Shown: positions 1-64,000 of the stretch, piece after piece
How the letters are laid out: each line of letters starts with the position of its first letter
Position numbering within the stretch: position 1 is the first letter of the stretch
NCBI GenBank assembly: GCA_963692865.2
Contig: OY843592.1
Span: 416,001-480,000, forward strand
Length of the DNA stretch: 64,000 nucleotides
Direction: 5' to 3'
Source of the DNA: a bacterium
GTDB lineage: Bacteria; UBA8248
The notes under the pieces: generated by a model
The model's input: the letters and a program-made list of their open reading frames with translations, nothing else
The model's database searches: none
What the model was told of the DNA's origin: nothing
Made by a program: the position numbers and the translations under genes

Positions 1-935
1 AGCGCCCGCACGCCGCTCTCGGGCAGCACCGAGGCGTCCGAATGGACGACCGTGTGGTTGTGCAGTTCGCTCTCATAGCGGATCGAGGAGAGGAGCCAGC
101 TCTCGAGGCGCGTCGGCGCGTCCAGCATCATCAGCGTCTGGTTCGCGTTGCACGCGAAAACGGCGTCGTCGAACGTCTCGGCCTTCCCCTCCTCGTCCTC
201 CACGACGACTTCCGATGCGCCCCGGTACACCTTCCGGACCGGGCGGCTCAGGTAAATCCTGTCCTTGAAGTCCGCCGTCAACTCCTCGTAGATGCGCCGC
301 GTGCCGCGCTCCCAAGTCTGCATCGGCGTGGCGGTTTCGATGTCGAAGAACTCCAGGTACCGCGAGAAGAGCGACGCCGGCATGTCGAACACGTTGGTGG
401 CCATCAGGAAGTTCACGAACATGGGCTTGAGTATCTTGTACCGGAAATCGCCCGAAAATCGCCCCAGGTTCAAGACCGCGCCCATGCTCACGTAGTTGAA
501 CGGGTTGAGCGCCGCCAGGAGTCTGGAGCGCGAGCGGCTGAGCGCGCCGAACCACTTGAGGCGTCTTAAGAGTTTCTGGAACTTCTCGATCTCGGGCCGG
601 AGCTCCCGCCGGATGTCGGAGTCGAAATCGTGCGCGTAGACGCCGCCGCGGTACTTCACGCTGTAGCTGAACCGGGTGTCGAGCAGCTCGATGCCGTACA
701 TCCGCATCAGCAGGAGGATGTGGTGGTACACCGAGGGGATGCAGGCGGTTACGGAGATGTCGAAGGGGATCGAGGCGCCGTCGTCCTGCGGCATGTCGGC
801 GGTGACGGCGTTGCCGCCCACCTGCGCCTGCGCTTCGAACACGCGGAAGTCGAACCTCTCGGGGCGGCGGTTCAGCGCCCAGGCCGCCCCCAGCCCCGAG
901 ACCCCCGCGCCGATGATGGCGACTCTTCTCGGCAT
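1..935 (-). CDS. FAD-dependent oxidoreductase / amine-oxidase-like protein (3' end runs off the window)
   Basis: Manual translation from the ATG at 935: MPRRVAIIGAGVSGLGAAWAL...FRVFEAQAQVGGNA (Rossmann GxGxxG plus E..GG motif). The frame stays open to the window edge, so it is absent from the ORF track. Confidence 0.85.
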   Translation of the reverse strand, partial: MPRRVAIIGAGVSGLGAAWALNRRPERFDFRVFEAQAQVGGNAVTADMPQDDGASIPFDISVTACIPSVYHHILLLMRMYGIELLDTRFSYSVKYRGGVYAHDFDSDIRRELRPEIEKFQKLLRRLKWFGALSRSRSRLLAALNPFNYVSMGAVLNLGRFSGDFRYKILKPMFVNFLMATNVFDMPASLFSRYLEFFDIETATPMQTWERGTRRIYEELTADFKDRIYLSRPVRKVYRGASEVVVEDEEGKAETFDDAVFACNANQTLMMLDAPTRLESWLLSSIRYESELHNHTVVHSDASVLPESGVRA

Positions 936-1022
936 CTTCGCTCACTCGTTGGCCAAGGATGAAAGACGCCCCCAAGGATAAACGCGATTGCGCGAAAGGG
1001 GAAGGGCAAACGCGATTGATGA
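829..1022. repeat. Direct repeat copy 1 (5' end and upstream region of the oxidoreductase)
   Basis: Near-identical to 2444-2640. Confidence 0.9.
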
Positions 1023-1421
1023 GGGGTTGTTGAAAAACCCCGAGAGGGAGGGTTTGCCGTCATTCCGGCGCATGCCGGAATCCAGGGAATTTGTTTTTGC
1101 CTTGTCGGTTTTGGCAGTCGTTCGGCGGTGTTGCCTTCCTCGTCAGCTCTGGATTCCGGCATCCGCCGGAATGACGATCAAAAGCATATCCGCCGTAGGG
1201 ACTACGCGAGACGCGATGGTTCTGTAGGGGAGGACCTGTGTGTCCTCCCCCGCACGTCGTTTTGGTCGTGAGCCTGACGTAGGGGCGGTTCGCGAACCGA
1301 CCCTACGGTGGATGTGGGTATTGCTCGTCATTCCCTCATCTCTCAGCTTCAGCGCCGAATCACGAAATCAGGGTTTTTTACCGGTCCTCCTCGGTCAAGA
1401 CTGATTGCCAACGGGAAAATT

Positions 1422-1504
1422 ATTCACGCCTATTAGGTAAAATATCGTGAATAAAGAGCATATTCTGCGCATCATTCACGATAAATTGATATTTTAACGT
1501 GAAT
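1422..1504. promoter_or_regulatory. Two palindromic boxes ATTCACG-N17-CGTGAAT upstream of / overlapping the Fic start
   Basis: Boxes at 1422-1452 and 1474-1504 have identical arms and identical 17-bp AT-rich spacing. Confidence 0.7.
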
Positions 1505-2411
1505 GAAGTATGTTCATGGCATGGCTACTCCGGGACCGACAAGAGATCGCATCGGGGCTCTCAAGCGCGAATACGACGCCTTGCGCCGGGGCAGGGAATC
1601 GCTTCTGGCGATGATCGACGAGGTGGAAGCGCCCGAGAGCGTCTACAACTCGAACGCGATAGAAAACTCCACCCTCACCCTCGATGAGACCGAAAGAATC
1701 CTGCTGGAGCAATCCCTCTCGCGCGAGGTGTCCGTGCGGGAGGTCTTCGAGGCCAGGAACCTGGCGCGGGTCACCGAATACAAGCGCGCGCGCGCGGAAG
1801 AGGGCGAACTGGACGAGGAGTTGATACTGCTCTTGCACCGGATGCTCATCGGCGGCATCGACGACGGAATCGCGGGCCGCTTTCGGGGGCGGGGGGAGTA
1901 CGTGCGCGTGGGCGCGCACATCGCGCCGGCGCCCGAGCACGTGGAGCGCATGATGGAGAACGTCCTCCTCACATATTCGAGCGATCTGGATTCCTACTTC
2001 CTGGACAAGATCGCGCGCTTTCATCTCGACTTCGAGACGATTCACCCCTTCTGCGACGGCAACGGCCGCATCGGGCGGGTGATCATCAATTTCCAGCTTC
2101 TGCGGCTCGGCCTGCCGCGCCTCATCGTCCGCAACTCGGACAAGGAGCGCTACTACCGGGCGTTTGATGATTACAGAGACCGCCGGACGGCCCGGACGAT
2201 GGAGAGCATCCTCTCGCTCGCGCTGCTGGAGTCGCTCCACAAGCGGGTGACCTACCTGCGGGGCGAACCGGTCGCGCGGCTCTCCGACTACATCAGGAAG
2301 GGAGGCCTCTCGGCCCCCGCCGCCACCAACGCCGCCCGCCGCCAGACCATCCCCGCCTTCCGGGAGAGGGGCGTGTGGAAGATCGGGGAGGGGGAGTCGG
2401 TCAAGGATTGA
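1503..2411 (+). CDS. Fic family protein (AMPylase-type) with possible C-terminal DNA-binding module
   Basis: Canonical HPFCDGNGRIGR motif; N-terminal YNSNAIEN. Confidence 0.92.
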   Translation: MKYVHGMATPGPTRDRIGALKREYDALRRGRESLLAMIDEVEAPESVYNSNAIENSTLTLDETERILLEQSLSREVSVREVFEARNLARVTEYKRARAEEGELDEELILLLHRMLIGGIDDGIAGRFRGRGEYVRVGAHIAPAPEHVERMMENVLLTYSSDLDSYFLDKIARFHLDFETIHPFCDGNGRIGRVIINFQLLRLGLPRLIVRNSDKERYYRAFDDYRDRRTARTMESILSLALLESLHKRVTYLRGEPVARLSDYIRKGGLSAPAATNAARRQTIPAFRERGVWKIGEGESVKD

Positions 2412-2443
2412 CCCCGGCGCCGGATGCGCCGCCGACACACGCA

Positions 2444-2640
2444 TGCGCTTCGAACACGCGGAAGTCGAACCCCTCGGGGTGGCGGTTCAGCGCCCAGGCC
2501 GCCCCCAGCCCCGAGACCCCCGCGCCGATGATGGCGACTCTTCTCGGCATCTCCGCTCACTCGTTGGCCAAGGATGAAAAACGCCCCCAAGGATAAACGC
2601 GATTGCGTGATGAGGGAAGGGGGTCAAACACGATTGATGA
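2444..2640 (-). pseudogene. Direct repeat copy 2: truncated 5' fragment (~35 codons from ATG 2550) of the oxidoreductase plus its upstream region
   Basis: Encodes MPRRVAIIGAGVSGLGAAWALNRHPEGFDFRVFEA, then diverges just after the Fic stop. Confidence 0.85.
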
Positions 2641-2768
2641 ACGAGCGTTTGACGCGAGTGAGGAGGGAGCGATTGTATCAGGATGATTGCGGGGGCCGGA
2701 TGTTGACCTCCGCGTCAGGTCCGCCTCGTACCGGAATGATTATGATGCCGAAGTGTCCGTGAAGAGAA

Positions 2769-3059
2769 TCAAGCGTATTCAGGAGCTGTATTGCTGTACG
2801 ATTCTTCCGTCCATCCCGAATACGTCGTGTTCAGATTCTCGTTGGTTCGAATGATGCGCCCGTGGTGTTCCATCATGGATTCGCAAATGCCGCCTATCGC
2901 TTCAATGATATTCGCAATGGCGCTTTCCCTGGTGTCGCCCTCTGAGATGCACCCTTCCAGGTCAAGACACTCGACGACATACCCACCGTCCGTTTCATCC
3001 GGCTCCAGCGAAACCTGAAATGGTCCATGATCCGACGTGTTGATGATGTATCGCTCCAT
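2769..3059 (-). CDS. hicB: HicB-family antitoxin-like protein (no adjacent hicA seen)
   Basis: GGYVVECLDLEGCISEGDTRESAIANIIEAI matches the HicB pattern. Confidence 0.8.
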   Translation of the reverse strand: MERYIINTSDHGPFQVSLEPDETDGGYVVECLDLEGCISEGDTRESAIANIIEAIGGICESMMEHHGRIIRTNENLNTTYSGWTEESYSNTAPEYA

Positions 3060-3080
3060 GATTCGATGCTCCCGCTGTTT

Positions 3081-3182
3081 TTATCCTGCCCCATTCACTT
3101 CGTCATCCACTTTGGGCTGAGTGATGGGACCGAACTTGCTTTCATATTGCTCGATATTTTCACCCAGCGCCTCCGCCTGCAT
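3081..3182 (-). pseudogene. C-terminal fragment of a DUF3467-like protein
   Basis: MQAEALGENIEQYESKFGPITQP resembles the DUF3467 C-terminal AL.ENI..YE.KFG.I motif; only 33 codons remain. Confidence 0.45.
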
Positions 3183-3330
3183 GGATTTTTACAGGAATAA
3201 TAGACGATCTTGCTCACTTACGGCAATTATGGCCAGGAGGCGGCAAGAACGCCCGTCGGGTTGGTTGCCATAGAAGAGGGTAGGGCGCTGTGGGAAAAGC
3301 GGTGAAGGTTGCTTGAATGAGGGTCACGAT

Positions 3331-3453
3331 AAAAAATAAACCCCCGGAGGGGCCGAAGCGTCGCGAGGGTTGAGTCGTTTCCCCGTTCGGGGAATTGCCT
3401 GCGAAGTTTTCTTCTTGTTATGAAAAGCAACGTAGGCATCGATCAGCTATAAT
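3331..3453 (-). ncRNA. tracrRNA: tracrRNA, divergent from cas9
   Basis: Minus strand ATTATAGCTGATCGATGCCTACGTTGCTTTTCATAAC is complementary (with G-U pairs) to the repeat. It is followed by nexus GAAG-AAAA-CTTC, hairpin TTCCCCG-AA-CGGGGAA and terminator GGCCCC-TCCG-GGGGTT-TATTTTTT. The 5' end is approximate. Confidence 0.9.
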
Positions 3454-3504
3454 CTGATATCCTGATACTTTATTTCTCATACATTGTCAATCGGGAGATT
3501 CATT

Positions 3505-6500
3505 ATGCCGCATCTCACGCTCGGGCTCGACCTCGGCCCGAACTCCATCGGCTGGGCGCTCGTCGAAGAGGACGAGTCCGGCAGCCCGCAAGGTCTCGAA
3601 GCCGCCGGCGTCCGCGTTTTTCAGGAAATGGTCGACAGGCAGAAGAAGACCCCGAAGAACCACAAGCGGCGCGACGCGCGCCAGGCCCGCCGCCAGCGCG
3701 CCAGAAGAAAAATGCGGCGCGACACCCTTACACGCGAACTCATCCGCTCCGGCCTTTTGCCGGAGAGCGCCGAGGATCGCCGGAAGTTATTCGGGTTCGA
3801 CCAGAAGAAAGAGGAGCAGAACGACCCCTACGAAATCAGAAAGCGCGGGCTGGACGATGAACTGACGCCGCACGAACTGGGCCGGGCTGTTTTCCACCTG
3901 AACCAGAGGCGGGGGTTTTTGAGCAACCGCAAGGTGCGCGATTCGGGAGACAAGAAAAAAGAAGACGGCGTGGTCAAAAAGGAGATTGGAGAACTCAGGA
4001 AGGAAATCGAGGAATCCGGCTCCCGGACGCTGGGCGAGTTTCTGGCGGATACGCCCAAAAAGAGAAACCGCCGCACGGAGCGGGCGATGTACGAGGAGGA
4101 GTTCGATGCTCTCTGGAAGAAGCAGGCGGCGTTCAAACCCGAACTGCTCACGGACGCGCTTCGCGCGCGAATTCGCAAAATCCTCTTCTTCCAGCGTCCC
4201 CTGAAGCTCCAGAAGTTTCTGGTCGGCAAATGCACTTTCGAGCCGCACAAGAAAAGGTGCCCCTGGTGCCGCCCCGAGGCGCAGTGGTTCAGGGCGCTCC
4301 AAGACGTGAACCATCTCGAAGTCAGAGTCCCCGAGACGGGCGGGTATCGCCCCCTCGACCAATCGGAAAGGGAAGTCATCAAAGAACAACTCCGGGAGAA
4401 GAAGACGCTCGGGTGGAACGGCGTCCGCAAGGCGCTGGGGTTTCACTCGGGCGAGACGTTCAATATCGAAGAGGGCGGGAAGAAGAACCTGATGGGCGCG
4501 CGCACGCTCATAGACGTCCGGAAAATCCTCACGAAAAAGACGTGGGAGGCCATGTCCGGCGAGCGGGAGGAGTTTCTGGACGAGTTGTTCAGTACCCACA
4601 AGGAAGAAACCCTGTTGAAGCGGCTGGAGAAGCGCTGGCGACTCTCCGATGAGAAGGCGGACGCTCTCCTGAATACGGAGTTTCAGCCCGGCTACGCGAG
4701 CCTCTCCCTCCGGGCGATTCGCAGAATCACGCCGCATCTGGAGAGAGGATTGAACTACCACGATGCCTGCCGGGCGGCAGGCTATCGGCATGAATACGAG
4801 AAGGAAATCGACGCGAAAGAAGCGCTCCCACGCGCTCCCGAACTCAGAAACCCCATCGTCCAGAAGGCGATCTACGAGGTGCGCAAGCTAGTGAATGCCG
4901 TCGTCCGCGAGTACGGGATGCCGAGGCGCATCCGTGTGGAGCTCGCGCGGGACCTGAAGATCGGTAAGAAGCAGAAAGACGCTCTGAACCGCCGGAACAG
5001 GCAAAACCGCGACCTGAACGACGAGGCGCGCAAGGTGATGGAGGAGGTGGGAGTTTCTGACAACGGGGCGAACAGGCTCAGATACCGGCTGTGGAAGCAG
5101 CAGAAGGGCCAGTGCCCCTACACGGGCGCGAGCATCGGCGCGCGCGATATTTTCAGCCCCGAATACGAGGTGGATCACGTTCTCCCCTACAGCCGGACGC
5201 TCGATGATTCCTACATGAACAAGGTGCTCTCCAAGGCTTCCGCCAACCGGGAGAAGGGGGACAGTACGCCTCATGAATGGAGGAGCGGCGATTCGGGAGA
5301 ATTCACCAAGATGCGCCAACGCGTATCTTCTATGAAGGACATGCCTTATTCCAAGAGAAGGCGCTTCGAGCAGAAAGAACTTGAACTCGATAAGTTTATC
5401 GAGCGCCAACTCAACGACACGCGCTACATCAGCCGCGAGGTGAAGGACTACCTCAAGGACCTGGGCGCGGACATGCAGATAACGACGGGACAAGCCACCG
5501 CCGCCCTGCGCCGTTTCTGGGATCTCAACAAGATTCTCGCCGTCGATTCGGACCTCGAAAAAAACCGCGCCGACCACCGCCACCACGCCATCGACGCGCT
5601 GGTCGTCGCTCTCACGAGCCGGAGCCTTTTCAAGAGCATTGCGGATATTGCCGCCGAATACCGGGAACACGCGGTTCTGGTTCTGAACCGGAGGCATTTT
5701 TCGCTCAGAGAACCCTGGCCCGGATTCATGGCCGACGTTCGCGGGGAGGTAGAGAAAATCGTCGTCTCCCATCAGCCGCTCAGGAAGATCAGCGGAGCCT
5801 TTCACGAGGAGACCGCCTACGGGCGTATCTCGCGCGACGGAGAGGACGTGTTCGTCCGAAGAGTCCCCCTCGAATCGCTCAGGCCGCCGCAGGTCGAGAA
5901 AATCGTCGACCGCCGCATCCGCGAACTCGTTCGGGAGCGCATGAAGGCTCACGACGGAAAAGCCAAGGACGCCTTCGCAAAGCCTCTCTATCTGGAGCAT
6001 TCAAACAAGGGAAAGGGCAGAACGCGAATCGAGACGGTGCGCGTCGCCGAGAACCTGAACCCGGACGGCCTATTCGGCGTCAAAAGAAAAGGAGAGGCGA
6101 AACCCTTCAAGTATTACGCATTGGGCAACAACCACCACGTTGAAATCATCGAGAATATAGAAACGGGCAGGCGTGCGGGCCGCGTCGTCACGGCCATGGA
6201 AGCGGCCCGGCGAGCGAGAAGGGCGCGGACCTCAATCGTCCGCCGCGACTGCGAGGAGGGCCAGCGGTTCGTGATGTCGCTCTCGATAAACGACGTGGTG
6301 AAGCTCGATGAGCCCGTGAACGGCTGCGATATGTACCGCGTTCAGAAAATTGGCAATATCGTAGCCACAGGGGCAATACAAATCACATTGCGAACACATG
6401 CAAGTGCTTCGATAGACGACAATGCAACACGACTACTTGTATCACCCAACACGCTCCGGGGACGCAAGATGTCCGTCGATCCCCTGGGCAAACTGGAGGC

Positions 6501-6513
6501 CGCCCATGATTAA
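3505..6513 (+). CDS. cas9: Type II-C Cas9, ~1002 aa
   Basis: RuvC-I LGLDLGPNSIGWA, Arg-rich bridge helix, RuvC-II IRVELARD, HNH EVDHVLPYSRTLDDSYMNKV..N..K, RuvC-III HHAIDA; RBS GGGAG at 3493-3497. Confidence 0.97.
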   Translation: MPHLTLGLDLGPNSIGWALVEEDESGSPQGLEAAGVRVFQEMVDRQKKTPKNHKRRDARQARRQRARRKMRRDTLTRELIRSGLLPESAEDRRKLFGFDQKKEEQNDPYEIRKRGLDDELTPHELGRAVFHLNQRRGFLSNRKVRDSGDKKKEDGVVKKEIGELRKEIEESGSRTLGEFLADTPKKRNRRTERAMYEEEFDALWKKQAAFKPELLTDALRARIRKILFFQRPLKLQKFLVGKCTFEPHKKRCPWCRPEAQWFRALQDVNHLEVRVPETGGYRPLDQSEREVIKEQLREKKTLGWNGVRKALGFHSGETFNIEEGGKKNLMGARTLIDVRKILTKKTWEAMSGEREEFLDELFSTHKEETLLKRLEKRWRLSDEKADALLNTEFQPGYASLSLRAIRRITPHLERGLNYHDACRAAGYRHEYEKEIDAKEALPRAPELRNPIVQKAIYEVRKLVNAVVREYGMPRRIRVELARDLKIGKKQKDALNRRNRQNRDLNDEARKVMEEVGVSDNGANRLRYRLWKQQKGQCPYTGASIGARDIFSPEYEVDHVLPYSRTLDDSYMNKVLSKASANREKGDSTPHEWRSGDSGEFTKMRQRVSSMKDMPYSKRRRFEQKELELDKFIERQLNDTRYISREVKDYLKDLGADMQITTGQATAALRRFWDLNKILAVDSDLEKNRADHRHHAIDALVVALTSRSLFKSIADIAAEYREHAVLVLNRRHFSLREPWPGFMADVRGEVEKIVVSHQPLRKISGAFHEETAYGRISRDGEDVFVRRVPLESLRPPQVEKIVDRRIRELVRERMKAHDGKAKDAFAKPLYLEHSNKGKGRTRIETVRVAENLNPDGLFGVKRKGEAKPFKYYALGNNHHVEIIENIETGRRAGRVVTAMEAARRARRARTSIVRRDCEEGQRFVMSLSINDVVKLDEPVNGCDMYRVQKIGNIVATGAIQITLRTHASASIDDNATRLLVSPNTLRGRKMSVDPLGKLEAAHD

Positions 6514-7399
6514 ACGAATCGTCGAAATCGGAAGTCCCGCCCGTCTCTCGCTCAGCCGCAAGCAACTGAAAGTGGAGCGGGAGGAATTCGCCGCAGAGTC
6601 GCTCCCCGTGGAGGACCTGGGCGTCCTGATTCTCGACCACCCGGCCATCCGCCCCTCGCAGGGGCTGTTGTCCGAGTGCATGAAGAACAACGTCGCCGTC
6701 GTGATGTGCGACGAGAAGCACCTGCCCGCCTCCGTCCTCCTCCCGCTGGACGGACACACGCTGCACAGCAGGATCGTGAAGGAGCAGGCCGCCGCCACCC
6801 CCGGCAGGCTGAGCCGCCTGTGGCGGGCCATCGTGCGCGAGAAGATTCTCGCCCAGGCCGACGCGCTCGACGCCTTCGATGAATATGGAGAACCCCTGCG
6901 CGCCGTCGCCGGGCGCGCGGGGCGGGAGAACCCGGCCCAGGCCGAAGCCCGCGCCGCGAGAATGTACTGGCCGAGGATGTTCGGCGCGGATTTCAGGCGC
7001 AACCGCGCGCTTCCGGGCGTGAACCGGCTCCTGAACTACGGCTACTCGCTCATCCGCGCGGCCACGGCGCGCGCGGTCGTCGCCTCGGGTCTGCACCCCG
7101 CCTTCGGCCTGCACCACCACAACCAGTACGACGGCTTCTGCCTGGCGGACGACCTCATGGAGCCGCTCCGCCCGCTGGTGGACCGCCGGGTGCGCCGGAT
7201 GCGCGATGAGCCGGAGGAGTGGGGCGAGGAACTCGAACTGGAGAAGGAGGAGAAGCGCGAGCTTCTGGGCGTTCTGGCCGAGGACGTGCGGTTCGGCGGC
7301 AAGGCCTATCCCCTTCTCACCGCCCTTCAATACTACGCCGCGGGCGTCCGCCGCGTCGTCTGCGGGGAGGAGAAGGAAACGGAAATCCCCCGGCCATGA
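6506..7399 (+). CDS. cas1: Type II Cas1
   Basis: EARAARMYW, NRLLNYGYSLIRA, GLHHHNQYDGFCLADDLMEPLRP; start overlaps the cas9 stop. Confidence 0.97.
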   Translation: MIKRIVEIGSPARLSLSRKQLKVEREEFAAESLPVEDLGVLILDHPAIRPSQGLLSECMKNNVAVVMCDEKHLPASVLLPLDGHTLHSRIVKEQAAATPGRLSRLWRAIVREKILAQADALDAFDEYGEPLRAVAGRAGRENPAQAEARAARMYWPRMFGADFRRNRALPGVNRLLNYGYSLIRAATARAVVASGLHPAFGLHHHNQYDGFCLADDLMEPLRPLVDRRVRRMRDEPEEWGEELELEKEEKRELLGVLAEDVRFGGKAYPLLTALQYYAAGVRRVVCGEEKETEIPRP

Positions 7400-7725
7400 G
7401 CTTCGGGGGGTGGCGCAGCATGTGGCTCATGGTGATGTTCGATTTGCCGACCGACACCAAGGCGGCGCGCAAGGCCTATCAGGAGTTTCGGGGTTTCCTG
7501 CTCGAAGACGGCTTCACGATGCTTCAGTATTCGGTCTACGCCCGGCATTGTCCGAGTTCCGAGAACGCGGAGGTGCACGAGCGGCGCATCAACGCCGCCC
7601 TGCCCCCCGACGGGGAGGTGCGGCTCCTGCTCTTCACCGACAAGCAGTTCTCGCGGATGAAGATTTTCTATGGGAAGATACGCAAGGCGACGGAAAAGGC
7701 TCCCGAGCAGATCACGTTGTTCTGA
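7396..7725 (+). CDS. cas2: Cas2
   Basis: WLMVMFDLPT..FRGFLLEDGFTMLQYSVYAR; ATGA overlap with cas1; no csn2 or cas4, hence II-C. Confidence 0.96.
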   Translation: MSFGGWRSMWLMVMFDLPTDTKAARKAYQEFRGFLLEDGFTMLQYSVYARHCPSSENAEVHERRINAALPPDGEVRLLLFTDKQFSRMKIFYGKIRKATEKAPEQITLF

Positions 7726-7776
7726 CCTGTCTTCGGGAGCCTTGACCCAATCGGTTCAACCACTTGGAGAGAACCG

Positions 7777-10248
7777 ATTGTAGCTGATCGATGCCTGCGC
7801 GCAATCCACAACCCTTATAGCGCAGAGCCATGCGACGTTTTATTGTAGCTGATCGATGCCTGCGCGCAATCCACAACCTTACTTGCACGGTGTAGACACG
7901 ACCTGCTATTGTAGCTGATCGATGCCTGCGCGCAATCCACAACCGAAGCTTGCCAAGAGTGGCGATGAACGTTATTGTAGCTGATCGATGCCTGCGCGCA
8001 ATCCACAACTCCCCCTTTATTCTTGCCCCTTGTTTTTGATTGTAGCTGATCGATGCCTGCGCGCAATCCACAACTCGTTCCGTGTCCACCGCCAGGATCG
8101 GGTTATTGTAGCTGATCGATGCCTGCGCGCAATCCACAACCAAAGTTACGCTTTCCGAAAACGCGACGCATTGTAGCTGATCGATGCCTGCGCGCAATCC
8201 ACAACAATGACATTCGCCGGGTCGCTTTGGCGGCTATTGTAGCTGATCGATGCCTGCGCGCAATCCACAACTGGTGACGTCATACAACATTTATGACGGG
8301 AATTGTAGCTGATCGATGCCTGCGCGCAATCCACAACTGTGCAGGCCCGTACGAAGAATGGCCTGCATTGTAGCTGATCGATGCCTGCGCGCAATCCACA
8401 ACCCCATGACGAGGCCTTTGATTAGGCTTCCTATTGTAGCTGATCGATGCCTGCGCGCAATCCACAACTCCAGGCGAATTTCATACCCTCAATCACGCAT
8501 TGTAGCTGATCGATGCCTGCGCGCAATCCACAACTGGCCCGCCGTGAAGCCGATCCGGCGGCGGATTGTAGCTGATCGATGCCTGCGCGCAATCCACAAC
8601 CGAGGCGATGGAGGGGATGTCGCCACGATTATTGTAGCTGATCGATGCCTGCGCGCAATCCACAACTTTGACGTTGAGTTTCCGACTGAAACAATGAATT
8701 GTAGCTGATCGATGCCTGCGCGCAATCCACAACTTTGACGTTGAGTTTCCGACTGAAACAATGAATTGTAGCTGATCGATGCCTGCGCGCAATCCACAAC
8801 CCGGAAACATTCGGCCACCTTCCGCACGTATTGTAGCTGATCGATGCCTGCGCGCAATCCACAACCACGTCGTCAACGCCCGCGATGAGGGTTGCATTGT
8901 AGCTGATCGATGCCTGCGCGCAATCCACAACTTGAGCGCCCTCCTGCAACCCATGCCAACGATTGTAGCTGATCGATGCCTGCGCGCAATCCACAACTGT
9001 GTCGCTTTCGTTGTCTGCGGTAGCTCCATTGTAGCTGATCGATGCCTGCGCGCAATCCACAACTGTTCGCCACGGACAGCTTGCGCACGGCTTATTGTAG
9101 CTGATCGATGCCTGCGCGCAATCCACAACTAATTCTTCTACGCCCTAAGCACTCCGCCATTGTAGCTGATCGATGCCTGCGCGCAATCCACAACAAGAAC
9201 AGATCCGTATCCCGACACTTCGCGATTGTAGCTGATCGATGCCTGCGCGCAATCCACAACCACCACCATGATGTGCGCCGCATACAGCAATTGTAGCTGA
9301 TCGATGCCTGCGCGCAATCCACAACTAGATGCGGCCGACGACGTCGATCTCCATCATTGTAGCTGATCGATGCCTGCGCGCAATCCACAACCGCTCCGGC
9401 TCGGCTCCTCCTTCGACTATCATTGTAGCTGATCGATGCCTGCGCGCAATCCACAACAAGGCGCCAAGTACTATCCTGAGCTCTCTGATTGTAGCTGATC
9501 GATGCCTGCGCGCAATCCACAACTCTCAATCGGCTTTGGTGAAAACGCTCCGCATTGTAGCTGATCGATGCCTGCGCGCAATCCACAACTGATGAGGATA
9601 TAGTCATCACTGGCGCAAGATTGTAGCTGATCGATGCCTGCGCGCAATCCACAACAGAACAACACGAATTACCTCAAGGGATGGCATTGTAGCTGATCGA
9701 TGCCTGCGCGCAATCCACAACTCTATTGCGATTGGTATCATTATTGTTGCATTGTAGCTGATCGATGCCTGCGCGCAATCCACAACTGTGTTGCTTTCGT
9801 TGTTTGTGGGAGCTCCATTGTAGCTGATCGATGCCTGCGCGCAATCCACAACGCGGGCGCGATGACGCCAGCCGGAAGGGAGATTGTAGCTGATCGATGC
9901 CTGCGCGCAATCCACAACAATGAGCGCATCAGCCGCTTCGTGTAGTGGATTGTAGCTGATCGATGCCTGCGCGCAATCCACAACTCCATACCCATCACCC
10001 AAGCACCTTGAACAATTGTAGCTGATCGATGCCTGCGCGCAATCCACAACTAGGTTATTGTTGCGGCCCTACCCATGATGATTGTAGCTGATCGATGCCT
10101 GCGCGCAATCCACAACACCTCACGTCGCCGAGCGATGAAGAGGTCAATTGTAGCTGATCGATGCCTGCGCGCAATCCACAACGGATGGGCCGATGGGTTG
10201 CTGGCTATCATGATTGTAGCTGATCGATGCCTGCGCGCAATCCACAAC
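7777..10248 (-). CRISPR. CRISPR array: 38 identical 36-bp repeats (GTTGTGGATTGCGCGCAGGCATCGATCAGCTACAAT on minus), 37 spacers of 29-31 bp
   Basis: Counted directly. Orientation inferred from tracrRNA complementarity and the II-C-type GTTGT...GCTACAAT ends. Confidence 0.98.
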
Positions 10249-10268
10249 GGCTTTCAGTATTTATATCG

Positions 10269-11009
10269 TCATGGGGTGGCGTCCTCCCACCCCCTGAAAC
10301 CCAACAAGCCATCGTCGCCGAAATCGAAGCCGAACAGGCCCTGGTCGAGAGGTGGCCGCAAACCACAGTTACTTTGACGACTGGCGCAGGCCCAATTAAA
10401 GTGTAGCAAGTCGAGAGGTGGCCGCAAACCACAGTCGCTTTCAGTATTTATATCGTCATGGGGAGAGGCGTTCTGGACTTTCTCCGGGTCCAGTTTCGCC
10501 AGAATCTCGAAGCTGTGCGCTCCCTTGTTGTAGCATTGTTTCTGGGTGTTGCGAGTGGCATCTTTCAGGCCCTTCTCGATATTACCTTTGGCGATTTGCT
10601 CAATCCGTAGATTTTGCGGGAGCGCATTCTCCCGGTAGCCCTGACCAAAGAATTCCTTTAGCGCATCCTTATCGGCCAGAAACCACGACTCCACGATTTG
10701 CACCATGAGGTGGCACTGGTTGTCCGCCGCGCCCTCGGGACGGGGCCATCCGTCGCGTTTGTTGAGGTGTCGCCATGATCCTGCTTCATTCACCGGTTCC
10801 TCGGCATCTACGAGAAGCATGGCGCTTCCTTGTTGATGGGCGACCACGAAATCATTGTATGCGTTGCCACGACCGCCGCAGGCTACGATTCTGGGCATCA
10901 TTCCAGCCAAACCCGCCTTCTCGATGAAAGTCCGAAAACCTTCGCGGCACGCCGTCCTCAGAATTTTGCCGTCGCCGCCGCCTTCCACACAGAGCTTGAT
11001 GCTCACCAC
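10269..11009 (-). CDS. DUF4276-like (TOPRIM-like) protein; C-terminal tail reads through CRISPR-derived DNA
   Basis: LCVEGGG, LLVDAE, VESWFLAD, Y.KG.HS motifs; overlaps the ATPase stop. Confidence 0.8.
   Translation of the reverse strand: MVSIKLCVEGGGDGKILRTACREGFRTFIEKAGLAGMMPRIVACGGRGNAYNDFVVAHQQGSAMLLVDAEEPVNEAGSWRHLNKRDGWPRPEGAADNQCHLMVQIVESWFLADKDALKEFFGQGYRENALPQNLRIEQIAKGNIEKGLKDATRNTQKQCYNKGAHSFEILAKLDPEKVQNASPHDDINTESDCGLRPPLDLLHFNWACASRQSNCGLRPPLDQGLFGFDFGDDGLLGFRGWEDATP
10281..10346 (+). pseudogene. Short fragment resembling a type I R-M HsdS / N6-methylase conserved segment
   Basis: Reads VLPPPETQQAIVAEIEAEQALV, like the (I)PLPPLE.Q..IV..IE conserved region. Confidence 0.6.
10344..10435 (-). 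CRISPR. Vestigial mini-array with a second repeat type (ACTGTGGTTTGCGGCCACCTCTCGACTTGCTACACT): one full repeat, one 30-bp spacer, one truncated repeat
   Basis: 26-bp identical cores at 10344-10369 and 10410-10435, 66-bp period; full 36-mer at 10400-10435. Confidence 0.8.
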
Positions 11010-12202
11010 CTGTTTCCTCCGATATCCCCGCGTGTCCAGAGTTCGCCGAGGCGGTATTTATCGAGCCAGGGTTCGAGTTCGTTTGCGTCGAGGCGGTGAA
11101 GCCGCGTGGCGCCTTCGGACTTCTCGCAGACGACGATGGCTTCCGGCGTGTCCGTGAGCGCATCCACGAGAACGTCGGAGTGCGTCGTTACGAAAATCTG
11201 GCTGCGCGATGACGCCTCGACGAGTAGTTTCGCCACTTCCGGGATGATGTCCGGATGCAGCCCGATCTCCGGCTCCTCGATGCAGACGACCGGCGGCGGG
11301 TCGGGGTGGCAGAGCACGGCGAGCAGGCACAGGTAGCGCAGGCTCCCGTCCGAGAGCCGCGTGGCGGGCACGGAATGTTGCAGGTCTTCTTCGTGGAGGA
11401 ATATCTGCACCTCGCCGGTCGCTATGTCAGTAGTGACATCCCCTATTGATTGATAGAAGGTTCTCAAATGTTCCAGTATCTGGCGTTTTAGGGGAGGGCG
11501 GTTCAACAGATCGTTCAGAACCAAAGCGAGGTTCGAGGCGTCCTCCAGAAGATTTTTCTTTGGCAGGTCGGTTCGCCCCGGACTGCGCGGCGGCTCGCCG
11601 TGCTCGAAACTCCATTCGCGATAGAAGCGCATACGCTCGAATTCATCGGCCAGATAGGTCAACTCGGGATAAGAATCGGGGTCTCGCCGCTGTGAGAGAA
11701 TCGACTGGTCGTACTTTACGTCTTCTCGCTTGAGATGTCGTTTGTGACCGGGTTCCTCCTCAGTGAAAACATTGAGCGCCGGATGGCCGTCTTGATAGCG
11801 GTAGTAGAAAAAAGGATCTTGTTTGTCTGGTGTCGGTTTCTCGTTCTCCACGGCCTCGTCTTTGAGTTCGAAACGCGATCCGGATTCCGTGAACGACAGT
11901 CGATATCTGAGGGGCTGCTGTCCCTTTGGGTATTCGAGGGTAGCGTCCACGGTCGCCTTGCCGGGTTCGTGCGTTCCCTTCCAGAGCCAATGGCGGACGC
12001 CTCCCCCAGTCCGAATCGGCTCTTGAAGCTCTTTGCCGGGTGCGGCGGCGAGAAGGGATAGCGCTTCGATCAGGTTCGACTTACCCGAAGCGTTCGGCCC
12101 GATGAGGACGTTGAGCGGCTCCAGGGGAAACTCTTCGGACGAAGGGCCGTAGGAGAGGACGTTCTCCAGGCGGATCGTCCGAATGAACCTCCTGCCCTCC
12201 AT
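11003..12202 (-). CDS. AAA_21/AbiEii-like ABC-type ATPase
   Basis: Walker A GPNASGKSN, signature LSDGS, Walker B/D-loop IEEPEIGLHP, H-loop TTHS. Confidence 0.9.
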   Translation of the reverse strand: MEGRRFIRTIRLENVLSYGPSSEEFPLEPLNVLIGPNASGKSNLIEALSLLAAAPGKELQEPIRTGGGVRHWLWKGTHEPGKATVDATLEYPKGQQPLRYRLSFTESGSRFELKDEAVENEKPTPDKQDPFFYYRYQDGHPALNVFTEEEPGHKRHLKREDVKYDQSILSQRRDPDSYPELTYLADEFERMRFYREWSFEHGEPPRSPGRTDLPKKNLLEDASNLALVLNDLLNRPPLKRQILEHLRTFYQSIGDVTTDIATGEVQIFLHEEDLQHSVPATRLSDGSLRYLCLLAVLCHPDPPPVVCIEEPEIGLHPDIIPEVAKLLVEASSRSQIFVTTHSDVLVDALTDTPEAIVVCEKSEGATRLHRLDANELEPWLDKYRLGELWTRGDIGGNRW

Positions 12203-12544
12203 GCTCTGCTCTCCCCGGGTTCGCCACAACTGAATCAGGATCATTTTCGGGAACAGGATAGCATACGCGGGCGTATAACCCACCAGCCGCGCGGCTCACA
12301 ATCGGAGGGTCGCCTCGCCCGGCGATTTTTCGCTTATCGGTTGGAATCGCCCCGCCTATTTCAGGATACGCCGCCGATATTTCGCGTTAAAGCCGGGTTT
12401 TTCCCCGTCCGCAAAGCAGGGCGGTTCGCGAACCGCCCTTGCGGGACGCCGGACGAGAGGGTTCCGGCCCGACGGGCGAAGCCGCGCGCGGGGGCAATCC
12501 CCGCCCCGCCCGATCAGGCCCTTCGGTACAAACGCTCCTTTCTC

Positions 12545-12719
12545 GGGGTTGTTGAAAAAGCCCTTGCGGGCCGGTCGGTATCTCACCGTAGGGGCCGCAT
12601 ATCATGCGGCCCTGCCTTTTCGCCTTCACAATACGGGTCGCATGATATGTCAGACATATATGTCTGACCTACGGGTAAAACGTGGTTGATGCGAGAGGGA
12701 TAGGTTTTTCAACAACCCC
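12545..12719. mobile_element. MITE-like element with GGGGTTGTTGAAAAA terminal inverted repeats, carrying REP-like palindromes
   Basis: 15-bp perfect TIRs; internal GTCAGACATATATGTCTGAC palindrome. Confidence 0.7.
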
Positions 12720-13166
12720 TTGTCAGGGGGGTGGAAGCGACGCCCCCGGCGAGGGGTTTTTCAACTACCCCTTATCGGCTGGAATTGGCCCGCCCGTTCC
12801 GGGATACGCCGCGGATGTTTCGCGTTAAAGTCGTGATTGACTCGCAAAAGCGGCGTGAATTTCAAGCCGCGCATTTCCCCGCAATTGCCGTGTCCAAGTT
12901 TTCGCGCGCGCGGGCGATACTCCCGCGCGGGGAATCGACCCCGGTTGACGGGCAGGGGATTGCCGATCAAGGAGCGGGGGGCGCCGTTCCCGTCGATGGA
13001 GGAGGAGAAAATGATGCGAGCGGTTCGGTCGTCGATGCGCTCCCGGGCGGGGCGCTCCCTCCCCGGCCGGGCGTGCGCCGACTCCGGGAGGAGGACGAAC
13101 GGCGGCCGCTCCCTGCCCGGCGGACCGCGAGCCCCCGCTCATCCGGCCCGGTTCGGCCCCCGCGCG

Positions 13167-13270
13167 GAATTCCTGAAAAATTGTATAAATTCGGATAAAT
13201 TCACGACGTTTTCCGATAAATTCCTGAAAACTTATCTTATTGAATCATAAAGGGTTATGCCGAAACCGGG
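13167..13270 (+). repeat. AT-rich ~104-bp repeat, inverted partner of 23191-23294
   Basis: Near-identical reverse complement; internal ATAAATTC x3 and ATTCCTGAAAA x2. Confidence 0.85.
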
Positions 13271-13285
13271 CCTGAACGGCGCGCC

Positions 13286-14155
13286 TCAGCGGCCAAGAGC
13301 CACGGCGGCCATGCCCGCCACCGTGACGCATACGCCGAGGACGAGCCGGGGCCGCACGCGCGTCATGTCGCGCAGCATGAGGACGGTGAACAGCACCGAG
13401 AAGATGGGCATCGAGGCGATGATGGGGCCGACCACGCTGACCTCGGCGTCCATGAGGGCGAGGTTGTAGAGGAGCTGGTTGCCCGAGTTCAGCACGCCGA
13501 CCAGGATGATCGTCACGACCGCCCAGCGCGGCCCCCAGTCGAACAGCGCGGGCGGGGAGACGAGCCGGAGGCCGCAGATGATGGGGATGCTCACCATGTT
13601 CGACCACGCGACCGTGAGCGCGACGTTCGGCATGGCGTCCAGGCCCTTCTTGCGGATGAACACGCTCACGCCCAGCGAGACCGCGCTCGCGAAACCCCAG
13701 AGGATCCCCGGCCGGAACCAGCGCCCCCGGGCGGGTTCGTAGCTCACCAGGACGACGCCCGCCACAACGAGGCCCGTGCCCGCCAGAACGGCCGGGCCGG
13801 GCTGCTCGCCCAGGAAGAGGACGGCCAGGGACAGGCTGAGCAGGGGGGAGGCGCTCATGAGCGTCATCAGCCTCGGCGGGCCGATGGAATCAATCGCCTT
13901 GTAGTAGACGAGCCGCCCGTAGCTGTAGGCGGTGACGCCCAGAAGGGCGAACCAGAGCATGCCTTCGAGCGTTACGTCCTCAGGGTCGTATTCCCACCAG
14001 CCGAAGAGGGCCAGGACGAGCATGTTGAAGACGTTGGTGAGCAGGGTGGCGGACATCAGGCCCATATGCCGCAGGGGCCGCGCGGCGAGGACACCCGTGA
14101 ACGCCGCCATGATCGCCGCCGCCAGCGCCCAGACGACCCCCATCGTATTGTCCAT
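13286..14155 (-). CDS. DMT/EamA family transporter
   Basis: ~10 TM helices, two EamA repeats, LAVLFLGE motif. Confidence 0.9.
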   Translation of the reverse strand: MDNTMGVVWALAAAIMAAFTGVLAARPLRHMGLMSATLLTNVFNMLVLALFGWWEYDPEDVTLEGMLWFALLGVTAYSYGRLVYYKAIDSIGPPRLMTLMSASPLLSLSLAVLFLGEQPGPAVLAGTGLVVAGVVLVSYEPARGRWFRPGILWGFASAVSLGVSVFIRKKGLDAMPNVALTVAWSNMVSIPIICGLRLVSPPALFDWGPRWAVVTIILVGVLNSGNQLLYNLALMDAEVSVVGPIIASMPIFSVLFTVLMLRDMTRVRPRLVLGVCVTVAGMAAVALGR

Positions 14156-14162
14156 GGCCGGA

Positions 14163-15038
14163 TCAGCCGTGCCGGCCGACGCTCACGGCCACGATGCCCA
14201 GCACGGCGATGAAAATCCCCAGAACCACGCGCGCGTTCAGGCGTTCGATGTCGCGCAGGAACAAGGCCGAGAGGCACAGGGCGAAAATCGGCGTGCTGCT
14301 CAGGATGGGAACCGCCAGCGAGAGCTTCCCCTGGAGAGAGAGGTTGATGAGGATCTGCATCAGCCCGTTGATCGTCGTCCCGAAGACCAGCAGCGGTACG
14401 TAGCGCTTCGAGCCCCACTCGAAATACCGCTTCGGGAGAAAATGCCGCAAGGCCTCGGAAGTCGGGATGGCGACCATGGCCGACCAGGCGGTGAGCAGGG
14501 CGGGCGCCGCCATGTGGGACATTCCCTGCTTGCGCATGAACGCGCTGGCGACCAGCATGAGCATGCTCATGAGCGACCAGCCGACGCCAGCGCGGAACCA
14601 CCTGCCGCCCGAGGGCTCGTAGCTCACGGCGGCTACGCCCAGGACGACGAGGATCGTTCCGAGCAAAACCCACCGGCCGGGTTCTTCCCCCAGGAAGATG
14701 ACGGCCAGAATCAGGCTGGGAAGCGGGACCATGCTCGTGATGGTGATGTGGCGCGAGGGGCCGACGATGTTCATGCCGGTGTAGAAGACCCAGCGGTTGA
14801 TGCTGTAGTTCATCACGCCCAGAACGCCGAACCAGGCGAACGCCTCCCAGCGGAAACTCCCCGGCTCGTAGAGCCAGAAGCCGACGGCCCCCAGCATGAT
14901 GGTGTTGCCCACGTTGTTGAACTGGGCCAGGGCGAACGAACCCATCTGGCGCAGGGCGGGCGCGAAGGTGATGTTCGCCGCCGCGCTGACGAAGGCCGCC
15001 GAAATGGCGAGCAGAATGGTTTGGGATTCGAGACTCAT
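14163..15038 (-). CDS. DMT/EamA family transporter (paralogue)
   Basis: Same architecture, LAVIFLGE motif. Confidence 0.9.
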   Translation of the reverse strand: MSLESQTILLAISAAFVSAAANITFAPALRQMGSFALAQFNNVGNTIMLGAVGFWLYEPGSFRWEAFAWFGVLGVMNYSINRWVFYTGMNIVGPSRHITITSMVPLPSLILAVIFLGEEPGRWVLLGTILVVLGVAAVSYEPSGGRWFRAGVGWSLMSMLMLVASAFMRKQGMSHMAAPALLTAWSAMVAIPTSEALRHFLPKRYFEWGSKRYVPLLVFGTTINGLMQILINLSLQGKLSLAVPILSSTPIFALCLSALFLRDIERLNARVVLGIFIAVLGIVAVSVGRHG

Positions 15039-15310
15039 ACGCTCATCGTTTCAAGTCAGGAAACTCTCACGGGTGACGCCGTGGCCGATCGTTCTCGGGC
15101 GATGGAGAGAATATCCCTCCACCCGCCCCGCGTCGATGCGGACAGCCGGGAATTGCATCGCTTCAGGCGCACGAATCCGCACCAAAGCGATAATCAAGCT
15201 TTTTTCAGCTATTTGTCCATTTTCACATGGATGGAACTTTGGTATATCTAAAACCAGTGTTGTGGTGTTTGCCGCCGCCGACATGTCCGATGCGTAGAGA
15301 AGGGAAAAAA

Positions 15311-16783
15311 ATGCGGAATTCTCCTTATCTTCCAAAACTCGAACCGGTGGGTTCAACCTGCGTTCTCGTCCCGATATTCCTCGGTCTGGCCTTGCTTCTC
15401 GCGCCGGTAAAGGCCCAATCCGCAGCTGTCGCGGGAGGGCTCCGGTCCCTGGCCGACCTGGCCGAAAAACTCAGCCCCTCGGTGGTGAACATCAGTACGG
15501 AAACCAAGATTGAAACGAGTTCAAGAGGCGAATTCCCGGGGTTTCCCGGCGATTTGTGGAACGAATTTTTCAGACGCTTTCATGAAGGACCCTTCCGCCC
15601 GGGACCGCGGGGTGGTTTGAGGCCGCGACCCAGACAACAGAACATGGGCTCGGGCTTCATCGTGAATGAAAACGGGCTGATCATCACGAATAATCACGTC
15701 GTAGAAAAGGCATCGAAAATAACGATCCGCTTCAAGGACCAAAAGAAACGGAAAGCGAAGGTCGTCGGCCGCGACCCCCAAACCGATATCGCGCTACTGC
15801 AGGTGGAAACGAAACCCGGGGATACGTTCACCGCGGCGAAGCTGGGCGACAGCGAGAAACTTCGCGTAGGCGACTGGGTGATGGCCATCGGCAATCCGTT
15901 CGGATTGTCCCACACGGTGACGGCCGGCATCGTCAGCGCCAAAGGCCGCGTCATCGGCTCGGGCAGATTCGACAACTTCATTCAAACCGATGCCTCCATC
16001 AATCCGGGAAACAGCGGCGGGCCGCTCTTCGATTTGAACGGAAACGTCGTGGGCATCAACACCGCCATCTTCAGCAGAGGCGGCGGCAACATCGGCATCG
16101 GTTTCGCCATACCGATCAACATGGCGAAGAAGCTGCTCCCCCAGCTTCGCACGGGCGTGGTGACCCGAGGATTTCTGGGCGTGAACATTCAGCCCGTCAA
16201 TGAAAGCCTGGCGAAAGAGTTGGGCCTGAAAAAACCCCGGGGCGCTCTGGTCTCTAACGTTATTGAAAACGCGCCTGCGAAAAAAGCCGGCATCAAAAGA
16301 GGTGACGTGATCGTAGGCATCAATGAGAAAAAAATTGAAAACCCCCGTCAACTCTCCCTTGCTGCGGCCGACTTGAAGCCGGGCTCCATCGCCAAAGTCG
16401 ATATTATTCGAGACGGCGAAAAACGTTTGGTGAAGCTGAAAGTCGCCAAGTTGCCTGGTTCTTCGGAAGAAGTAGCGAAAGCCTCAAAACCCGCGCTTCA
16501 GAGAAAACTGGGCATCGAGGCGCAAAACATGACCCCTGAAATCAGAAAGCAAATCGGAGCGAAAGCGAAGAAAGGCGTTGTCATCTCCAACGTTTTGCCG
16601 GATAGTCCTGCTGAGATGGCTGGCTTGCGCCGGGGTGACGTCATCTTGGAAGCCAACCGCAAGGCGGTTGCCAACACGGAACAGTTGCGAGAAGCGCTCA
16701 AAAAAGGAGAAAACAAGGGGAATCTGCTGGTCGTCGAGCGGCGAGGCACGACGTTCTACGTGGCATTGGAAGGGAAGGGGTAA
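15311..16783 (+). CDS. DegP/DegQ (HtrA) periplasmic serine protease with two PDZ domains
   Basis: TNNHVV, DIALL, QTDASINPGNSGGPL; start codon uncertain. Confidence 0.95.
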   Translation: MRNSPYLPKLEPVGSTCVLVPIFLGLALLLAPVKAQSAAVAGGLRSLADLAEKLSPSVVNISTETKIETSSRGEFPGFPGDLWNEFFRRFHEGPFRPGPRGGLRPRPRQQNMGSGFIVNENGLIITNNHVVEKASKITIRFKDQKKRKAKVVGRDPQTDIALLQVETKPGDTFTAAKLGDSEKLRVGDWVMAIGNPFGLSHTVTAGIVSAKGRVIGSGRFDNFIQTDASINPGNSGGPLFDLNGNVVGINTAIFSRGGGNIGIGFAIPINMAKKLLPQLRTGVVTRGFLGVNIQPVNESLAKELGLKKPRGALVSNVIENAPAKKAGIKRGDVIVGINEKKIENPRQLSLAAADLKPGSIAKVDIIRDGEKRLVKLKVAKLPGSSEEVAKASKPALQRKLGIEAQNMTPEIRKQIGAKAKKGVVISNVLPDSPAEMAGLRRGDVILEANRKAVANTEQLREALKKGENKGNLLVVERRGTTFYVALEGKG

Positions 16784-16785
16784 CT

Positions 16786-17709
16786 GTGGGCGAAACGGCT
16801 CAAAAACAAACCGGATTGAGTGAAAGCATTATTGCCGCGGCTTCGCAAATCTGCCATGAACTGGAGGCCAAGGCCATTTTCATTCACGCGGACGCCATGA
16901 AGGACCTCGACGCCTTGATGGACCTCCCCGTCGGCGTGGAGCATTTCACCACCACCTGCTCCCCCGACCTCTACGAAGAACTGGAAAAACGGGATTGTAA
17001 GGTCTTGCAATTGCCCGCCTTGTCCCTGAACCGGATCGACATCATCAAGATGGGCGTCGTGATCGCCTTGAGCGAAGGCTCCATCACACAGAACGACACC
17101 GTGGTCTGCCTTTCAGGCTTGCCCGAGAACGAAGAAATCGACACGCTCATGGTCTTTCATCTGGATCACGAAAAAGAGATGCTCCAGACATCGGAAACGC
17201 AAAGCGCCGTCGAAGGCGTCGATCCGAAGGTGTTCGAAACGGTCTTGTCGCTCGCTCTCGAACTCGGCGCCGAGGGGCGGGAGGGAAAACCTCGCGGCGC
17301 GCTCTTTGTTCTTGGAGACCATGATCTCGTGCTTCAGTATTCACGCCAGCTCGTCATCAATCCCTTTCATGGATACCCGGAAGAGCAAAGAAACATCATG
17401 GACCCGGCCTTGCGCGAGACCATCAAGGAATTCAGCGCCATCGACGGCGCATTCGTCATTCGCGGAGACGGGATCATCGAAGCCGCCGGCAGGCACCTGA
17501 ACGCGGCGCCCGAGAATGATTTGCCCCCGGGGCTGGGTTCGCGTCATATGGCCGGGGCGGGCATAACGGAAGTCAGCACGGCCATATCCTTTGCCATCAG
17601 CGAGTCAACGGGCAGCGTTACGGTGCTTAAAGACGGCAAGGTATTCATGCAGATCAGCAAGTCGCAGCCTGCCAGGACATCAAGACAAGGAAAAGGCAAA
17701 AAGAAATAG
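16786..17709 (+). CDS. Diadenylate cyclase (DisA_N/DAC domain), CdaZ-like architecture
   Basis: EGREGKPRGALFV, IDGAF, GLGSRHMAGAGIT, SESTG motifs; soluble N-terminal domain. Confidence 0.85.
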   Translation: MGETAQKQTGLSESIIAAASQICHELEAKAIFIHADAMKDLDALMDLPVGVEHFTTTCSPDLYEELEKRDCKVLQLPALSLNRIDIIKMGVVIALSEGSITQNDTVVCLSGLPENEEIDTLMVFHLDHEKEMLQTSETQSAVEGVDPKVFETVLSLALELGAEGREGKPRGALFVLGDHDLVLQYSRQLVINPFHGYPEEQRNIMDPALRETIKEFSAIDGAFVIRGDGIIEAAGRHLNAAPENDLPPGLGSRHMAGAGITEVSTAISFAISESTGSVTVLKDGKVFMQISKSQPARTSRQGKGKKK

Positions 17710-17740
17710 CCGTTGTTCTTACCGTCGGGAGAAAGCAGTC

Positions 17741-17848
17741 ATGGTGTACGGAAAACTTTTCGGATTGTTGGCCCTCATCATCGGTGGAATCCTGGGCTTG
17801 AGCACGATTATCTTGATGCTCGACTTAATCGGTCTCTCGATTTTTTAA
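17741..17848 (+). CDS. Small single-TM peptide (35 aa)
   Basis: RBS GGGAG, MVYGKLFGLLALIIGGILGLSTIILMLDLIGLSIF; fills an intergenic gap in the operon. Confidence 0.55.
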   Translation: MVYGKLFGLLALIIGGILGLSTIILMLDLIGLSIF

Positions 17849-17869
17849 GACCGGTTCACAGCCCGTTTC

Positions 17870-18622
17870 ATGCAACCCGACCTGTTCGAGCGTTTCAAAC
17901 ACAATCACTTCCTCGCTCCCATATCGGTAGACACGCTCAAAAAGATTGGCGAGCACATCGGCTTGTCGGCGGATCTTCTGGTGTTCGACGCATCGTGCGG
18001 CAAGGGAGGAAGCGTCATTTCGCTCGCACGAATGTTTGGATGTTCGGCAATCGGCCTCGATGATCGCCCCGAGTTCGTGGAAGATGGAAGACGGCGAATT
18101 TTATTCGAAGATCTGTCCCATCTCATCGATTTGCTGACGCATTCGAGCGATGATTATCCGTTCGACGACGATTACTTCGATCTGGCGCTTTTGTGCGGAC
18201 CCCCTTACCCCTCGAGCAGCGCAAGCAAGCTGAGGAGTCTGGTTCGGATAGTGAAGCCCGGGGGATGGATCGCCTTCTCCGGGCTGGTCTGGAAACCCGA
18301 AGATGAAGACGTCGACTCCGAACGACTGGCGAGATGGCTCGACGCCTATTTTCCCTGCGAACCGATTGACGCCGAGGAATTCCGAGGCCACCTTACGGAA
18401 CAGGGATATGACGTTGAATTCGTGGAGCACGAATCGGAAACCGCCTGGGAATCCTTTCTGGCTCCCCAGGCGCGCTCCATTATCGAGAACCGGCTTGAAT
18501 ATGCGGATTCACCCGAAGCCAGTGACGTCCTGGACAGCTGGCAGCAAGACCTCGAGATCTACCACGACGGCGGCGGAAAGCAGCTTCTAGGCTACGCCAC
18601 GTTCTTGCTGCGACGCCCATGA
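17870..18622 (+). CDS. Class I SAM-dependent methyltransferase
   Basis: VFDASCGKGG, FDL, VKPGG motifs. Confidence 0.8.
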   Translation: MQPDLFERFKHNHFLAPISVDTLKKIGEHIGLSADLLVFDASCGKGGSVISLARMFGCSAIGLDDRPEFVEDGRRRILFEDLSHLIDLLTHSSDDYPFDDDYFDLALLCGPPYPSSSASKLRSLVRIVKPGGWIAFSGLVWKPEDEDVDSERLARWLDAYFPCEPIDAEEFRGHLTEQGYDVEFVEHESETAWESFLAPQARSIIENRLEYADSPEASDVLDSWQQDLEIYHDGGGKQLLGYATFLLRRP

Positions 18623-18741
18623 GGGAGACCGAACGCCCGTGCCCGCGGAAATTCCGGCGGCGCGGGTTTGACGAGCGGGTCGCCTGTGGTGTTTTCTCTC
18701 GATTCAAGATGTATTGACGTACACACGGACGAGGAGTGCGA

Positions 18742-20214
18742 ATGAACGAACTGTTTCAACTCGGCATCACGGAAATCACGGAGAGCCTGAGAGCCAGGGA
18801 GTTCAGCGCGGAGGAGCTGACCAGGGCCTATCTCGAACGCATCGGCGAAACCGAAGCGAGGGTGCACGCCTATTTGAGCGTTCTGGAGGATGAGGCCATC
18901 GCCGCCGCCCGCGCCGCCGATGCGAAAATCGCCGCCGGTGACGACGATTCTCCCCTTCTCGGAGTCCCCGTGGCCGTCAAGGATCTCCTTTGCATGAAGG
19001 GCACCAAGACCACTTGCGCTTCTCGGTTTCTGGAAAATTTCGAGGCGCCGTATGACGCCACCGCCGTAGCCCGCCTCAAGGAGGCGGGCGCGGTCATACT
19101 CGGCAAACTGAACATGGACGAATTCGCCATGGGTTCATCGTGCGAGCAAAGCGCGTTCGGCCCGACCCGCAACCCGTGGAACCTGAACACCACACCGGGC
19201 GGCAGCAGCGGCGGATCCGCCGCCGCCGTGGCGGCGCGCTCCTGCGTCGTCTCCCTGGGTTCGGATACCGGGGGCTCCATACGCCAGCCGGCCGCATGCT
19301 GCGGCGTCGTGGGCATGAAGCCCACTTACGGACGCATTTCACGCTATGGACTCATTGCCTTCGCCAGTTCTCTGGACCAGATCGGCCCGTTCGCGAAAAA
19401 CGTGCGAGACGCCGCCGTCCTGCTGGGCGCCGTGAGCGGCCACGACCCGCGCGATTCCACTTCGGCCGATGCGCCCGTGCCCGACTACACGGATGGCCTC
19501 GACGCGGGCGTTCGGGGACTCAAAGTCGGCATCCCCAAAGAATACTTCATCGAGGGGATGGACCCCGAGGTCGAGGCCGCGATTCAAAAGGCGATTGCCG
19601 TCTTCGAGGAACAAGGAGCGGAAATTCTCGAAATTTCTCTCCCTCATACCGAATACGCCTTGCCTGTCTATTACATCCTCGCCCCCGCGGAGGCGAGCAG
19701 CAACCTGGCGCGCTACGACGGGGTCCGCTTCGGTGTGCGCAAAGAAGGGGATTCCACATTTGGCTCCCTGTTCGGCATGTACGCGGCCAGCCGGGAAAAC
19801 GGCTTTGGCGACGAGGTAAAACGCCGAATCATGCTGGGCACCTATGCGCTGTCTTCCGGATATTACGACGCCTTTTATACGAAGGCGCAAAAAGTCCGCA
19901 CACTGATTTGCCGGGATTTCAAGACCGCGTTCGAGGAGGTCGACGTCGTGCTGTCGGCCACGGCTCCTACTCCCGCCTTCGAGATCGGTGAGCGCCTCGA
20001 CGACCCCATCAGCATGTACCTCTCCGACATCCTGACCATCCCCTGCAATCTGGCCGGTCTCCCCGGCATCAGCCAGCCCTGCGGTTTCACCTCGGGAGGG
20101 TTGCCGATAGGGCTGCAACTGGCGGGAAAACCATTTGCCGAAAAAACGATTCTTCAAGCGGCGGCGGCGTTCGAAAGCGCGACGACGCACCACGAAGCGC
20201 AGCCTTCGCTGTGA
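18742..20214 (+). CDS. gatA: Asp/Glu-tRNA amidotransferase subunit A
   Basis: [44 protein letters not shown]. Confidence 0.97.
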
Positions 20215-20239
20215 GCCGTAATTTCGATTGAGGGAGACG

Positions 20240-21688
20240 ATGGCGTACGAAACGGTTATCGGTCTTGAAGTACATGCCCAGTTGGACACGAAAAGCAAGA
20301 TATTCTGCGGCTCGAGCGCCGCGTTCGGGGGAAACCCGAACGAACACACCTGCACTGTGGATCTCGGGCTGCCCGGCGTGTTGCCCGTTCTGAACCGTGA
20401 GGTCGTGGAATTCACCCTGAGGCTTGGGCTGGCCGTCGGGGCGGAGATTGCGCCGGTCTGCCGGTTCGCCCGAAAGCATTATTTCTATCCGGACCTCCCA
20501 AAGGGATATCAAATCTCTCAATACGAAGAGCCCATCTGCACGGGGGGAAGCGTTCATTTCGTCACCAGGGACGGGCGGGACGTGAACATCAACCTCACGA
20601 GAATCCACATGGAAGAAGACGCCGGCAAGCTGATTCATGGAGACGAACTGGGAGACCCGAGCCATTCCTATTCCGATCTCAACCGCGCCGGCGTGCCGCT
20701 TCTGGAAATCGTCTCCGAACCCGAGCTCAGAAACCCCGAAGACGCCGAATCCTATATGAGGAAACTCAGGACGCTGGTGCGCTATCTGGGGATATCCGAC
20801 GGCAACATGCAGGAAGGCAGTCTGCGCTGCGACGCCAACATCTCCCTCAGGCCGCCAGGGTCCGAGAAATTCGGCGAGAAGGTGGAGATCAAGAACATGA
20901 ACTCGTTCCGCAACCTCCGTCGCGCGCTCGAATACGAAGAGGAGCGCCAGCGCGAAGTCCTGGATTCGGGCGGGGCCATTCACCAGGAGACCAGGCTTTG
21001 GGACGAGTCCGCAGGCGTGACGCGGGGCATGCGCTCGAAGGAATACGCGCACGATTACCGCTATTTCCCGGACCCCGACCTGGTGCCCTTGACCGTGGAC
21101 GCGGAATGGCTCGACGAGGTTCGCGCGCAAATGCCGGAGCTGCCCGACGCGAAAAGCAAACGCTTTCAGGAGGAGTTCGGCCTGCCCCGCTACGACGCGG
21201 AAGTGCTGACGGCGGAGAAGGAGTTGGCGGCCTATTTCGACAGGGTCGTCGCGGCCGCCGGAGAGGAACAAGCCAAGGCGGCGAGCAACTGGGTGATGGG
21301 CGACGTCCTGCGCCTGTTGAACGAACGCAAGATCGGCATCGAGGATTGTCCCGTAACGCCTGAGCGGCTGGCTGCGATGATCGCGCTCATCACCGATGGC
21401 GTCATCAGCGGGAAGATCGCGAAATCCGTGTTCGACGAGATGGCGGAGAGCGGTAAGGAACCCGAGGCCATCGTGGAGGAAAAAGGCCTCAGGCAGATTA
21501 GCGACACGGGCGCGATTGAGAGCGTCGTGGAAGAGGTGCTCGCCTCGAACCCCGGTGAAGTCGAAGCCTACCGGGGCGGGAAGACCAAGCTCATGGGCTT
21601 TTTCGTCGGCCAGGCGATGAAGGCGACAGGAGGCAAGGCCAACCCCAAAGCCTTACAGGAGATACTCCGGGAAAAACTGGGGAACTGA
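20240..21688 (+). CDS. gatB: Asp/Glu-tRNA amidotransferase subunit B
   Basis: IGLEVHAQL, YFYPDLPKGYQISQ, DYRYFPDPDL. Confidence 0.98.
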   Translation: MAYETVIGLEVHAQLDTKSKIFCGSSAAFGGNPNEHTCTVDLGLPGVLPVLNREVVEFTLRLGLAVGAEIAPVCRFARKHYFYPDLPKGYQISQYEEPICTGGSVHFVTRDGRDVNINLTRIHMEEDAGKLIHGDELGDPSHSYSDLNRAGVPLLEIVSEPELRNPEDAESYMRKLRTLVRYLGISDGNMQEGSLRCDANISLRPPGSEKFGEKVEIKNMNSFRNLRRALEYEEERQREVLDSGGAIHQETRLWDESAGVTRGMRSKEYAHDYRYFPDPDLVPLTVDAEWLDEVRAQMPELPDAKSKRFQEEFGLPRYDAEVLTAEKELAAYFDRVVAAAGEEQAKAASNWVMGDVLRLLNERKIGIEDCPVTPERLAAMIALITDGVISGKIAKSVFDEMAESGKEPEAIVEEKGLRQISDTGAIESVVEEVLASNPGEVEAYRGGKTKLMGFFVGQAMKATGGKANPKALQEILREKLGN

Positions 21689-21708
21689 CCGCAGAAGGCC
21701 GCCCCGCC

Positions 21709-22593
21709 TTAAGGGGATTCGCGCTCGCCGAACCCGTAGAGCGCGCAGGGATTCTCCACCAGAATCTTCCGGCGCATTTGCTCATCGGGCGCGAACTCCG
21801 CGAGAAGGTCCATCAAGTCGCCGTCATTGGGAATCACGGGCTTCACGTTCGTGTGCGGCCAGTCCGTGCCCCACACCACCCGCTCGGGCGCGGCGTCCAT
21901 CAGCGCGCGCGCCACGGAGACGGCGTCGCGGTAAGGAGAGCCGCTCCTGGAGATCCGATCGGCGCCGCTCAGCTTCACCCATGTGTTTCCTCTTTCCAGC
22001 AAGCCCAGCAGCAATCTGAAATCGGGGTGCGCCGGTGAGGCGCCCGCAGGAACGAGACCCATGTGGTCGAACACCGCGTCGACCGGCAATCGCCTTATCT
22101 CGGGCTCGAGTTCGGCCAACTGTCCGGCGTGTATGTGAAACTGCACGTGCCAGCCGAAGTCCTTGATCCGGGCGGCCAGCTCCTCCATCCGCTCGATTCC
22201 GCTCACTCCGCCCGAAGCCGAGTTGATGCGCGCTCCGCAGATGCCGCGCCTCGTCAGCTCATCGAGCCCGTCTTCGGTGACGTCCGCATCCACCACGCCC
22301 ACGCCCACGTAACCCGGCCCCAGGACGCGGACCGCCTCGATCACCCTCGCGTTGTCGGCGCCGTAAGGACTCGCCTGGACGACGACCCCCCGCTCAAGGC
22401 CCAGGACGCCGGCCATCTTCTTGTAGTCGCTCTCGAGAACCCGGGCGGGCGTGTAGCGCCTCCGCGCCGCGTAGGGGTATTCCGCCTCGGGTCCGAAGAC
22501 GTGGAAATGACAATCCGCCGCTCCCGCCGGGGCCTTGAACTTCGGCGGTTTCGTATCCGGGTCGGGGCCGGGAATGGTGGGCCGGGTCGTCAA
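21709..22593 (-). CDS. Amidohydrolase_2 family (LigI-like lactonase)
   Basis: DCHFHVFGP, DHMG, WVKLSG, WGTDWPH. Confidence 0.88.
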   Translation of the reverse strand: MTTRPTIPGPDPDTKPPKFKAPAGAADCHFHVFGPEAEYPYAARRRYTPARVLESDYKKMAGVLGLERGVVVQASPYGADNARVIEAVRVLGPGYVGVGVVDADVTEDGLDELTRRGICGARINSASGGVSGIERMEELAARIKDFGWHVQFHIHAGQLAELEPEIRRLPVDAVFDHMGLVPAGASPAHPDFRLLLGLLERGNTWVKLSGADRISRSGSPYRDAVSVARALMDAAPERVVWGTDWPHTNVKPVIPNDGDLMDLLAEFAPDEQMRRKILVENPCALYGFGERESP

Positions 22594-22632
22594 GCGCGCG
22601 TCCTCGAATCCATGGATGAGCGAGAGCGGAAC

Positions 22633-23109
22633 CTATCTTCTTTTCTTCTTGCGGTAGGGTCTGTGGCACTGCGTGCAGCTATCCGAAAGCGCGCTGAACG
22701 TCTTGAGAACGGTGGTCTTGTCTTTCGCCTTGGCCGCGCGGGCCAGGTCTCTTGCGGTTTGAACCGAAGCTCTGGCGATTTTCGAGTAATCCTCGAACCG
22801 GCGCCAGACTTCCGCCTTGATGCGCGTCTTGCCGAAGGCGCTTCCCCTGGGGCTCAGGTAGGGAATCGCCGCCGAGAGCAGCGCGATTTCCTCCGCCGCC
22901 GAGGCGACGCGCGCGTAGTTCTCCTTTTTCGAATACACCTTGACGCGGCGCATCGCGCGGCTGATGCTCTTCATCGTCCGCACGCGCACCCTCTGGACGC
23001 CGCGCAGCGTCTGCTCGTCCTGGCCAGCGGAAAAAGAGGGAAGAAGAACCGCCGCCGTCAGAACGGCGCAAACCGTCGCGCACACCCGTTTCGAAATTCG
23101 CATATCCAC
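22633..23109 (-). CDS. Cytochrome c' (class II)
   Basis: Signal peptide, C-terminal CTQCH. Confidence 0.85.
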   Translation of the reverse strand: MDMRISKRVCATVCAVLTAAVLLPSFSAGQDEQTLRGVQRVRVRTMKSISRAMRRVKVYSKKENYARVASAAEEIALLSAAIPYLSPRGSAFGKTRIKAEVWRRFEDYSKIARASVQTARDLARAAKAKDKTTVLKTFSALSDSCTQCHRPYRKKKRR

Positions 23110-23190
23110 TCCTCGCAGATGGCCGGGAACCCCTCTTCCCGAGAGCGTCCGCCCATACTAGGAGGGGGCGGCGAAAGTGTCAACGGAAGC

Positions 23191-23294
23191 CCCGGTTTCG
23201 ACATAACCCTTTATGATTCAATGAGATAAATTTTCAGGAATTTACCGGAAAACGTCGTGAATTTATCCGAATTTATACAATTTTTCAGGAATTC
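23191..23294 (-). repeat. Inverted copy of 13167-13270
   Basis: Direct comparison. Confidence 0.85.
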
Positions 23295-23561
23295 GAAGCG
23301 GGGCGTTTTCGTTCCGTTTCCGGGATGCGCCATCGTTTCGGCGCGGCCTGGGTTCGTTTTGTTTTTCCGCAGCGTCCGAGCGCACGGGAACGCCCTCCTC
23401 GCGGCGGATTCTGCCGCATCCAGGCGAGAGCGCGATAACGGCAAATGCGGGGGAATGCGCGCGGGGCCGACCTCCGTGGTTCTTCCCCGCGGGGGCGCTT
23501 CGCGAAGCGCCCGTTCGAGTCCATGGCGAATGATCGACGCCTTGCCGAACCCTGCCGCGAA

Positions 23562-23767
23562 GGGGCTGTTGAAAAAGTCCTGATGAACGAGTGTTTTACG
23601 CGACCGGAGAGGAACGGTTTTTGTAGGTCAGACATATATGTCTGACATATCATGCGGCCCGCCTTGTGGAGGCGAAAATCAGGGTCGCATGATATGTGTG
23701 GGACAACCCCGAGGAGGGGTTGTCACCTACAAACAAATTGTCTCTCTCCGGCTTTTTCAACAGCCCC
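23562..23767. mobile_element. MITE-like element (GGGGCTGTTGAAAAAG TIRs) with flanking direct repeat
   Basis: Perfect TIRs; GCGAA immediately on both sides. Confidence 0.75.
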
Positions 23768-23776
23768 GCGAAGCCT

Positions 23777-24436
23777 TTATTTGGCTTTGCCCGATGTGTA
23801 GCTTATCAACTCCCATGAGAAATCTCTCATTCTGGTCTTGTGTTCCCATTCATAAAGCACGTTCGTCTTGAGAACGGGAGAAATGTACATATCGATTTTG
23901 CTGACCCTGGTCTCGCAGAAAATATGATAGGTATCGAAACTGCCCGCGGGCACGCTGACCCGAACCTGCTCCTTGGCTTCACAATCCGTTTTGTAGCTCC
24001 AGCTTCTGCCCGCGTTGTTTGACCCCTTGTATTCCGTGCGCCACTTCTGGCCGACTTTCAGGGGCCAGATTTCACCCTCGATCATTTTGATGGAGCCGGT
24101 TCCGCTGCTTCGCCTGCCTCCGTGCCTGCAATTCGCCCACTTCAAGGATTGCCGTACACCACCTATGAATGACGCATGTCTTGAGATGGTATAATTACAG
24201 TCCCGATTGTTCTCCAAGGTAATCGTGGTTTCATCCGACGCCACGATCGTGTGGGAGTTCTCAAATCCCCTGGAATGTCTCCAAGTTAATACGGTCCCGA
24301 GGGGCAATGCGGGCTTCGGCATCGGCGCAAGCGCGGCCGATACGGGCTTGACGTCGGCCGCCGACGCCGATGGAGTATGGCCGAAGGCGCCGATTGCGAA
24401 TGCGAACGTCAGGCTTGCGGTGATGATACGTTTCAT
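23777..24436 (-). CDS. Secreted hypothetical protein
   Basis: Signal peptide MKRIITASLTFAFAIGAF..SASA; V.VPAGSFDTY beta motif; RBS AAGGAG. Confidence 0.8.
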   Translation of the reverse strand: MKRIITASLTFAFAIGAFGHTPSASAADVKPVSAALAPMPKPALPLGTVLTWRHSRGFENSHTIVASDETTITLENNRDCNYTISRHASFIGGVRQSLKWANCRHGGRRSSGTGSIKMIEGEIWPLKVGQKWRTEYKGSNNAGRSWSYKTDCEAKEQVRVSVPAGSFDTYHIFCETRVSKIDMYISPVLKTNVLYEWEHKTRMRDFSWELISYTSGKAK

Positions 24437-24591
24437 GGAGCGACTCCTTCCTCTGTTGAATCGCGGACCGGGCGAGGCGACGTTCCGGGATTGAATTGAC
24501 TCGTTGCCCGCCGCACCCGGCGCGGAGCCGGAGCGTCGGGAGGGGGGCGTCCGCCGCGCGGTGGGTATAGGGAATGCGCGGGAAGGGTATA

Positions 24592-24696
24592 TGGCGCCGG
24601 AGGCCGGCACCAAACCGGAGAAACGAAAAACCGAAAACCCTTATATAGTAAAGGGTTGCGGGGTTTGATGTTTTTTGAGTCCCTCAATGAGTCCCT
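24592..24696 (-). other. att-site-like remnant (degenerate tRNA 3' end plus tandem arm-type repeats)
   Basis: Minus strand CCGGTTTGGTGCCGGCCTCCGGCGCCA resembles a T-arm plus acceptor end; GAGTCCCT-N4-GAGTCCCT at 24677-24696. Confidence 0.55.
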
Positions 24697-26091
24697 TTAA
24701 TATGGCAATCTAACCGGCGGAGTATCATCGGGAGGATTGAGCGTAGTGTATCTCTCCGGCGCGGTTTTTCTTCGCTTCCCGCCGAATGAGCCTATAACTC
24801 CATGTTTCTCGAATACGCCCGCCACTTCACACGCCTTGCAATCGGCGGTGTTCCCGTAAAAATCCCCGTCGATGTAGCCAAGGGTAGGATGCGGGTTTTG
24901 GTTGTCCGCGTGGTTGCCGTGGCCTTTGTAGAAAAACGATCCGTCGTCGTTTTGCGGGATGTTTTCAAACTTGATGGTTTCCGGCCCCTTATAGAGCGAC
25001 CCGGATATCTCGCTAAATTCCACGTCTACTTGATGATCCTTGAAATCGTAGTTTATCGTCGCCCTGCCGTCGACGTATCCATGAACCGTAAACCCCCCCC
25101 TCTCATAATCGCGCCCGGACATGAAACCATGCCACGTTGCGCCGAGCGCCGCATCCTCCGGCGGTTTTCCTCGGTAGAGATTTCCGAATGCGGCCCCGTG
25201 AGTTTGACTCAAATATTCCCCTTGTTCCCCATATTCAAAGGTTCTAACGTAAAAGACGCTATGTTCGCCCACCCCACCCCAATATGAAATACTTTGATAG
25301 TCACCACCAGATATACTACCAGAAAGAGACGTCATCTCGTAAAATTCGTAACTCGGCTTAACTTCGTCCCGATCTAATATATGAAGAACCACGCCAATCG
25401 AAAAATCTTGTCCACCTACACCGGCAATTTGTGAATAACTCTTATAGTCAACCCCGTCAATCTCAATCCTCTTTACTGTGCATATGTTGCCGTTATGCGC
25501 GAGGCCCGGACAAGTAAGCTTTTGTCGAGCAAGCTCATGTGCGGTTATTTTTCCTTGCTCTGTTCGCATAAACTGGGTGAAACCGTTGCCATAGGTGTTG
25601 ATTTCATCCGTCATTTCAAGGTGGATAACGTCAATATCCACGTTGCTCCCGGCGATTTGATATTTCACCGGCGGGGTTGTTCCTGTAGCCGGCGGCGTTC
25701 CTCCTCCTCCGCCCGTGCCTCCGCCTGTTCCTCCGTCGGTTCCTCCGTCGGTTCCTCCGCCTGTTCCTCCGCCTGTTCCTCCGCCCGTTCCTCCGTCCGT
25801 GCCTCCGCCCGTGCCTCCTCCGCCCGTTCCTCCGCCCGTTCCTCCGTCCGTGCCTCCGCCCGTGCCTCCTCCGCCCGTTCCTCCGCCCGTTCCTCCGTCC
25901 GTGCCTCCGCCCGTGCCTCCGCCCGTGCCTCCGCCCGTGCCTCCGTCTACTATGCCTCCTCCTCCGCCCGTGTTTGCGCTACCGCCGCCTCCGCCGCAGC
26001 CGTAGAGCGCGAGGGCGCAAACCAGCGCGAAAGAGAGCAGCGCCAATGAAAGCGATTTTTTCTTCGAGGGTTGCCTTTCGAGTCGGATCAT
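24697..26091 (-). CDS. Surface lipoprotein with Gly/Thr linker and TbpB-like C-terminal beta-barrel
   Basis: Lipobox LYGC, GGGT repeats, IDGDFYG..EVAGVFE..IGSFGGKR; lower GC than its surroundings. Confidence 0.8.
   Translation of the reverse strand: MIRLERQPSKKKSLSLALLSFALVCALALYGCGGGGGSANTGGGGGIVDGGTGGGTGGGTGGGTDGGTGGGTGGGGTGGGTDGGTGGGTGGGGTGGGTDGGTGGGTGGGTGGGTDGGTDGGTGGGTGGGGGTPPATGTTPPVKYQIAGSNVDIDVIHLEMTDEINTYGNGFTQFMRTEQGKITAHELARQKLTCPGLAHNGNICTVKRIEIDGVDYKSYSQIAGVGGQDFSIGVVLHILDRDEVKPSYEFYEMTSLSGSISGGDYQSISYWGGVGEHSVFYVRTFEYGEQGEYLSQTHGAAFGNLYRGKPPEDAALGATWHGFMSGRDYERGGFTVHGYVDGRATINYDFKDHQVDVEFSEISGSLYKGPETIKFENIPQNDDGSFFYKGHGNHADNQNPHPTLGYIDGDFYGNTADCKACEVAGVFEKHGVIGSFGGKRRKTAPERYTTLNPPDDTPPVRLPY
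25697..25998. repeat. 12-bp-based tandem repeats encoding GGGT/DGGT
   Basis: CCTCCGCCCGTG/TT units. Confidence 0.95.
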
Positions 26092-26130
26092 TTCTTTCGC
26101 CTCCCCTTCTTAACCGTGAAAATTTCCGTT

Positions 26131-26277
26131 CTCCGGACCGCGGATGCAGCCGGAGCGTTTACCCGAAAAACCACGAGCAAGAAGAGATGGATTTCCCGCA
26201 GGCTCCGCTCTCCGGGGGATGGAGAGAAGCTTCTGTCCGGCGGGAAGACCGAATCGACCATCGCGGTTCTTGTGGCA
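26131..26277 (-). ncRNA. Candidate structured leader RNA, copy 1
   Basis: Multi-stem fold shared with 26608-26756 and 30660-30797; TTGACA at 26312-26307. Confidence 0.6.
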
Positions 26278-26607
26278 ATGAAAATAATTGGATATGCAGG
26301 GTGGAATGTCAAGCGCGCGTGGATGAGCAAAACGGAGAAAGTTTTTTTTGGGGGGCTTGATGTGACATGGCTGTAGATAGAGAGCGGCGGAAAAATATCT
26401 TAAAAAAAAGTCGTTTTTTTGCGCCGAAAAATCCGTTATGGTTGCATCGGGAAGTTGGGAAAATGCGTTTCGTTGTATTGGGTTTCCCGAAGTCGAGTTT
26501 CTTTTTCGCTGAAAGGGGAGGGTGATAATCGAAAAAGCCCCCGGTCGGCGATACGAGTTGAAGATGAATGGGCGGGTCCATCATTCGATGAAATGAAAAA
26601 GGTTGTC

Positions 26608-26756
26608 CCCGAACCGCAAACGCAGTCCGGGCTGTTTGCCACAAAAACCACGATCGAAGAGATGGGTTTCCCGCCTATTCCGGCCTCCAGGAGACTGGAG
26701 GCCGTGTTGTATTCGGCGGGCAGCCCGAAAGGGCCGACTGCCGTGGTTTTTGTGGC
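26608..26756 (-). ncRNA. Candidate structured RNA, copy 2
   Basis: 15-bp perfect outer stem GCCACAAAAACCACG/CGTGGTTTTTGTGGC with nested hairpins; TTGACA at 26792-26787. Confidence 0.65.
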
Positions 26757-26961
26757 GAGCAAATGATCGGGCATGGAACCCCGTCTTGTCAAACGCGCGT
26801 GGGCGGGCGAAAACGCGAAGAGAAGGGGAGTGCGCCGAAGTCGAGCCTCTTTAGAAGGCGGGGTGAGTTGTGCTAGCCTTGGACCATAGATGCCGTTTTC
26901 CGCGTTGGGTTTTCCGATGCGGTTCAGGTTTTAACAGGCATCACTATTTGGGAGCCGGACG

Positions 26962-28008
26962 ATGTTCAAGAACTTGCGGATACGCAATTTTCGCGCGTTC
27001 GACGATTTGGAGATTCCCCGCCTGGGGCTGGTCAACCTCGTTACGGGAAAGAACAACTCCGGCAAGACGAGCCTGCTCGAAGCGCTTTTCCTGTTGTGCG
27101 GCGCAGGAAATCCCGAGATGGCGTTGCGCATCAATGCGATTCGTGGAATCGACTGGGCGCAAGGTCCAACGGCGCCCGAGACGTTATGGAAGCCGACTTT
27201 CGCTGATTTCGACATGACGAGGACCGTCGAGATTGAGGGAAATTACACGTCATACGGCCCTTTGAGGTTGAGCATCGTGCTCGATCATCCGAATACCATC
27301 CAGCTTCCTTTTGAAATTTCTGACCGTACTTTGGCGGCCGGATTTCCAAACGAAAGCGAGCTCAAGTTTTCGTTCAAAAAAGGATCGGAAAACAGGGTGG
27401 AGAGCCGCATTCGCTTGGCGGGCGAAGGATTTCAGATAGACCCGCCTGTATCTCCTCTGCCGTTTCGGGCCGTGTTGCTTTCGTCTCGTACCGGGAATCT
27501 CAGAGAGGACGCCCAGCGTCTCGGGCAGCTTCGGCAACGAAAACAGGGAGAGCTCGTGGTGAATGCTCTACAAAGCGTCGAACCGAGACTGCAAACCTTG
27601 GAAGTCAATTCCGCGTCCGGCGTTCCCATGATCCGGGGCGATGTCGGCCTGTCGGAACTCGCGCCGCTGCCGATGATGGGTGAAGGCATGACGCGAATCG
27701 CGCGTCTGATTCTGGCGATCTCCGCTGCGCCTAATAGCGTGGTTCTCGTTGACGAAGTGGAAAACGGCCTGCATCACTCTGTATTGGGCAAGGTTTGGAA
27801 AGCGATTGGGGAGGCGGCCAGACAGTTCAACACGCAGGTCGTCGCGTCGACGCACAGTTTCGAGTGCATGGAGGCGGCGCATCAATCCCTCGATGCCGAG
27901 GACTTTCTCGTTCACCGGCTCGAGAACATCGACGGAGCAATACGCTGCGTCACTCTCGGACCCGACGAAATAGAGGCGACGTTCAAACACAATCTCGAGA
28001 TGCGCTAA
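26962..28008 (+). CDS. AAA_15/21 ABC-type ATPase
   Basis: GKNNSGKTS, MGEG, VDEVENGLH, STHS. Confidence 0.9.
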   Translation: MFKNLRIRNFRAFDDLEIPRLGLVNLVTGKNNSGKTSLLEALFLLCGAGNPEMALRINAIRGIDWAQGPTAPETLWKPTFADFDMTRTVEIEGNYTSYGPLRLSIVLDHPNTIQLPFEISDRTLAAGFPNESELKFSFKKGSENRVESRIRLAGEGFQIDPPVSPLPFRAVLLSSRTGNLREDAQRLGQLRQRKQGELVVNALQSVEPRLQTLEVNSASGVPMIRGDVGLSELAPLPMMGEGMTRIARLILAISAAPNSVVLVDEVENGLHHSVLGKVWKAIGEAARQFNTQVVASTHSFECMEAAHQSLDAEDFLVHRLENIDGAIRCVTLGPDEIEATFKHNLEMR

Positions 28009-28010
28009 GC

Positions 28011-28620
28011 ATGGCGCAATCAGAGCGAATTGAAAGGCCGAAGCAGCTTCTCGTCGAGGGCAACGACCAACGAAATTTTTTCGAGGCGCTCATCAAGAAT
28101 CTGTCGCTTCCTGATATTCAGATACAAAATTACGGTGGCGGTGACGAGTTGAGAGCCTTTCTGCCTGCATTTGTAAAGGCGCCGAATTTTGATTCCATCT
28201 CAAGCCTCGGTATCGTGCGCGACGCAGAAAGGTCTGCGCCGTCGGCGTTTCAGAGTGTTCAAGGTTCGCTCGGCAAGGTAAGCCTGCCCGTCCCCTCCAA
28301 GACTGGAGCGCGGCAGAGCGGGAACCCGGATGTAAGCGTGCTTATCCTGCCGGATTGAAAGTTCTCCGGGCATGCTCGAAACGCTCCTTTGCCGGACGTT
28401 TGAGGGTTCGGAGGTGGATCGCTGTATCGACGATTTCTTCGAGTGCGCGGAGGCTTCGCCGAACGTGTCCATCGCAAACCCGGACAAGGCGCGCGCCTTC
28501 GCCTATCTGACGACGACGCCCAATCCACGGCATTCCGTCGGCGTGGCGGCGCAGCAAGGCGTCTGGAATCTCGATCATGATGCTTTCGAAGGCGTGCGCG
28601 ATTTTCTGAAGGCGCTTTAG
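28011..28620 (+). pseudogene. DUF3226-like (TOPRIM-like) protein split by a frameshift near 28356
   Basis: LLVEGND..LGIVRDAE..LILPD*, then in a shifted frame ESSPGMLETL..DKARAFAYL..WNLDH. Confidence 0.75.
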
Positions 28621-28670
28621 CCACACTGGCCGCAAATCCTCCCTCCTCTGTCAGCGAACCCTCCTTTATC

Positions 28671-28964
28671 GGGGCTGTTGAAAAAGTCCTTCTCGGTCGG
28701 GTTCGATCCGCCGTCATTCCGGCGAAAGCCGGAATCCATTTTGACTTTTCACCGGGCGGACGGCCACGACTTCGTCGCTGCGCAACGCCTGAATGCGGTA
28801 TCCGCGCGGAGTGAATGGCGGCGCGTAGCCGATTCCATCAGCGGATGAAAATGGATTCCGGCTTTCGCCGGAATGACGATCAAAAGCGAAGAGCAAAACC
28901 ACCTTCCCGCATTGGGCGGCGCTCTTTGGGCATCCTTTCCCCGGAGGGTTTTTTCAACGGCCCC
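28671..28964. mobile_element. MITE-like element with nested GTCATTCCGGC palindromic pair
   Basis: GGGGCTGTTGAAAAA / TTTTTCAACGGCCCC ends. Confidence 0.65.
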
Positions 28965-29279
28965 TTCCCGGTCGCGTTTGACCTTCGGCGGCTATTCAGG
29001 GTGAGGAAAACAAAAAACACCCTTATCCCGAGTAGGGCCGCAAGGCCGTATCGAGGGACGCCGGAAAACAGCCTCCTGCCTGAAAGGCAACCCCCCTGTC
29101 CTCCCCCTTTTCAGGGGGGTAGAAGTAATGCCCATGACGAGGGGCTTTTTTAATGACCTCTCATCGGCCGGGTTCGACCCCCGTTGACACCGCGCACCCC
29201 GCGTGAAAGCATCGGGGAAACATCATCCATCCAGCGGGCGTTCGCCGCCTCCCCCCCCATTCTCGATAAGGAGAAAAAG

Positions 29280-29876
29280 ATGATTCGGCGTATCGGTCGG
29301 TGTGCGGCCGCGGCGTGTCTTGCGGTTTTCGCGGCGCTCGCGTTTTTCCCCCATCAGGCGCAAGCCGCGAATAAGGACGTCGTCTTCATCAAGGCGTTCT
29401 ATCCCCTGGACGAGCCGAGGTTCCACTGCATCGACATTCCCGGGCACCGGGACCGCGTGAGAACCACAGCCGCCCTCCTCGTCCACACCTGCAAGGAGGG
29501 CATCTGGAACCTGGACGAGCAGTTCGACCCCGCCGCCGTGGGGAAGGGCATGCTCCGGATGCCCGAATACGACCTGTGCGTCGCCGCCGCTTCCGCGGCA
29601 GACGGCGCGAAGCTGATGCTGAAAAAATGCGACGGCTCGGCGCTCCAGGACTGGCGCTTTGCGAACTACCGCTTAAGCCTCAAGGCGCATCCCGGCAAAT
29701 GCCTCACCATCGGCCCTGAACCCTCGCGCCTCACGCGGGGCGGGCGCAGGCTGCCGAGCCGCCACATGGCGCGCTCCCTCGCCCTTGAGACGTGCTCCGA
29801 AGACGCGCTCGAAAGACAGCTCTGGCGGCTGGAGAAACCCATGGAGCGCACCGGCTCCATCATGCCGTTCAAGTGA
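29280..29876 (+). CDS. Secreted ricin-B-lectin-like domain protein
   Basis: Signal peptide; repeated CID/CV/CL...C...QxW motifs. Confidence 0.7.
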   Translation: MIRRIGRCAAAACLAVFAALAFFPHQAQAANKDVVFIKAFYPLDEPRFHCIDIPGHRDRVRTTAALLVHTCKEGIWNLDEQFDPAAVGKGMLRMPEYDLCVAAASAADGAKLMLKKCDGSALQDWRFANYRLSLKAHPGKCLTIGPEPSRLTRGGRRLPSRHMARSLALETCSEDALERQLWRLEKPMERTGSIMPFK

Positions 29877-30219
29877 GGGCGATGCGCAGGCGCCGCAGGG
29901 ACGGGCCCCCGCGCCTGTCCTGTATCGGACCGACGGGCGGACACGCGGGTCCGCCCCTGCGTCTCGTTCCGCAAAGGTTGGCAGGCGGCGGTTCCTCCCG
30001 CATTGGTCGGAATCGACCTCCCTCTTCGGTCGGAACCGACTCCTCGGGAGCGCCCCACGCATATCATGCGACCCGCGTCGTGAAGGCGGAAAGGCCGGGC
30101 CGCATGATATGTCAGACATATACGTCTGACCTGCGGGCGAAAGCCCGATTGATGCGGGAGGAGCCCCTCATCGAAAGGCACCCCCCCCTACCCCCCGGCA
30201 AGGTTTTTTTCAACAACCC

Positions 30220-30580
30220 CTACCAGCGCAGCGAACCGCGAAGCGCCACGCCGTGGACGGGGCCTTCGTTCTCGCGCTCGCGCACGCAGCCCTCGACGCT
30301 CATGCTCAGGCGTTCGCCCAGTCGGTAGGCGCCGCCCGTCCTCCGAGGCCGAGAGGCCCGCGTAGGGCGTGAGCATCCCGCCCGCGCCCCAGTCGCTTAC
30401 GTGTTCCCCTTCATGCGCGAGGAGCCCGCGCGCCTTGAGCTCCAGCGTGAGGCCCGAGGCGGGGTTCGTGAAGCGGAGACTTCCGCCCGCCTCGACGCCG
30501 AGTCCCTCGTCCGCGTCGCCCCCGTCATGGCGGAGGCCCGCCTCCACCGAGGGCGTGAACGCGCCGCCGGATCCGGCGTC
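30220..30580 (-). pseudogene. Autotransporter beta-domain remnant
   Basis: TPSVEAGLRHDGGDA..GLTLELKARGLLAHE..LTPYAGL, then frameshifted HGVALRGSLRW*; no passenger domain. Confidence 0.7.
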
Positions 30581-30659
30581 TTGCGCGTTTCGCCGGGGAA
30601 CCGGACGCCGTGAAGGCGCAATCCCCCGAATCACCGCGCGAAACGGCGTCCTCGAAACT

Positions 30660-30797
30660 CCCGGACGCATCTCGGGCCGTTCGGCGCACAGTCGATGAGG
30701 GGGAATGGAGGTGGGGCTTCCGCTTTTTCGGCCCCCGGAGGAGCCGCCTCGCGTTCAGCGGAAACCCGTGAAGCAAACTTCCGTGGATTGTATGCCG
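30660..30797 (-). ncRNA. Candidate structured RNA, copy 3
   Basis: GGGTTTCCGCT/AGCGGAAGCCC stem enclosing a CGGCTCC/GGGGCCG hairpin; TTGACA at 30832-30827. Confidence 0.5.
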
Positions 30798-30845
30798 GGA
30801 ATGATCCTGGGCGATTCGGTTCGAGTTGTCAAGCGGGGATAATGG

Positions 30846-31333
30846 GGGGTTGTTGAAAAACTCCTCTCCGCCTCATCCTGAGTAGCGGCGGAGCCGCGTA
30901 TCGAAGGGGACGCCTGCTCGCCACGGCGCGGAGGGCCGGTTCCCCCACCCTTCGATACGCCCCCCGCAAGCTCGGGGCTACTCAGGATGAGGGAGGGGAT
31001 TTGGCAGGTCGAACATATATGTCCGACATATCATGCGACCCTGCTTTCGCCCATGCCGGCCATGGGCCGCATGATATGCGGCCCCTACAGGTGAAAGCCC
31101 GATTGATGCGGGGGGACCGCCTCATCGAAAGGCGCCCCCCCCCCTACCCCCCCTTGTCAGGGGTCAATTTCGAGCGATGAGCGAGAAATTGCGTACCGAT
31201 GTGTTTCTCGTCAACGGCTTATGCAAACGCTCGTTCCTCACTCGCGTTTGACCCCTGACAAGGGGGGGGTGGTTTTCTCTCTTTGTCGGAGGGTGACGGC
31301 GATGCCTTCGGCGAGGGCTTATTCAACAACCCC
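30846..31333. mobile_element. Composite MITE/REP cluster
   Basis: GGGGTTGTTGAAAAA ... TTATTCAACAACCCC enclosing a CCTCATCCTGAGTAG..CGAAGG inverted pair and other palindromes. Confidence 0.6.
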
Positions 31334-32993
31334 CGGCCTGCGCGCGTTCTCTCTCCAGCTTGCGTAGAGCGCCCCGCTGTATCTTGCCCGTGGCCGTGAG
31401 GGGCAGGCTTTCGAGGAACTCCACCGCTCTCGGGTATTTGTAGGGCGCAAGCCGGGCCTTCACGAAATCCTGAAGCTCTCGGACCAGCGCGTCCCGCGCC
31501 TCGGGGGTATCGGCGACCGAGTCCGCCGAGAGGACGACGAACGCCTTCACGATCTCCCCGCGCTCGGCGTTCGGGGAACCGACCACCGCGCATTCCCGGA
31601 CTTTCGCGTGTTCGAGCAGCACGGCCTCCACCTCCAGGCCCGAGACGTTGTATCCCCCGGTGTTGATCATGTCGTCGGTCCGCGCCTCGAAGGAGATGTA
31701 GCCCTCCGCGTCGACGCGGCAGAGGTCGCCCGTCATGTTCCAGCCCTCGCGCACGTAGCCCCGCTGGCGCTCGGCGTCGTCGAGATAGCGGCACCCGGTG
31801 GGGCCTTTGACGATCATCTGCCCCACCTCGCCGGGCGGCGCATCGCGCATCCCCTCGTCCACCACGCGCACCCGGTAGCCGGGCACGGCGCGGCCGATCT
31901 TGCCGGGGCGCACGTCTTCCCCGCTCGCCGAGATGAAGATGTGCAGAAGCTCCGAGATGCCCAGCCCGTTGATGATCGAAACCCCCGTGCGCCCGCGCCA
32001 CTCGCGGAATACCGAAGGCTCCAGCGGCTCTCCCCCCGCGATGCAGGCGCGCAGGCTGGCCAGGCCGTACCCCTCCGCGATGTCGAGCATCTGCCTGTAG
32101 CCCGAGGGCGTGCTGAAGCACACCGTGCCCTTGTATCTGTCGATGGCTTCGAGCAAATCGCGCGGCGTTCCCCGCTCCAGCAGAACCGAGGACGCCCCGA
32201 AGCGCAGGGCGTCGGTGATGAAGGCGCAAAACCCGTACAGGAAGGCGATCTGCGGACTGCCGCAAACGACGTCTTCGGGCCCCAGGCCGAAAAGGTGTTT
32301 GGGGAACGTGTCCGCCACGGCGAGCAGGTCGCGGTGAAAATGCACCGTGCCCTTGGGCGTGCCCGTAGACCCCGAGGTGAAGCCGATGAGGGCCACGTCG
32401 TCCGCCGCCGTATCCGCGTTCCGGAACTCGGGCGAAACTTCGGCCATCAGGGCTTCGAGGCCGTCAGGCCCGTCGCCGCCGAACAGGACGACGTGCTTAA
32501 GCGTCTCTGAAGCCTTCGCCGCGGCCAGCAAATCCGCGCTCAGCTTCTCGTCGCAAACCGCGAAGCCGACCCTGGCTTTCTCCAGCACGTAGGCCAGTTC
32601 GCGCTCGCGCATCACGGGCATGGTCGGAATCACGACGCCGCCCGCCTTCAGGACCGCCAGGCACGCGGCCACGAGGGTGGGGTGGTTCGATGCGCGCAGG
32701 AGCACGCGGTTTCCGGGAACGAGGCCGAAGCGCTCCGTCATCACCGAGGCGATGCGGTTCGCGTTCTCGAGCAGCGCGCCGTAGCTCCAAAGCGTCTCGC
32801 CGTAATATATCGCGGGCCGCGCAGCCTGCGCGCCCACGGCCATCTCGTCTATCAACCCGGCGCCCGCGTTGATCCGCGCGGGATAGGCGGCAAGCTCCGG
32901 CAGCACGCCGTAGTCCATCTCCGGCCACAGGGATTCAGGCGGCAGGTTGTCCCGCGCGAAGGTGTCCGTGTGTCCGCTCGCCTCAGCCGGCAT
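31323..32993 (-). CDS. AMP-dependent CoA ligase (2-aminobenzoate/benzoate-CoA ligase-like)
   Basis: FTSGSTGTPKGTVHFHRD, TGD, YKYPR..LPLTATGKIQR. Confidence 0.88.
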   Translation of the reverse strand: MPAEASGHTDTFARDNLPPESLWPEMDYGVLPELAAYPARINAGAGLIDEMAVGAQAARPAIYYGETLWSYGALLENANRIASVMTERFGLVPGNRVLLRASNHPTLVAACLAVLKAGGVVIPTMPVMRERELAYVLEKARVGFAVCDEKLSADLLAAAKASETLKHVVLFGGDGPDGLEALMAEVSPEFRNADTAADDVALIGFTSGSTGTPKGTVHFHRDLLAVADTFPKHLFGLGPEDVVCGSPQIAFLYGFCAFITDALRFGASSVLLERGTPRDLLEAIDRYKGTVCFSTPSGYRQMLDIAEGYGLASLRACIAGGEPLEPSVFREWRGRTGVSIINGLGISELLHIFISASGEDVRPGKIGRAVPGYRVRVVDEGMRDAPPGEVGQMIVKGPTGCRYLDDAERQRGYVREGWNMTGDLCRVDAEGYISFEARTDDMINTGGYNVSGLEVEAVLLEHAKVRECAVVGSPNAERGEIVKAFVVLSADSVADTPEARDALVRELQDFVKARLAPYKYPRAVEFLESLPLTATGKIQRGALRKLERERAQAGGC

Positions 32994-33948
32994 GTCGCCT
33001 CGCCTCGGGCAGGAGTTCTCGGGCCAGCCGCGCCATGTGCTCCGCCTCCTCGTTCGCGGGCGCGGCCGTCTTGAAGATGAAGTGCCGGACGCCCGCCTCG
33101 CGGTACGCGGCGATTCGCTCGGCGCATCGCGCGACCGGGCCGTGGAGCAGGTATCTCTTCGCCGCATCGCGCATATCCATCCCATACCTCACGGAGAGGT
33201 TTTCCGCACCTTGTTGGAGAGCTTCATCCTCTTTATCACCCAGGTTCACGAACAGGTGAAGCGCGGGCGTCCAGGGCCGTTTCGGATCGTCCAGCGAGCG
33301 TCCCGCCTCATCCGCACAGCGGCGGACGCGCTCCACCGCCTTCCCGTAGCGCGAGGGTGAATAGAGATAAGGCGCGTAGCCGTCCGCCAGGAGAGCGGCG
33401 CGCCTTTGCGCGGCCTCGCTCCTGCCGCCCACCCAGATCGGCGGGCCGCCCGGGCTCAAGGGCGCCGGGCTCTGCCGCGCATCCGTGAAGCGGAAGAACC
33501 GCCCCTCGTGACTCACCGCCTCCCCCGACCACAGCTTGCGCAACACCTCGATGGCTTCGTCCGTGCGCGCGCCGCGCTCGGCGCCGGGAACACCGCAGAC
33601 CTCGAACTCGCGCGCCTCCTCGCCCCCCACGCCCACGCCGAAGACGAAGCGTCCGCCGCCGCTCAGGTAATCCACCGTGGCCGCCGCCTTCGCCGCGACG
33701 GCGGGCCGCCGCAAGGGCAGGAGATAGACGAGGCTGCCCAGGGTGATGCGTTCGGTCCTGGCCGCAGCGGCGGCGAGAGCGGCGAGGCTCTCCAGGTAAT
33801 TGCCGCGGAAGGCGACGTGGTCGTCCAGCCAGAAGGAGTCGAAGCCCGCCTGCTCCACCTTCTCGATGAAACCCAGGAAATCCGTGTGGGAGGGAGGATC
33901 GCCCGGCTGCATCCCGTAGCCGTATCCGTATTTCACCGCCTCGCTCAT
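32983..33948 (-). CDS. LLM-class flavin-dependent oxidoreductase
   Basis: GFDSFWLDDH, LSGGGRFVFGVGVG, PPIWVGG. Confidence 0.9.
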   Translation of the reverse strand: MSEAVKYGYGYGMQPGDPPSHTDFLGFIEKVEQAGFDSFWLDDHVAFRGNYLESLAALAAAAARTERITLGSLVYLLPLRRPAVAAKAAATVDYLSGGGRFVFGVGVGGEEAREFEVCGVPGAERGARTDEAIEVLRKLWSGEAVSHEGRFFRFTDARQSPAPLSPGGPPIWVGGRSEAAQRRAALLADGYAPYLYSPSRYGKAVERVRRCADEAGRSLDDPKRPWTPALHLFVNLGDKEDEALQQGAENLSVRYGMDMRDAAKRYLLHGPVARCAERIAAYREAGVRHFIFKTAAPANEEAEHMARLARELLPEARRHAG

Positions 33949-33967
33949 GGGAATCCTTGAGATAAAA

Positions 33968-35992
33968 TCAGACCGAAGCGCTTAAGCGCAGGTGTCCGTA
34001 GACGTCCCGTCTCGCCGTCCAGCCGGGAGGGACGAGGGTGTTCGAGCCGTATTCCTCGATTACCGCAGGCCCGCTGATTTCCGCGTCCACCGGCAGGGAA
34101 TCGCGCCGGTAGACGGGGCAATCGGGAACGTCTTCCTCGAAAACGACGCTTCTTCTCTCCACGAGCGCGTCGTCCAGCCCGCCGCCGGGGTTTTCCGCCT
34201 TCACCCACCCCAGCTTGTCCACCATCCCCGACGCCCGCACCCGCAGGTTCACGATTTCGAGCGGGTCGCCCGGATGGCAATGCCCGTAGCGCGCCTCGTA
34301 GCGGGCGTGGAACTCGCCGCCTAAGGCATCCAGCCAGCCTTTCGATTCAGGAACCGGAATCGTGAGCTCGAACGCCTGCCCCACGTAGCGAACGTCCGCG
34401 TAGCGGAGCGTCTCGATTTCATTCAAGCCTGCCCCGCGCAACTGCGCAGCGCAGGGAGTCTTCAAATCCTCGAAAATGCGCTCCAACGCGCTTTCCCGCG
34501 CGTTCTCCAGAGCGGCGAAGCACGTCCCGACGTTCTCCTGCACGGCGTCCGCCATGAGGAGGCCCACGGCGGAGAAATTCCCCGGAAAGCGCGGCACGAC
34601 GACGCTCGACATGGAGAGTTCCCCCGCTATGAGGGCGGCGTGCAGCGGACCCGCGCCCCCGTAGGCGAGCAGGGTGTGTTCCCTGGGGTCGAAGCCGCGC
34701 TCAATGGAAATCTCGCGGATCGAACTCACCATCTTCATGACGGCCAGGTCGATCACCCCGCGCGCCATCGAAACCGCGTCGGGAAGCCCCAACTCCCCGG
34801 CAAGCGACGCGAGGGCGCGCTCCGCCTTTTCGGGGTGGAGTGCGAGTCCCCCGGCCAGGGGTGCGCGCGGGCCGATGCGCGAGAGGGCGACGTTCGCGTC
34901 CGTCACCGTCGGCTCCTCGCCCCCGAACCCGTAGCACGCCGGCCCCGGACGCGCGCCCGCGCTCCTGGGGCCCACGTGGAGCGCGCCGTCCTCATCGCGC
35001 CAGGCGATGCTCCCCCCGCCCGCGCCGACGGCGTTGATCTGAAGCTGCGAGGTCTTGAGCGGATACGCGCCGATGACGTTCTCCGTGCTGACGACGGGCA
35101 TACGATCGCGGATGAGGCACACGTCCGTGCTGGTGCCGCCCATGTCGTAGGTGATGAGATGATCGATCCCCAGCGACTCGGCGAGAGACAGCCCGCCCAC
35201 CACGCCGCCCGCAGGGCCCGAGAGTATCGTGCGCACCGGAAACCGCGCCGCCCGCTCCGCGTCGAGCATTCCGCCGTTCGAAGCCATGATGAACAGGGGC
35301 GCGCGGCAGTCCCGCTCGCGAAGCGCTTCTTCCAGACGGCCCACGTAGTTTTTGATCCTGGGGCCGAGGTAGGCGTTCAGCGCCGCCGTGGAGAAACGCT
35401 CGAACTCTCGGTATTCGGGCACAACCTCATGAGAGAGCGTGAGATAGACCCCCGGCAGCATTTCCTCCAGATACTCCGCCGTGCGCCTTTCGTTCTCCCC
35501 GTTGGCGTAGGCGTGGAGATAGCAGACGGCGAGGGCTTCCGCGCCCAGGCGCTTCAGGCGTTCGGCCTGCTCCTCGACGTCGGCTCCCTCCACCCGCTTC
35601 TCGATGCGCCCGTCGGCCAGGGCGCGCTCCTCGATTTCGAGCCGCATCTCGCGGGGGACGACGGGCTTTGGCCGGACGAACTTCGGGTCGAACAGGCTCC
35701 GGGGCACGAGGCGCTGCGTCCTGCCGATCTCCAGAACATCGCGGAAGCCGCGCGTCGTCAAAATCGCGGCGCGCGCGCCCGCGCCTTCCAGTATCGCATT
35801 GGTGCCGACGGTGGTTCCGTGCGTGATCCGCCCGATGGCGGCGAGGTCGAGACCCTCCATCGCCTCGAGAAAAACGGCGTCCTCTCTCCCGCGAAGCGTG
35901 GGAATCTTGGAAACCTCTATCCGCTCCTCGTCCTCATCGTAGAAAACGAGGTCGGTGAAGGTTCCTCCGGTGTCTATACCGACAAGACTCAA
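33968..35992 (-). CDS. Hydantoinase A / oxoprolinase family
   Basis: GIDTGGTFTD, HGTTVGTNAILE, SGPAGG, DMGGTSTD. Confidence 0.95.
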   Translation of the reverse strand: MSLVGIDTGGTFTDLVFYDEDEERIEVSKIPTLRGREDAVFLEAMEGLDLAAIGRITHGTTVGTNAILEGAGARAAILTTRGFRDVLEIGRTQRLVPRSLFDPKFVRPKPVVPREMRLEIEERALADGRIEKRVEGADVEEQAERLKRLGAEALAVCYLHAYANGENERRTAEYLEEMLPGVYLTLSHEVVPEYREFERFSTAALNAYLGPRIKNYVGRLEEALRERDCRAPLFIMASNGGMLDAERAARFPVRTILSGPAGGVVGGLSLAESLGIDHLITYDMGGTSTDVCLIRDRMPVVSTENVIGAYPLKTSQLQINAVGAGGGSIAWRDEDGALHVGPRSAGARPGPACYGFGGEEPTVTDANVALSRIGPRAPLAGGLALHPEKAERALASLAGELGLPDAVSMARGVIDLAVMKMVSSIREISIERGFDPREHTLLAYGGAGPLHAALIAGELSMSSVVVPRFPGNFSAVGLLMADAVQENVGTCFAALENARESALERIFEDLKTPCAAQLRGAGLNEIETLRYADVRYVGQAFELTIPVPESKGWLDALGGEFHARYEARYGHCHPGDPLEIVNLRVRASGMVDKLGWVKAENPGGGLDDALVERRSVVFEEDVPDCPVYRRDSLPVDAEISGPAVIEEYGSNTLVPPGWTARRDVYGHLRLSASV

Positions 35993-36263
35993 TGCGCAGG
36001 CCGTCCCTGAAAATCATGCAAATAAACCGTACTCATGGTTGTTCATTCAGAAGGTTCCATGGCGATGATACATGGGTCTTTGAATCAACCAAAGGTTCTT
36101 TTGAGAATCACGCGCGATTCGATTCGCATTTCCCGGCGGCATATGATGCTCCAACCCGCCCGGATCAAGTTGAGGAATGAACTCTAAAACGATATGATTT
36201 CATTCGCGAGCGTTCCAGAGGACCCGATACTTCAACCCGAGTCCTTGAGGAGAGCGTGGGAAA

Positions 36264-36761
36264 ATGACGGAATTTCAAGCAGCGACATTGGCGTTAATGG
36301 AACTGAATATCTGGGTTGTCGCTATCGTCGGAGGCTTGCAATGCCTCCTGATAGGCAGCGGTATCGCCGCCATGCTGTGGGGGAACAGAGTCCGCTCGAA
36401 ACAGCAGGACGAGAATTCCGCGGCACTTAGAGAACTCATCGAGGAAGGCAGAGAATCTAGAGCGGCTTTCCGGGATAGCTTGAATGAACTTATCGAGGAA
36501 GGCAGAAAAGAACGCAGAGAATCCGGCGAAGCATGGAGAAAATTCATCGAGGAAGGCAGGGAACAGCGTAGAGAATCCAGCGAAGCCCTGAGTGCGCTCA
36601 TCGAGGAAGGCAGAGAATCCAGAGCGGCTTTCCGGGATAGCTTGAATGAACTTATCGAGGAAGGCAGAGAACGAGGCAGGGAGTCAAGAGAAGCGCTACG
36701 GGAAACCGTGGCGCAAAGCAGGGCGTCGACGGAAGCCTTGCAGGTCCTGCTCCAAAAATAA
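36264..36761 (+). CDS. Membrane-anchored coiled-coil protein with five 18-aa repeats
   Basis: N-terminal hydrophobic segment, (E/K/A)(L/F)IEEGR every 54 nt; RBS GAGGAG. Confidence 0.75.
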   Translation: MTEFQAATLALMELNIWVVAIVGGLQCLLIGSGIAAMLWGNRVRSKQQDENSAALRELIEEGRESRAAFRDSLNELIEEGRKERRESGEAWRKFIEEGREQRRESSEALSALIEEGRESRAAFRDSLNELIEEGRERGRESREALRETVAQSRASTEALQVLLQK

Positions 36762-36809
36762 AAACATCCTCATCAACTTGAATGCCATTCCCGAAATCAC
36801 CTTAACCGC

Positions 36810-38831
36810 TCACACGCTCACGGGAGAGAGGAACACGGCGTCGCCCTCCTCCGCGTCGAGTACGGCGACGCCGTCCGCGGCGAGGCCCGCCGCGTTCTCG
36901 GGAAACGCGTCGTCCGCCTCCACCCAAGCGCGAAGCGGCACCCCCCACTTCCCGCGCAATTCGACCAGATCCCCCTCCTGAAGACCCCGCCCGGCGAGCG
37001 TCGCCGGGTTCATATGGCACCTGCGACGGGAATCCTCCCGCGCGTCTTCATCTGCGAGAACGAGGGTGAGCGCGCGCCTCGCGGCCCGGGCGGCCTGCCT
37101 GCGCGCGCGCGTTTCCTCCTCATCCACGGCGCCGTCGCGCACGATGACGGCGTAATCCTCTCTCGCTCCATCTTCCGTCACGTAGCCCGCGCGCACGTCG
37201 GCGAGAACCGACTCGGCTTCCCGTTGAAACGGGTCGCCGAAACCACCGCCGCCCGATGTCTCCATGACGAAAACATCCCCTCTCTCAAGAGGAAAACCCG
37301 CCGCCTTGCCGGGCGTCCCGGAAGGCGCAAGCGTTTCGCCGCCCCGCGCGACACCGAAGCGGTTGGGTTTTCCCGGCCCGCCGCCGAGCACGCCGAAGGG
37401 CGGAATCACGTTCTTGTCCGAAGAAATCGAGAGCAGCGCGCTCTCCGCCAGCACCTCCACCTCGCGGCGAAGGCCGAGTCCACCCCTGCGAAAGCCCGCT
37501 CCGCCCGAATCGGCACGCAGGGAGAGTCCCCTGATCTTGAGCGGCTGACCCTGTTCGATGACCTCGACCGATTGGATCGAGGCGAAATCCCCTTCCGTGA
37601 AGTTCCGCGTCGCGCTGTTGCCGTCGCTTTCTGCAAAGCCGCCCGTGCCGCCCGCCGGAAACTCGTAGAAGAGAAACGGCGCCCCGCTTCGCGCGTCCCG
37701 CCCGCCGATGTAGACGTGGTTCGACGTGCCCTTGAGGTCGCCCGTAACGACGTCGGACGCGAATCGCGCCGCAGCGCCGATGAGGGCGGAGACCACGGCG
37801 TGGCTCACCTCCATGGATCCTGCGCAACTCGCGGGGTATCGCGCCGACAGCAGGGAGCCGGGCTCGACCTCGATGGTGAGCGGACGGAAGGCCCCGTGGT
37901 TGATCGCGCCTTTGGGATCGAGAAACGCCTTGATGACGCTGAATGCGGCCGATGGGGCCATGGCGGGGCCGACGTTGTAGGCCCCTTTGGTCTGCGGGTC
38001 GGTTCCGTGAAAATCGACGAGCAGTTCATCGCCGGTTTTCTCGACCCTCACCCGGATGCGAATAGGATTAAGCGAATGCCCGTCGTGATCCATGAAATGC
38101 TCGTAGATGGATTCCCCGTCCGGCAGGGCGGCGATTCTGCGGCGCATGGAAGCCTCGGCGCGATCGAGCAGGCGATTCTTCGCGGCGAGGATGACGACCC
38201 ATCCGTATTTAACCGCAAGTTCTTCCAGTCTTTTGTGGGCGGTGTGGCAGGTGGCGAGCATGGCGAAGAAATCCCCGCGCCGCTCCTCGGGAACCCGCAT
38301 GTTGTGCAGGAGAAGGTCGAGAAGCCCCTTGTTGAGCCTCCCCCGCTCGATGATCCTCAGTATGGGGATGCGCACCCCGTCGTGCAAAATCTCGGTGTTC
38401 TTGCCGGAAATGCTCCCCGGCGTCGTGCCGCCCACGTCGCCCCAGTGGGCGCGGACGACGGGGTAGACCGCCATATTCGCGCCATGGAACAGGGGCGAGA
38501 TGATCGCCACGTCGTTCAGGTGCGTTCCGCCTGTATAGGGGTCGTTGTGAATGAATACGTCGCCCGGGTGGATGTCTCCCCCGAAGCGCTCCAGCATCTG
38601 CCCGACTTCCATCGGCACCGGGAAGATATGGACGGGGTTGTCCTCCGCCATGGCGACGAGCTGACCCTCGCCGTCCACGAGCACGCAGGAGAAATCGTGC
38701 CCCTCATAGATGATGGAGGAATACGCCGTGCGCACCATGTTCGCGCGCATCTCGCGGACGACGGCGACGAAGGACTCGTTGATGACTTCAAGCGTTATGG
38801 GGTCGATATCCCCGACACGTTCCCGGCTCAT
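36810..38831 (-). CDS. Hydantoinase B / oxoprolinase family
   Basis: DPITLEVI, HNDPYTGGTHLND, DSGGAGFRRGG, TSGGGGFGDP. Confidence 0.95.
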   Translation of the reverse strand: MSRERVGDIDPITLEVINESFVAVVREMRANMVRTAYSSIIYEGHDFSCVLVDGEGQLVAMAEDNPVHIFPVPMEVGQMLERFGGDIHPGDVFIHNDPYTGGTHLNDVAIISPLFHGANMAVYPVVRAHWGDVGGTTPGSISGKNTEILHDGVRIPILRIIERGRLNKGLLDLLLHNMRVPEERRGDFFAMLATCHTAHKRLEELAVKYGWVVILAAKNRLLDRAEASMRRRIAALPDGESIYEHFMDHDGHSLNPIRIRVRVEKTGDELLVDFHGTDPQTKGAYNVGPAMAPSAAFSVIKAFLDPKGAINHGAFRPLTIEVEPGSLLSARYPASCAGSMEVSHAVVSALIGAAARFASDVVTGDLKGTSNHVYIGGRDARSGAPFLFYEFPAGGTGGFAESDGNSATRNFTEGDFASIQSVEVIEQGQPLKIRGLSLRADSGGAGFRRGGLGLRREVEVLAESALLSISSDKNVIPPFGVLGGGPGKPNRFGVARGGETLAPSGTPGKAAGFPLERGDVFVMETSGGGGFGDPFQREAESVLADVRAGYVTEDGAREDYAVIVRDGAVDEEETRARRQAARAARRALTLVLADEDAREDSRRRCHMNPATLAGRGLQEGDLVELRGKWGVPLRAWVEADDAFPENAAGLAADGVAVLDAEEGDAVFLSPVSV

Positions 38832-39035
38832 GGGTTTCCCGTTCAGTAAATCGTGGACGATGGCCGCATCTTAGCCCGAACGGGGCGGTTTGTTCACCCG
38901 GCTCGAGGGTATGCGTTTCGACCTCGAACCGGGAGATGGATTTATCCTGTATTTTTCTCCCGAAACGACTATACTGCCCCATCCTCAGCAAGATGAACGT
39001 GCGCAGCGTTGGTGCGCCATGAAAAGGAGCCCCGG

Positions 39036-39692
39036 ATGGATTCCGACGCAGTATTTTTTGCAGACGTCGATACGGCGACGCTCGGCGACGCCGCAACGGC
39101 CCTGGGTCTGAACCTCATCATGGAAGGCCCTCGGCCCAACGCGCCCGAGACGTATCCTCGATTCGCAGGACCTGCCGCCACCATGGTGTTCGCGCCGGTG
39201 CGGGAACCGGGAGCCAAGGCTCTCTTCAGTCTCTATGACGCTGTGGAAGAAGTACCCGAAGGCTCGGTGGTCGTCGTCGACGCCGCCGGCTCTCCCCTGG
39301 CCGTTTGGGGGGGAGGAGCGAGCAGCGTCTGCAAACGGCGCGGCGCGCTCGGCTGCGTAATCGACGGGGCGACCCGCGATCTCGAAGCATTGCGCGATCT
39401 CGATTTTCCCGTGTTCAGCAAATCGGTATGGAGCCTGGCCTTTCCCAAGCGCCTGGAAGTCGCGGCGAAAGACGTGGCCGTCACCTGCTGCGGAGTGCGC
39501 GTGGCGCCGGGGGACATCGTCGTTGCGGATATCGACGGCGTGGCCGTCGTTCCGCAAAGCTCTCTGAAAAAGGTGAAACGACAGGTCACCCGGATTCGCT
39601 ACATAGAAAATGAGGTCAAGGGCCGCATCGCCGGGGGCGAATCGATGCGCGACCTCTTTCCCCGCCTCGCGCAGAAGTTCGACACCGATTGA
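39036..39692 (+). CDS. RraA-like / HMG aldolase family
   Basis: FAGPAAT, AVWGG, IDGATRD, PGDIVVADIDGV. Confidence 0.88.
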   Translation: MDSDAVFFADVDTATLGDAATALGLNLIMEGPRPNAPETYPRFAGPAATMVFAPVREPGAKALFSLYDAVEEVPEGSVVVVDAAGSPLAVWGGGASSVCKRRGALGCVIDGATRDLEALRDLDFPVFSKSVWSLAFPKRLEVAAKDVAVTCCGVRVAPGDIVVADIDGVAVVPQSSLKKVKRQVTRIRYIENEVKGRIAGGESMRDLFPRLAQKFDTD

Positions 39693-39722
39693 CATGCAAC
39701 TGACGCTTTACGGGAGACGACC

Positions 39723-40823
39723 ATGACGCATGAGGTATCAGCCGTCGTCGAGACGCCCGGAACAATAAATTTGCGGGAGTTTCCCTTGCCCGAGATAGGG
39801 GATGAGGAAGGCCTGCTCCATGTCGATATGGTGGGCGTCTGCTCCTCGGATTACAAATACTTTAACGGCAAGGTCGCCCACAGGTGGAGCTACCCCATCA
39901 TCATGGGCCACGAGATGGTGGGCCGTCTCGCCAAGGCCGGCAAGAACGTCCAGAAGCGCCTCGGCGTCAAGGAGGGCGACCGCCTCGTGGTGGAGGCGCA
40001 GGTGGGCTGCAACCAGTGCTGGTACTGCCACACCGGCAACCGCCGCCTGTGCAAGGACGCGATGGTCTACGGCAGCGTGCGCTCCTGTGCGGAGCCGCCC
40101 CATCTTTGGGGCGCGTATGGGCAATACGTATACCTGCCGCCTGGCGCGGGAATCCACAAGGCGCCCGACGGCCTCACGGATGAGTCCGCCGTGCTCATCA
40201 CCGCCGTGCTCGCGAACGGGGTGCGGTGGGCGCGCGATCTGGGCGGCATTTCGGTCGGCGACACCGTTGTGGTGCAAGGCCCCGGTCCCCAGGGTCTCTG
40301 CGCGTGCGCCGTGGCGAAGCACACCGGAGCCGGGCAGGTAATAGTCACCGGCCTCGCGCGCGACGCGAAACGCCTGGAGGCGGCGAAGCGCTTCGGCGCG
40401 GATTACGCCATCGACGTCGATGCCTCAGACCCCGCGAAGGAAGTCCGCGAGCTCACGGGCGGTCGCATGGCGGACGTGGTGGTTGATGTGACGGGCAGCC
40501 CCGCCGCCGCGAGCCTCGCACCCAAGCTCGTCCGCAGGCTGGGCACGGTGGTGCTGGCCGGACTCACCGGCGGCCAGAAAGGCTCTTTGGAACTCGACCC
40601 CTTGGTGTGGGGCGAAATACGAATACAGGGCGCATACAGCCACACGAGCGACGCCGTGCGGGGCGCGCTCGATTTCGCGGCGAACTCGCCGTATCCTTTC
40701 GAGGAGATGGTGACCCACCGCTTCCCGCTCGCCGAGGCAGAGCGCGCCGTGCGCATCACGGGCGGGGAGTTTCCCGAAGAAGAACAGGTGAAAACCGTGC
40801 TCCAGCCGTGGCGGGACCTCTAA
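39723..40823 (+). CDS. Zn-dependent alcohol dehydrogenase (MDR)
   Basis: GVCSSD, GHE, CNQCWYC..C, GPGPQG. Confidence 0.93.
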   Translation: MTHEVSAVVETPGTINLREFPLPEIGDEEGLLHVDMVGVCSSDYKYFNGKVAHRWSYPIIMGHEMVGRLAKAGKNVQKRLGVKEGDRLVVEAQVGCNQCWYCHTGNRRLCKDAMVYGSVRSCAEPPHLWGAYGQYVYLPPGAGIHKAPDGLTDESAVLITAVLANGVRWARDLGGISVGDTVVVQGPGPQGLCACAVAKHTGAGQVIVTGLARDAKRLEAAKRFGADYAIDVDASDPAKEVRELTGGRMADVVVDVTGSPAAASLAPKLVRRLGTVVLAGLTGGQKGSLELDPLVWGEIRIQGAYSHTSDAVRGALDFAANSPYPFEEMVTHRFPLAEAERAVRITGGEFPEEEQVKTVLQPWRDL

Positions 40824-40938
40824 CCGGCGCCGAAAACGCCCGGTTGACCCCGCGTCCATGCTTCTGTACAAAGTTTCTATACTGAAAAAGGGAAATCCCG
40901 GGCATCGGACACTCGCTTCCCCATGAGGGGGTAATTCC

Positions 40939-41607
40939 GTGTCGGAGTGGATATTCTTACCTTTCGTGGTGATATTCAAAGTCATTGCCTGGATTTTCAC
41001 CACCCTGATCCAGCCGCCGCTCATGCTCATCAGCATCCCTCTTTTTCACTACGTCGTTCCCGTCATCCTCATCATCTGCTTCGTCACATACCTCGTGCGT
41101 CAGGTAAAGAACGAGGGCGGGGTGTACCTGTTTCGCAATCTGGAGGAAATTCTCGCGTTTCCCTTCCTCGCGGCCATCGGATATCTCGTCTTCATGCAGG
41201 TGTATTTCCGATACGTCCTGAACGACCCCATCGTATGGGCCGAGGAGATCACGCTGCTGTGCTTCCACTGGGCCATTTTTATCGGCGCCGCGCTCGCATA
41301 CAAGCACGGCGAGAAGCTGGCCATGGAAACATTCATCGGTCACTTTCCAGAGAATTTACAGAGAAGAATTTACACCATCACCGAACTCCTCATCTTCTTG
41401 ACACTTCTGCTGCTCCTGTACCAGGGGATTCAGGTGGCGATTCTGGAATGGACCTATCCTTCCTCGGCGCTCGAATTCCCGCAGACCTATCAAAGTGCGT
41501 CTTTTCCCGTGGGCATGACCCTGATGGTCATCCATTCGGGGCGGCTGCTATGGGGCCTGGTAACGGGAAAAGCGGAACTGGGGCATCGGAGTTCGCCCGC
41601 GGTGTAA
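40939..41607 (+). CDS. dctQ: TRAP transporter small permease
   Basis: QVYFRYVLNDPIVWAEE motif. Confidence 0.88.
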   Translation: MSEWIFLPFVVIFKVIAWIFTTLIQPPLMLISIPLFHYVVPVILIICFVTYLVRQVKNEGGVYLFRNLEEILAFPFLAAIGYLVFMQVYFRYVLNDPIVWAEEITLLCFHWAIFIGAALAYKHGEKLAMETFIGHFPENLQRRIYTITELLIFLTLLLLLYQGIQVAILEWTYPSSALEFPQTYQSASFPVGMTLMVIHSGRLLWGLVTGKAELGHRSSPAV

Positions 41608-41623
41608 TCGCGAAGGAGTCGGC

Positions 41624-42910
41624 ATGAACGCCTTGATACTCGTCTTGCTGTTCTTCTTCTTCCTCGCCTTCAGCACGCCGATAGCCTTTGCCCTGGTATT
41701 CACCTGCCTGTTCTACCTGACGTTCCTTTCTGAAATGCCCGTCACCTTCCTGGCGAGCATCATGATCGGCTCTTTGGAGCATTACTCGCTCATCGCCATT
41801 CCGCTGTTCATCTTCGCTGCCCAGCTCATGAACATATCGAGGGTAACAGACAGGATTTTCGACTTCGCCAAAGTGCTGGTGGGCCATTTAACCGGAAGCC
41901 TGGGGCACGCGAACATCGTCGCCAGCATCATCTTCGCGGGCATGTCCGGCTCCGCACTCGCCGACGCGGCCGGCCTGGGCCGCGTGGAAATCGAGGGGAT
42001 GACCAAGGAGGGTTACGACAAGCCCTTCTCCGCGGCCGTGACGGCCGCGAGTTCGTGCATCGGGCCCATCATCCCGCCCAGCATCATCATGGTCATCTAC
42101 GCGAGCATCGCCGAGGAATCGGCGGGGCGGGTCTTTCTGGGCGGTGTGATTCCCGGATTCTTCATGGGCGGGGCGATGATGGTGATCGTTTATTTCATCT
42201 CCCGCAAACGGGGATACAAGAAATATCCGCGCGCCTCCCTCATCGAGATTTGGAGGAGCTTCCGCTCCGCCTTCCTGGCGCTCTTGACGCCGGCGATTAT
42301 CCTGGGCGGCATCGGCTCGGGCGCCACGACGCCCACCGAGGCGGCCGTGCTGGCCGTGGCGTGGTCGCTATTTCTCGGGATGGTGGTCTACAAGGAGGTG
42401 CGGCCATCCGATCTGCCCCGCATCCTCTCCACGGTGATCATATATACGGCGGTGGTGCTGTTCATTTTTTCCGCCGCTTCGGTCTTCACGCGCCTCATCA
42501 CCATCGAGCGCATCCCCTTCATCTTCGCCCATTTCCTCATGACCGCTTTGCAGGAGAAATGGCTCATCCTATTCGTCCTCAACATATTCCTGCTCATCGG
42601 CGGCATGGTAATGGAACCCACACCATTGCTGCTCATCGTGACGCCGGTCATGCTGCCCATCGCGCAGGCGCTGGACATCGACCTCGTGCATCTGGGCGTG
42701 TTCATGGTGCTGAACCTCGTCATCGGGAACCTCACCCCGCCGTTCGCGCTCGCGCTATACGTGGTTTCCGACATCACGAAAGTGCCCTTCTGGACCATCG
42801 TGCGGGCCACTGCGCCTTTTTATATCCCGCTCATCGTTACCCTGTTCGCCATCGTCTATTACTCGCCGCTCGTCATGTGGCTGCCGAACCTGCTGCTGCC
42901 GGTCGAATAA
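41624..42910 (+). CDS. dctM: TRAP transporter large permease
   Basis: AIPLF, SGSALAD, IIPPSI, TPTEA, TPP motifs. Confidence 0.95.
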   Translation: MNALILVLLFFFFLAFSTPIAFALVFTCLFYLTFLSEMPVTFLASIMIGSLEHYSLIAIPLFIFAAQLMNISRVTDRIFDFAKVLVGHLTGSLGHANIVASIIFAGMSGSALADAAGLGRVEIEGMTKEGYDKPFSAAVTAASSCIGPIIPPSIIMVIYASIAEESAGRVFLGGVIPGFFMGGAMMVIVYFISRKRGYKKYPRASLIEIWRSFRSAFLALLTPAIILGGIGSGATTPTEAAVLAVAWSLFLGMVVYKEVRPSDLPRILSTVIIYTAVVLFIFSAASVFTRLITIERIPFIFAHFLMTALQEKWLILFVLNIFLLIGGMVMEPTPLLLIVTPVMLPIAQALDIDLVHLGVFMVLNLVIGNLTPPFALALYVVSDITKVPFWTIVRATAPFYIPLIVTLFAIVYYSPLVMWLPNLLLPVE

Positions 42911-42920
42911 CGCGATACAA

Positions 42921-42956
42921 AAAACACCGCCGGCTCACCATATCCGGCGGTGTTTT
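42921..42956. terminator. Bidirectional intrinsic terminator between convergent dctM and dctP
   Basis: AAAACACCGCCGG...CCGGCGGTGTTTT. Confidence 0.8.
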
Positions 42957-43008
42957 GTTTCTTCCTGCGCCGTGAGGCTTACCCGGCACACATCGAGAAA
43001 CTACTTCA

Positions 43009-43998
43009 TTAGAACTTCGCCCGCGTCGCTTTGACCTTTGCGAAGAAGTCCTTGCCCCACCCCTTCGTGCCGATGGTCTCCGCAGCCGAGGCGGTCTTCT
43101 TGGCGAATTCATCCACGTTGATGTTGTAGATATTCACGCCTTTTTTCTTGAACTTGTCCAGGTAGGCGTTCTCGAGGTCGGTGTAGATCTTCTGCGCGTG
43201 GGCGATTCCCTTGGCCAGCGCGTCGTCGAACCACTTGCGCTGCTGTTTGTTCAGACCCTTGTGCCACTTGTCGTTCACCATGAAGTACGACGTCGAGGAA
43301 AGATGCGAGGTGAGCGTCAGGTGCTTGCCCACTTCGTAGAACTTGTTGGTGTAGAGCGTCTCCAGGGTGTTCTCCATGGCGTCGACCGTACCCAGCAGCA
43401 TGGCGTTGTACACGTCCGCCCAGGACATCGGCGTGGGCTTCGAGCCCAATCCCCGGAAGGCCAGAACCCAGGGAGGAGCTTGGGGAACGCGGATTTTAAG
43501 CCCCTTGAAATCGGCGAGCGTCTTGAGCGGCTTCTTGCGCGATAGCACGTGCCGCGCGCCCCGGTTGATGACGCTGACCATGATGGTGCCGCGCTTTTTC
43601 AGAAAATCCTTGCGCCAGCGCTCGAACAACGGCCCGTTGGCGACGGTGCGCACGTGCTTGGTGCTCTTCCAGAAGTAGGGGAGGTTCAGGCTGTCATACG
43701 CCGGAAACTGCGTGAGCCCCTGGAAGGTCGCCTGAATCGCGCCCAACTGCACCGACTGCAGCTGGGTCTTGCCGTCGCCGACCTGGCCTTTCAGGAACAC
43801 CTGCACCTCCATGGCGCCCTTGCTCATTTTGTCGAGCATCTTTCCGAATTCGATGGCCCCGTAGTGGGTGGGGTTTTTGTTGCTGTACATGTGGCCGACC
43901 TTGATGACGACCTTCTTGGCTCCCAGGGCGGGCGCCGCTCCCTGGGCGAGGAGAAACGCTGCGGCAACGAAAACGACGGGAATGAGTCTTCTGGCCAT
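43009..43998 (-). CDS. dctP: TRAP substrate-binding protein
   Basis: Signal peptide, DFKGLKIRV, PTPMSWADVY..GTVDAMEN. Confidence 0.93.
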   Translation of the reverse strand: MARRLIPVVFVAAAFLLAQGAAPALGAKKVVIKVGHMYSNKNPTHYGAIEFGKMLDKMSKGAMEVQVFLKGQVGDGKTQLQSVQLGAIQATFQGLTQFPAYDSLNLPYFWKSTKHVRTVANGPLFERWRKDFLKKRGTIMVSVINRGARHVLSRKKPLKTLADFKGLKIRVPQAPPWVLAFRGLGSKPTPMSWADVYNAMLLGTVDAMENTLETLYTNKFYEVGKHLTLTSHLSSTSYFMVNDKWHKGLNKQQRKWFDDALAKGIAHAQKIYTDLENAYLDKFKKKGVNIYNINVDEFAKKTASAAETIGTKGWGKDFFAKVKATRAKF

Positions 43999-44193
43999 TG
44001 GCACTATCCTCCCTGAACAGGAATGGAAGATATCCCCCTTGCGGGGATACCGAAGAGCGCTACGCGTAGAAGCGTGCAAGACCAGTATGAAAAAATTTCG
44101 AATGGATGCGAAAATTCTACCCTTCTTTTCCCCTGCTTACAAGAAGGTATAATTCTTCATTACGGTGAAAAGCTGTCCCGGAGGAGAAAGCCC

Positions 44194-44871
44194 GTGAATG
44201 AAGAATGGAGCGAGCTTAAGGCAGCCCTCGAAAACTACCCGGACCTCGTCTGCGCGGAAGTGGACGGGCTGACGCACGAGCAGATGTGCTACGCGAACGA
44301 GGAGCCGCCTTGGGCGCGCTGGTCGATGGATCTACAAATCCGCCACATCGCCCTCATGACCCCGGTCTGGCTCTATCTCAGGGCGGGCGAGATGCTCGGC
44401 CGGGAGGGTTATTCGTTTCCCGATACCGCAAGTCTCATCGCCCAACTCATCGACTCAGGAATCCGCCACGTCCCGCCCGAAGCGGCAGGCGACCGCGCCG
44501 CCGTGGTCGAGTTCATGCGGCCCTGGGCCGGGCTTTGTTGCGAGATCATCGACAAAGAAAGCGACGAGAGGCTGCGCTCCTTATCGTTCACCTACTACAC
44601 GGACCCTGAAGCCTCCCGCCCGGGAGACCCCCACAAACCCGTCGAGTACCACAGAATGTCCATCCGCCTTCATCCTTCCGGCTTTACTGAAGACGCGGAG
44701 CGCCCCGGTCTTTTTCATCTGGAAATCGGCGCGGTCCTGCGCCACATCTACTGGAACGTGCTCGCGCATCTGCGAACCGTCCAGAGGCTGAAACTAAGAC
44801 AAGGCTTACCCTTGAAGGCGGAGTTGCCGCGCGAGGGCTACCTCACGCTGCCTGAGTTCTACGACCCCTGA
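44194..44871 (+). CDS. Hypothetical protein, DinB-like fold possible
   Basis: WS...IRHIA and late HL motifs; RBS GGAGGAG before GTG. Confidence 0.6.
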   Translation: MNEEWSELKAALENYPDLVCAEVDGLTHEQMCYANEEPPWARWSMDLQIRHIALMTPVWLYLRAGEMLGREGYSFPDTASLIAQLIDSGIRHVPPEAAGDRAAVVEFMRPWAGLCCEIIDKESDERLRSLSFTYYTDPEASRPGDPHKPVEYHRMSIRLHPSGFTEDAERPGLFHLEIGAVLRHIYWNVLAHLRTVQRLKLRQGLPLKAELPREGYLTLPEFYDP

Positions 44872-45017
44872 TCGGACTTTCCACCGCACCTTGACGCGCA
44901 TCTCCAAGGCTTTGGGGTATAATGCGCCTTCGGGGGTCGTATACCCTCGGAACGCCGCCGCTTTCTTTTCAAAGGATGGTTAAATTGATGCGAAATCAAA
45001 ATCAAGCGCCCTTCTAC

Positions 45018-45476
45018 ATGCGCAAACGACGTTTATTCGCCGCCATCTGGATCGCCGCCTTTTGCCTTGCTCTTCCTTCTTCGGCTGCGGCCATCGCGCC
45101 CGTTTATTCCACTTATCTGGGAGGGGCCATCCGGGGATATGATCCGGTGGCCTATTTCACGGAGAAAAAACCCGTCCAGGGGAAAAGCGCCTTTTCGCAC
45201 AAGTGGAAAGGCGCCACCTGGTATTTCGCCAGCGGGAAAAACCGAGATTTGTTCCGCGCGGCTCCTGAAAAATACGCCCCCCGATACGGCGGCTATTGCG
45301 CATACGCGGTGAGCCAGGGCTACACCGCGAGCATCGTCCCCGAAGCGTGGAAGATCGTGGACGGCAAGCTCTACCTGAACTACAGCAAGAGCGTTCAGCG
45401 GACCTGGGAGCAGGACATCCCCGGCTACATCGCATCGGCGGACAAGAACTGGCCCAGGATCCTCAAGGGGAAATAG
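45018..45476 (+). CDS. YHS-domain secreted protein
   Basis: GYDPVAYF, PEKYAPRYGGYCAYAV, IVDGKLYLN; start uncertain. Confidence 0.9.
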   Translation: MRKRRLFAAIWIAAFCLALPSSAAAIAPVYSTYLGGAIRGYDPVAYFTEKKPVQGKSAFSHKWKGATWYFASGKNRDLFRAAPEKYAPRYGGYCAYAVSQGYTASIVPEAWKIVDGKLYLNYSKSVQRTWEQDIPGYIASADKNWPRILKGK

Positions 45477-45831
45477 CTCCCCGACGGGGCCGGGAGCCGG
45501 CGCAGGCTCCACCGGAGGGGTTAATTCACCCGCGAAAACGGATCATCTCGAACAGGCGGCGGCTCCCTAGTGCCCCAGGTCGCTCGGCTCTTTTCCCTCG
45601 ACCGCATCGAAAGCCCGCTTCGACGCCGTGAGCGAACTCGCCCGCGCCATCAACCGCAAGGAACTGGAAATGAACCCCTCGAACTACGAACTCCTGAAAT
45701 CGAGGCTGGGAATCGCAGGGTGAACGAAAAAACCGTCTCGACCGCTCTTGAAGACAAGCACGAAAGAGAGAATGCGAAACCGATCCGTACCGCACGGAGC
45801 CTGCGATGCCGCCGCGCGGCGATGAAGGGGA

Positions 45832-46515
45832 CTACGCGAGTTCGCGTCTCGGGTTTCTGCCTTCGACCATGAAGAGGACGGCTTCGGCGATGTTCGTCGC
45901 GTGATCGGCGATTCTCTCGAAGTATTTCGAAATGAACGTCAGGCGGGTCGCGCGGCTGATGTTGCGCGGGTTGTCCAGCATGTATGTCAGCAGTTCGCGG
46001 AACAACTCCTCGTTCATGTCGTCCACCTCGTCGTCGCTCGCCATGACCTTGCGCGCGAGCACCACGTCTTCCTTGATGAAGCTGTCGAGGCTCTCGCGCA
46101 GCATCTGGCTCGAAGCGCCGGCCATGCGCGGCAACTCGATATAGGGCTTCAGCGGAGGCTCCTCGTTCAGCTCCAGCGCCCGTTCGCACACGTTGACGGC
46201 CAGATCGCCCACCCGTTCGAGGTCGGAGGCGATTTTCACGCCTGTCGTGATGAAGCGCAGATCCACCGAAGTCGGTTGCCGGAGCGCCATCACCTGTAGG
46301 CAAAGCTCGTTTACGTCGACTTCGAGTTGGTTGACCTCCTGATCGCTTTCGATGACTGTCTGGGCGATATCGGAGTCACGCCGGGTGAGGCTTTCGATGC
46401 TTTTCGCCATCATCGCTTCCACCTTTGCGCCCAACTCCAGGATCAGGCGGCGTAGTTCCTGGAGTTCGTTTTCGAATTCCGAACTCGTGTGCGCTTTTCC
46501 GCTCGTTAGTGCCAT
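45832..46515 (-). CDS. phoU: Phosphate transport regulator PhoU
   Basis: DLERVGDLA, FERIADHATNIAE. Confidence 0.96.
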   Translation of the reverse strand: MALTSGKAHTSSEFENELQELRRLILELGAKVEAMMAKSIESLTRRDSDIAQTVIESDQEVNQLEVDVNELCLQVMALRQPTSVDLRFITTGVKIASDLERVGDLAVNVCERALELNEEPPLKPYIELPRMAGASSQMLRESLDSFIKEDVVLARKVMASDDEVDDMNEELFRELLTYMLDNPRNISRATRLTFISKYFERIADHATNIAEAVLFMVEGRNPRRELA

Positions 46516-46533
46516 GCCAAATGTCCTCCTGCG

Positions 46534-47364
46534 TTAGCCGAATCGACCGGTGATGTAATCGGAGGTTCGGACGTGCATGGGGTTCATGAAAATCTTCTTC
46601 GTTTCCCCGTATTCGATCAATCGGCCCAGAAACATGAAAGCCGTGTTATCCGAGACGCGGGCGGCCTGCTGCATGTTGTGCGTCACGATGACGATGGAGA
46701 AATGCTCCTTGAGCTGTGCTATCAGATCCTCGATCCGGGCCGTGGCAATCGGGTCGAGCGCCGAGCAGGGCTCGTCCATCAGAATGATCTCCGGCTCCGA
46801 GGCGATCGCCCGGGCGATACACAGGCGCTGCTGCTGACCGCCCGAGAGGCTGAGCGCGTTGTCCTGGAGGCGATCGGAGACCTCGTCCCAGAGCGCGGCG
46901 TCGCGAAGGGTGCGCTCGCAGGTCTCCTCCAGGAGATTTCTGTCGCGGATTCCGTCCACCCGCAGGGGGTAGACCACGTTTTCGAATATGGACATCGGGA
47001 AGGGATTGGGCTTTTGGAACACCATGCCGAGGCGCTTGCGCAACTCGATGACCTCCACGCGCGGATCGTGGATGTCGGTTCCCTCAATCGCAATGGTCCC
47101 ATTGCGGCGAATGCCGTCGATCAGGTCGTTCATGCGGTTGAACGAACGGAGGAGCGTGGATTTCCCGCATCCCGAAGGGCCGATGAGGGCGGTGACGAGC
47201 TCTTTCTGTATTTTCAGGGTGTTGTTGAACAGGGCCTGCTTTTCGCCATACCAGAGGCTGAAGTTTTCGATGTCGATTACACCGCCGAATTCACTTTCGA
47301 CGGGGTGGTATGCCGTCGCTTCGAATTCGGCTTCCTGCTCGATCACTGCCGCGTTGGACACCAT
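46534..47364 (-). CDS. pstB: Phosphate ABC ATPase
   Basis: [30 protein letters not shown]. Confidence 0.97.
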
Positions 47365-47379
47365 TTTAATACGTCTCCA

Positions 47380-49194
47380 CTAAAATTGGCCTTCCACGAA
47401 CTTCCGTCGAAGGCGGTTTCGAACCATGATGGCGAAAGCGTTCATCAGTGCGATGATCGTAATCAGAAGAAGCGTCGTGACGAAAACCATCGGTTTTCCG
47501 GCCTCTGAGTTCCGCGACTGGAATCCCACGTCGTAGATGTGGAAGCCCAGGTGCATGAAGCTTCTCTCCGGGTGCAGGAACGGGAAGAAGGTGTCGAAGG
47601 GAAGCTCTGGCGCGAGCTTCACCACGCCCACGAGCATGAGCGGCGCCACTTCGCCCGCGCCGCGCGCCATCGCCAGGATGAGGCCCGTCATGATGCCCGG
47701 CATGGCCTGGGGCATGACGATATTGCGAATCGTCTGCCATTTCGAGGCGCCGCAGGCGAGAGAACCCTCCCGCATGGAGCGGGGAACGGCGGCGAGCGCC
47801 TCCTCGGTCGCCACGATCACCACCGGAACCGTGAGGAGCGCGAGCGTCAGGGACGCCCACAGTAGGCCGCCCGTGCCGAACGTCGGGTTGGGGAGTCTTT
47901 CGGGATAGAACAACTGGTCGATCCTCACCCCGATGGTGTAGGCGAAGAACCCGAGGCCGAATACGCCGTAGACGATGGAGGGCACGCCCGCGAGGTTGTT
48001 CACGCAGATGCGCACGATGGAGACCAGAGTCCCCTGCTTGGCGTATTCACGCAGATAAAGCGCCGTGACCACACCGAACGGGGCGACGAAGACGACCATG
48101 AGCAGCGTCATCATGACGGTGCCGAAAATCGCAGGCAAGACGCCGCCCTCGGTGTTCGCCTCGCGCGGGTCGTCGGTCAGGAACTCGCCCCACCGCGAGA
48201 AGTAGACGCCTATCTTGCCGAAGAACGAGAGGTTGTTCGCCGGGTAGATGCGGACAATTTCGGAAAGCCGCAGGTTCTTCTCACGGTCTCCGATCTCGCT
48301 GAGGGTGATCTTGTATTTCTCATCCTCTTTGTTGATAGCGGCGATTCTTTTCTTGAGCGCCGCGAATCCGGCCCGCCTCTCCTTCGTGCGGCGCTCGAAC
48401 TCCACCTTCTCGGCGCGATACTCGGCGCTCTTTTTACCGTAGTCCAGTTCGGTGCGCCGCAAGGCGAGCCTGTCTTCTTCGATGTAGTAGTTGATGGCGC
48501 CGATCTCGTCGACCTCGATCTCGCGGACCGCCTCCCTGCGCGCGACCGCCTTGTCGTGAGCCGCGTACAACTCGTCGAGAGATACCTTTTCGCCCGGTAT
48601 CCGGCGGCCATCGAGCGTCAAGGTTTTGATGAAGCCGATGAACGGCCCCCATTCCCTGCGCTCGACGAAGAATATGCCTGGCGGCGTCTCGGTCTTCGTG
48701 ACCTGATGCTCGACGGCCCACTTGAAGTCCTCGTTGTAGACGTCGAAATTTCCGATTCGGTAGAGCGTGCGATGCGCGAATCCATCCGCCTCCTGGATGG
48801 TGCGCCGGGACTCCGGATCAAGTCCTTTCATCTGCTCGGGGGAAGGGCGGAAACTCTCGGAGCGGAACGGCTCACCCGCGATGCGCTGGCCGTTTTTGAG
48901 CGTAACCACTTTCACCGGGCCGGGATAGAACGTCACGATGCCGTTCCAAAGTACGAGCGCGAGGAAACCGATGATCATCAATACGCCCAGAGCGAGCGCC
49001 CCGCCCATGACCCAGACGAAAGGCTCGCCCCTGGCCTTGAAGTCAATCGATGCGCGAAGACCCGTACGGCCGGGCGGGCCCGTCCCTGTCTCGGCGGTCT
49101 GCGCCGCTTCTTTGTGGTTGCCGGAGCCGCTTTCGGGGGCCGGTATTTCCGTTTCTTTCTTCTCGTCTTGCTGTTTCGGATCCTTCGCCTTCAT
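47380..49194 (-). CDS. pstA: Phosphate ABC permease PstA (long form)
   Basis: PREANTEGGV, NLAGVPSIVYG, ARGAGEVAP. Confidence 0.95.
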   Translation of the reverse strand: MKAKDPKQQDEKKETEIPAPESGSGNHKEAAQTAETGTGPPGRTGLRASIDFKARGEPFVWVMGGALALGVLMIIGFLALVLWNGIVTFYPGPVKVVTLKNGQRIAGEPFRSESFRPSPEQMKGLDPESRRTIQEADGFAHRTLYRIGNFDVYNEDFKWAVEHQVTKTETPPGIFFVERREWGPFIGFIKTLTLDGRRIPGEKVSLDELYAAHDKAVARREAVREIEVDEIGAINYYIEEDRLALRRTELDYGKKSAEYRAEKVEFERRTKERRAGFAALKKRIAAINKEDEKYKITLSEIGDREKNLRLSEIVRIYPANNLSFFGKIGVYFSRWGEFLTDDPREANTEGGVLPAIFGTVMMTLLMVVFVAPFGVVTALYLREYAKQGTLVSIVRICVNNLAGVPSIVYGVFGLGFFAYTIGVRIDQLFYPERLPNPTFGTGGLLWASLTLALLTVPVVIVATEEALAAVPRSMREGSLACGASKWQTIRNIVMPQAMPGIMTGLILAMARGAGEVAPLMLVGVVKLAPELPFDTFFPFLHPERSFMHLGFHIYDVGFQSRNSEAGKPMVFVTTLLLITIIALMNAFAIMVRNRLRRKFVEGQF

Positions 49195-49201
49195 CGTGTC
49201 C

Positions 49202-51835
49202 TCACAACTGCGCGGCGCGCTTGCGGAAGCGCAGGCGAACCAACTCGGCGACCGTATTCACGATGAACGTCATCCCGAAAAGAACAAGGGCCGCCAGGAA
49301 GAGCACCCGGTAGAGCGTCCCGTCCTTGACGGCTTCCGGAAGCTCCACGGCGATGTTCGCCGAAAGCGCCCTGAGGCCCGAGAAAATGTTCCAGTCCAGA
49401 ACAGGGGTGTTACCCGCCGCCATGACGACGATCATGGTTTCGCCCACCGCGCGGCCCATACCGATCATCACGGCGGCGAATATTCCACTGGCGGCGGTGG
49501 GCATGATGACCCAAAGGGCCGTTTGCCAGGGTGTTGCGCCGCAGGCGAGACTCGCCGCCCTCAAGTGGCTCGGCACGGAGTTGAGCGCGTCTTCGGCGAT
49601 GGTGTAAATGAGCGGGATGACGGCGAAGCCCATTGCGAAGCCCACGACGAGTGAGTTGCGCTGGACGTATGTGTCGATGACCCCGCCGCGCGCATCGAGG
49701 CCGAGCGCGTTGAGCGCCAAAGCCGTCACCCAGCTGAGCAGCCCGGCGGCGACCAGCATGCCGCCCCAGCGGAGAAGCTCGAAGAGCGCGCCCTGTGAAT
49801 GAGGCATCTGCCTGAGAGTTAGTCTCCACGTATATCCGAAAAACCGCTCCGTCGCGAAAGCGATGACGATAAAGGACACGGGATAGAAAAGGATGAACAG
49901 CATCGGCGTCGCTATCCCGATGTTTCCGTTCGCCCAGGCCTTGAAGTCGCCGCCGAACAAAAGCCTCTCGAACGCCGGCCCGATGATATAGCCGAGCAGC
50001 GCGCCCAGGATGATCACGAAGAACACAATGCCGAGCTTGGGAAATCCCGCAAGGGGCAGTGAGACCCGGGGCGGCATGACCTGCCACAGATAAGCCCCCA
50101 GCAGAAGAAGTAGCGGGATCAGCATAAATGAGAGCAAAACGGCGGCTATCCATGTTTCTACAATGGGCGCCAGTATCAGGGCGGCCACGAAGCCGAGAAC
50201 GACCGAGGGCAGCGAGGCCATCATCTCCATCGCGGGCTTCACGACGGAGCGGACTTCCGGGCCGATGAACTCGGATGTGAAAATAGCGCCCAGCACCGCG
50301 ATGGGTATCGCGAAGATCAGGGAATAGACCGTTCCCTTGATGGTCCCGAATATCAGGGGGATGAGGGAAATCTTCTCCTCGAACGCGTCGTCTCCCGAGG
50401 AGGATTGCCACGTGTACTCGGGTTTGGGATAGCTTTCGTACCAGACCTTGCCGAACAGCGTCTGGAAGGTCGTCTCGGGGTGTTCGGCCGAGAATTTCCA
50501 GAAATTCACCACTCCCTTCCCGTCCGCGGCGACGATGGCGTCATCGCGCGGGGAAAGGCGTATGAAGCGCGCGGAACCCGTCATGTCCTTCATATTGAAG
50601 CGCAACAGCGTCGATTCGCTCGTCGCATGACGAAGCCAGATGTCTCCCCCCGCATCCATCGTGGCGAACATCCGGCTCCGCTGTGAGGTGGAAAAGCCCG
50701 AAACCGCGGCGGCGTGTTTCTGCAAGTCATGCCCGCGCACCATCACCAGCCCGTCTTTGGTGGCGGCGCCCGGCCTGCGCGCCTGGAAAAAGATGCTCAA
50801 CGTCCCCTTGGAGCCTCCCACGACGATCGATTCCTCGCCGATGAGGGCCTTGAACACCGTCAGTTTTTCATCCACCGGCAGCAGGTCGTGCTTCTCCACC
50901 AGGGAGATGGCCTCGAAGTCCCTGGTGTCGTAGCGAAGCATGAAGCCTTTCTCGACGCCGATGTACACCTTGTCGGCCTTTTCCGTGAGGAGTATGTCGA
51001 CGATGCGCGTACCGGGCGGCAAATCGGGCAGAACCACGCTCTCTACGGACGAGGTGGTCTGCCCCGTCAGGAGATTCACCCTGGTCTGCGTGAGGCTCAG
51101 CCGCGCCACGCCTTTTTCGTCCACCGTGGCGAAGGAGATGCTCGGGCGTTCGGGGGTTCCTCCTACCTTGTAGTCGAGCTTCACGATGGGCGTCCCTTCG
51201 GGCGCTACCTGCTGCGGCTCCTTGAGTTCGGCCTCCACCCAGATTTTGCGCACCTGGTCACCGGGAATTTTCGAGAAAACGACCTTCCCGTCGGTCAAGT
51301 CGCGCTCGTCGATCTTCGTGAGTCCCCCGGGCGCCCTTTCGGCGGGCAGCACCTGCGTGCGGAAGACGATCTTGCCGAACCGCACCGTCCCGTCGGGGAA
51401 GCCGAAGGCGACGTTTCCGCCCTTGAGCGTGCGTCCGAAGGCGCTCGCCTTCGCGCCCGCGAAGTCGAGCTTCAAGGGCGCGAGCGATTTACCGGTCGAA
51501 GCGTGGACCGGCGTCAACACGCCGTCTTCCGAAACCAGTACGGCGATGGTGTTGTAGTCATCCACCTCGACGCTGAGGAGAGAACTCCTGGGCGCGGCGA
51601 CCCGGAAGACGCCCGAGCCGGTAATCGTTTCTCCGGCGAACAGCGGCAAGGCCACCGCGACGAGAAACGCCATGATTCCGAGAACGGCCAGAATCACGAA
51701 AAGCCCGCCGATGGTGATCACGTTGGTGGCGATCTTGTCGATGATGCGGACGGATTGCCTGGCGCTCAGGTCGCGCGTCCGGCCCGGCCTGTTCGGTTCG
51801 TTATTCTTTTCGTCTGAAACCCGGCTTTCGCTCAT
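49202..51835 (-). CDS. pstC: Phosphate ABC permease PstC (long form with large beta-rich periplasmic domain)
   Basis: KVWYESY..WQSS, ASLPSVVLG, GRAVGETMIV. Confidence 0.93.
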   Translation of the reverse strand: MSESRVSDEKNNEPNRPGRTRDLSARQSVRIIDKIATNVITIGGLFVILAVLGIMAFLVAVALPLFAGETITGSGVFRVAAPRSSLLSVEVDDYNTIAVLVSEDGVLTPVHASTGKSLAPLKLDFAGAKASAFGRTLKGGNVAFGFPDGTVRFGKIVFRTQVLPAERAPGGLTKIDERDLTDGKVVFSKIPGDQVRKIWVEAELKEPQQVAPEGTPIVKLDYKVGGTPERPSISFATVDEKGVARLSLTQTRVNLLTGQTTSSVESVVLPDLPPGTRIVDILLTEKADKVYIGVEKGFMLRYDTRDFEAISLVEKHDLLPVDEKLTVFKALIGEESIVVGGSKGTLSIFFQARRPGAATKDGLVMVRGHDLQKHAAAVSGFSTSQRSRMFATMDAGGDIWLRHATSESTLLRFNMKDMTGSARFIRLSPRDDAIVAADGKGVVNFWKFSAEHPETTFQTLFGKVWYESYPKPEYTWQSSSGDDAFEEKISLIPLIFGTIKGTVYSLIFAIPIAVLGAIFTSEFIGPEVRSVVKPAMEMMASLPSVVLGFVAALILAPIVETWIAAVLLSFMLIPLLLLLGAYLWQVMPPRVSLPLAGFPKLGIVFFVIILGALLGYIIGPAFERLLFGGDFKAWANGNIGIATPMLFILFYPVSFIVIAFATERFFGYTWRLTLRQMPHSQGALFELLRWGGMLVAAGLLSWVTALALNALGLDARGGVIDTYVQRNSLVVGFAMGFAVIPLIYTIAEDALNSVPSHLRAASLACGATPWQTALWVIMPTAASGIFAAVMIGMGRAVGETMIVVMAAGNTPVLDWNIFSGLRALSANIAVELPEAVKDGTLYRVLFLAALVLFGMTFIVNTVAELVRLRFRKRAAQL

Positions 51836-51913
51836 ATCTCTCGTCTTCAAAAAGGAAAGCGGGGGGACGGCGAACCCGCTCCGCCGTCCCCGCCGCTGCG
51901 CTGCACCGGAAAA

Positions 51914-52915
51914 CTAGTTGCTGCCCAACGCGAGGCCGAGAGCGCCGAGGTCCTGCTTGGCGATGACCGCGTTCACGGGGAAAAACCCGGCCTTGATGAC
52001 GGCCTTCTGACCTTCCTTCGAGAAGATGTACTTGACGAACTGGGCCCTCAGGGGGTCGAGCGCCTGGTTCGGGTTCTTGTTGACGTAGATGTAGAGGAAA
52101 CGCGCGATCGGGTAGTTGCCCGAATAGGCGTTCTTCGCTTCGGGGCCGTAGCATTTCTGGCCTGTCTTATTGGACACCGGAAGCGCGATGACGTCCGCAG
52201 TCTTATATCCGATGCCCGAGTAGCCGAGGGCGAACTTGTCGGAAGCCACGCCCTGCACCACCGCCGAGGAACCGGGCTGCTCTTTGACGGAGTCCTTGTA
52301 GTCACCCTTGTAGAGGGCCACTTTCTTGAAATATCCATAGGTGCCCGAAGCCGAGTTGCGGCCATACACGGAAATCGGCTTGCTCGCCCACATGCCTTTT
52401 AGACCAACCTGGCCCCACGTGGCCAAGTCGGACTTCATGCCGCCCTTGCGGGTTTTCGAAAAAATGGCGTCGACCTGCGGGAGGCTCAGGCACTTGAGGG
52501 GATTGTCCTTGTTCGTGAAGACGGCCAGGGCGTCCACGGCGACGCGGATGCGGCCGGGCTTGTAGCCGAACTTCTTCTCGAATGCGTCCATTTCTTTCGA
52601 CTTCATGGCGCGCGACATCGGGCCGAAGTTCGAGGTGCCGGCGATGAGCGCCGGAGGAGCCGTGGAGGAGCCTTTGCCCTCGATCTCGATCTTCACGTCC
52701 GGGTAGGAGCGCCTGAAGCCTTCGGCCCAGAGCGTCATGAGGTTGTTCAGCGTATCCGAGCCGACGGACTTCACGTTGCCGGAAACGCCGCTGGTCGCCT
52801 TGTAGGAGGGCAATTTCTCGTCCACCATCAGGGCCGCGCCGGCGGGCTGCGCTGCGAGCGCGAGGCCAAAAGCAGCGACAACGGCCAAGCCGCAAATCTC
52901 GGAAAACCTGCTCAT
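51914..52915 (-). CDS. pstS: Phosphate-binding protein
   Basis: GSDTL, GSSTA, GRNSASGT, YPIARFLY. Confidence 0.96.
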   Translation of the reverse strand: MSRFSEICGLAVVAAFGLALAAQPAGAALMVDEKLPSYKATSGVSGNVKSVGSDTLNNLMTLWAEGFRRSYPDVKIEIEGKGSSTAPPALIAGTSNFGPMSRAMKSKEMDAFEKKFGYKPGRIRVAVDALAVFTNKDNPLKCLSLPQVDAIFSKTRKGGMKSDLATWGQVGLKGMWASKPISVYGRNSASGTYGYFKKVALYKGDYKDSVKEQPGSSAVVQGVASDKFALGYSGIGYKTADVIALPVSNKTGQKCYGPEAKNAYSGNYPIARFLYIYVNKNPNQALDPLRAQFVKYIFSKEGQKAVIKAGFFPVNAVIAKQDLGALGLALGSN

Positions 52916-52967
52916 TCTTGCTTCCTTTTTGGGGCGGTTTGAAACTACAGGAAAAGTTGAAGGACTT

Positions 52968-52995
52968 TGTTATATTCCGGTGACAAAACGGTGAA
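52968..52995 (-). promoter_or_regulatory. Pho box (proximal)
   Basis: Minus TTCAC-N6-GTCAC-N6-ATAAC, 11-bp period, upstream of pstS. Confidence 0.7.
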
Positions 52996-53197
52996 CATAC
53001 CGAGACACGGCCGTTCTCCACCTGATGTCGGGCGAATCTTTACCTTCTCCGCATTCTCCATGGACTGCCTGCATCTGCGCCCGGCGCATCTCGTCGCCTT
53101 TTCAGGAGGCTGCGCTTCGGTAACCGTGAGTGGAAACACCCCATCCCGCGACCGCTCTCCGAACGAGGTGGAATATAGGAAAAAAAGGAGCCGGAAA

Positions 53198-53225
53198 TGT
53201 TACAAAAGGATGACAATCACATGAC
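53198..53225 (-). promoter_or_regulatory. Pho box (distal)
   Basis: Minus GTCAT-N6-GTCAT-N6-GTAAC. Confidence 0.75.
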
Positions 53226-53338
53226 TTTTTGGACAATTCCAGGCGTCAAAATATCGTCTTTCCATGACCCGTTGAAAAGACGTAAGGCGCAGAATCGCTC
53301 CCGATGCATCGGACATGAACAAAGAAACCCGACAAGAG

Positions 53339-53733
53339 GGGGTTGTTGAAAAAGCCTCCCCTGATGAGGGAGAGAGAACAAAGCCCCCTGACAAGGGGGG
53401 TAAATGCGATGCCACCTGCAATCCCTCCCGCATGGGTCGAGGCCATCCACACAGCCGTCATTCCGGCGAATGCCGGAATCCAGAACAGGGGAGAGAGAAG
53501 ATGCGGTGGTGTTTCATTTCCATTGCCTGAATATCGGATTCGACAGCAAATACCGGAAGGCAAAAACCCTGGATTCCGGCATGCGCCGGAATGACGATCA
53601 AAGCCGAACCGCCTCTTGTAGTGACAGCCCCTCCTCGGGGCTGTCCCACAGGTCGCGACCTTTCCCTACAGGCGCCTCTTCCCGGTTGGTTCTATGCGCC
53701 AAATCATGAAATCAGGATTTTTCCGACAACCCC
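53339..53733. mobile_element. MITE/REP composite between phoR and pstS
   Basis: GGGGTTGTTGAAAAA .. TTTTTCCGACAACCCC with nested GTCATTCCGGC pair. Confidence 0.65.
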
Positions 53734-53753
53734 AGGAAGGGGTGTTTGACCCC

Positions 53754-55529
53754 TCAGGGCGTGGGAACGGTGAAGCGGAAGGTGGAGCCCCGGCCGGGCG
53801 CGCTCTCGACCCAGACGTCTCCGCCCATTTCCTGAACGAGGTGCTTGACGATGGAAAGCCCCAGGCCCGTGCCCCCGTTCTCCCGGGACCGGGCCGAATC
53901 CACCCGGTAGAAGCGCTCGAATATCCGGGGAATGTGCTCGGGGGGGATTCCCTCCCCCCTGTCGGCCACCGAAACCTCGACGAAGCCGTCTTCGCGCAAA
54001 CGCCCCGAAACGGTGATCTCGCTTCCCTCGGAACTGTGGTTCACCCCGTTTTCGGCCAGATTGATGAGAATTCTCTCCAGCGCCGCCGGGTCCGCCCGGA
54101 CGTGGTCGGCTTCTTCGGGAATTTCCATATCCAGGCGAACACCCCTTTTTTCGACGGCCGGCGCCAGCGTGTGCGCGACCGAGTCCATCGCGTTTCGCAT
54201 GGAAACCTCTTCTGGCCGGACATGCTCTTGCTTGGATTCTATCCTGCCCAACTCGAGAAGGTCCTCCACCAGCGCCGAGAGGCGCCGCGCGTGCCGGTTG
54301 ATGGTCGAGGCGAACCGGCGCGTCGCCTCGGGGTCGGAGCCAGTCGTCACCTCAAGGGTCTGGGAGGCCCACTGTATGGCCGTCAGGGGCGTGCGCAACT
54401 CGTGGGAGACGTTGGCGGTGAACTCCCGCCGCATTCCCGCGAGCCGCTTGACCTCGGAGACGTCGTGAAACACCAGAACGAGGTTCGACTCCCCCTCCGC
54501 CCTCGCGCGCTCGGCGTGCAGGGTCAGCGTACGCGCGGGGAGTACCTCCACCTCGCGCTCCAATCGTGCGGCCGGGCGCGTCAGCATATCACGCACCGCT
54601 TCCTGCACCTCGGTGGAGCGCACGGCTTCCAAAGGAATCGGCGCGCCGTCCTCGAATTCGGGCAGAGAGGGAAAGAACTCCCGGAACGCGGAGTTCACGA
54701 GAAGGATGTCTCCCGCAGCGTTCGTGACCATGACGCCCTCGGCCATTCCCTCGAGAATCGCCTCGAGCCTGTCGCGCTCGTTGCGCAACTCGTCGAGATG
54801 GGCCTCCACTTCCGAAGCGAGCACGTCCATCGTTCTGGCGAGTTCGCCCAACTCGTCCTGACGCCTCGAAGCGATGCGGTGGCTGAAATCGCCGCGGGAA
54901 ATCTTCGCGACCGCCTCATAGATTTCATCGAACCCCCGGCGCACGATCACGCCCGCCCCGAAGCTGACCGCGATAGCGAGCAAGAACGCCAAGGCGCAGG
55001 TCACGAGGAGAAGGCCCCGCATCTTGCCGATCGTCTGCTCGATTTCCCTCAAGCTCATGGCCAGGCGAATCACGCCGCCCGAAAACGGGCCGGCGTCAAT
55101 CGGCAGGGCCAGATAGAGCAGGGCTCCGTCCCCCCTCGAACTCTCCCGAACGCTCGAGCCGATCCCCTTTTCTCTCGCCGCGACGACCTCGGGCCGCTCG
55201 GCCCGGCTACCCAGGTCCGCGGCTGCGCCCGGAGCGACGCCCGAATCCGCGAGCAAGCGCCCCGAGGCGGATATGACCGTCACGCGCACGCCGAGCGCGC
55301 GGCCGATTTCATCGGCGAGTTCATCCATTCGATGACTTCGCCGGCTCTCCGAGACCGAGGAAACCAACTGGCGGCGCGCGAGGCGCGCGTTGCGGGCCAG
55401 GTTCTCCTCCGCCTGTTCCATCAACTGGGCGGAGAGACCGAAATGGAGATAGATCATCCCCGCCGTGAACACCACGGTGATGACCACCAGATAGCTCGCC
55501 GTAAGCTTCTTGTAGAACGACCTTCGCAT
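53754..55529 (-). CDS. phoR: Sensor histidine kinase PhoR
   Basis: HAMP, PAS, ANVSHELRTPL, FERFYRVD..GGTGLGL. Confidence 0.93.
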   Translation of the reverse strand: MRRSFYKKLTASYLVVITVVFTAGMIYLHFGLSAQLMEQAEENLARNARLARRQLVSSVSESRRSHRMDELADEIGRALGVRVTVISASGRLLADSGVAPGAAADLGSRAERPEVVAAREKGIGSSVRESSRGDGALLYLALPIDAGPFSGGVIRLAMSLREIEQTIGKMRGLLLVTCALAFLLAIAVSFGAGVIVRRGFDEIYEAVAKISRGDFSHRIASRRQDELGELARTMDVLASEVEAHLDELRNERDRLEAILEGMAEGVMVTNAAGDILLVNSAFREFFPSLPEFEDGAPIPLEAVRSTEVQEAVRDMLTRPAARLEREVEVLPARTLTLHAERARAEGESNLVLVFHDVSEVKRLAGMRREFTANVSHELRTPLTAIQWASQTLEVTTGSDPEATRRFASTINRHARRLSALVEDLLELGRIESKQEHVRPEEVSMRNAMDSVAHTLAPAVEKRGVRLDMEIPEEADHVRADPAALERILINLAENGVNHSSEGSEITVSGRLREDGFVEVSVADRGEGIPPEHIPRIFERFYRVDSARSRENGGTGLGLSIVKHLVQEMGGDVWVESAPGRGSTFRFTVPTP

Positions 55530-55559
55530 ATGCGGGTTTCCCCCGGGCGTCGGGGAGAA

Positions 55560-56252
55560 TCACTCTTCGGGCATTTTCCGGAACCGGTACCCCACGCCCC
55601 GAAGCGTCTGGATCATCTCCCCCGCCGGGCCGAGCTTCTCCCGGAGGCGGCGGATGTACGTGTCCACGGTGCGGGGGGTGACGAATTTGTCTTCTCCCCA
55701 GATAATGTCGAGCAACTCGTCACGATTCCGGGCATGCCCCGGGTGAGCCGCCAAATGGTGCAGAAGGCGGAATTCCGTCGCCGTCAAGGATAGCTGGCGC
55801 CCATCCACCGCCGCTTCGTGCTGCTCGGGGTCGATGGCGAGCGGCCCGCGCCGGAGCGCCTTGTTCCCGACCGGCGTTGTGCTCGAACGCGCGAGCACCG
55901 CTCTCACCCGCAGGACCGTCTCCCGGATGTTGAAGGGTTTCGTCACGTAGTCGTCCGCGCCCAACTCGAAACCGACGATGCGATCCACCTCCTCGCCCTT
56001 GGCGGTCAGCATGATGACGGGCAGCCGGCTCAAATTGGAATCGCGGCGTATGTAGCGGCAAATCTCGAGGCCGGAAACATCGGGAAGCATCAGATCGAGA
56101 ACGACCAGTTGGACCGGCTCGCTCCTGAGCGCGCGAAGGGCTTCCTCTCCGTTGGCCGCGCCCACGACCTCGAATCCTTCCAACTCGAGGTTGTAGGTGA
56201 GGAGTTCTCGAATATCGGTCTCGTCTTCGATGATGAGAACCTTTTGCGCCAA
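55560..56252 (-). CDS. phoB: Response regulator PhoB/PhoP
   Basis: LDLMLP, GADDYVTKPF, winged-helix RTVD..IRRLR; genomic context. Confidence 0.9.
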   Translation of the reverse strand: MAQKVLIIEDETDIRELLTYNLELEGFEVVGAANGEEALRALRSEPVQLVVLDLMLPDVSGLEICRYIRRDSNLSRLPVIMLTAKGEEVDRIVGFELGADDYVTKPFNIRETVLRVRAVLARSSTTPVGNKALRRGPLAIDPEQHEAAVDGRQLSLTATEFRLLHHLAAHPGHARNRDELLDIIWGEDKFVTPRTVDTYIRRLREKLGPAGEMIQTLRGVGYRFRKMPEE

Positions 56253-56504
56253 TGCCGTCCCTGCCGTTATTCCGGGCGTCCGCTCCGTTTGAACGACGCC
56301 TCCGCCGAGAATTCATCTCCAGGCAAATGTAGCATACGAGCAAACAGGAATCATCGCGCGCTCCGCCGCCCGGCTTTGAGAGTCAGGGTTGAAAAAAATA
56401 ATAAACCCGCGCATAATTTACGCATAGAGCAAAACTTCTGCCGCATCGTCTAATTTGTTCGGGATGATGTACGTTATCCATTCGATTTGAAGGGGATAAT
56501 CGCG

Positions 56505-57578
56505 GTGGCTTCCATTTCGCTTCAAAACCTGGTCAAAAAATTCGGTGAAACCGTCACAGCGGTCGCGGGCGTCGACCTCGATGTGAGCGACGGCGAGTTC
56601 ATGGTGGTGGTCGGGCCTTCGGGCTGCGGAAAAACGACCACGCTCAACATGATCTCCGGTTTCGAGGAACCCACGAGCGGCACGATGACGATCGGCGACC
56701 GCGTGGTGAACCACCTCGAACCCGGCGACCGCGGCCTGGGAATGGTGTTCCAGGACCTCGCCCTGTTCCCCCACATGACCGTCTTCGAGAACATCGCTTT
56801 CGGTTTGCGGGTGGACAAGACGCCCAACGCGGATGTCAAGGAGCGGGTCTCGAAAGTCGCCAAGACCATGAAGATATCCCACCTCCTCACCAAGAAACCC
56901 GCCCAGTGCTCGGGCGGCGAGGCGCAGCGGGTGGCTCTCGCGCGAACGATTATCACGGAACCGCAAGTCCTGCTCATGGACGAGCCGCTCTCCAGCCTGG
57001 ACGCCAAGCTGCGCATCGAGATGCGCACCGAACTCAAGCGCCTCCACGAGGAGCTCAAATCCACCTTCGTCTACGTCACCCACGATCAGGCGGAAGCCAT
57101 GACGATGGCGGATCGAATCATGGTCATGGACCGCGGATACGTTCAGCAGATCGACACCCCTCTCGGCATATACAGAAAACCGACGAACCAGTTCGTCGGC
57201 ACGTTCTTCGGCCAGCCGACGATGAACATCATTCCGGGGCGCGTCGAGAACGGAAGTTCGCCCAGGTTCGTCTCCGAGCACTTCGAGATGAGTTTCGCGC
57301 CGGACTCCGTGCCCGGCTCCGCCATAGGGAAAGAGATCAACCTCGGGGTGCGCTCCGAGAACGTGGCCATAGGAGAGGAAGAAGCGTCGGGCGAGGTGAG
57401 GCTAATCGAACCGCTGGGAGACGAAACGCTGGTGTTCTTCTCCTGCGGCAATGAGGAATTTTTGGTGGCCAAAGTCGACGCCGAGCGCGAGTTCAGCTCC
57501 GGCGATAATATCCGATTCGGTTTTCAACCGGGCGGCATGCATTTTTTCGACGCGGAAAGCGGGGTGCGGCTGGAATAA
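56505..57578 (+). CDS. CUT1 (MalK/UgpC-like) ABC ATPase
   Basis: GPSGCGKTT, SGGEAQR, DEPLSSLDAKLR, TOBE domain. Confidence 0.93.
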   Translation: MASISLQNLVKKFGETVTAVAGVDLDVSDGEFMVVVGPSGCGKTTTLNMISGFEEPTSGTMTIGDRVVNHLEPGDRGLGMVFQDLALFPHMTVFENIAFGLRVDKTPNADVKERVSKVAKTMKISHLLTKKPAQCSGGEAQRVALARTIITEPQVLLMDEPLSSLDAKLRIEMRTELKRLHEELKSTFVYVTHDQAEAMTMADRIMVMDRGYVQQIDTPLGIYRKPTNQFVGTFFGQPTMNIIPGRVENGSSPRFVSEHFEMSFAPDSVPGSAIGKEINLGVRSENVAIGEEEASGEVRLIEPLGDETLVFFSCGNEEFLVAKVDAEREFSSGDNIRFGFQPGGMHFFDAESGVRLE

Positions 57579-57752
57579 TGCCCGCGACGCGACAGGAGGC
57601 GCGAAAAACAAGAACCTCGAAGATACGGCATCATATGGAAGCTGCAATGTTGATGGAGATGGAAACAGCTTGATCTCGGAGTTTTATGTTCGACCTCGGC
57701 GATTCGGAAACAAGGCATCGCCTTTCCAAACACGCAGGGAGGAGGAATCGAG

Positions 57753-59228
57753 ATGAAGAGAATGTTTCTCGCAACACTGATTCTGATTGGCTTTACGGTT
57801 TTCGTGGCGTCAACGGCCATCGCCGCCAAGGTGCACCCCGGCAAGACGGTCGAGGAGCGCGCCATCAACGGAGCGAAAGCGTACATCAAGAAGCATAATC
57901 TGAAGAACCCGAAACAGACCATGCTTCTGATCTCGCTCTTCAAAAACTCCCAGCCGAAATACCTGAGGCAATGGAAGAAGCTCACCGGCGTCGAGATGGG
58001 CTCTATCCAGTACGGCTACACCGACATCCCCGCCAAAATCATGGCCGAAGCCGTGGCGAAAACGGGGCAGTACGACGTGATCAACCACTTCCCCTACGTC
58101 ATTCCCGACGCGGTGGGCGCGGGCACGCTCCAGCCGCTCGACGCCTACATGGCGAAGGGGAAACCCGATTTCACGGGCATCGATTCAGGATTGCTGGCGC
58201 AGCAAAGTTACAAGGGGAAAACCTACTGGTTCATCCTCGACGGCGACCACATCGCGCTTTTCCTGCGCTCGGACATCATGAAGGCGGCCGCGAAGGAGTA
58301 CAAGGCCAAGTTCGGCAAGGCGCCGGGGTGTCCCGACACGATGGCCGAGTGGGAGCAGATGGCCAAGTTCTTCCACACGAAAAAGGGCCAGACCCGCTGG
58401 GGCATGAAGTTCGACCAGCCGCTCTACGGCGCGCAGGCCTACCGGAGCATCAACTTCTCCTACAGGCATTTCCCGGCTTATATGGGCGGACTGCTCTTCG
58501 ACAAGAACATGAACCCCACCATCAACTCGCCGAACGGCATCCGGGCGATCAAGGAATTCACCTCCATCGTCAAATACATGCCGCCGGACGTGCAGGGCTG
58601 GGGAACGCCGCAACTCTATCCTCACTGGGGTAGCGGACGGGCCTTCTCGTTCATGTCCTTCCCCTCGGCGATGGGCTACGCCAACCGCAACCCGAAGAGC
58701 AAGATCAGCGGTAAGCAGTTGGCTTGCCCCGTTCCCGCCGTGAAAGGCGCGGGCGGCAAGATGGTGCGCCGCGCTCCGCAGGCGGCCGGCACCGGCTACA
58801 TGGTGAACGCGCACAGCAAACACCCCGAGCTCGCCTACTACTTCATCCAGTGGTTCACGGGCCCGACCCAGGGCGACATCGCCATCGCCGACCCCGCCGG
58901 CTTCTGGGACCCGATGCGCATGTCGAACCTGACGAACAAGGCCGTGCTCGCCAAGCACACCGAGCCCTTCGTCAAGATGACGATGAAGAACGCGAAAAAC
59001 GCCATCTCGCTGCTCATGATCGAGGGCAACTACGAGTACTTCAACGTGCTCGACAAGAACATGGCGCAGGTCATGCAGGGCAACATCTCCGCCGCGCAGG
59101 CGGCGAAGAACGTCGAGAAAGGCTGGAACAACATCACCGACGACATCGGTCGGAAAGAACAGATCGCGGCTTGGAGAGCGAGCGTCGCCAGCGGCGCGTA
59201 CATCGACAAGTTCGCGCCGACCAACTAA
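57753..59228 (+). CDS. Extracellular solute-binding protein
   Basis: Signal peptide, SBP_bac_1-like features, operon context. Confidence 0.88.
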   Translation: MKRMFLATLILIGFTVFVASTAIAAKVHPGKTVEERAINGAKAYIKKHNLKNPKQTMLLISLFKNSQPKYLRQWKKLTGVEMGSIQYGYTDIPAKIMAEAVAKTGQYDVINHFPYVIPDAVGAGTLQPLDAYMAKGKPDFTGIDSGLLAQQSYKGKTYWFILDGDHIALFLRSDIMKAAAKEYKAKFGKAPGCPDTMAEWEQMAKFFHTKKGQTRWGMKFDQPLYGAQAYRSINFSYRHFPAYMGGLLFDKNMNPTINSPNGIRAIKEFTSIVKYMPPDVQGWGTPQLYPHWGSGRAFSFMSFPSAMGYANRNPKSKISGKQLACPVPAVKGAGGKMVRRAPQAAGTGYMVNAHSKHPELAYYFIQWFTGPTQGDIAIADPAGFWDPMRMSNLTNKAVLAKHTEPFVKMTMKNAKNAISLLMIEGNYEYFNVLDKNMAQVMQGNISAAQAAKNVEKGWNNITDDIGRKEQIAAWRASVASGAYIDKFAPTN

Positions 59229-59320
59229 TCACCGCGCCTAAAGAGCGCCCGCTCCGGCGTCGAAACCGGGGCGGGCGCACAGCGCGATACGCTTTAATTA
59301 AGAGTTAAGACGAAGACACG

Positions 59321-60274
59321 ATGGCCCAAGCATCGACGACAAAAGAACGCAAGAGTCTCTCCGCCTGGTTGTCGCAGGAGAAGGTTTTCCGCCTGATTCC
59401 GTTCATCATGGTGGAGGCGACCTTCCTCCTGCTCCTCGCCGTTCCGTTTATTCTCACCATCTACATCAGCCTTCTCAAATGGCGCGCCAACCGTCCGTTC
59501 GAGCAGGCCTATTTTCACGGCTTGTTGAACTACGTCCGCGTCCTCACCACCGAAGATTTCTGGTGGGCGCTCGGGCGGACTTTCTACTTCGCGGGAACGG
59601 CGGTCTTACTCGAGCTGCTCTTCGGTTTTCTTCTCGCCATGCTGGCCTATAAGCAATTCCGGGGGAGGCGTATCTACATCACCATTTTCCTGGTCCCCAT
59701 GATGGTGGTGCCGGTCGTGGGGGGCTACAACTTTTCGATGATCTACATCGACTCGGGGCCCCTCAACCAGATTCTGTCTCCGATCACCGAAGCCATGGGC
59801 GTAAACCCGCGCATCCGCTGGCTCTCGCACCCCATCGCCGCGCAGTGGGCGATCATCCTCGCCGACGTATGGCAGTGGACGTCGCTCACGTTCCTGATAT
59901 TTCTCTCGGGCTTCGCCGCGCTTCCGCAGCAACTCACCAACGCCGCGCGCGTTCTGGGAGCGAGCAGGTGGCAGATATTCTGGAAAGTCCACTTCCCGCT
60001 GCTTAAGCCCGCGATCATGATCGCCGTCATCATTCGTTCGATGGAGGCGCTCAAGCTGTTCGATCTGTCCGTGCTGCTCACCTTCGGCGGGCCGGGCACT
60101 TCGACTGAAACCATCGCTTTCTTCCTCTGGCGGCAGGTGTGGCAGTTCAACAAGTACAGCTTCGGCGCGGCCGCCTCGATTCTGTTGCTCTTCATGTTCG
60201 GAACACTCATCTTCTACGGCATTTATCTGCTCGTGCGGGAACGGTCCATCGTCGAAGAGGAGCGAATGAGATGA
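59321..60274 (+). CDS. Sugar-type ABC permease (MalF-like)
   Basis: DVWQWT, AARVLGASRWQIF. Confidence 0.92.
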   Translation: MAQASTTKERKSLSAWLSQEKVFRLIPFIMVEATFLLLLAVPFILTIYISLLKWRANRPFEQAYFHGLLNYVRVLTTEDFWWALGRTFYFAGTAVLLELLFGFLLAMLAYKQFRGRRIYITIFLVPMMVVPVVGGYNFSMIYIDSGPLNQILSPITEAMGVNPRIRWLSHPIAAQWAIILADVWQWTSLTFLIFLSGFAALPQQLTNAARVLGASRWQIFWKVHFPLLKPAIMIAVIIRSMEALKLFDLSVLLTFGGPGTSTETIAFFLWRQVWQFNKYSFGAAASILLLFMFGTLIFYGIYLLVRERSIVEEERMR

Positions 60275-61239
60275 CGAACGACGCGAGTAAGCGCGTGGAA
60301 ATGTCCTTCGCCAAGCGCTACAACCTCTTCTTCTGGTTCCGCCACGCCGCGCTAATCGGCTGGGCGAGCATGATCATGTTCCCGATCTTCTGGATGATAT
60401 CGACTTCCTTCAAGGATTCGGGCGATTGGGTGGCCTGGCCGCCGAACTGGTTCCCGTCCTTCGTCGGCGGGGGATACGAACCCACCCTGCACAACTACCG
60501 GCAGATTTTCAGCATAGTCGGGCACGGCGAAGGCCTCAGCCGCGAATACGCCGAACAGGCTTTCACGATCTGGGGAGCGGTGCGCGATTCGATGGTCGTA
60601 TCCTCCATCAGCGCGCTGATCGCGCTCCTGCTGGGCACGTTTCTGGCCTACTCGATTTCGCGCTTCAACGTGGGCGGAAAGTATTTCCGCTACATGATCC
60701 TGACCATCCGCATGGTCCCGCCCATCATCATCGCGATTCCCGTCGTGATGTATTACGCCATCCTGATTCCGTTCGCGACCCAGACGGTTCTCAACTATCG
60801 GTTCAGCCTGATCGACTCCTACACCGGCTTGTGCCTCCTCTACATAGCGACCACGCTGCCCTTCGTCATCTGGATGATGCTGAACTTCATCGAGGAGATT
60901 CCCAAGACCATCGAACACGCCGCGCAAATCATGGGCGCGGGGCGCATCTACACGCTGCGCCGCGTCGTGATGCCCCTGGTCGCTCCGGGCATGGTGGTGA
61001 CATTTCTCTTCATCTTCATCCTGAACTGGAGCGAGTTCCTGCTCGCGTTGACGCTGACCCAGCCGAGAGTCATCACGCTGCCCATCCTGCTCAACAAGTT
61101 CCAGAGCGCGATGGAGGGCAGGCTCTACGGGCCGCAGGCCGCGATCGGGACGGTCATCACCATCCCCGTGGTCATCCTCGGCGTCATGATCCAGAAACAC
61201 CTCATCACGGGCTTCAGCTTCGGCACCATCCGCAAGTAG
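60271..61239 (+). CDS. Sugar-type ABC permease (MalG-like), copy 1
   Basis: WMISTSFK, IEHAAQIMGA, NWSEFLLA. Confidence 0.92.
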   Translation: MTNDASKRVEMSFAKRYNLFFWFRHAALIGWASMIMFPIFWMISTSFKDSGDWVAWPPNWFPSFVGGGYEPTLHNYRQIFSIVGHGEGLSREYAEQAFTIWGAVRDSMVVSSISALIALLLGTFLAYSISRFNVGGKYFRYMILTIRMVPPIIIAIPVVMYYAILIPFATQTVLNYRFSLIDSYTGLCLLYIATTLPFVIWMMLNFIEEIPKTIEHAAQIMGAGRIYTLRRVVMPLVAPGMVVTFLFIFILNWSEFLLALTLTQPRVITLPILLNKFQSAMEGRLYGPQAAIGTVITIPVVILGVMIQKHLITGFSFGTIRK

Positions 61240-61330
61240 CGCCTCGCGCAGATGCGGGGGATTCAGAAAACTTTTTTTGACGCTGAATCTGAGCGCGGGA
61301 GCGGTCCATCGCCCGAGAGGAGGGAACGAG

Positions 61331-62299
61331 ATGGCGAACGAGGCCGGCAGGCGCGCGGAGATGTCCTTCGCCAAGCGCTACAACCTCTTCTTCTGGTTCC
61401 GCCACGCCGCGCTTCTGCTCTGGGCGAGCATGATCATGTTCCCGATATTCTGGATGATATCGACTTCCTTCAAGGATTCGGGCGACTGGCTGGCCTGGCC
61501 GCCGAACTGGTTCCCGAGCTTCATCGGCGGGGGATACGAACCCACCCTGGACAACTACCGGCTGATTTTCAGCATGTTCGGACAAGGCGATCGCGTCGAC
61601 CGCGATGTTCTCGAGCATGTCTTCACGATCTGGGGGGCGGTGCGCGATTCGATGGTCGTCTCCTCCACCAGCGCGCTGCTCGCGCTCCTGCTGGGCACGT
61701 TCCTGGCCTACTCGATATCGCGCTTCAACGTGGGCGGAAAGTATTTCCGCTACATGATCCTGACCATCCGCATGGTCCCGCCCATCATCATCGCGATTCC
61801 CGTCGTGATGTACTACGCCATCCTGATTCCGTTCGCGACCCAGACGGTTCTCGGCTACCGGATCAGCCTGATCGACTCCTACACCGGCCTGTGCCTTCTC
61901 TACATAGCGACCACGCTGCCGTTCGTCATCTGGATGATGCTGAACTTCATCGAGGAGATCCCCAAGACCATCGAACACGCCGCGTATATCACGGGCGCGG
62001 GGCGCATCTACACGCTTAGGCGCGTGGTGATGCCCCTGGTCGCGCCCGGCATGGTGGTGACTTTTCTCTTCATCTTCATCCTGAACTGGAGCGAGTTCCT
62101 GCTCGCGCTGACGCTCACCCAGCCGAAGGTCGTCACGCTGCCCATCCTGCTCAACAAGTTCCAGAGCGCGTCGGAGGGCAGGCTCTACGGACCGCAGGCG
62201 GCGATTGGGACGGTCATTACCATCCCTGTGGTTATCCTCGGCGTCCTGATCCAGAAGCACCTCGTCACGGGATTCAGCTTCGGCACCGTCCGCAAGTAG
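61331..62299 (+). CDS. Sugar-type ABC permease (MalG-like), copy 2
   Basis: Same 322-aa length, highly similar to copy 1. Confidence 0.92.
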   Translation: MANEAGRRAEMSFAKRYNLFFWFRHAALLLWASMIMFPIFWMISTSFKDSGDWLAWPPNWFPSFIGGGYEPTLDNYRLIFSMFGQGDRVDRDVLEHVFTIWGAVRDSMVVSSTSALLALLLGTFLAYSISRFNVGGKYFRYMILTIRMVPPIIIAIPVVMYYAILIPFATQTVLGYRISLIDSYTGLCLLYIATTLPFVIWMMLNFIEEIPKTIEHAAYITGAGRIYTLRRVVMPLVAPGMVVTFLFIFILNWSEFLLALTLTQPKVVTLPILLNKFQSASEGRLYGPQAAIGTVITIPVVILGVLIQKHLVTGFSFGTVRK

Positions 62300-62957
62300 C
62301 GCCTCGCGCAGATGCGGGGAATTGCGGGCTGATGCAGGCTCGAGGCCTCTTTTGAAAAGAAAAGACTGCGGTTTCATACGGGGACATACCCGCACGTTCG
62401 CCCGGCGGCCGCGAACCACAGGAGCTCCCACCCGGTTTTCGCCGAGGGGGTTCGTGATTTCCCGAATACGGGCGGACTTTGCGGGTAACACGATTCGGGG
62501 CCGCCCCGGTTGCGCGGGGCGCATCCACGTCGAATCCATCCCTCTGCGCCGTTTCGACGCCGCCGGGCGCGCATCCTCCCTCACCACGAGTAGCCGCCGA
62601 AGGCGGCGTATCGAAGGGCGAGGGGAGTCGAACGCTTGGCGCCGGGGCGAGAGGGCATCCTTCGATACGGCGCTTACGCGCCTACTCAGGATGAGGAAGG
62701 CGGGGGACGGCGGAGCCTGTCCTGAGCCTGTCGAAGGGCCGCTACTCAGGATGAGGTGAGTCGAGAGGCCGCGGCACAGGGTGAGGCGGCCATCGGCTCG
62801 GGATGAGGGAGTTTTCGCCGAGCAAGGCGCAAAGGGGTAAATCCCCTCTTGAAGGGCTTTTTCAACGACCCGATTCCGTCAACGGCTTGACATTTCCCGG
62901 CGCATTTATTACCTGTCTTTATCATTCTATTCGTTATTCTTATTACTGAGGACTTGT

Positions 62958-63983
62958 ATGAGACTCTTCACGCCGATTGCGCTCCTCTTGCTTTTACTGA
63001 CGGCGGGGTGCCTGGGCGGCGGCGGTTCCGCTCTGCCTCCGGTCCCGATACCCACGCTCACGCCCACGCCCCAACCGTTTCGTACGAAAACAAGCTTCGT
63101 CGACAACGTCCTCAGCGTCGACGTGCGCTACCACGACGGCCGCACCCGCACCCTCGACAGCGCCCGGCACCAGGACGGGTCGTGGGGGCTTTTTCTCCCC
63201 CCGCCCTTGCAGCCCGGCCATTCCAGCCGCGAATGGCTGCTCACGGAAAACCACTACGACGGCAAGATTCTGCTCTACGCCCTCGTCTCGTGGAACGACG
63301 CCGACCCTGCCGACTACCTCGCGGCCGGATGGTGGCTCGTCTATCCGCCCGGCGCGCCGTATACCGCCGGCAAATACGCCACGCGCGGCGTCTTTATCGA
63401 TGGCCCGGAACTCGACCCCGCCAACCCGCCGAACCTCCCCTTGACCGGCACGGCCACCTACGTCGGCGGCGCCGGCGGCCCGTACACGTACGAGTACGGC
63501 CGCGACTGGGGCGAGGAGTTGGCCGGTTCTTCCGATACCACTGAATTCACGGGGATTATCGCGTTGACCGCCGACTTCGGCAAAAGAAGCATCACCGGAT
63601 GCCTGGGGTGTGTCGAGCCGATCGAGACCGCGCCCGGTCAACACCTCTATCCGCTCTTGACCTGGCGGACTCCCGATCCCGCGGCGTCGCCGGCCGACTA
63701 CGACCTGCGCTTTTCCGCATCCTTTGACGCCGCCGGCGCATTCGAGAGCAGCGATATCACCGTCACGCATCCCGAACGCACAATCACGAACGCCGCCGGG
63801 ACGTGGCGCGGCCAGTTCTCGAACGCGCCGGACGCCGACGGCAACCCCCGCCGCGTGGTCGGATCGAGCGATGTCCACTTCGCCGAAGAAGACGGCTCGG
63901 TCGGACGGTTTACGGGCATCTTCGATGCGCTTACACCCGCCACGATCGAGCCCGATAACGGCAAAGGGGGCAACGCGAACTAG
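62958..63983 (+). CDS. Surface lipoprotein, TbpB-like barrel
   Basis: Lipobox TAGC, Pro-rich linker, LPLTGTATYVG..GTWRGQFSN motifs; TTGACA upstream. Confidence 0.78.
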   Translation: MRLFTPIALLLLLLTAGCLGGGGSALPPVPIPTLTPTPQPFRTKTSFVDNVLSVDVRYHDGRTRTLDSARHQDGSWGLFLPPPLQPGHSSREWLLTENHYDGKILLYALVSWNDADPADYLAAGWWLVYPPGAPYTAGKYATRGVFIDGPELDPANPPNLPLTGTATYVGGAGGPYTYEYGRDWGEELAGSSDTTEFTGIIALTADFGKRSITGCLGCVEPIETAPGQHLYPLLTWRTPDPAASPADYDLRFSASFDAAGAFESSDITVTHPERTITNAAGTWRGQFSNAPDADGNPRRVVGSSDVHFAEEDGSVGRFTGIFDALTPATIEPDNGKGGNAN

Positions 63984-64000
63984 AACACGCTCCTGCAGAC

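Follow-up and report, generated by a model that had tools for sequence, protein, structure and literature searches.

Introduction

Orphan CRISPR arrays are widespread, and adaptation as well as effector modules are exchanged between CRISPR-Cas loci. Furthermore, the scaRNA of Francisella and the CreA-type RNAs work together with the resident effector. For type II-C arrays a polarity has been described (Feussner et al., 2025; PMC12080349). Here, new spacers are added at the repeat that comes last in the sense of transcription, the cas-proximal one, and the upstream region together with the 'extra repeat' of the array represents the guide position of the extraneous crRNA.

In the window, meaning the whole stretch of 64,000 nucleotides of bacterial DNA that was analysed, a second repeat type lies next to a II-C array, and the same 27-nt sequence (the 27-mer) follows both. 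The 215-bp stretch concerned (10249-10463) is probably the scar of CRISPR-Cas cassette turnover in a defence island, left by two successive II-C cassettes with the same trailer, and the relic within it is probably inactive. The second repeat type itself most likely remained, in inactive form, from another Cas9 CRISPR system that was once present at the same spot. Since this leftover is found together with the 27-mer as the old-end flank of both arrays, ordinary turnover of a defence island is proposed and not a new regulator.

The resident II-C system

Based on the comparison of repeats and Cas9 proteins, two II-C lineages are distinguished in the genus, the local and complete t1 with the repeat R1, and t2 with the repeat R2. 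The tracrRNA of t1 is predicted on the minus strand (3330..3453), with the anti-repeat at about 3405-3453 and a terminator hairpin near 3330-3350. It contains an exact match of 16 nt to R1 at 3434-3449, and the duplex of R1 with this local tracrRNA reaches -46.4 kcal/mol. The cas9 gene of t1 (3484..6513, plus strand) codes for 1009 aa with the Pfam domains RuvC_III, HNH_4 and Cas9_a, and according to tblastn it is a single-copy gene and the only cas9 in the genome. Also cas1 (6422-7399) and cas2 (7398-7725), together 6422..7725 on the plus strand (Pfam Cas_Cas1), are single-copy genes of their type in the genome. Their DNA is 91% identical to the cas1-cas2 of a composite locus in a congener, the genome G013 (locus G013:C1).

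The cas-proximal flank (7726..7776, plus strand), the acquisition-side leader in II-C systems, is followed by the R1 array (7777..10248), whose crRNAs are read on the minus strand. This array comprises 38 repeats, all exact copies of ATTGTAGCTGATCGATGCCTGCGCGCAATCCACAAC, and 37 spacers of 29-31 nt. Within the genus, the Cas9 closest to that of the window (82% identical) is encoded at a second locus of G013, called G013:C2, and the homology to its cassette spans positions 3331-10297 of the window. Outside the genus the best relative of the t1 Cas9 shows an identity of 39%, so that no further trailers are available for comparison.

The cas-proximal flank is kept at all seven R1-type arrays at which it was visible, those of the window, G013:C2, G002, G007, G009, G015 and G017. 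On the contrary, a flank resembling the 27-mer is present at the cas-distal end of two of eight, in the window and at G013:C2, and is absent at the R1-type arrays of G002, G007, G009, G015, G017 and G029. This difference between both ends agrees with the polarity as given in the cited parts of PMC12080349.

Architecture of the 215-bp stretch

Directly behind the last R1 repeat, separated by the single base G at 10249, lies the first copy of the 27-mer (10250..10276, no strand assigned). With it begins the flank on the cas-distal side of the R1 cassette, that is the oldest end, and it occupies the guide position of an extraneous crRNA. The rest of this flank (10277..10297, no strand assigned) consists of TGGCGTCC followed by a C-rich run, and the homology to G013:C2 extends to 10297. 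Here, the end of the 27-mer and the following flank form the hairpin GGGGTGG-N7-CCACCCC at 10273-10293 (-17.2 kcal/mol, z -2.3). Its GC stem of 7 bp takes in 4 nt of the 27-mer, and there is no such hairpin at copy 2 (z -0.3).

The flank runs into a fragment of 66 nt on the plus strand (10283..10348), which comes from the 3' part of hsdMS, a fused methylase/specificity gene of a type I R-M system. Its DNA matches G008 (94%), G012 (91%) and G016 (82%), and the matching ORFs of G012 and G016 contain N6_Mtase and Methylase_S domains and are located beside a ResIII/HSDR_N gene. No further copy of hsdMS was found in the own genome.

At a common GTCGA the fragment meets the mini-array, which is read on the minus strand. 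It consists of a truncated R2 repeat (10344..10369), of which 26 nt of the crRNA 5' side are left, the sole spacer of 30 nt (10370..10399) and a full R2 repeat of 36 nt (10400..10435), presumably the oldest or 'extra' repeat of a former t2 array. With one full and one truncated repeat, it stays below the two full repeats around a spacer that a functional II-C array has at least; the R2 26-mer has two exact matches within the window and none is expected. The single base C at 10436 separates the full R2 repeat from copy 2 of the 27-mer (10437..10463, no strand assigned), which is fused to a truncated DUF4276 gene and whose last 7 nt, CATGGGG, fit the native gene as well.

Both copies of the 27-mer are identical, lie 187 bp apart and are the only two occurrences in a search of the whole 4.15-Mb genome; allowing up to 3 mismatches, two matches are found in the window vs 0.00 expected from 100 shuffles. 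The earlier note had placed the 27-mer one base after the main array as well as one base after the repeat of the mini-array, which is confirmed by direct reading. Also its description of the mini-array repeat stands, namely a repeat of II-C type with a period of 66 nt that differs from R1 (23 of 36 positions in common). An identity of 27/27 beside repeats that are only 64% alike would need a recent common source.

The DUF4276 gene (10457..11009, minus strand; Pfam DUF4276 1-183 of 192, PADLOC HEC-01B 2-188 of 202) is without its last 14 codons, and the frame stays open for 62 unrelated codons, crossing the mini-array before it meets a stop at 10269-10271. The homology with five relatives begins at 10457-10459. 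Its partner is an AAA_21 ATPase gene, HEC-01A (11003..12283, minus strand; Pfam, and PADLOC with E 2e-175). In G022, the gap between the Fic and DUF4276 genes is 60 nt, vs 8066 bp in the window. G012 and G016 carry hsdR and hsdMS at this island position, and G012 has one lone degenerate R1 in addition. A likeness of a flank in G001, another congener, to DUF4276 was noticed by eye and dismissed, as Pfam finds no DUF4276 near the t2 arrays of G001 or G013.

Support of the assembly

A public contig of 811 nt from the run X1 bridges positions 10283-10646 with two differences and thereby supports the order of R-M fragment, mini-array, 27-mer copy 2 and DUF4276. To the left of 10283, its 447 nt are unlike the window. 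The junction at copy 1 (10255-10279) is covered by no public contig in the four runs checked, and the join of R1 array, copy 1 and R-M fragment is therefore known from this assembly only.

These two observations would fit an assembly artefact, the more so since the runs contain several strain variants of the island. Here, one variant with the R1 array and its trailer and another one with the hsdMS fragment, the R2 relic, the 27-mer and DUF4276 would have been joined in the C-rich run at about 10283-10297, and no single molecule would carry the two 27-mers at a distance of 187 bp. Such an artefact is very unlikely. The overlap of trailer and R-M fragment, about 15 nt, is too short to mislead the usual assemblers, the window lies within a contig of 3.94 Mb, and both halves are real, with orthologues elsewhere. 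Furthermore, public contigs prove presence and never absence, so a gap in their coverage proves nothing.

The second repeat and the t2 lineage

Judged by its relatives in the genus, R2 is a true repeat and belongs to a different Cas9 lineage, the II-C lineage t2. Full t2 loci are present in two congeners, G013 and G001, and the t2 Cas9 is only 31% identical to the local t1 Cas9. The R2 of the window is identical to the R2 repeat of G013 at 34 of 36 positions. R2 arrays of 22-23 repeats in G013 and of 2 repeats in G001 are each located directly after the t2 cas9. The repeats of this lineage were compared in a set comprising G013, G001 and the loci L055-L068. The repeat start AGTGTAGCAA is common to the R2 of the window and to L059, L062-L064, L067 and L068, and the repeat variant AGTG/TACACT is common in ordinary arrays of the t2 family and therefore not special to the window. 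In G013 the t2 anti-repeat lies upstream of the t2 cas9 and forms a duplex of -48.3 kcal/mol with its own repeat; the R2 of the window and this G013 tracrRNA reach -45.6 kcal/mol.

The own genome, 97% complete according to the tool used, contains 1.7 repeats and one spacer as remains of t2. The earlier note had proposed a search for a second cas9 or tracrRNA, and none matching t2 was found in this genome: tblastn with the t2 Cas9 of G013 and G001 returned only the t1 cas9 (31%), and neither the t2 tracrRNA nor the t2 leader gave a match. With its cognate Cas9 and tracrRNA absent, the relic would be inert. The spacer of the mini-array, for which the note had proposed a search of viral databases, has no target in the own genome, in viral contigs or in plasmids; matches to Streptococcus phages (23 nt, E 0.6) were judged to be chance.

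At the composite locus G013:C1, the cas1-cas2 of t1 and a part of its leader are directly followed by the t2 tracrRNA, cas9 and R2 array. The homology of this leader found by blast extends to the equivalent of position 7756 in the window, 20 nt before the first repeat, and a weaker likeness seen by eye to about 6 nt. In G001, a genome without any cas1, a t2 module of 3.67 kb lies between direct repeats of 111 nt, which are 98% identical and of which the right copy abuts the last R2. Among 12 testable loci of the t2 family, G001 is the only one with such repeats, which rules them out as a general mark of t2 modules.

An orphan array in the genome G000 (G000:C1:224839-224940) shows a t2-type repeat, then a degenerate R1 and then a trailer ending in a C run. 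The end of its R2-like repeat, ...CCACAAC, may come from an R2/R1 chimera or equally from the G001 form, of which one point change would give this ending.

The 27-mer as a trailer

The R1 array of G013:C2 is followed by an orthologous flank, which matches the 27-mer at 22 of 27 positions with one indel. Its alignment score of 54 compares with 14.1±2.9 for shuffled sequences, none of 1000 being as good, and the orthology covers the 27-mer and about 20 nt more. From this comparison, the trailer of the t1 cassette, at the cas-distal and oldest end of the array, begins with the 27-mer, with one orthologue behind the assignment as native to t1. Among the other genomes, long R2 arrays are likewise present in G013 alone, so that a transfer may have run in either direction between t1 and t2. 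The 27-mer is not an acquisition leader, since it is located at the opposite, cas-distal array end in terms of the II-C polarity outlined in the cited study.

The flank of the R2 array at G013:C1 was also considered as a diverged 27-mer. Its score of 20 was matched by 25 of 1000 shuffles, and L075, which served as an unrelated control, reached 19. This is unconvincing, so that a precedent for the 'same trailer' exists only on the leader side.

Two further suggestions made for the 27-mer find no support. A promoter is not indicated, as a promoter and terminator scan found nothing at either copy, including no Rho-independent terminator. Rfam gave no match over 2400-12600 at E up to 0.1. Against an ancestral spacer, the 36 nt after each copy are unlike a repeat (about 7 of 36 by eye), and the orthologous flank in G013 continues past 30 nt. 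A degenerate scan for the 27-mer in genome contigs gave 24 matches in unrelated taxa, about the chance level, none of them beside a CRISPR repeat, and an exact 22-mer of it gave none in metagenome contigs. With a flank of 60 nt as query, 42 genomes of the family were searched and the own genome alone matched; this query is short, and even G013 stayed below the threshold.

The results on R2 and the 27-mer also bear on the idea that the mini-array is a regulatory crRNA-like unit, in which the resident Cas9 would use a divergent-repeat RNA in the manner of scaRNA or CreA and the 27-mer would be a promoter or a selected element. Such a unit could draw on the TG-extended -10-like end TGCTACACT that the full R2 keeps on the crRNA (minus) strand, on the 26 nt of the truncated R2 that would pair with a tracrRNA, and on its position downstream of an operon without a stop, through which it is probably transcribed. 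However, the earlier note was correct that R2 pairs poorly with the local tracrRNA: the duplex of -16.6 kcal/mol, against the -46.4 kcal/mol of R1, is at chance level, with 17 of 300 shuffles as good. The best self matches of the spacer are 13 nt long, at four places with an E of 0.88 each, again at chance level. Together with the ordinary AGTG/TACACT variant, the empty promoter and Rfam scans, the 27-mer-like flank at only two of eight R1-type arrays and a mini-array unit that varies between strains, this makes the regulatory option of the earlier note highly improbable.

Strain variants and junctions

The junction of 27-mer copy 2 and DUF4276 is present in public contigs of the runs X1, X2 and X3. 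The contig of X2 has a length of 928 nt and a depth of 49.5. It shows no difference to the window over 10400-10900, and to the left of R2 it continues with 26 nt matching the t2 leaders of G013, G001 and L061. In X3, the summed depth over R2 is 458 vs 21.3 for the adjoining DUF4276 contig, and no depth over R1 was found in X2 and X4. As read from these contigs, a t2 leader, probably with a long R2 array, is joined to the order R2, C, 27-mer and DUF4276 in related strains. The mini-array unit thus differs between strains, and because related strains keep the t2 leader at the same junction, it is regarded as a deletion relic. Hence, in this species a t2 module of tracrRNA, cas9, leader and R2 array is placed, by these comparisons, directly in front of DUF4276 in the past.

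The junctions that can be seen coincide with short microhomologies at the flank ends, namely GTCGA, CATGGGG and the C-rich run, and the joins have microhomologies of 5-11 nt. Of the replacement option in the earlier note, the part about a second II-C system that left its fossil here is upheld by the G013 and G001 repeats and by the strain contigs. The proposed replacement at the shared terminal sequence is not, since both copies survive, unlike after a crossover inside the 27-mer. The suggestion of the 27-mer as a recombination site was only loosely right.

A target duplication would explain the two copies in another way. Here, a t2 module would have inserted into the trailer of the R1 array, duplicating the 27-mer and the sequence after it, and the module between direct repeats would have been reduced by two later deletions at microhomologies, GTCGA (hsdMS to R2) and CATGGGG (trailer to DUF4276). 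Microhomology is present at both proposed endpoints, the t2 module of G001 does lie between such direct repeats with the right copy abutting the last R2, and the window has the same topology of 27-mer, t2 relic ending in R2, and 27-mer. Nevertheless this explanation is unlikely. Flanking repeats occur in only one of the 12 t2-family loci tested, and the trailer itself continues behind copy 1, but DUF4276 follows behind copy 2, an order that needs a far longer duplication, cut twice. Furthermore, an R1 array would be expected upstream, whereas X2 has t2 leader, R2, 27-mer and DUF4276 and no R1 repeats.

Proposed history of the locus

In the preferred history of cassette turnover, which needs several steps, both island cassettes would have brought the same trailer, and the t2 module would before have replaced the R1 array of a t1 locus, for which the composite locus G013:C1 may serve as precedent. 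This module would have joined DUF4276 at the common CATGGGG, cutting off 14 codons. A deletion from the GTCGA of the type I R-M gene to that of the R2 repeat would have eliminated the t2 genes together with the larger part of the array, and the present t1 cassette would have become linked to the R-M gene in the C-rich run at the end of its trailer. The relic would at most be read through from the HEC-01 operon, which has lost its stop and native 3' end.

A more general idea is that in this genus the t2 module, with tracrRNA, cas9, leader and R2 array and without cas1-cas2, might act as a cassette which settles where resident t1 II-C loci have their array, uses the t1 Cas1-Cas2 in trans and inherits the t1 trailer. 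This is quite unlikely. In its favour, the swaps seem to lie near the boundaries of arrays, with a single base up to the repeat end in the window, at most 20 nt up to the leader-repeat junction at G013:C1, and a similar arrangement in the G000 orphan. If true, recombination within the conserved ends of the repeats (ATTGTAGC...CCACA) or breaks made by the Cas1-Cas2 integrase would be indicated, and the 27-mer would mark a reusable docking boundary for Cas9 cassettes.

Read as turnover, the stretch would record base by base the exchange of a Cas9 system in a defence island, with a trailer, part of an array and gene fragments left behind. Together with the composite locus in G013 and the module in G001, which has no cas1, it suggests that a reduced Cas9-plus-array module may ride on the adaptation genes of another system. 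This also serves as a warning that a second repeat type beside an array need not be a regulator, and trailers can be common to unrelated arrays through history alone.

Comparison with known systems

The mini-array shares with scaRNA and CreA that a short divergent-repeat unit lies beside a CRISPR-Cas locus. In contrast to these, pairing of R2 with the tracrRNA of the resident system is lacking, and the spacer has no conspicuous partial target in the own genome.

The 27-mer resembles the II-C guide position of the extraneous crRNA, as described in PMC12080349, in that in both arrays it immediately precedes, when read in the direction of transcription, the first repeat, which is also the oldest. 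Ahead of copy 1 there is a GC hairpin, which might correspond to the terminator or guide-sequestering hairpin of the upstream elements suppressing extraneous crRNAs in that source. The locus differs from the upstream region presented there in that the scan gives no Rho-independent terminator and the extra R1 repeat is unmutated, and two arrays sharing an upstream region are not described in those parts of the study.

A likeness also exists to modular exchange. Here, G013:C1 combines cas1-cas2 and a part of the leader from t1 with the t2 tracrRNA, cas9 and array, and G001 harbors a t2 module in a cas1-less genome. The difference is that both partners are II-C and that the swap is apparently close to the array boundaries.

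The orphan and degenerate array remnants share with the window that few repeats are left, one of them truncated, the cognate cas genes are gone, the surrounding is a variable defence island and a full system is kept in related strains. What sets the window apart from them is that a live array, of another II-C lineage, is only 95 bp away from its mini-array, with the same 27 nt after both.

Layout of the resident locus and its array end

On its + strand the window harbors a type II-C locus that is complete, the resident lineage t1 with its R1 repeats. The t1 tracrRNA (~3330–3453, − strand) is followed by cas9 (3484–6513), cas1 (6422–7399) and cas2 (7398–7725), all on the + strand, and a 51-nt flank separates cas2 from the R1 array at 7777–10248, which comprises 38 identical 36-nt repeats and 37 spacers. 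After the last repeat a single G (10249) leads into a 27-mer (GCTTTCAGTATTTATATCGTCATGGGG, copy 1, 10250–10276), followed by 67 nt of other sequence and a mini-array of a second repeat type, R2, which agrees with R1 at 23/36 positions. This mini-array consists of a truncated 26-nt repeat (10344–10369), a 30-nt spacer (10370–10399) and a full 36-nt repeat (10400–10435) and ends with a single C (10436) and an identical 27-mer (copy 2, 10437–10463). The earlier note had described the mini-array and the duplicated 27-mer, and re-reading the sequence and counting the copies confirmed every coordinate. Two copies are present in the window in comparison to 0.00 expected (100 shuffles, even with three mismatches), and exactly two in the 4.15-Mb genome.

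Within the R1 array, the neighboring spacers 8667–8697 and 8734–8764 are identical, and those at 8998–9027 and 9787–9816 are near-identical variants of one protospacer (96% over a 102-nt unit). At 3405–3473, the + strand mirror of the tracrRNA anti-repeat carries CATCGATCAGCTATAAT, the repeat-type −10 box, ~30 nt upstream of cas9, which may represent a putative cas9 promoter.

R2 belongs to a second Cas9 lineage

Within the family (42 genomes), the R2 core forms arrays only in the relatives G013 (22–23 repeats, in two copies) and G001 (two repeats); elsewhere it occurs only as relics in the own genome. In both relatives the array directly follows a cas9 of another II-C lineage, t2, whose proteins are 68% identical to each other and 31% identical to the t1 Cas9 of the window. 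A Cas9 at least 70% identical to the t2 query was found only in these two among 51 genomes of the class. The t2 tracrRNA of G013 lies upstream of its cas9 in divergent orientation. Outside the family, Cas9 proteins 58–68% identical to t2 are encoded at 14 further loci of public MAGs labeled Alphaproteobacteria, Gammaproteobacteria, Paracoccaceae, Candidatus Poriferihabitaceae and Synechococcus. Here the array, where found, begins ~1.35 kb after cas9, and at L061, the sole locus checked, cas1 and cas2 were confirmed in between. Since the repeats of these loci include the AGTGTAGC... form of the window, the TACACT −10-like end is a normal family variant and no mark of decay or special function.

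The predicted duplexes separate both lineages. R1 pairs with the local t1 tracrRNA at −46.4 kcal/mol and with the t2 tracrRNA of G013 at −25.4 kcal/mol, whereas the full R2 reaches −16.6 and −45.6 kcal/mol, respectively. The poor pairing of R2 with the local tracrRNA claimed before was thus borne out, and 17/300 shuffled R2 sequences (−11.9±3.0 kcal/mol) match the real one or better. The own genome contains a single cas9, and the proposed search for a second cas9 or tracrRNA using R2 was carried out without success: sequence searches of this genome found no t2 cas9, t2 tracrRNA or t2 leader. Therefore, the mini-array is an orphan of a foreign lineage. As a rival explanation, which is unlikely, it would be a regulatory RNA; its pairing with the local tracrRNA is at chance level, and the TACACT end is ordinary. 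The fossil reading, in which a remnant of another II-C system had been proposed, is upheld, with R2 as the t2 repeat and the mini-array as the decayed array of a displaced t2 system.

Outside the window, a second and much stronger Cas1 match is present in the own genome (G000:C1:3242329–3243180, − strand; 267.7 bits, 572-aa open frame), which therefore has a further adaptation gene, one that belongs to a different CRISPR-Cas type.

Origin of the 27-mer

Contig C2 of G013 carries an ordinary t1 cassette, whose homology to the window covers 3331–7812 (84%) and extends across the array as far as 10297; it has an R1 repeat identical to that of the window and the closest Cas9 in the genus (82%). 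The distal flank of this cassette can be aligned to copy 1 plus the 20 nt behind it (score 54 vs. 14.1±2.9, 0/1000 shuffles as good); within the 27-mer 22/27 positions agree and one indel is needed, and GGCGTCC and a C run come next. Because the genomic surroundings differ beyond both cassette ends, a trailer (the cas-distal array flank) of ~48 nt appears to accompany the t1 cassette when it moves, and copy 1 would lie in its native place. A convincing 27-mer-like flank is absent at every t2 locus compared outside this species. The R2-array flank on contig C1 of G013 was considered and rejected (score 20, 25/1000 shuffles as good, unrelated control 19), and nothing was found at G001 and six loci of other taxa.

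In the C2 cassette of G013 (2098100–2098900; L013 1790–2600), the 4-repeat R1 array lies ~0.7 kb away from cas2. In the intervening stretch, which looks like an insertion at the leader, the end of cas2 and the leader are duplicated, and a single degenerate repeat and, by eye, a tRNA-like stretch are present.

Array polarity and the role of the 27-mer

According to Feussner et al. (2025; PMC12080349), new spacers of II-C arrays enter at the repeat that is last in the direction of transcription, every repeat carries a promoter of its own, and the first repeat is the oldest, an ‘extra' repeat whose upstream sequence would be an extraneous crRNA guide. The crRNAs of the window lie on the − strand and therefore, on this description, the 27-mer occupies the oldest, cas-distal end, the extraneous-guide position, in both arrays. 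The flank comparison agrees with this polarity: the cas2-proximal flank is kept in 7/7 visible R1-type arrays (window, G013:C2, G002, G009, G007, G015, G017), and the distal flank is alike in 2/8 (window and G013:C2; unlike in G002, G007, G009, G015, G017, G029). Given the polarity described there, the position at the oldest end together with this poor conservation rules out an acquisition leader. A promoter had also been suggested, but a consensus scan found neither promoter nor terminator in the 27-mer, and there was no Rfam match. On the − strand, copy 1 is preceded by the GC hairpin GGGGUGG-N7-CCACCCC (−17.2 kcal/mol, z −2.3); fold prediction gave no such hairpin at copy 2.

Runs of 10–15 C or G are found ~40–150 nt from the cas-distal end of several arrays (window 10287–10297; array flanks of G013:C2, G009, G007, L003 and L067). 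They may mark boundaries prone to recombination, be related to sequencing or have arisen by chance.

Genes beside the relic

A gene of relatives contains the counterpart of the 66 nt at 10283–10348 in its 3' part (G008 94%, G012 91%, G016 82%). In G012 and G016 this gene encodes an 830-aa N6_Mtase and Methylase_S fusion beside a ResIII/HSDR_N gene, and the pair is a type I R-M system. The fragment and the truncated R2 join at a common GTCGA. From the other side, a − strand ORF that begins at 11009 reaches its stop at 10269–10271; its first 184 residues are DUF4276 (Pfam, 1–183 of 192 profile positions), which is HEC-01B (PADLOC, 2–188 of 202), the partner of the AAA_21 ATPase HEC-01A (11003–12283, − strand). 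In five relatives the DUF4276 homology stops at window 10457–10459, and the genes continue for 14 more codons, ending in G016 with ...SPHAKRFVEVLFRLVQS and a stop. In the window these last 14 codons and the stop are gone, and 62 read-through codons cross the mini-array instead. HEC-01 is a candidate defence pair. Because of this loss, transcription of its operon (10457–12283, − strand) probably continues into the CRISPR relic and on to the oldest R1-array end, judging from the sequence. CATGGGG, the last 7 nt of copy 2, also fits the native gene (G010: TCGCATGGGGAGA), so the 27-mer and DUF4276 are joined at a microhomology.

The island itself is variable. In G022, Fic (85% to window 1407–2390) and DUF4276 are 60 nt apart, in comparison to 8066 bp (2391–10456) in the window; R-M genes occupy this place in G012 and G016, and G012 has a lone degenerate R1-type repeat ~930 bp from DUF4276. 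Furthermore, a 207-nt direct repeat (91% identical; 800–1006 and 2415–2621) is present on the Fic side and a 68-nt repeat (82%; 12333–12400 and 12771–12838) beyond HEC-01A, the latter also near DUF4276 in G012 and G016. Both may be small mobile or recombination-prone elements.

Evidence from related strains

Parts of 10180–10900 are present, as contigs only, in four public sequencing runs of related strains (X1–X4; one study, three samples). An 811-nt contig of X1 matches 10283–10646 with 2 differences and spans the R-M fragment, truncated R2, spacer, R2, copy 2 and DUF4276; its 447 nt left of 10283 are unlike the window. X1 also contains R1 repeats with spacers of the window (6/6 listed). In X2, a 928-nt contig (depth 49.5) has no difference from the window over 10400–10900, and left of R2 it shows 26 nt (TTTTTTCAGGCCCTTAGCGAGAGCCT) similar to the t2 leaders on the cas-proximal side in G013, G001 and L061. 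The DUF4276 contig of X3 (depth 21.3) is identical over 10406–10900 and stops within R2, whose summed depth of 458, ~20-fold, points by depth alone to a multi-repeat R2 array. One contig of X4 links the R-M gene end to DUF4276 via 1685 other bases. R1 depth was absent in X2 and X4. Strains of this species thus probably carry a t2 leader and an R2 array ending R2-C-27-mer-DUF4276 without an R1 array, and the mini-array of the window is a deletion remnant of such a t2 array.

No contig of the four runs covers 10255–10279, and therefore only this assembly shows the R-M fragment joined to copy 1 and the R1 array. An unlikely rival explanation here would be an assembly join; the order from the R-M fragment to DUF4276 recurs in X1.

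Probable turnover of t1 and t2 systems

A precedent for mixing both systems is the composite II-C locus on contig C1 of G013 (198960–205300; L052, L015). It retains 55 nt of a former t1 tracrRNA/cas9-promoter region (85% to window 3419–3473), t1 cas1-cas2 (91% DNA identity to 6440–7756; Cas1 protein 95.6%) and most of the t1 leader (by blast to 7756, with weaker likeness by eye to ~7770), directly followed by t2 tracrRNA, t2 cas9, t2 leader and the R2 array (22–23 repeats); t1 cas9 and the R1 array are missing. The composite stretch recurs at the start of contig C2, where cas9 has a stop. The own genome adds an orphan hybrid mini-array outside the window (G000:C1:224839–224940; L003 1491–1592), in which an R2-like repeat (ATTGTAGCAAGTCAAGAGG...CCACAAC) and an R1-like repeat carrying 5 changes enclose a 30-nt spacer and the adjoining flank terminates in a C run. 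Its degenerate R1 pairs with the local tracrRNA at −35.7 kcal/mol, and no cas genes were seen around it in the 3-kb locus, read as DNA only. Within the genus, joins of t2 repeats to t1 array remains thus occur repeatedly.

In G001 (contig C1), a 3.67-kb t2 module of tracrRNA, cas9, leader and two repeats lies, apparently inside a gene, between direct repeats of 111 nt (98% identical; L016 5031–5140 and 8813–8923), and Cas1 (PF01867) is absent from the whole genome (99% complete). By analogy, a less likely rival explanation for the two 27-mers would be that t2 was inserted once into the trailer and duplicated its target; the strains with copy 2 at DUF4276 and no R1 array rather fit a turnover in four steps, which is most likely. 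First, a t2 module that had replaced an R1 array would have retained the t1 trailer. Second, this module and its trailer would have been placed before DUF4276, joined at CATGGGG with the loss of 14 codons, which is the state of X2 and X3. Third, the t2 genes and most of the array would have been lost by a deletion that joined a GTCGA of the R-M gene to the GTCGA of an R2 repeat, a state that the X1 contig may represent. Fourth, a complete t1 cassette with the same trailer would have replaced most of the R-M system, joined to the R-M gene in the C-rich run 10283–10297. Common origin from a t1 trailer circulating in the population would account for the identity of the 27-mers; on this history, shared descent and not function explains them.

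The point of interest is whether the t2 module, which lacks cas1, regularly takes up the place of the array in t1 loci. The array-end feature itself is real and well-defined, and it is of an ordinary kind, a decayed array within a defence island, left by a CRISPR-Cas system that was displaced.

Follow-up and report, generated by a model that had tools for sequence, protein, structure and literature searches.

Why should three diverged copies of a structured element, each with its own -35 hexamer, lie on one strand of a bacterial genome ahead of what appeared to be surface-protein genes? The original prediction answered with a new riboswitch-like or antitermination leader RNA controlling surface adhesins. 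The question is taken up here from the window, that is, the whole stretch of 64,000 nucleotides that was analysed (G000:C1:416001-480000), in whose numbering all element coordinates are given unless marked C1. The copies, all on the minus strand, are numbered 1 to 3, copies 1 and 2 lying in tandem and copy 3 apart (Table 1).

The copies in the window

A covariance model recovers all three elements where they had been described, and the outer stem, central stem, internal loop, variable hairpin and 3' hairpin predicted for them were all found, as was the TTGACA ahead of each copy. With the upstream CTTGACA included, the copies align over 241 columns at 74% mean column identity. A scan of 25900-31000 for sigma-70-like sites gave only two, those of copies 1 and 2 (10/12 each; mean of 1.0 site in shuffles), and did not pick up the -10 of copy 3 (CAGGAT). 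Minus-strand folding is better than in shuffled sequences for copy 2 (z -9.14, 0/200) and copy 1 (z -3.00, 0/200), and not for copy 3 (z -0.53, 58/200). Copy 2 is the only canonical copy in the window; copies 1 and 3 are divergent variants in which the conserved loop deviates, with a degenerate pseudoknot in copy 1 and, in copy 3, a first pseudoknot pair that is C-G against G-C in the consensus. Copy 3 is further a near-twin of a copy elsewhere in the genome that precedes the gene of an fn3-repeat protein of at least 2022 aa.

The genes behind these copies are less clearly identified than had been supposed. Copies 1 and 2 serve a single lipoprotein gene, copy 2 being without an ORF of its own, and no Pfam or NCBIfam family was found for the product; its naming as TbpB-like has as sole likeness an Atlas feature similarity of 0.90-0.92 to TbpB_B_D-bearing clusters. 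Nor could the autotransporter remnant proposed after copy 3 be confirmed, the frames there being broken and Pfam and NCBIfam giving no match.

Table 1. Features of the three copies and their genes in the window; pairings marked (s) were read from the sequence.
Feature	Position	Strand	Details
Copy 2 -35 hexamer TTGACA	26787..26792	-	10/12 promoter match with GATCAT, spacer 18
Copy 2 -10 hexamer GATCAT	26763..26768	-	predicted start ~6 nt downstream, first bases of P1
Copy 2 leader RNA, canonical	26624..26757	-	covariance-model match, 111.6 bits
Copy 2 P1 5' strand GCCACAAAAACCACG	26742..26756	-	
Copy 2 pseudoknot 5' strand UUCGGGCUG	26721..26729	-	family consensus GUCGGGYNN; pairs 9/9 with 26626-26634 (s)
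Copy 2 P2 5' strand CCCGCC	26715..26720	-	
Copy 2 conserved internal loop, 5' side, GAAUACAACAC	26704..26714	-	
Copy 2 P3 hairpin GGCCUCCAG-UCUC-CUGGAGGCC	26682..26703	-	
Copy 2 conserved internal loop, 3' side, GGAAUA	26676..26681	-	
Copy 2 P2 3' strand GGCGGG	26670..26675	-	
Copy 2 pyrimidine-rich joining stretch J AAACCCAUCUCUUCGAU	26653..26669	-	CCC can alternatively pair with GGG of pseudoknot strand
Copy 2 P1 3' strand CGUGGUUUUUGUGGC	26638..26652	-	
Copy 2 pseudoknot 3' strand CAGCCCGGA	26626..26634	-	
Copy 2 hairpin CCCGGACUGC-GUUU-GCGGUUCGGG	26608..26631	-	overlaps pseudoknot 3' strand
Copy 1 promoter TTGACA-17-AATTAT	26284..26312	-	
Copy 1, divergent copy	26148..26277	-	74.7 bits; loop GGACAGAAGC / GGAGCC; 5/9 pseudoknot positions still pairable
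Copy 1 J stretch CCAUCUCUUCUU	26179..26190	-	11/12 (G-U counted) complementary to Shine-Dalgarno region 26100-26111 (s)
Copy 1 3' hairpin GCUCCGGCUGC-AUCC-GCGGUCCGGAG	26131..26156	-	
Copy 1 Shine-Dalgarno region AAGAAGGGGAGG of lipoprotein gene	26100..26111	-	
464-aa lipoprotein gene (lipobox LYGC, Gly-rich)	24697..26091	-	served by copies 1 and 2
Copy 3 -35 hexamer TTGACA	30827..30832	-	
Copy 3, divergent copy	30669..30797	-	covariance-model match, 90.0 bits; loop GAACGCGAGG / CGAAAAA
Copy 3 pseudoknot 5' strand CACGGGUUU	30762..30770	-	7/9 pairs with 30671-30679 (s)
Copy 3 pseudoknot 3' strand CGGCCCGAG	30671..30679	-	(s)
Broken coding remnant after copy 3	30188..30670	-	160-aa ORF, C-terminal part in different frame

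Fold, spread and gene context of the family

The leader RNA, predicted to be about 120-150 nt long, folds into a helix P1 of 14-15 bp at the predicted 5' end, followed by P2 and the hairpin P3, which flank an asymmetric conserved internal loop (GAAUAMAANA / GRAAUAN), and a 9-bp pseudoknot in which GUCGGGYNN just 5' of P2 pairs with NNRCCCGRC just 3' of P1. The pseudoknot had been absent from the fold as first described. Among 13 copies from the own genome, double changes occur at 20/28 predicted pairs, bearing out the compensatory changes seen in the window. Across 88 distinct distant sequences, evaluated against 500 shuffles and slid controls, covariation is strong: 94.2% of cells hold a pair as against 69.5% in shuffles, the covariation score is 0.592 as against 0.183 (a value that 0/500 shuffles reach; slid controls, 0.046-0.072), and P1 has double changes at all 15 pairs. 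The pseudoknot covaries though it was left out of the model used to fit the alignment (column 54:223, CG 34, GC 25, UG 8; column 55:222, GC 48, AU 6). Since two pseudoknot positions have U-G as their most frequent pair, the structure is strand-specific, as had been argued. The conservation of the loop in the distant set holds by construction, because the pattern with which these copies were collected demanded it.

To speak of a local three-copy motif understates a family that spans many phyla. The own genome (4.15 Mb) holds 16 covariance-model matches (E up to 0.004), and copies are present in 20/22 congeners and in 24/51 genomes of the phylum searched, the own genome included. A loose pattern scan of named genomes yielded full-length matches in 18/80 loci. 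As titled, these MAGs and isolates belong to many unrelated groups: Alpha- and Gammaproteobacteria, Latescibacterota, Binatia, Acidobacteria/Terriglobia, Gemmatimonadota, Boseongicola and Sphingomonas. Metagenomes contribute 74/80 loci with matches, on at least 74 contigs, and at three of the metagenome loci (L197, L209 and L265) close tandem copies precede a single ORF, an arrangement that recalls tandem riboswitches.

The copies come shortly after a predicted promoter of their own and stand before genes for exported or surface proteins, which bears out this part of the original prediction. In the genus, 35/45 distinct copies have a promoter match of at least 9/12 within 55 nt (control stretches, 0/32), and in 31 of these 35 there are 5-6 nt between the end of the -10 and the model start; from the placing of each genus copy's sigma-70-type promoter, the transcript is predicted to begin with the first bases of P1. 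A strong sigma-70-like site was seen in only 11/84 distant copies. Most copies lie 20-110 nt upstream of a same-strand ORF preceded by a Shine-Dalgarno (SD) sequence, and most of these ORFs start with a signal peptide, lipobox or membrane helix. In the own genome, signal-peptide or lipobox ORFs directly follow at least 8 of the 16 copies; in the distant set, which was collected by pattern and may not represent the family as a whole, a hydrophobic 12-mer lies within the first 60 residues encoded by the first SD-preceded ORF in 52/92 cases, against 17% of 2985 crude genes of the own genome, gene calls and hydrophobicity test being crude alike. The encoded proteins are mutually unrelated, and 37/50 are without a Pfam family. 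The ORFs after many short-form copies have 32-45 residues, most of which make up one membrane helix, and the same leader also stands before lipoproteins of several hundred residues and the protein of at least 2022 residues. Surface adhesins is thus too narrow a description for a heterogeneous set of exported proteins and small membrane peptides.

Relation to known RNAs

An Rfam search gave no family at threshold for the motif, which supports its separation from c-di-GMP-I and ydaO. The original prediction, which recognised no known family in it, stands to that extent only, as the core (pseudoknot helix, P2, loop and P3) is the same as that of sRNA-Xcc1 (RF02221), a known but little-understood RNA, in a match below threshold. 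This was the only consistent weak match, and at 19.5-23.8 bits against a cut-off of 53 the motif is not an RF02221 member by Rfam's rule. The three best RF02221 matches in the own genome are three copies of the motif, copy 2 being third (19.5 bits); in the other direction, the covariance model of the motif finds 1/15 true Xcc1 copies (16.8 bits). The two RNAs have in common a 5-6 bp helix, the loop AAUACAAnA / GAAUA, a small hairpin and an ACC tail, and both lie at or near the 5' end of the transcript (the start being predicted for the leader), mostly shortly upstream of an ORF. The closing helix of sRNA-Xcc1, GNCNGGNNN/NNNCCNGNC, corresponds to the pseudoknot of the leader RNA. Where sRNA-Xcc1, of ~88 nt, has a local third hairpin, the leader has the 3' strand of P1, paired with a 5' extension, so that the closing helix becomes a pseudoknot and the RNA grows to 120-150 nt. 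Further, the 3' platform of sRNA-Xcc1 is a separate hairpin after the closing helix, whereas that of the leader overlaps the pseudoknot strand, and the contexts differ, sRNA-Xcc1 standing ahead of symE within integron cassettes, of an ORF6N gene in the APSE phage and of prophage antirepressor-like genes, and the leader ahead of exported-protein genes.

Other systems offer partial likenesses. The c-di-GMP-I (GEMM-I) riboswitch is a leader, at times tandem, whose downstream genes are a very mixed set of surface, secreted and phage-related ones, and may be compared in outline of gene context and tandem copies; there is no sequence or structure match to it, nor any Rfam match even at E up to 10. 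Riboswitches such as SAM-II and preQ1-II use a pseudoknot to mask or expose the ribosome-binding site, and the leader would resemble them in having the pseudoknot 3' strand beside the expression platform and in its likely translational control. Its fold and conserved bases are unrelated to theirs, however, its SD lies outside the pseudoknot, and its moving parts would be a separate hairpin and an anti-SD-like joining stretch. Type I toxin mRNAs also have structured 5' leaders, and the short-form copies before small membrane-helix ORFs, like Xcc1 before symE, recall them; the same leader before large lipoproteins and the protein of at least 2022 residues does not.

A proposed switching leader and its alternatives

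The 3' hairpin of copy 2 re-uses the 3' strand of the pseudoknot, and the two are therefore mutually exclusive. The pseudoknot 3' strand can pair with downstream sequence in 69/85 distant and 33/46 genus copies; when the downstream sequence is shuffled, the background is already high, at 46%. In copies other than copy 2, J is complementary to the SD region. Across the family, J pairs with its own SD region at -9.13 kcal/mol and with those of others at -8.2 (0/2000 permutations as low). The signal is modest: among the distant copies no more than 57% do better than their own shuffles, and in that set J1, the other joining stretch, pairs with the SD as well as J does. Antitermination finds no support, a U-run rarely following the 3' hairpin.

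It could be argued that these are free-standing, trans-acting small RNAs whose position before genes is secondary, as sRNA-Xcc1 is annotated. Gene-less copies fit such RNAs: no gene lies behind copy 2, behind 6/92 distant copies, or behind the own-genome copy C1:570803-570932 and its orthologues, and this copy, which the genus conserves best of all, follows a strong promoter and in most species has no conserved ORF within ~500 nt. sRNA-Xcc1 is reported as a discrete band of ~100 nt with mapped ends and a length of 88 nt (PMC2996969), and in Xylella it is regarded as an sRNA that acts in trans and may be linked to Hfq (PMC12189769). An attenuated or processed leader would likewise give a short RNA on a blot, however; the 15 bona fide sRNA-Xcc1 copies too lie mostly ~40 nt upstream of an ORF, and the placement before SD-preceded ORFs, the strong exported-protein bias and the missing U-run terminator after most copies make a purely trans-acting role rather unlikely. 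A possible, if somewhat doubtful, reading is a cis-acting leader bound by a protein or another RNA, for instance a global RNA-binding protein, in place of a small molecule. Protein- or RNA-based control is usual in prophage antirepressor and symE settings, relatives of the leader stand before antirepressor-like genes beside isrK and C4 RNAs, and the genes downstream of the leader are non-metabolic, with export signals as their only common feature. Relatives also precede symE, as reported in bioRxiv 10.1101/2025.06.18.660453. Against a partner of this kind, the very strongly conserved loop by the pseudoknot, the occurrence in many phyla, the tandem arrangement and the diversity of 3' platforms resemble what is seen in known metabolite aptamers, and no candidate protein was seen to co-occur within the material examined.

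That the RNA is a constitutive 5' structure, stabilising the mRNA or aiding translation or targeting of exported-protein messages with no switching, would agree with P1 at the predicted 5' end, like protective 5' hairpins, and with an association by product class and not by pathway; yet a protective hairpin needs no invariant loop, covarying pseudoknot or competing hairpin, and this role is distinctly improbable. A mobile repeat (MITE/REP-like) or a single-stranded-DNA recombination site of the integron attC kind is very improbable indeed. The motif is multi-copy, sRNA-Xcc1 is found in integron cassettes, and in two congeners a variant is located at the end of a repeat that is 1.3-1.7 kb long, contains an HTH_17 gene and is 93-97% identical from copy to copy, but per-column identity among the copies of a single genome is only 51-56% while every helix is kept through compensatory changes, with the promoter on the same side (in nearly all genus copies), an ORF after it on the same strand and a bias in gene class. 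Neither terminal inverted repeats beyond P1 nor, on reading the P1 ends, RYYYAAC/GTTRRRY boxes were found, and viral contigs rarely carry the motif (four stretches fit the tight pattern).

Overall, the family is probably a widespread cis-acting, riboswitch-like 5' leader that switches between a pseudoknot, a competing hairpin and an anti-SD stretch; we infer the regulation in cis, the switch and the existence of a ligand. Such a leader would act on the following gene through mutually exclusive pairings: the pseudoknot may form, the downstream hairpin may take over its 3' strand, or the pyrimidine-rich J may find a partner in the GGG of the pseudoknot strand or in the SD region. Binding of a ligand or factor that locks the pseudoknotted core would then determine whether the ribosome-binding site is accessible.

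A covarying, pseudoknotted RNA family

The three related minus-strand elements named in the original prediction are present in the window (74% mean column identity over 241 columns, promoter included), together with the stems named for them and a TTGACA ahead of each, and the structured RNA family to which they belong is real. A profile search followed by a covariance model, R1, built on 13 copies from the genome that contains the window, gives 16 copies in that genome (4.15 Mb). Within the genus the motif, which is 118-149 nt long, occurs in 20 of 22 species with 1 to 17 copies each, and across the 51 genomes searched for the whole phylum, which has a single class, it is found in 24 genomes and 4 of 15 genera. 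The scan of named genomes is unfit for counts per phylum, its pattern being loose and its returns mostly noise; 18 of its 80 loci are true, with full-length R1 matches (E from 5e-13 to 1e-5), and their record titles name Alpha- and Gammaproteobacteria, Latescibacterota, Binatia, Acidobacteria/Terriglobia, Gemmatimonadota, Boseongicola and Sphingomonas natans. A tighter pattern matches at least 120 metagenome stretches, with an R1 match in 74 of 80 loci among the matches listed (78 matches in total), and only four viral contigs.

The predicted fold begins with an outer helix of 14-15 bp (P1) and continues with a second helix (P2) and, beyond a conserved loop, a hairpin (P3). The 13 copies used for R1 are only 51-56% identical per column, and RNAalifold predicts 28 pairs among them with compensatory changes in 20. 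The structure count covers 88 distinct distant sequences, in which standard pairs fill 94.2% of cells (69.5% in shuffles), double changes occur in all 15 P1 pairs, and the covariation score is 0.592 against 0.183 in shuffles, none of 500 shuffles being as high; with slid partners the score falls to 0.046-0.072. In the distant sequences GUCGGGYNN directly 5' of P2 is complementary to NNRCCCGRC directly 3' of P1, and positions 7-9 of this pseudoknot co-vary (UGG/CCA, CGG/CCG, UCG/CGG, CUA/UGG, UAG/CUA, CCU/AGG), as do alignment columns 54:223 (CG 34, GC 25, UG 8) and 55:222 (GC 48, AU 6). The alignment was fitted to the R1 helices and thus favours P1, P2 and P3; the covariation of the pseudoknot is independent, because the pseudoknot is absent from R1. 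At two pseudoknot positions U-G outnumbers every other pair, and therefore the signal belongs to the motif strand. Loop conservation in the distant set proves nothing, because the collecting pattern demands a conserved loop; the genus set, collected by the model alone, has the same conserved loop. The helix P2a, a GGG paired with the CCC of a joining stretch, which RNAalifold had put into R1, was dropped from the main fold because the same G's form the covarying pseudoknot in distant copies; it is a possible alternative pairing only.

The canonical copy in the window is copy 2, with pairing at 9/9 positions of the pseudoknot (UUCGGGCUG with CAGCCCGGA), and its minus-strand RNA folds far better than shuffles (z -9.14). 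Copy 1, with an altered loop and pairing possible at only 5/9 pseudoknot positions, folds moderately better (z -3.00). Copy 3 pairs at 7/9 positions, with C-G in place of the consensus G-C as the first pair; its loop has become GAACGCGAGG / CGAAAAA, and its folding is no better than that of shuffles (z -0.53). The copy 3 leader and a further ~100 nt match the leader of an fn3-repeat protein gene at 778 kb of contig C1, so that the copy 3 locus has the look of a leader duplicate fused to a truncated gene. Neither the ORF 3' of copy 3 nor the window lipoprotein matches a Pfam or NCBIfam family.

Motif copies and other features with coordinates, in the window, on contigs C1 and C5 of the same genome, and in collected loci (L numbers)
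Feature	Sequence	Position	Strand	Remark
Copy 1	window	26148-26277	minus	TTGACA at 26312
Copy 2	window	26624-26757	minus	TTGACA at 26792
Copy 3	window	30669-30797	minus	TTGACA at 30832
Coding remnant 3' of copy 3	window	30220-30672	minus	frame switch; one frame open for 151 codons, last ~60 codons in another frame, ending ...GVALRGSLRW-stop
Short intergenic GC-rich repeats	window	~28715-28745 and 28855-28880		
Short intergenic GC-rich repeats	window	~29020-29090 and 30860-30990		
Best-conserved genus copy	C1	570803-570932	minus	near-perfect promoter, TTGACA-17-CACTAT
Truncated variant	C5	13475-13559	plus	
Truncated variant	C1	359258-359340	minus	
Paired copies	L244	10811-11292		
Paired copies	L197	1274-1544		
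Paired copies	L209	669-949		
Paired copies	L265	735-981		
Group II intron	L098, alphaproteobacterial MAG	1077-1300		D1-D4, 172 bits; 2.6 kb upstream of a motif copy

Promoters and downstream genes

The motif lies between a predicted promoter and an ORF preceded by a Shine-Dalgarno (SD) sequence. A consensus scan of window positions 25900-31000 finds only two sigma-70-like sites, at copies 1 and 2, each matching 10/12. In the genus, 35 of 45 distinct copies carry a promoter match of at least 9/12 no more than 55 nt upstream (controls, 0/32 stretches), and in 31 of these 35 the -10 element ends 5-6 nt ahead of the model start; P1 should therefore begin the transcript. At the same promoter score, distant copies give only 11/84 (controls, 1/77). 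A conserved, covarying, aptamer-like fold in a 5' untranslated region, one of the generic marks of a riboswitch, is found here with a predicted start site, and the RNA family is very probably a cis-acting leader.

In the genome of the window at least 8 of the 16 copies stand directly before ORFs that carry a signal peptide or lipobox. These encode the window's Gly-rich lipoprotein (464 aa), two further lipoproteins (one of 599 aa and a GH113-like one of 787 aa), a Sel1-repeat protein, three small secreted ORFans and an fn3-repeat protein of at least 2022 aa. A hydrophobic 12-mer occurs within the first 60 residues of the first SD-preceded ORF in 52 of the 92 distant copies whose flank is long enough, several of the misses being visibly wrong ORF picks; the same crude measure gives 17% of 2985 genes as the baseline in the genome of the window. 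Beyond this the proteins show no kinship: 37 of 50 are without a Pfam family, and the rest include matches to ankyrin, CsgG, rhodanese, SNase, LRR/M66, matrixin, TM2, RecT and, weakly, TbpB_B_D. Overall, the downstream genes have export signals in common and little else. A subgroup with a short P3 often stands ahead of ORFs of 32-45 residues that consist mostly of one membrane helix and bring type I toxins or small membrane proteins to mind; in eight metagenome loci (L191, L226, L229, L238, L253, L254, L268 and L190) such an ORF begins ~10-40 nt downstream.

Several copies have other surroundings. There is no gene behind copy 2 of the window, and no conserved ORF behind the best-conserved genus copy or its orthologues (L054-L065, L072, L073 and L075); a terminator scan 3' of this orphan copy found none. 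Some 60 nt past it, the P1 3' strand recurs as a second GGAUUGUAUGGG, a possible competitor for the P1 5' strand. The two truncated variants keep the core and are without P1 and the pseudoknot 3' strand, with a local hairpin in their place, and each lies 67 nt upstream of one of two paralogous proteins (381/392 aa) that have neither a signal peptide nor a Pfam family. Of the four pairs of copies on one contig, one is divergent, each copy being ahead of its own exported-protein gene, and three are close tandems ahead of a single ORF.

Relation to sRNA-Xcc1 and to mobile elements

At the gathering score, Rfam has no match at the motif in the window or at the motif in 18 distant loci, and in E-value mode on 25900-31000 it returns only two chance-level matches. 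The original view that this is neither a c-di-GMP-I nor a ydaO/c-di-AMP aptamer agrees with the Rfam 15 models (c-di-GMP-I/II included), which are unmatched, and its suggestion of a new family with the absence of any family at threshold; besides weak matches to RF02221 (sRNA-Xcc1), only chance-level ones were seen. RF02221 is the sole family that recurs on short stretches (23.8, 23.2 and 23.5 bits; gathering score, 53), and its best three matches in the whole genome of the window are motif copies, copy 2 among them (23.5, 19.7 and 19.5 bits).

The family sRNA-Xcc1 was reportedly defined by Chen et al. in 2011. Its relation to the motif is one of shared core and differing frame. Both have a closing helix, GNCNGGNNN / NNNCCNGNC (model positions 1-9 and 71-79), around the core, which covaries in the 88 distinct sequences, as well as a second helix, a small hairpin and an ACC tail in the alignments. 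Both also have the internal loop AAUACAAnA / GAAUA between two short helices, in copy 2 and most genus copies, whereas it is altered in window copies 1 and 3. On the other hand, the motif falls below 53 bits and is not a member by score, and its 3' platform differs. sRNA-Xcc1, which measures ~87 nt from the closing helix, has a second, local hairpin that separates the core helix from the closing-helix 3' strand; here, the P1 3' strand, paired with a 5' extension, stands in that place, and the closing helix crosses P1. P1 makes the closing helix of the motif a pseudoknot, and this sets the two architectures apart. True sRNA-Xcc1 members, found in 15 of 20 viral-contig loci at 57.7-75.7 bits, are ~85 nt long with the local third hairpin present, and lie mostly ~40 nt upstream of ORFs that by eye resemble prophage antirepressors, near isrK and C4 RNAs; R1 recognises 1 of these 15, at 16.8 bits. 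In L377, L356 and other viral loci, isrK and C4 antisense RNA genes stand a few hundred bases upstream of sRNA-Xcc1, and antirepressor-like ORFs begin just downstream of the same copies. Bases flanking the closing-helix 3' strand of the viral copies (e.g. UUCUGAA ... UUCAGAA) covary, forming a further long-range helix.

Passages of earlier work describe sRNA-Xcc1 as an 88-nt RNA seen on Northern blots (PMC2996969), and place it before symE in the integron cassette most widespread in Xanthomonas (bioRxiv 10.1101/2025.06.18.660453), in seven copies in Xylella (PMC12189769) and ahead of an ORF6N gene in APSE phages (bioRxiv 10.1101/2020.03.17.996009). Its contexts are an integron cassette, a transposon, a plasmid or a prophage, before symE, ORF6N or antirepressor-type genes, whereas in the window a lipoprotein gene and a broken remnant follow the copies and the family as a whole precedes exported-protein genes. 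The motif is of the sRNA-Xcc1 kind but of a new, pseudoknotted form, and is linked to genes for exported proteins. No description of this form was found in the literature searched or in the main texts of the motif-discovery papers PMC5737381, PMC11109978 and PMC8632094, which do not contain 'secreted', 'signal peptide', 'lipoprotein', 'exported' or 'extracellular'; their supplements could list the motif.

A MITE, REP or other mobile-element identity, which the original prediction had set against its own reading, is rejected for the family: at 51-56% column identity the copies are diverged and compensated, and they are consistent in promoter side and ORF strand. An integron attC site likewise does not fit, as in the window sequence the P1 ends are without R''(RYYYAAC) ... 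R'(GTTRRRY) boxes and the centre, variable in attC, is the most conserved part of the motif. In five loci of two congeners (L421-L425; G002, G013) a motif variant stands at one end of a 1.3-1.7 kb repeat, in copies 93-97% identical, with an HTH_17 gene on the opposite strand and differing sequence past the motif; this repeat may be a mobile module. The short intergenic repeats of the window, one GGAATCCGGCTTTCGCCGGAATGAC-like in inverted pairs and the other ...TCGATACG...CTACTCAGGATGAGG-like, look like REP-type elements.

A proposed switch and its significance

The pseudoknot 3' strand doubles as the 5' arm of a hairpin with the following sequence in 69 of 85 distant and 33 of 46 genus copies (46% with shuffled downstream sequence). 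Most copies lack a terminator U-run, and there is no case for termination because a U-run seldom follows this hairpin. J, the pyrimidine-rich stretch between P2 and the P1 3' strand, often matches the SD region beyond the core SD (CCUCUCC with GGAGAGG; CCCCUU with AAGGGG; CACCCU with AGGGUG; in copy 1, CCAUCUCUUCUU with AAGAAGGGGAGG). J pairs more stably with its own SD region than with a mismatched one (-9.13 vs -8.2 kcal/mol; 0/2000 permutations as low), and 16 of 80 own pairs are in the top tenth, a modest effect, the other joining stretch pairing equally well in the distant set. Further, the CCC of J can alternatively pair with the GGG of the pseudoknot strand, the helix that RNAalifold drew first. 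From these competing pairings, which may be the expression platform of a riboswitch, we infer a switch. With the pseudoknot formed, J would be released and could mask the ribosome-binding site; with the pseudoknot open, the downstream hairpin and the J-GGG pairing would form instead. This direction is a guess, as is a ligand that might act on the switch.

It is conceivable, if rather doubtful, that the core (pseudoknot or closing helix, P2, the GAAUAMAANA/GRAAUAN loop and P3) serves as the aptamer in a riboswitch class not yet described, which perhaps senses a signalling molecule. In many phyla the pseudoknotted form would then control genes for secreted, lipoprotein and membrane products, and the compact form, sRNA-Xcc1, would control prophage antirepressors and symE-type toxins. 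Were this shared-core riboswitch reading true, window copies 1 and 3, with their altered loops, would be specificity variants or decayed copies.

The family is a large, well-conserved leader RNA of many bacterial phyla that curation has missed, and the genes to which it is tied form one striking class, with products that leave the cytoplasm. It also allows sRNA-Xcc1, annotated in many genomes as a trans-acting, virulence-linked sRNA, to be read anew, as it appears to be one form of a broader family of cis-leaders. The altered copies 1 and 3 offer natural variants for tests of specificity. A ligand or binding factor, should there be one, would be a regulatory input common to surface-protein genes, prophage switches and toxin genes.
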